14,357 nucleotides of DNA from Vitrella brassicaformis CCMP3155 (lineage: Eukaryota > Protista > Chromerida), in assembly GCA_001179505.1 (NCBI GenBank), contig CDMY01000867.1:1-14357 (forward strand), written 5' to 3'. Numbering within the stretch: position 1 is the first letter of the stretch; every line of letters begins with the position of its first letter. Below the pieces are notes generated by a model. The model saw nothing but the letters and a program-made list of their open reading frames with translations. It made no database searches and was not told the DNA's origin. The position numbers and the translations under genes were made by a program. Of the stretch, positions 1 through 14,357 are shown piece by piece.

Positions 1-772
1 GGGGGGGGGGGGAGAGGAAGAAAGAAGAGCAGAGAAGAGGCAAAGAAGGGCAGAGGGCGGTGGGGGACAGCCACGCTCCTCAGTGCGGGGGGTCGCTGGG
101 CTTGTTTGAAGAGAGAATGGTACTGAAGGGCTGATATCCCAAGTGCAACTGTTACTGGAGTCTGGGGGTTTTCGAGACAAGAGGGGGCCGGTGTCCCGGG
201 GGTCTCGAAAACGCCGTCTTTTGCTGGAGAGATGTCAAAATTGAGAGATTTTAAAGGCCCACTGACCATCACCACAGACATCAAAGATCCACTGTCACTT
301 GCACTCTCGGTGTGTTCTGTGCACATGCACACAAAGGCTCTCTTCACGGCATGTCGTCAGACACACACACAAACACCGAGTACTGTTAAAACGCATACAT
401 TCACTCTCTCTCTCGCCCCCCACCCGCAAACACACGGCCCACCGACAAACAGGCCTGCCTGCCTGCCACAGAAAGCGCAACCCAACCCATGCAGTGCCAC
501 GCATGCACTTAAACGACCCTCCTTGTTTCGCGCCCGCTGAGTGCTCAGCCATATCCATCCGCTCAGTGGGTACTGTACTTGGCTCATTCAGAGCTCTCAT
601 GCGCTCACACGTCAGACCCACCACATATATATGCAGCGTATGTATCTACACACACCAGGAAGGAATCCTTCGGGCAAACGAACCCAATCAGTCCATCGAC
701 AAAAAAAACGAAGCCCCTCTACCAACTGATAGATCGCCACACAGCCCGTCTGTCTGCTCTATCGGTCTGTCG

Positions 773-3084
773 CTACACCATCGCCAATGCGCCCAGCACA
801 TGGGCGTCATTATTGATGACGTTGTGGCGGAGGGTCACGCCGATGCCGTATCGGGACGCCTCCAGCCGCACTGCCCGAGCGATCACCTCGCACACACCCA
901 TGTGCTGCTGCGGCTGGGCGGCGCCGCCTACGGCGAAGCATCGCAGCGCAGCGACGCCGGGCCCCCCCACCACACGAACATTGCCGTGCCTCTGCGGCCG
1001 CTCCTGGCTGCCCTCCTGCTGCTGCTGCGGCACCGGCTGGCAGATCACACGCGCTGCGGCCGTGACGTACTGGCGGACGGCGTGGTTGATTTGTGTGCCG
1101 ATGGGCTCATCGCCGATGGGGNNNNNNNNNNNNNNNNNNNNNNNNNNNNNNNNNNNNNNNNNNNNNNNNNNNNNNNNNNNNNNNNNNNNNNNNNNNNNNN
1201 NNNNNNNNNNNNNNNNNNNNNNNNNNNNNNNNNNNNNNNNNNNNNNNNNNNNNNNNNNNNNNNNNNNNNNNNNNNNNNNNNNNNNNNNNNNNNNNNNNNN
1301 NNNNNNNNNNNNNNNNNNNNNNNNNNNNNNNNNNNNNNNNNNNNNNNNNNNNNNNNNNNNNNNNNNNNNNNNNNNNNNNNNNNNNNNNNNNNNNNNNNNN
1401 NNNNNNNNNNNNNNNNNNNNNGCCGATGGGCTCATCGCCGATGGGGATGGGGGGGGGGGGCGGGCTGTCGGTCTGGTTGGTGGGGGCGAGATAGCCGTTG
1501 ATGGCCGTCAGGACGTCAGGCGGCAGGGCGATGGTGCGGCTGCGGAGGGAGATCGGCTGGGTGAGGGACGCCATGAGGCTGCGTGATGGGCGGAGGGCCT
1601 TGTTGATGGCCTGCAGGGCCAGGCGGGGGATGGACTCGTTGAGGAAGGACGAGTATGCCGTAAGCAGCTTGGGTCTTCCACCCTGCTGTGTGAGCCCGGC
1701 AGTCACCACAGATGCGCCGTGCTCGAGCAGACCGACGAGGGCTTCGCTAGGACAGTAAAATCGGGCTGCCGCATCGGTGAGCGCCGTGTTGCCCTGGCCG
1801 TCGGGCGTGTTGATGTGTTGCGCCGCCCCATACCGATAGAGACGCTCGATCGTTGCAGAGGCGTTCGATGGGTCTGCAGCTCTTCCGTGGTACTCGTACG
1901 CGTGATGAGCTATAGAGAGGGGCCGCCTGCCGTCAGGCGGCAGGGTGGGAGTGAGCTGGACGGGTGTGTTGACGACATCCGGCCCCAGCTTCTCGGCGAA
2001 GTGGTCGATGAGCTGCTCCTGCAGCTTCTTGTCGCTCAGTGGCCTTGAGCTGAAGTGATGGATGGGCCGCCAGCCATCGTCGTCCTTCTCCGACAGCACC
2101 GTCAAGTTCCGCTCGCCGAGCATCTTGACCACACGCAGCTTGTCGGCCGAGCTCGACTCGCTGCGACACACCGCCGCCACCAGGCACTGTCCGGCAACTG
2201 AGGTGCCGTCTTGCGGCTCCAGCATGACATCCAGGACACCCCACTTGCCGGCCCGCGCGGCCGTGTGAAGTGCGCTGTCGCGGTCGCTGCGTCTGTTTGG
2301 TGGGACGTTGGGGGCGCCAGCGTCGAGCAGCACCCGCATCACGCCGACGGCCTCGGGCTCGTCCAGGTGCTCTGCGGCAAGTCGGGGCAGGCTCGTGTCG
2401 GCGCCGGCCGAAGTGGGCCACGCCCTGACGATCTGATTGCCCTCGGCGCCTCGGTGGATGAGGTCGCGGGCTGACCCCTCACTGATGACATTGCAGGCGA
2501 CGCCGATAGCCAGCTGCCTCGTCAGCTGGCTCGCGCCTCGGAAATCGATGACGACGTTGTTAGGGCTGAGATTCGGGGGGCCTGCCAACCAAGCAGTGGA
2601 GGGTCGCCAGATGCTCACTCGGTCAGGGAAGGTGAGGGGCTGGTCGGGCGGCACAGTGGCGCAGAGCGCTGGAGGAGGGGACGATCCCCAGACGAACGAC
2701 TCGGACGGCCCCTGATTGATCGACACACACATGCACCACAGCTGTTGTGTCTGCTCTGCCTCATTGGGGTGTGGTTGCCTCATCACTCACCGTCGGTGTG
2801 GAGCCCTCAGCTGGCTTCAGCGACACCCCATCCGTCTCGCCCTCCCACATCCCATATGTGTCCTTGAAGAAGACTAGATGAGGCGTGTCGTCCGCCATCA
2901 GCCGCCGCCCTCCTCCCTCTTCGCGGCGCTTGAGCTGTCCGTCGGCTCCGATGATGCCGTAGCTGTAGTTGCACCTCACTACGAAGTCGCTGCGACTGTA
3001 CACCCCTTCACGATCCTTCCTGCTTTCGGAAGGGAGGACCACAGACAGAGACCACCTCGGGCAAGTCGGTGACGGGGGACTCAT
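773..3084 (-). CDS. Ankyrin-repeat protein, 2 exons (3084-2791; 2711-773 after removing the false gap), ~635 aa
   Basis: ATG at 3084 in gtcgccATG context. Phase-0 intron 2790-2712 (GTGAGT...ATCAATCAG) joins ...EGSTPT|GPSES. Ankyrin-like motifs: DSALHTAARAGKWGVLDVMLE, GWRPIHHF, GRRPLSIAH, GNTALTDAAAR...LLEHGAS, VMRVLLDAGA. Stop TAG at 775-773. Exon 2 is 1939 nt; minus 300 N and a 25-nt duplicated flank it is 1614 nt, a whole number of codons. Confidence 0.85.
1122..1421. other. Assembly gap (300 N), probably spurious (flanks overlap by 25 nt)
   Basis: gccgatgggctcatcgccgatgggg is at 1097-1121 and again at 1422-1446; a G12 run at 1449-1460 lies next to it. Confidence 0.9.
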
Positions 3085-3743
3085 GGCGACGGGGTCTCGA
3101 GTGCCAAGCACAAGGGCAACTGCACGCACAGATGGAACACAAGCAAGCCGGACGGGGCAGCTGCAAATGGGGCGGTGGGTGCTCTTTTGTCTCTCCATTT
3201 TCTCACCTGATTCGCCCTCAGCAATGTCAGACACCTCTACACTAAACAGCGCCAACACACGGGGTCCATTCAGAGGGGTCTCACTGACATCTACACACAT
3301 CCACACGTGCACACCAGATTCATCTGGAGTGATTGATTCGAGGAACGCATGAGGGGCCTTGAGGGCGGGGGAAGATCCACGTACCTTCTCGCCTCAATGT
3401 GGGCCGTATTTGCGGCCGAGAGGCGAAAGCCATGATTTGTTGTGCCCTCTCGCCAATGCGAGCTTGGAAACTGAGGGAGGATCTTTCTGTCCTCTCACGT
3501 CCCTTGGGCAGGCTGCAGCATCCTCACAGGCACCTTCACAACTTCAATCTCCTCAACAATGGCGTTTCCATTCATCGCCGGCGTCGATAGCAGCTGACGA
3601 GGTGCGATGACTGAGCCGCCGAAAAGGTCAGCTAAAAGCCGTCGACGGCCGTGCAGACACACACATATCATCCGTCAGGTCACTCTCTGTGCGTCGTGTG
3701 TGTGGCATTGTTTCGTTGATTCAGGTGCTCTCATCAGCGAATC
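3085..3743. promoter_or_regulatory. Divergent intergenic region between the ankyrin gene and the EF-hand gene
   Basis: 659 bp between oppositely oriented start codons. Probable plus-strand 5'UTR intron 3602-3724 (GAG|GTGCGA...GATTCAG). Confidence 0.55.
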
Positions 3744-4365
3744 ATGGCTGAGCCTCGTTTTGGCAGTGTGTCCGATGGCGACGTGGACAGGATCTTCTGC
3801 CGCTTTGACCACGGCTCCAAGGGCGTGCTGACGCGCGCAGAGCTCAAGAGCGCCCTGCTGGCGGTGTTCGGCTTCCCATTCGTCAAGAGTGACATTCAGG
3901 TGGGTCGGCAGAAAGGGACGGAAGGACACAAACAAACAAGGCACGGACATGGCTGCTGGTGTGGTGCTGTGCTGTGCATCAGCACTTGTGGGAGGAGGGG
4001 CTTAGTCACCAGCGGCCGCCCTTCACGCCGCCAGGCCTCTCAAAAGAGGTCTTTAGAGCTATCGTACGTAAGCAACAACACTCTCTCACCGACGGATCAG
4101 GGAGAGTGTGTGTTGCACATGAGTGCAGGTGAGACGTCGGGAGCGGCTGATCTCATCGTTTGACCGGTCCTTCCGGGCCTTCTCTGCCCTCGACCGGCAC
4201 TCCCGCGGCTTCCTGCTGCTGGACGACATCGAGTGTGCGATGGGCGAGGTCTGCCCGGCCGTCAAGATCAGCGCGGCGGAGGTGTTTGCCGCCATGGACA
4301 GGGGGACGGCGGGGAGGGTGACCTTCACTGACTTCCGACTGTTCATCGGGGAGGGAGCCCTGTGA
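3744..4365 (+). CDS. EFCAB11: EF-hand calcium-binding domain protein, EFCAB11-like; exons 3744-3899, 3983-4063, 4129-4365; 157 aa
   Basis: Two phase-0 GT-AG introns give MAEPRFGSVSDGDVDRIFCRFDHGSKGVLTRAELKSALLAVFGFPFVKSDIQ|HLWEEG...GLSKEVFRAI|VRRRERLISSFDRSFRAFSALDRHSRGFLLLDDIECAMGEV...EVFAAMDRGTAGRVTFTDF. This lines up along its length with human EFCAB11 as I remember it (KGYLSREDFKTAVVMLFGY; GFLNIVRKK; RGFLTLEDF; GHVSFRDF). The symbol is by recalled similarity. Confidence 0.85.
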
Positions 4366-4925
4366 TAGGGAGACAGACTAGTGGGATACGGTGCCGAGAG
4401 CCGGGGAGATCGATGCATCTGTAGTCCTGAATGACCGACTTGGAAGGACAACTCCTTTCAAAGCGCTCAAGCATTAATCGACAGCTGTCTTTATTTGGTG
4501 TTGGTGCGTCATCAACACGACCACGCACTCACATCTGCACAGCGAGTTCCATCAAGAGAAGGTCTTCACACAACAGAAAATGGAAACAGTGATTAGTCGC
4601 CATTGGGGCTGTCTCAGCGAACCAGCCAGCACTGCCTGTCAACGAGACACACATGAGAGACAACAGAGAGAGACATGCCGAGAGGTGCTCGATGGCCTCG
4701 ACGAAGGTGGCCATGGCGATTCTTCCCATCAAGGGAACGATGCTGTTGTGCGACGGGGCCAGGCATGTACCCCGGCGATGAGAGCACGTGTCTGTTTCTC
4801 CCTCTGTTGGCGTGCGTCGCGTGCGTGTCAGACCCATGTGAGCGCTTCACAGGTTCGAGTCCATCCATGTGTTCATGTCATGAAGACTTCAGTCATGGTT
4901 GTCTGGTCTTGTCTGCTGCTAGTAT

Positions 4926-4945
4926 ACACACACACACACACACAC
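4926..4945 (+). repeat. (AC)10 microsatellite
   Basis: Direct reading. Confidence 0.95.
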
Positions 4946-5839
4946 TGCATTGCAATGCATTGCAACCTGTCAGTCAGTCAAAAAAGGACAGACCACCTCC
5001 CTCCAATGTGAGACCTGGCGTGATACCCCCCCTCCCCCATCTCCCACACACACGATCGGCTGCACGCCTCTGTGCCCCCAGCAGCTGACGCAGTCCATCC
5101 GTCGGTCTGGCCTCGACGAATGGGCACAGTCAGCTGCCGTGTTGACAGAAGCACACACCCAGACCGTGTGCGGTCAAATCCTCAGGTGCCGACAGAATGA
5201 CTCAATTGTCGATTCGATCATCGCTTTAGGTGTGCTCCCCTTCCGCGGCCAGCCACGGACCGATAAACACCGACCGCAGCACAGCACAGCATATGACATC
5301 ATGGGATGGGACGGGTGGTGGGCGAGTGAGTGGGATGAGCACACAGGTGGATGGCCGAGATTGAGCAAGGTGGTCCACCACCTCACTATCATGCCTTTTC
5401 TGTCCTGCGCGAAGACCGCGCCGACAGCGAGGGATGAGCAACAAGTGCCGACACCCGGCTTTGCTCAGCCGGTGTCGGCACTCTCGTTCCCCCCATCGCG
5501 GCCAACACAGTCATCACACACAGTGGAGGCACAGTCGAGGCACGACAGCAGTCGAACAAAAGGTAGGTAAGAGCGACACACGAGGTTCGCGCAAAAATGC
5601 GGCAATCAGTCTCCCTTTCCCACAGGCACAAAGCGGTCGACCACATACATGGACACGAAGCCGCAGGCAGACGACCCAAAAAGTTGCGTTGGCCGGCCTC
5701 ACTCTTTCGTTGTCTCTCTCGCCAGAAGAGAAAGAAACTGCCCCTCCCCTCCCCTCCCCGCCCTCCCCCTCTCCCACAATTGAGCAAAGCCGAAGGACAC
5801 ACACACACAAGCATCAATACCCACACACGCAATGCACTC

Positions 5840-8800
5840 TCACTCACACACGTGTGAGTGGTTGGACGAGAGGGGCACCGAGAGGGCCTCGAGGTTGCGC
5901 CACTCGTGGTCGCTCGCCAGGTCGGTGCGCTCGTGCACAAAGGTCGACGCCGCCGCGCCCACCTTGCCGCTCAGCCCTCTCAAACCCTTCCTCAGCCGCC
6001 TCCCATACACACGCATCACCCCCCACACGCCCGCAACACCCACCACTGACAGCAGCACACACCCCCACACGACGAAAAAAGTCGAGAAAGACGGCGACTG
6101 GGAAGAAGACCCTCCTCCCAGATCGCCACCCAAACCCAAGTCAGCCTTGGCGCCCTGCGTCGACGTGAGCGGGTGTGAGGGCGGCATTGGCAGAGAGGAG
6201 GGGTGGTAGTCCTGCTCGCCATCTGTGGGGGCCGATGCCGCCACGGGGGCCCCCTCGTTGACCAGCATGAGGGAGGGGAGGGGCGTCAGGCGGTTGGGCG
6301 GCGACACGAGCGAGGAGCGGGGCGAGTGGTGGGCGTCGTGGTGGTGCGCGTGGTGGGTGAGCTTGTAGAGCATCTTGCCCGTCGCCTGGCCGGCCAGGAG
6401 CAGCGCTGCTGGGGAGGTTGCTGGGAGGTGGCGGACGAGCATCTGCATGTCCCTTGACACGTTGACGCCATCGATCGACACCATCAGCTGCACACACAGA
6501 TCACAGAAAGGGGACCACATCACATCATAGTTGGGTGTGGTGTATCTCTTGACCGCCTTAGCTCACCTTGTCGGTGCTCTCGTGCCTCTCGACCTTGATA
6601 CTGTCGATGCTGACGCCGTCCATGCGGGCCTCGAGGTCTCTGGCGAGTTTTGTGAGCTTGCTGGCGAAGCCCAGGGGCGCCTTCCTCAGGGCGGTGGTGT
6701 TGGTGATGCACTCCTTGACGATGAGCGGGATGTAAGTCTTGATGTCGTCGACGATTGCCATGACGCCCTCCCTGAAGGTGGTCTTGTTGAGGACCATCGC
6801 CCAGTCGTCCTCCAGCGCACCCACAAACGACTGGACCACACGGCCACACGCGACACAATACACCCATCCGTTCATTGACCCAAATCTCTCTCACCATGAC
6901 GGTGTCGATGCAAGAAGTGTCGTTGCCCTCCTTGCCGAAGACCACTGGCTGGTCCTTGCCCCTCCCCCCCAGAGCCGTCCACCGTGGGGGCAGCCCCTGC
7001 GCCACGCCAGCCAGGAAATAGGATGCGCGACGCAGTGCGTCAGGGGAGATAGCAGAGGGGCCCGGGGGGTGGGGGATGGCCACACCGATGAGGAGCTTGC
7101 CAAGGGCCTGCACAAGCAAGGGCAGACAAACAGACACTCTTGATTCTTGAAAGGTAGACGTGTGTGGTCGGCATGGTCGCTTCGCTGACTGACCATGCCG
7201 ACGTCTTCGCCGAGGCCCTCCCAGTCGTCATTGCCGTATGCGATGACGGCCTGGTTCATCTCGTGGAAGATGTCGCGCCCGTTGATCAGCAGGTCCTTGC
7301 CCACGTGCAGAGCAAACGACTGGACGCACAGCACAGCACAGAGATTTGAAGGGTGGGTAGCTCACTTTGTGTGGGTGTGGTTCTCTGTCTGTGTGTGGTG
7401 ATGGGATGGCTACGTGTGGGTTTGAGAGGGTGGCGAGTGCTTCTTCGATCTTCTCGAGGTCGTGCTCTCCCGCCTTGCAGTCGCGCAGACTCGGAAGGCT
7501 GAACGAACACAATGCATTCAGACGTGTGTGAGCGTGAAGCTTGGTGTGGGTGGTGGGGCTGCGTCTGTCCTCCGTGTGTGGTGCATGTATTACTTACAGC
7601 TTCTTGTCGAGCGCGTCGGCCAGCACCTGCACATGACATGCAAAAGACAGACAGATCAGAGAGATGCAAACAAAGGAGCGACATTCGAGCTTCTTTCTGT
7701 GTGTTGTGTGCTGGTTGGTTCACTGGCTGACTGACCTTGAGCCCGGCCTTGACGTCCGCCCTGTCCTTCTTGAGTATGAGGGCTATCGCGATGGCAATGT
7801 CCTCATCCAACTCGTTCGTGTCCTCTAAACACACACACACACGAAGAAAGGCATCCATGTGTTGTGCCAAGGGTACATGCCGGCCCTGCCGGCCCATGCA
7901 TGACGTCTCCCTCCCTCCCTGCCGTACTTATGCAGGCCCACAGCAGCGGGTAGTCGAGTCCGAACCCCTCCAGCAGCCCCTTGGCGAACAGCTGGATCTT
8001 CGCAGTGTTGTTGGGCACACTCACGTCGGGAAGCGCCTCTGCTACCGATGACAGCGGGCGGACCATGGAGCCCAACGCACGACTGCAGCAATCGAGAGCA
8101 GGAGATAAGATCGCTGCATCGTCAGTTTGTGTGAGTGTGCGCGCGCGTGGGTGGATGGATGGATGGATGGATGGGGGGGGGGNNNNNNNNNNNNNNNNNN
8201 NNNNNNNNNNNNNNNNNNNNNNNNNNNNNNNNNNNNNNNNNNNNNNNNNNNNNNNNNNNNNNNNNNNNNNNNNNNNNNNNNNNNNNNNNNNNNNNNNNNN
8301 NNNNNNNNNNNNNNNNNNNNNNNNNNNNNNNNNNNNNNNNNNNNNNNNNNNNNNNNNNNNNNNNNNNNNNNNNNNNNNNNNNNNNNNNNNNNNNNNNNNN
8401 NNNNNNNNNNNNNNNNNNNNNNNNNNNNNNNNNNNNNNNNNNNNNNNNNNNNNNNNNNNNNNNNNNNNNNNNNNNNNNNNNNCTGTGTATCTTTCGGCTT
8501 ACCCAGCGGCCTGATATCGTTGGTGTTTCCACTCGTCAATGAAGGTGTTGAGCGGCTCGAACATGGCAACCCCGTCAACAGACAGCCGCACACCTACACC
8601 GGCCCAAACCACACAGCAACCACACACATCGCATACATGGGCATCAAATCAATCAAGGGGATCCATCTCATCTGCAACCCCGCAATCACCTGGGACGTAT
8701 TCCATTTTTGCGGGGTTGGCCAGCCGTCTGGCGGCGTTGGCCATGTCAGCCCGGAGGGCGACAGGGGCAGTGGAGGGGAGGGCATCGGACAGAGCCGTCA

Positions 8801-9379
8801 GGACGTGCGACAAACCCAACAGACCTGCAAACCCGCGCCCACAATCGACGACCTTTCTCTGTTTCCTGCTCATTGCCCATCTGTCTGTCTGTCTGTCAGT
8901 GTGCGTGTGTACCGTGGGCCATTCCGGTGAAGGTCTTCTGCGTCACAGAAGACACAGCGCTGTCCACCTGCACAGACACACACACGCGCACCACACACAT
9001 AGATGCGTCACCCAGATGCCCACAGACAGGGAGGCGTTTGTGTCTGGCTCATGCATGCCTCAATACCATGTCAGCAGACAACCCCTCTAGCGAGTCGCTG
9101 CTCCACGCGCGGGCGTCAAAGTGCATCGGCAGGCCCGACGGCAGCAACGCCTCCGACAAACCTGTCACACAAACACACACACGCACACACACACACGCAC
9201 ACACAAGCAGTCTCTCCCCTGTCTGTGTGTCACTGATCAGGCCTCAGGAGACGTCGGTCATGTGTGTCATTCGCACCTTCCATGATGCCTCTGGCGACGT
9301 TCTCATGCCCTGTCTGCTCCGCAGCAGCGCCACAAGCGACCAGCAAGGCCACGACGAGCCCAAACAACCGGCGAAGCAT
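5840..9379 (-). CDS. Uncharacterised type-I membrane/surface protein with signal peptide and three tandem helical repeats. Exons 9379-9277, 9161-9067, 8967-8913, 8824-8690, 8593-8503, 8082-7928, 7824-7736, 7626-7598, 7498-7414, 7319-7194, 7107-6895, 6830-6567, 6487-5840; ~695 aa
   Basis: All 12 introns are GT-AG and phase-consistent; the exons sum to 2088 nt (696 codons). The N-terminus MLRRLFGLVVALLVACGAAA is signal-peptide-like. Repeat ends align: GVRLSVDGVAMF..YQAAGRALG / GKDLLINGRDIF..WEGLGEDVG / KLMVSIDGVNVS..LAGQATG. TM segment FFVVWGCVLLSVVGVAGVWGVM is followed by RVYGRRLRK. The exact C-terminus is less certain (possible donors at 5878 and ~5847). Confidence 0.85.
8153..8182 (+). repeat. 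(GGAT)5 plus G10 run bordering gap 2
   Basis: Direct reading; intronic in the minus-strand gene. Confidence 0.9.
8183..8482. other. Assembly gap (300 N) inside intron 8502-8083 of the repeat-protein gene
   Basis: The phase-2 donor at 8502 (GG|GTAAGC) and phase-2 acceptor at 8083 (CTGCAG|T) join in frame across it. The length equals gap 1, so it is probably a placeholder size. Confidence 0.85.
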
Positions 9380-9788
9380 AGCTGTAGCTGGTGCGAGAGT
9401 CGGACGCCGCGCGCTGCGTCTCTCTCGGTCCTTCAGGAAGGAGCAGCGGCACTGCCTTCCGAACGAGCAGCTGGAGCGTCTCTCTGTTCGAGGCGACCTG
9501 GCGGCAAGCGCTACAGCGCCTTGGACTCCCTTGGATAGCTGTGTGGTGGAGCTTTTTCCCGCTTTCCTTCCCCTCGCCTCTTTTGCGAGATCAAAAATGA
9601 CTTCAACCCTAGCTCGCGCGCGGTGGATCTTCCGGTTTGGTCTTCAGATCAAGATCTGGTCTTCTGTGGTCTTTCCTGCTTCATTGGGCCTTGACGAAGC
9701 CTACATGCTTCAGATCTGACTTAGATCTGCACACTTCAGCGGGCGTCACAGCCTCGGGTCCAGTCGGCGGATCTTTGTGCTGGGAACG
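9380..9788. promoter_or_regulatory. Compact divergent promoter/5' leader region (409 bp) between the repeat-protein gene and the purine permease
   Basis: Lies between opposite-strand ATGs at 9379 and 9789. Contains a pyrimidine patch at ~9551-9585 and seven RGATC motifs at 9588-9774. Confidence 0.6.
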
Positions 9789-12504
9789 ATGTGGTTACCC
9801 TTTAAGGCCCTGAATGAGTACATCGCCGAGAGCCGCGTCGGGCGGTACTTCAAGCTCAAGGAGAGGGGGTCCGATGTGGCGACCGAATTGAGAGGCTCAC
9901 TTGCTACCTTCATGACCATGGTGAGGCGAAAGCCATCCCATCCGCCGTGTGTTGAGGGCAGGTGTTTGATGGATGGATGGATGGATGGATGACTGCAGGC
10001 TTACATCCTGGCTGTCAACGCCAGTATCGTTGCCCTCTCTGGTGGTCCCTGCGGCGTCCCGCCCTTCATTCGGCCCGACGAGAACGTCGACTTTGCAGAG
10101 TGTACGCCACCCACACGAGGCATTAGTTCATTCAAACCATCCTTCACACGTGTGTCTGGGTCAACCAAATAGGCGTGTGTGTGTGTGTGTGTGTGTGTGT
10201 CGTTCAGGGGAGAAGTGCAATGTGCAGGTGCGGCGCGACCTGGTGGTGGCGACGGCTGCGTCGTCGGCTGTGGCCTGCTTCCTCATGGGAGCCTTCGCCA
10301 ACATGCCCCTCGCACTCGCGCCTGGCATGGGCATCAACGCGTACTTCACATTCAACGTGGTGTGGGGCGGGATCCCTTATGAGACCGCCCTGGCGGCCGT
10401 CTTCATTGAGGGCATCATCTTCGTCCTGCTGGCCGTCACTGGCGGACGGGCATTTATCGCCAGATGCATCCCGGAGTGCATCAAATTCGCGACAGGTGAG
10501 CCGATAAATAAGGACGAACCAACACACACACACACACACACAAAGGCGGATGTCGGTGTGTGTGGTGTGTGCAGCCGGCGGCATCGGTCTGTTCCTTGCC
10601 CACATCGGGCTGCAAAGCTCCCAAGGTGAGCCGTTGGATGAGCCACGGGCATGGGTGGGTGCCTGTGGATTGTGTGTGTGTGTCTGTCTGTGGTGTGCAG
10701 GTATCGGTCTTGTGACGGGCAACTCGGCCACCCTGGTGACAGCCGGCGGCTGTCCGCCCGAGTACAGAGACGAAGATCCTGATTCTGACTGGTGAGAGGA
10801 GGGGGGCGGGGGGTGATTGGGGGCAGCACACACACACAAACACACGCACAGACGCACACACGCTCCTCACACATACTGCGTCAGGTATCAGTGCGAGGAC
10901 GCGGGCAGGGGTCTGTCGCTCACCATGTGGTTCGGCATCATCGCACTCCTCCTCATGGCCTTTTTGTAAGCCAACCAGAGAACTACCCAGACAGAAGGAG
11001 ACCGACTCTGCTGTCGATCTGTGTTCGCCTCTCGCAGGCTCATGAAGAAGTTCAAGGGTGCCGTCATCACTGGTGAATAGTGGATGCAGCTTGGGTAGTA
11101 AAGAGCTCTCCACATCTAGGTGTGCCTCTCGTGTGTCTCTTTGAGTGTCGTAGGCATCGCGCTCGTCACCTTTATCAGCTGGATCCCCGGCACAGCCGTC
11201 TCCTACTTCGAAGAGAGCGTCTCACCAGGCGCAGAGGTACACACACACACACACACACACACACGACACAGCCATCGGCCCCGTGTGTGTGACCGTGTTG
11301 GCAGGAACGTTACGAGTACTTCAGCAAGGGTGTCGACCCCCCCTCCCTCTCCCTAACGGGCCTAGCCCTGGACTTCTCGACATTCGCCGATGGCTCCGTG
11401 TGGAACGCCCTCATCACCTTCCTCTACATAGATCTGCTCGACACCACCGGCACGCTCTACTCCATGGCATCCTTCGCGGGGCTCATGAATGAGAAGTGAG
11501 ATGTGATCACACCGACCTCACCCAATGAGACGGCGAGGCACTGCTGTCTGTTGTCTGTCTCCTGATTGGCTGGTCGTGCAGCGGAAGCTTTGAGGGCGAG
11601 GCCCGCGCGTACATGGTGGACGGCATGGCGACGGTGGTGGGCTCCTTGATGGGGACATCGCCCGTCACCACATTCGTCGAGTCGGGAGCCGGGATTGAGG
11701 AGGGCGCCAAGACGGTACACACTTGGGAAATTCGGCACTCTCTCGGCGTGTGTATGTGTGTGTTTGGCATCATCCGTGTGTGTGTTTAGGGTCTGGCGGC
11801 AGTCTTCTGCTCGTTTTATTTCTTTCTCGCTTTGTTCTTCGCGCCGATCCTGGCGTCGGTTCCGCCATGGGCGACCGGGCCGGCACTCATCCTGGTGGGC
11901 AGCATGATGATCAAGAACCTCGTGCACATCAGATGGGACAACGTCGGAGAGGTCAGCAACACACACACACACACACGTGTCCATGGCTCCATCTGTGTGT
12001 GGGGGGGCTGATGGATGGATGGATGGATCAGGCCGTTCCTGCCTTCCTGACGGTGGCGTTGATGCCGCTGACCTACTCCATCGCCTACGGTCTGCTGGCC
12101 GGTCTCGGCGCCTTTGTGATCCTCAACCTGCCCGACCTCATCTGGGACCTCATCCAGGGCCGCGGCTTCCAGAGGCTGGTACGCTCGAGAGACGCACACA
12201 CAATGCTCATTCGCCGACATGTCTGCCAGTGACCGTGTGTGTGGTCTGTTGGTGGTGTGTGTGTGCAGAGGCGCTCCAAGAATGTGTCGGCGAAGGAGGC
12301 TGACTCCAAGACCTCACGAGATGACGCAACCGACTTCGACAAAGTCAGTTGGAAAAGAGGAACCAAGGAGGAGAGAGAGACCTGACTGTCGTCGTGTGTG
12401 TGTGTGTGTGTGTGCAGGTGGAGGAGCTTCCTTCCACGCAGCCCGTGACGCCCGCCAAGGGTCAGCTGGCGACCGGCCAAGACAACGACTTGCTCAAAGT
12501 CTGA
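9789..12504 (+). CDS. azgA: AzgA/AZG-family (NCS2 superfamily) adenine/guanine/hypoxanthine permease. Exons 9789-9920, 9999-10101, 10208-10495, 10575-10625, 10701-10791, 10885-10965, 11038-11072, 11154-11236, 11305-11495, 11582-11714, 11790-11951, 12032-12178, 12269-12343, 12418-12504; 552 aa
   Basis: 13 phase-consistent GT-AG introns; 1659 nt. Family motifs: [130 protein letters not shown]. Confidence 0.95.
9971..9990 (+). repeat. (GGAT)5 intronic microsatellite
   Basis: Direct reading; just upstream of the acceptor at 9998. Confidence 0.9.
10175..10200 (+). repeat. (GT)13 intronic microsatellite in place of a polypyrimidine tract
   Basis: Direct reading; ends 7 nt before the exon start at 10208. 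Confidence 0.95.
11239..11264 (+). repeat. (AC)13 intronic microsatellite directly after the donor GT
   Basis: Direct reading. Confidence 0.95.
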
Positions 12505-12692
12505 TGGCGGACGGACACATGCGAGGATGTAATGTACCGCATTGCCATCTGTACTGTCCGCCTGTCCGTCTCTGTCGGTTGTCGGTGCTATTATATTTTT
12601 TCTTGCTTGCCTCTCCTTGGCTCGACTTTCCTCTGCTGCCTGCGCCCCTGAGAGATTGAGAGATCAGCCAGCAGGCAGGCAGGCTCGTGTTT

Positions 12693-12720
12693 CTGTCTGT
12701 CTGTCTGTCTGTCTGTCTGT
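12693..12720 (+). repeat. (CTGT)7 microsatellite in the presumed 3'UTR of the permease
   Basis: Direct reading. Confidence 0.9.
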
Positions 12721-13493
12721 CGTGCTTGATTACCTACTTGCTGCGCTCTCCGATGGGACTTACGTATACGTGTTTCCGGTGTGCTGTGCGTCCGTTTCGT
12801 TTTGTTATTACGGCAGTGATTGAAGGCTTTATCGCCTACACACCACATCAATCAGGCGCTGAGAGGCCTGCATTCTTGATGCTTTCATAGCGTAGCGTGC
12901 GCGTTTGTTCGTGTGCGCGCGGGGCGCGGGGTGGGCGACCGGTTTCTTATGGGAAGGAAGCTAGGAGTGTTTGTTTGAGACGAGGCTTTTTCCTCCATCT
13001 CTCCGTCTGTAGTCTCTCTGTCTGTTCAAGCTATTGCTATTGCTATGGTCCAGATGTATGGCATGGCAATGTGTCGTCGGTCGGTCGGTCGGTCAGTCGG
13101 TCGTTGGTGGTTTGGTGTGGTGGGGCGAACTTTTATATGGGGGGTGGTGTGGTCCGGGTATGCTCATCTAACTACCTAGTGAGTGTCCGTGACGTGCTCT
13201 CTACACTTCCTTGGCTGTTTGTGTCTGACGGCTGCGGCGTGTGCTTCTGCGCGTCCATGTCGATCGGTACGCGCGGGCGCAAAGTAAGCATGCAAGGGAA
13301 GAGGAGTGGCCAGGGCGGACCAAAAATGCCTGGAAGTGGGAGTATTTCAGTTGACTGACGCTACCATGTATGTATACTGATGGATGGATGGATGGATCGA
13401 TGAGGTCCGTGGTGCAGGGAGAAGAATGCACTAGCTCAAGCTCGTGGACATCCAGGAGATATATATCCTCCCTGACACACTGCGCCCGACAGT

Positions 13494-13528
13494 TAGGGTT
13501 TGAAACCTAATAGGGTTTTCAAACCCTA
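13494..13528. repeat. Nested palindrome of telomere-like (TAGGGTTT/AAACCCTA) units
   Basis: Perfect 12-bp inverted repeat TAGGGTTTGAAA (13494-13505) / TTTCAAACCCTA (13517-13528). It overlaps a second inverted repeat, ATAGGGTTT-TC-AAACCCTAT (13510-13529). Confidence 0.85.
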
Positions 13529-13537
13529 TCGGCCAAG

Positions 13538-14357
13538 ATGGGCAACACGCAAAACAGGGCTTCTCGCGAGGATAGGGAGCTCATATATCACGCGTTGCCA
13601 ACGTCTGGCCTTCATGGGAGCGACATCCCTTCCTGCGACTACCTCTCCGTACACGACGCCGATGTCTTCAAGAAGTACTTGGACGCCGAGGGCAGGATCA
13701 CCAACCATGCTGTCTTCACCAACTGGGCGCTCGGCCTCAAGCTGCGGCAGGACGAGGCCTGGGGATTCCCTGGCGGCTAGGTACCGCAGTGGCACTTGTT
13801 ATTGGACTGGGTGGCAAGCAAAGTGGCAAGATCTGCTGAACACCGCATCCATCCGCTGCGCCATCCAAGCCCTCTCTGGGAGCTGCGGCACCGGCATCTT
13901 CCATGCCTGCGCCAACAGCTGGACACCTGTCGCGACCATGCGGCCTCAGCGTTAGATCGGCCACACCCAACACGGCAGACGGAGAGCGCGAGCCGCTCTT
14001 GTTGCGTCACGACACCGTGGACGAGAGTAGGGCGGTCTTGAGGCTGGGGCTAATTTATTGCTCTTGTAGACTCGAAGAGTCTTATCCGGAAACGCCATTG
14101 GCACAAGACGACGGGCCACGTCGCTGGTGCAGAAGGAGTCTTTCTTCTACCTCGTGCTTTGCCCTCATGTATGCACCCTCGTGCTTCGCCCTCGGGTGGG
14201 CTGTGCGTTGACCCCAGTGGAGATGAATGAGGACTCAGCGGCGAGAGTGATCCAACGGTCGGCGAGAGCGTCTCTGTGGCGGCGACGAGATCAAGGACTC
14301 AGGACGGGAGACGACTCTGATGCAGACGGCGAGGCTCCGGCAGCGCAGCCAGCACCA
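13538..14357 (+). pseudogene. Putative disrupted gene (or gene with unresolved splicing), 3' end beyond the window, with an IQ-like motif near the end
   Basis: ORF MGNTQNR...WGFPGG* (13538-13780) has host-like codon use. Coding-like sequence continues in shifted frames. There are intron-like segments (GTAGGG...TTGTAG near 14028-14069; GTATGC...CCCCAG near 14170-14217). An open frame runs to the window end with AARVIQRSARASLWRRR. Confidence 0.35.

Follow-up and report, generated by a model that had tools for sequence, protein, structure and literature searches.

What kind of protein, if any single one, is encoded by a series of short open segments that lie on both sides of an assembly gap in Vitrella brassicaformis CCMP3155 is the question that this locus raises. 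The segments fall within a window of 14,357 nucleotides (contig CDMY01000867.1, positions 1 to 14,357), in which a first-pass annotation had read a spliced gene for a cell-surface protein built from three tandem copies of an unnamed helical domain. Here we rebuild the gene from the raw sequence, compare each of the proposed copies with a family of protist proteins, and consider what the domain may do.

Gene model and protein topology

Thirteen exons on the (-) strand, spliced at 12 introns that all begin with GT and end with AG, join into a single open frame covering 5840..9379. The joined coding sequence of 2088 nt (695 codons) starts with an ATG at 9379 and ends with a stop codon at 5840-5842. 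From high to low coordinates, exons 1 to 7 occupy 9379-9277, 9161-9067, 8967-8913, 8824-8690, 8593-8503, 8082-7928 and 7824-7736, and exons 8 to 13 occupy 7626-7598, 7498-7414, 7319-7194, 7107-6895, 6830-6567 and 6487-5840; 11 of the 12 introns are 64-115 nt long. The interval originally assigned to the gene, 6360-9379, stops at about the last residue of the third unit, from where the coding sequence runs on to 5840. Alignments with family members run colinearly through junctions 3/4 to 11/12, while joins 1/2, 2/3 and 12/13 were placed mainly by their GT-AG borders and reading frame, the first two being additionally spanned by a BLAST alignment at 30% identity.

The remaining intron, intron 5 (8083..8502, (-) strand), contains the assembly gap (8183-8482), with a (GGAT)n and poly-G tract at the gap edge (8150-8182), and both the frame and the domain alignment run on across its join. 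The donor of exon 5 (GTAAGC, with the intron starting at 8502) lies 20 nt ahead of the gap and the acceptor of exon 6 (intron end 8083) lies 100 nt past it. The phases of the two exons are compatible, GG from exon 5 and T from exon 6 forming a glycine codon; the first unit shows no indel at this junction relative to family members, and a conserved spacing of 23 residues between two glycines is preserved across it. Taken together, the in-phase join, the indel-free alignment and the kept glycine spacing indicate that the gap is intronic and sits within intron 5. It could be argued instead that two genes have been joined here, a short secreted one-domain protein encoded by exons 1-5 and a separate two-domain membrane protein, given that the gap length is an estimate and that scaffolding errors occur. 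We regard this as highly improbable, as it would have to accommodate not only the matching phases of donor and acceptor, but also the completion of the first unit, free of indels, by the opening 10 residues of exon 6, the absence from the 100 nt sequenced beyond the gap of any start codon with a signal peptide ahead of that exon, and a sequenced part of intron 5 (120 nt) that is already of ordinary intron size for this gene. The reading of one spliced 13-exon gene across the gap, with its 12 GT-AG introns, open 695-codon frame and indel-free first unit, was thereby upheld, and the gene model for V. brassicaformis is now fixed across the assembly gap.

The predicted protein begins with a signal peptide, continues with three helical units in tandem and a stalk rich in His, Pro and Ser, and ends with one transmembrane helix and a 57-aa tail. 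The N-terminus (aa 1-20; 9320..9379, (-) strand) passes from basic residues through a hydrophobic core to small residues and is called signal-like from hydropathy only (Kyte-Doolittle 19-residue mean of 1.9). On the same strand, translation gives a low-complexity stalk rich in His, Pro, Ser and Gly (aa 526-615; 6083..6352), for which a Pfam scan returned no match, followed by a single transmembrane helix (aa 616-638; 6014..6082) with hydropathy of up to 2.28 and, directly after it, a cluster of Arg and Lys as expected under the positive-inside rule. The putative cytoplasmic tail (aa 639-695; 5843..6013) held no recognised motif in its translation, hydropathy or Pfam scan, including no recognisable sorting motif. 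The signal peptide and single transmembrane helix had both been foreseen, as had the N-glycosylation sequons NNT, NDT, NKT, NTT and NVS, all five of which are present in the translation. Judged from these sequence features, the product of this single nuclear gene is likely to be a type I membrane glycoprotein with a tandem all-alpha array as its ectodomain.

The domain family and the three units

Exon 10 by itself retrieves a relative, P0001, a search with which yielded 31 proteins that served as the seed of the family (P0001-P0031). A family profile run against 1.84 billion representatives then matched 2270 of these cluster representatives at E<=1e-3, 1187 at <=1e-10 and 284 at <=1e-30. Among the 204 proteins fetched, relatives carry between one and nine tandem copies, and a signal-like hydrophobic core was found in 73 of the 104 with a complete N-terminus. 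Besides the chromerid Vitrella, members occur in ciliates, Colpodella, a heterolobosean and a jakobid. The suggestion that the signature motif recurs in uncharacterised ciliate proteins was borne out by Protocruzia and Blepharisma, as well as by Atlas clusters, while the heterolobosean and jakobid members contradict the suggestion that the family is restricted to alveolates. Their sequences indicate that the relatives are mostly soluble secreted proteins of phylogenetically distant protists; a membrane-anchored relative, P0042, has a hydrophobic stretch from residue 457 of 513. The source annotations of family members contradict one another and look like artefacts.

Three hallmarks characterise the family: an invariant pair of cysteines about 47 residues apart; a strongly conserved motif on the fifth helix, S-P-x-S-F-A-Y-H-V-G-K-D-L-x-V-N-G-x-D-I; and GxxxG in the first and last helices, with near-invariant glycines. 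The Vitrella protein displays a profile match, the cysteine pair, the signature motif, GxxxG, and a secretory signal with tandem layout, its second copy being canonical. To score the individual copies we used a profile of 269 domain units taken from relatives. The spliced protein was compared with such family profiles and examined for hydropathy, and the database, family and structure searches took single exons or relatives as queries. Copy 2 (aa 185-330, exons 6-11; 7081..8009, (-) strand) scores 135.6 bits (6.3e-44) over profile positions 5-150. Both of its cysteines (C210/C258) are in place, exon 10 (7194-7319) encodes the signature motif in full, 11 of 11 highly conserved columns are identical to the family, and identity to the best family units reaches 45-46% (45% over 148 columns). 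Copy 1 (aa 27-170, exons 1-6; 8052..9301, (-) strand) is divergent and full-length, scoring 42.1 bits (3.7e-15), with about 30% identity to family units over 144 columns and matches to 106 family proteins at E<1e-3. Both of its cysteines are replaced, having been lost together, and it retains the N- and C-terminal GxxxG, a Pro and an xDG motif. In a direct Smith-Waterman comparison units 1 and 2 align with z=3.4, a score reached by 3 of 500 shuffles. On this sequence evidence we assign copies 1 and 2 to the protist six-helix domain family.

The status of the third unit (aa 349-525, exons 11-13; 6353..7026, (-) strand) required closer consideration. It carries a cysteine pair, C387/C433, at the family spacing, contains insertions of about 15 and about 19 aa in two loops, and has lost the signature motif. 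In the context of the whole protein it scores -0.4 bits against the family profile (i-E 0.046) over the Cys-to-Cys core, which is all of the unit that hmmalign places, and Smith-Waterman comparisons with unit 1 or unit 2 were not significant. These values would be in keeping with a protein of only two true copies, in which aa 349-525 form an unrelated helical spacer whose two cysteines stand at a similar distance by chance, a reading that we consider somewhat unlikely. When scored alone the unit reaches 4.0 bits, a value attained by only 2 of 2000 composition-matched shuffles, and its pieces are colinear with the profile at positions 28-82 and 136-149, keeping the two cysteines and the central glycine in register. 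Furthermore, phmmer (E 6.6e-4 to P0049, in a database of 176 proteins) and BLAST (E 0.002) both match a unit of the family in the corresponding position, the glycine anchors follow one another in the right order by eye, and Colpodella P0048 provides an example of degenerate and canonical copies side by side in one protein. Homology of unit 3 to the family of copies 1 and 2 is thus probable, as a degenerate copy that retains the Cys-Cys register and whose C-terminal half was aligned by eye only. Of the three tandem copies claimed for this protein, two are therefore firmly placed by their profile scores and the third is marginal.

The anchor motifs by which the repeats had been recognised, four in each, coincide with near-invariant glycines of the family. 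The N-terminal GxxxG pair is profile-aligned in copy 2 and BLAST-aligned in copy 1, and the C-terminal pair is profile-aligned in both, while in copy 3 GxxxG was located by eye only, with one additional piece of -1.6 bits. The signature motif is complete in copy 2, reduced in copy 1 to the P, the D-G and the spacing, and lost in copy 3. A search of the Vitrella genome with exons 10 and 12 returned for each the exon itself only, the copies going undetected by one another at the level of exons. None of the intron positions coincides in both position and phase among the three copies, in a by-eye check of junction residues on profile alignments, so that the introns neither support nor oppose an origin by duplication.

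Predicted fold and likeness to known helical families

An AlphaFold2 model of a family relative, calculated from an alignment of 40 sequences, has six helices (pLDDT 77.9, pTM 0.65); the Atlas's own model of that relative has a pTM of 0.77, and an earlier AlphaFold2 run on 15 sequences had given a weak model (pLDDT 65). As modelled, the domain is all-alpha, with about 150 aa and six helices. The long fifth helix carries the signature motif. The LxI[ND]G element, initially described as beta-hairpin-like, is predicted to be helical, being situated inside a long helix. The cysteine pair could staple the hairpin of helices 2 and 3 through a disulfide, as deduced from the model.

Searches for a known counterpart of this fold gave no assignment. 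A Pfam scan of the ten larger exons found nothing, including no HsbA or PMEI match, and across the scans of exons and family relatives no model for this domain reached threshold. PDB sequence searches with P0001 and two family profiles returned noise only. Foldseek with the AlphaFold2 relative model gave a best E of 0.4 against a criterion of E<=1e-3, and with the first, weaker model its result was empty. The best hit of the VIA fold search, a prenyltransferase (Z 6.1 over 94 residues), stays below the noise level that the tool specifies for helical proteins. Structure searches of the Atlas gave TM <= 0.44, and its named-cluster search was blank. In the literature, a search for the signature motif found no paper containing it, and one on tandem-repeat N-terminal extensions of ciliate cathepsin B found nothing relevant. 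The description of the domain family as unnamed was thereby confirmed: no Pfam model matches at threshold, and neither sequence nor fold searches turned up a solved relative. Among the matches rejected were KH_DUF2096_C, TRAPP, Colicin-DNase and others in multi-copy relatives, which were sums of weak matches with no stretch passing alone, and the Pfam matches to HsbA and PMEI, which were sub-threshold and inconsistent among members.

Four known systems nevertheless invite comparison. Prosaposin and other saposin-like proteins resemble the family, by analogy, in their tandem small all-helical, disulfide-stapled secretory units; saposins are lysosomal and bind lipids, and saposin-like units are also attached to lysosomal or vacuolar peptidases. 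A saposin unit, however, has about 80 aa and six cysteines, as opposed to about 150 aa, six helices and two cysteines here, and saposin (SapA/SapB) was matched neither in any Pfam scan of exons or relatives nor in the fold searches. Nematode polyprotein allergens of the ABA-1 type likewise consist of tandem helical units, of about 130-150 aa, that are secreted and bind lipids; they showed no sequence or fold match to the domain, and the linkers between units in the Vitrella family have no evident basic cleavage sites, so that processing into single units is not indicated. The fungal HsbA/Mp1p-type domain (PF12296), a secreted bundle of helices with affinity for hydrophobic surfaces or lipids, was the commonest weak Pfam match (3 of 15 members, best E 7.9e-4, and also P0035), yet relatives score 14-18 bits against a gathering threshold of 33.5 bits, over some 55 residues, and HsbA was matched neither on the Vitrella exons nor in the fold searches. 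Similarly, the plant invertase/pectin methylesterase inhibitor PMEI (PF04043), a secreted, disulfide-stabilised helical bundle, was weakly matched by 2 of 15 members and by P0107 (25.1 bits, the best, against a threshold of 29 bits), and differs from the domain in its cysteine pattern, having four cysteines in two disulfides.

Domain fusions and possible roles

The proposals for its role draw on analogy and on domains attached to the unit in relatives from other organisms. P0041, P0047 and P0106 have a cathepsin-B-type Peptidase_C1 domain at the C-terminus (E about 1e-55). For another seven relatives (P0188-P0194) a Peptidase_C1 match had been precomputed, and P0040 is fused to an ML (NPC2/MD-2-like) lipid-recognition domain (4e-20). 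What we infer from these fusions is a binding role along the endolysosomal/secretory route, either in the lumen or outside the cell, and they point to the endolysosomal lumen at least as much as to the cell surface. A binding function of the domain itself is offered tentatively, as one possibility, and a ligand of hydrophobic or lipid nature would be plausible.

The same fusions could be taken to mean that the domain is a prodomain-like regulator, chaperone or inhibitor of papain-type cysteine peptidases and not a binder of lipids or small ligands, in which case the Vitrella protein would tether or control a luminal cathepsin. Its repeated position directly N-terminal of cathepsin-B-type catalytic domains speaks for such a regulator, and some members bear a weak, sub-threshold likeness to the helical enzyme inhibitor PMEI. 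Yet most of the family members fetched have no peptidase domain, one relative is fused to the ML domain instead, no Pfam scan revealed any likeness to known cathepsin propeptide families, and cathepsin fusions are over-represented in our sample, one such fusion protein having been used as a search query. We consider a regulatory role of this kind unlikely.

Under the binding role, the domain would act as a binding module in the endolysosomal or secretory lumen or on the cell surface. In Vitrella, copy 2 would be the probable working unit, copies 1 and 3 would probably serve as spacers or scaffolds, and the protein would represent a membrane-tethered version, with the stalk lifting the ectodomain above the membrane. 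Since Vitrella is phototrophic and the named relatives come from phagotrophs, its role in this organism may differ from theirs. On the broadest view, which we hold to be rather unlikely as a whole, the domain would be the first to be recognised from a new and ancient class of eukaryotic helical binding modules, endolysosomal or secreted, spanning Alveolata and Discoba in thousands of proteins and comparable in function to saposins or NPC2-type lipid handlers, with sequence and fold unrelated to theirs; the membrane-tethered Vitrella form would be a possible receptor or membrane-proximal presenter of ligands.

The domain is a good lead more than a surprise. At least 2270 sequence clusters carry it, for which no curated family model, solved structure or paper was found, and its fusions to cathepsin B and to an NPC2-like ML domain make it a concrete candidate for a part of the protist digestive or lysosomal machinery that has so far gone unstudied. 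Furthermore, no free-living organisms are more closely related to the apicomplexan parasites than chromerids and colpodellids, and through this kinship a defined family model would allow the retention or loss of the domain in the parasites to be tested.

Gene model and assembly gap

Read on the minus strand, positions 5840-9500 contain 13 open segments that can be joined through 12 introns, each starting with GT and ending with AG (12 of 12), into one frame of 695 codons that runs from an ATG at 9379 to a stop codon at 5840-5842. The interval first assigned to this gene, 6360-9379, captured its start and the three repeat units but left outside the last 173 codons, which encode the stalk, membrane helix and tail. 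Eleven introns measure 64-115 nt, and the twelfth (8083-8502) holds an assembly gap. Exon 5 ends at a good donor (GTAAGC) 20 nt ahead of the unread stretch, and exon 6 starts 100 nt past it, preceded by a CAG acceptor. The 120 nt of this intron that are present in the sequence are already as long as a normal intron of this gene. GG from exon 5 and the third base from exon 6 form a glycine codon; no glycines in the last helix of the domain are better conserved than this one and another four residues on. The alignment of unit 1 crosses the junction without an indel, both with the family profile and with individual relatives by BLAST, and the junction glycine lies 23 residues from the preceding invariant glycine, the same spacing as in the family. 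On the basis of the splice sites, phase, indel-free alignment, residue spacing and intron length, we conclude that the gap lies within the intron and that it is probably short. A hidden exon would be a formal alternative, for which the domain alignment leaves no room. The proposal of one gene spliced from 13 exons across the N-gap is therefore upheld by its GT-AG introns, its open frame and the continuity of the family alignment at the junction. A (GGAT)n microsatellite and poly-G run at 8150-8182, directly at the gap edge, offers a likely explanation for the break in the assembly; the introns of this gene frequently contain CA/GT-rich tracts.

Three other features were noted in the window. 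On the minus strand, a long open frame at 1425-2786 weakly matches ankyrin repeats (Ank_4 falls just short of its threshold at 22.3 bits) and continues into a second assembly gap, at 1122-1421. On the plus strand, an open frame at 3744-4160 gives a weak, sub-threshold EF-hand match of 17.5 bits. Also on the plus strand, and so opposite to the gene described here, a downstream exon at 9973-10626 (probably continuing to about 12300) encodes part of a transporter of the xanthine/uracil permease family (PF00860, 4.2e-10) and marks a neighbouring gene unrelated to the finding.

Domain copies and extent of the family

Taken alone, the Vitrella protein is weak evidence of repetition at the sequence level, and the decisive evidence comes from its relatives. 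Within the protein's own sequence, unit 1 resembles unit 2 with z=3.4 (3 of 500 shuffles), direct comparison of unit 3 with either gave no significance, and the exons do not detect one another in a six-frame search of the Vitrella genome. Exon 10 alone retrieved one 124-aa protein (P0001) from a public assembly at 51% identity, and P0001 as query returned 31 unannotated proteins. Fifteen of these were combined into a profile, which matched 2270 of 1.84 billion cluster representatives at E<=1e-3; 1187 of the matches reach E<=1e-10 and 284 reach E<=1e-30. The 204 proteins fetched (P0001-P0204) carry between 1 and 9 domain copies each.

From 176 proteins, 269 complete domain units were cut to build a local profile, which was compared with the spliced model. 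Unit 2 (aa 185-329) scores 135.6 bits (E 6.3e-44) over profile positions 5-150 and is identical at 11 of the 11 most conserved columns, while the divergent unit 1 scores 42.1 bits (E 3.7e-15) over aa 64-168 (envelope 20-176), can be aligned over its full length with single units (about 30% identity) and matches 106 family proteins at E<1e-3. Unit 3 is matched in its Cys-to-Cys core only (aa 383-435, -0.4 bits, E 0.046), where both cysteines and the central glycine fall exactly on their counterparts in the profile. When taken alone it reaches 4.0 bits, as do 2 of 2000 shuffles, in two colinear pieces (profile positions 28-82 and 136-149), and both phmmer (E 6.6e-4 in the 176-protein database) and BLAST (E 0.002) match it to one family unit at the corresponding position. 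By eye, all family glycine anchors are present in the correct order, and there are two insertions, one of about 15 residues following helix 1 and one of about 19 preceding helix 5. We therefore regard unit 3 as a likely degenerate copy; the three tandem copies of the first-pass annotation stand for units 1 and 2, and only marginally for unit 3. A similar mixture of decayed and intact copies in one protein is found in P0048 of Colpodella angusta (EukProt), whose five copies comprise two degenerate ones (30 and 40 bits) followed by three canonical ones (112-138 bits); a hydrophobic membrane stretch was sought in P0048 and none was found.

Among members with named sources are those of the ciliates Protocruzia adherens (nine copies) and Blepharisma stoltei, of C. 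angusta, of an undescribed heterolobosean and of the jakobid Stygiella incarcerata; no dinoflagellate member was found among them. The family thus spans Alveolata, Vitrella included, and Discoba, and because of the heterolobosean and jakobid members it is not the alveolate invention originally envisaged. Vitrella has a second locus (contig C317 of the assembly, about 37493-40564; L005:3494-6565 on the stretch taken from it, minus strand), where a 1024-aa open frame with no Pfam match holds one divergent copy: frame residues 640-708 match profile positions 87-150 at 22.9 bits, with a GxxxG start about 150 aa upstream.

Predicted fold and comparison with known families

An AlphaFold2 model of the single-domain member P0021, based on a 40-sequence alignment of single-domain members, predicts six helices (pLDDT 77.9, pTM 0.65); the Atlas's own model of this protein has a pTM of 0.77. 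The GxxxG helices described from the sequence correspond to the first and last helices of the model, and the amphipathic helix to helix 3, which carries a near-invariant glycine, but the supposed beta-hairpin-like LxI[ND]G motif falls mid-way in the long fifth helix, so a hairpin there is not supported. Of the conserved cysteines, one immediately precedes helix 2 and the other immediately follows helix 3, positions from which the pair could close the open end of the helix 2/3 hairpin. Strong conservation of polar residues in the helix 5 motif (Tyr, His, Lys, Asp and, further on, Glu) suggests a specific site; in the Vitrella protein these residues are kept only in unit 2.

The view that this domain family is unnamed held up. 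External comparisons were run with individual exons or with relatives from the databases, the spliced model itself being set against the local profile and used for hydropathy. No Pfam-A model, Pfam-A being the only InterPro member database compared, reached threshold for the exons, 15 single-domain members or 17 multi-domain members. Weak matches were most often to HsbA, seen in 3 of 15 members with a best E of 7.9e-4 and scores of 14-18 bits where the cut-off is 33.5, and to PMEI, which reached at best 25.1 bits against a cut-off of 29. Multi-copy proteins gave many summed matches to unrelated helical families, none of them resting on a stretch that passed by itself. Names in the source databases are inconsistent (translin family, YecA, exonuclease VII small subunit and YehR lipoprotein for relatives P0033, P0035, P0063 and P0203) and are probably artefacts of such summed matches; the Blepharisma member is an 'Uncharacterized protein' in UniProt. 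Sequence searches of the PDB returned noise only, and Foldseek nothing below E 0.4. The top VIA-wide match, to a prenyltransferase over 94 residues, had a Z of 6.1, which is below that tool's own noise level for helical proteins. Searching the Atlas by features gave unnamed eukaryotic clusters only, commonest in ciliates, and by structure or among named clusters none was found; the literature search located the signature motif in no paper. Together these results define a well-supported, uncurated domain family of unassigned function, with useful functional hints.

Topology, domain partners and proposed function

Hydropathy and the positive-inside rule place a signal-like N-terminus at aa 1-20 and a single strong membrane helix at aa 616-638, followed by an Arg/Lys run, in agreement with the signal peptide and single transmembrane helix first proposed; the five sequons named then all lie in the ectodomain. 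Cysteine pairs occur only in unit 2 (210/258) and unit 3 (387/433), and a 90-residue His/Pro/Ser/Gly-rich stalk separates unit 3 from the membrane. The tail carries no recognisable sorting motif, and the protein may sit either at the cell surface or in an internal compartment. Where many relatives end in a hydrophobic tripeptide (FLY 11, FLQ 8, also FLF, FLN and FLH), the Vitrella protein instead has its helix and tail; the pattern hydrophobic-hydrophobic-[QHYFN] fits 38 of 122 complete C-termini of relatives and may be a sorting signal. Hydrophobic stretches are also present in the relatives P0042 (near the C-terminus, as in Vitrella) and P0170 (two-thirds along, residue 201 of 303).

A signal-like core was found in 73 of 104 proteins with complete N-termini. 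Of 10 relatives scanned, three have a cathepsin-B-type peptidase of the papain family following the domain (E about 1e-55), and in one it is followed by an ML lipid-recognition domain (4e-20); seven more cathepsin fusions come from a sample biased by a search begun from such a fusion. Of the single guesses at function, binding of a hydrophobic or lipid molecule is the most plausible, albeit tentative; the rival reading, that the domain controls or escorts cysteine peptidases, we consider rather improbable. Prosaposin and the nematode polyprotein lipid binders offer the nearest functional analogies and are relatives by none of the tests used here.

Overall, the original observation is confirmed and its interpretation largely right, with four corrections: the third copy is marginal, the range extends beyond alveolates, the supposed hairpin is helical in the model, and the cellular location is a prediction. 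The domain would be a secretory-pathway product that often gains stability from a single disulfide, is strung in arrays and is joined to lysosomal-type partners. These features lead us to predict that it is a binding module of the endolysosomal/secretory system, acting in the lumen or extracellularly. In Vitrella such an array would be anchored in the membrane through its stalk and single helix, and its middle copy alone looks competent.
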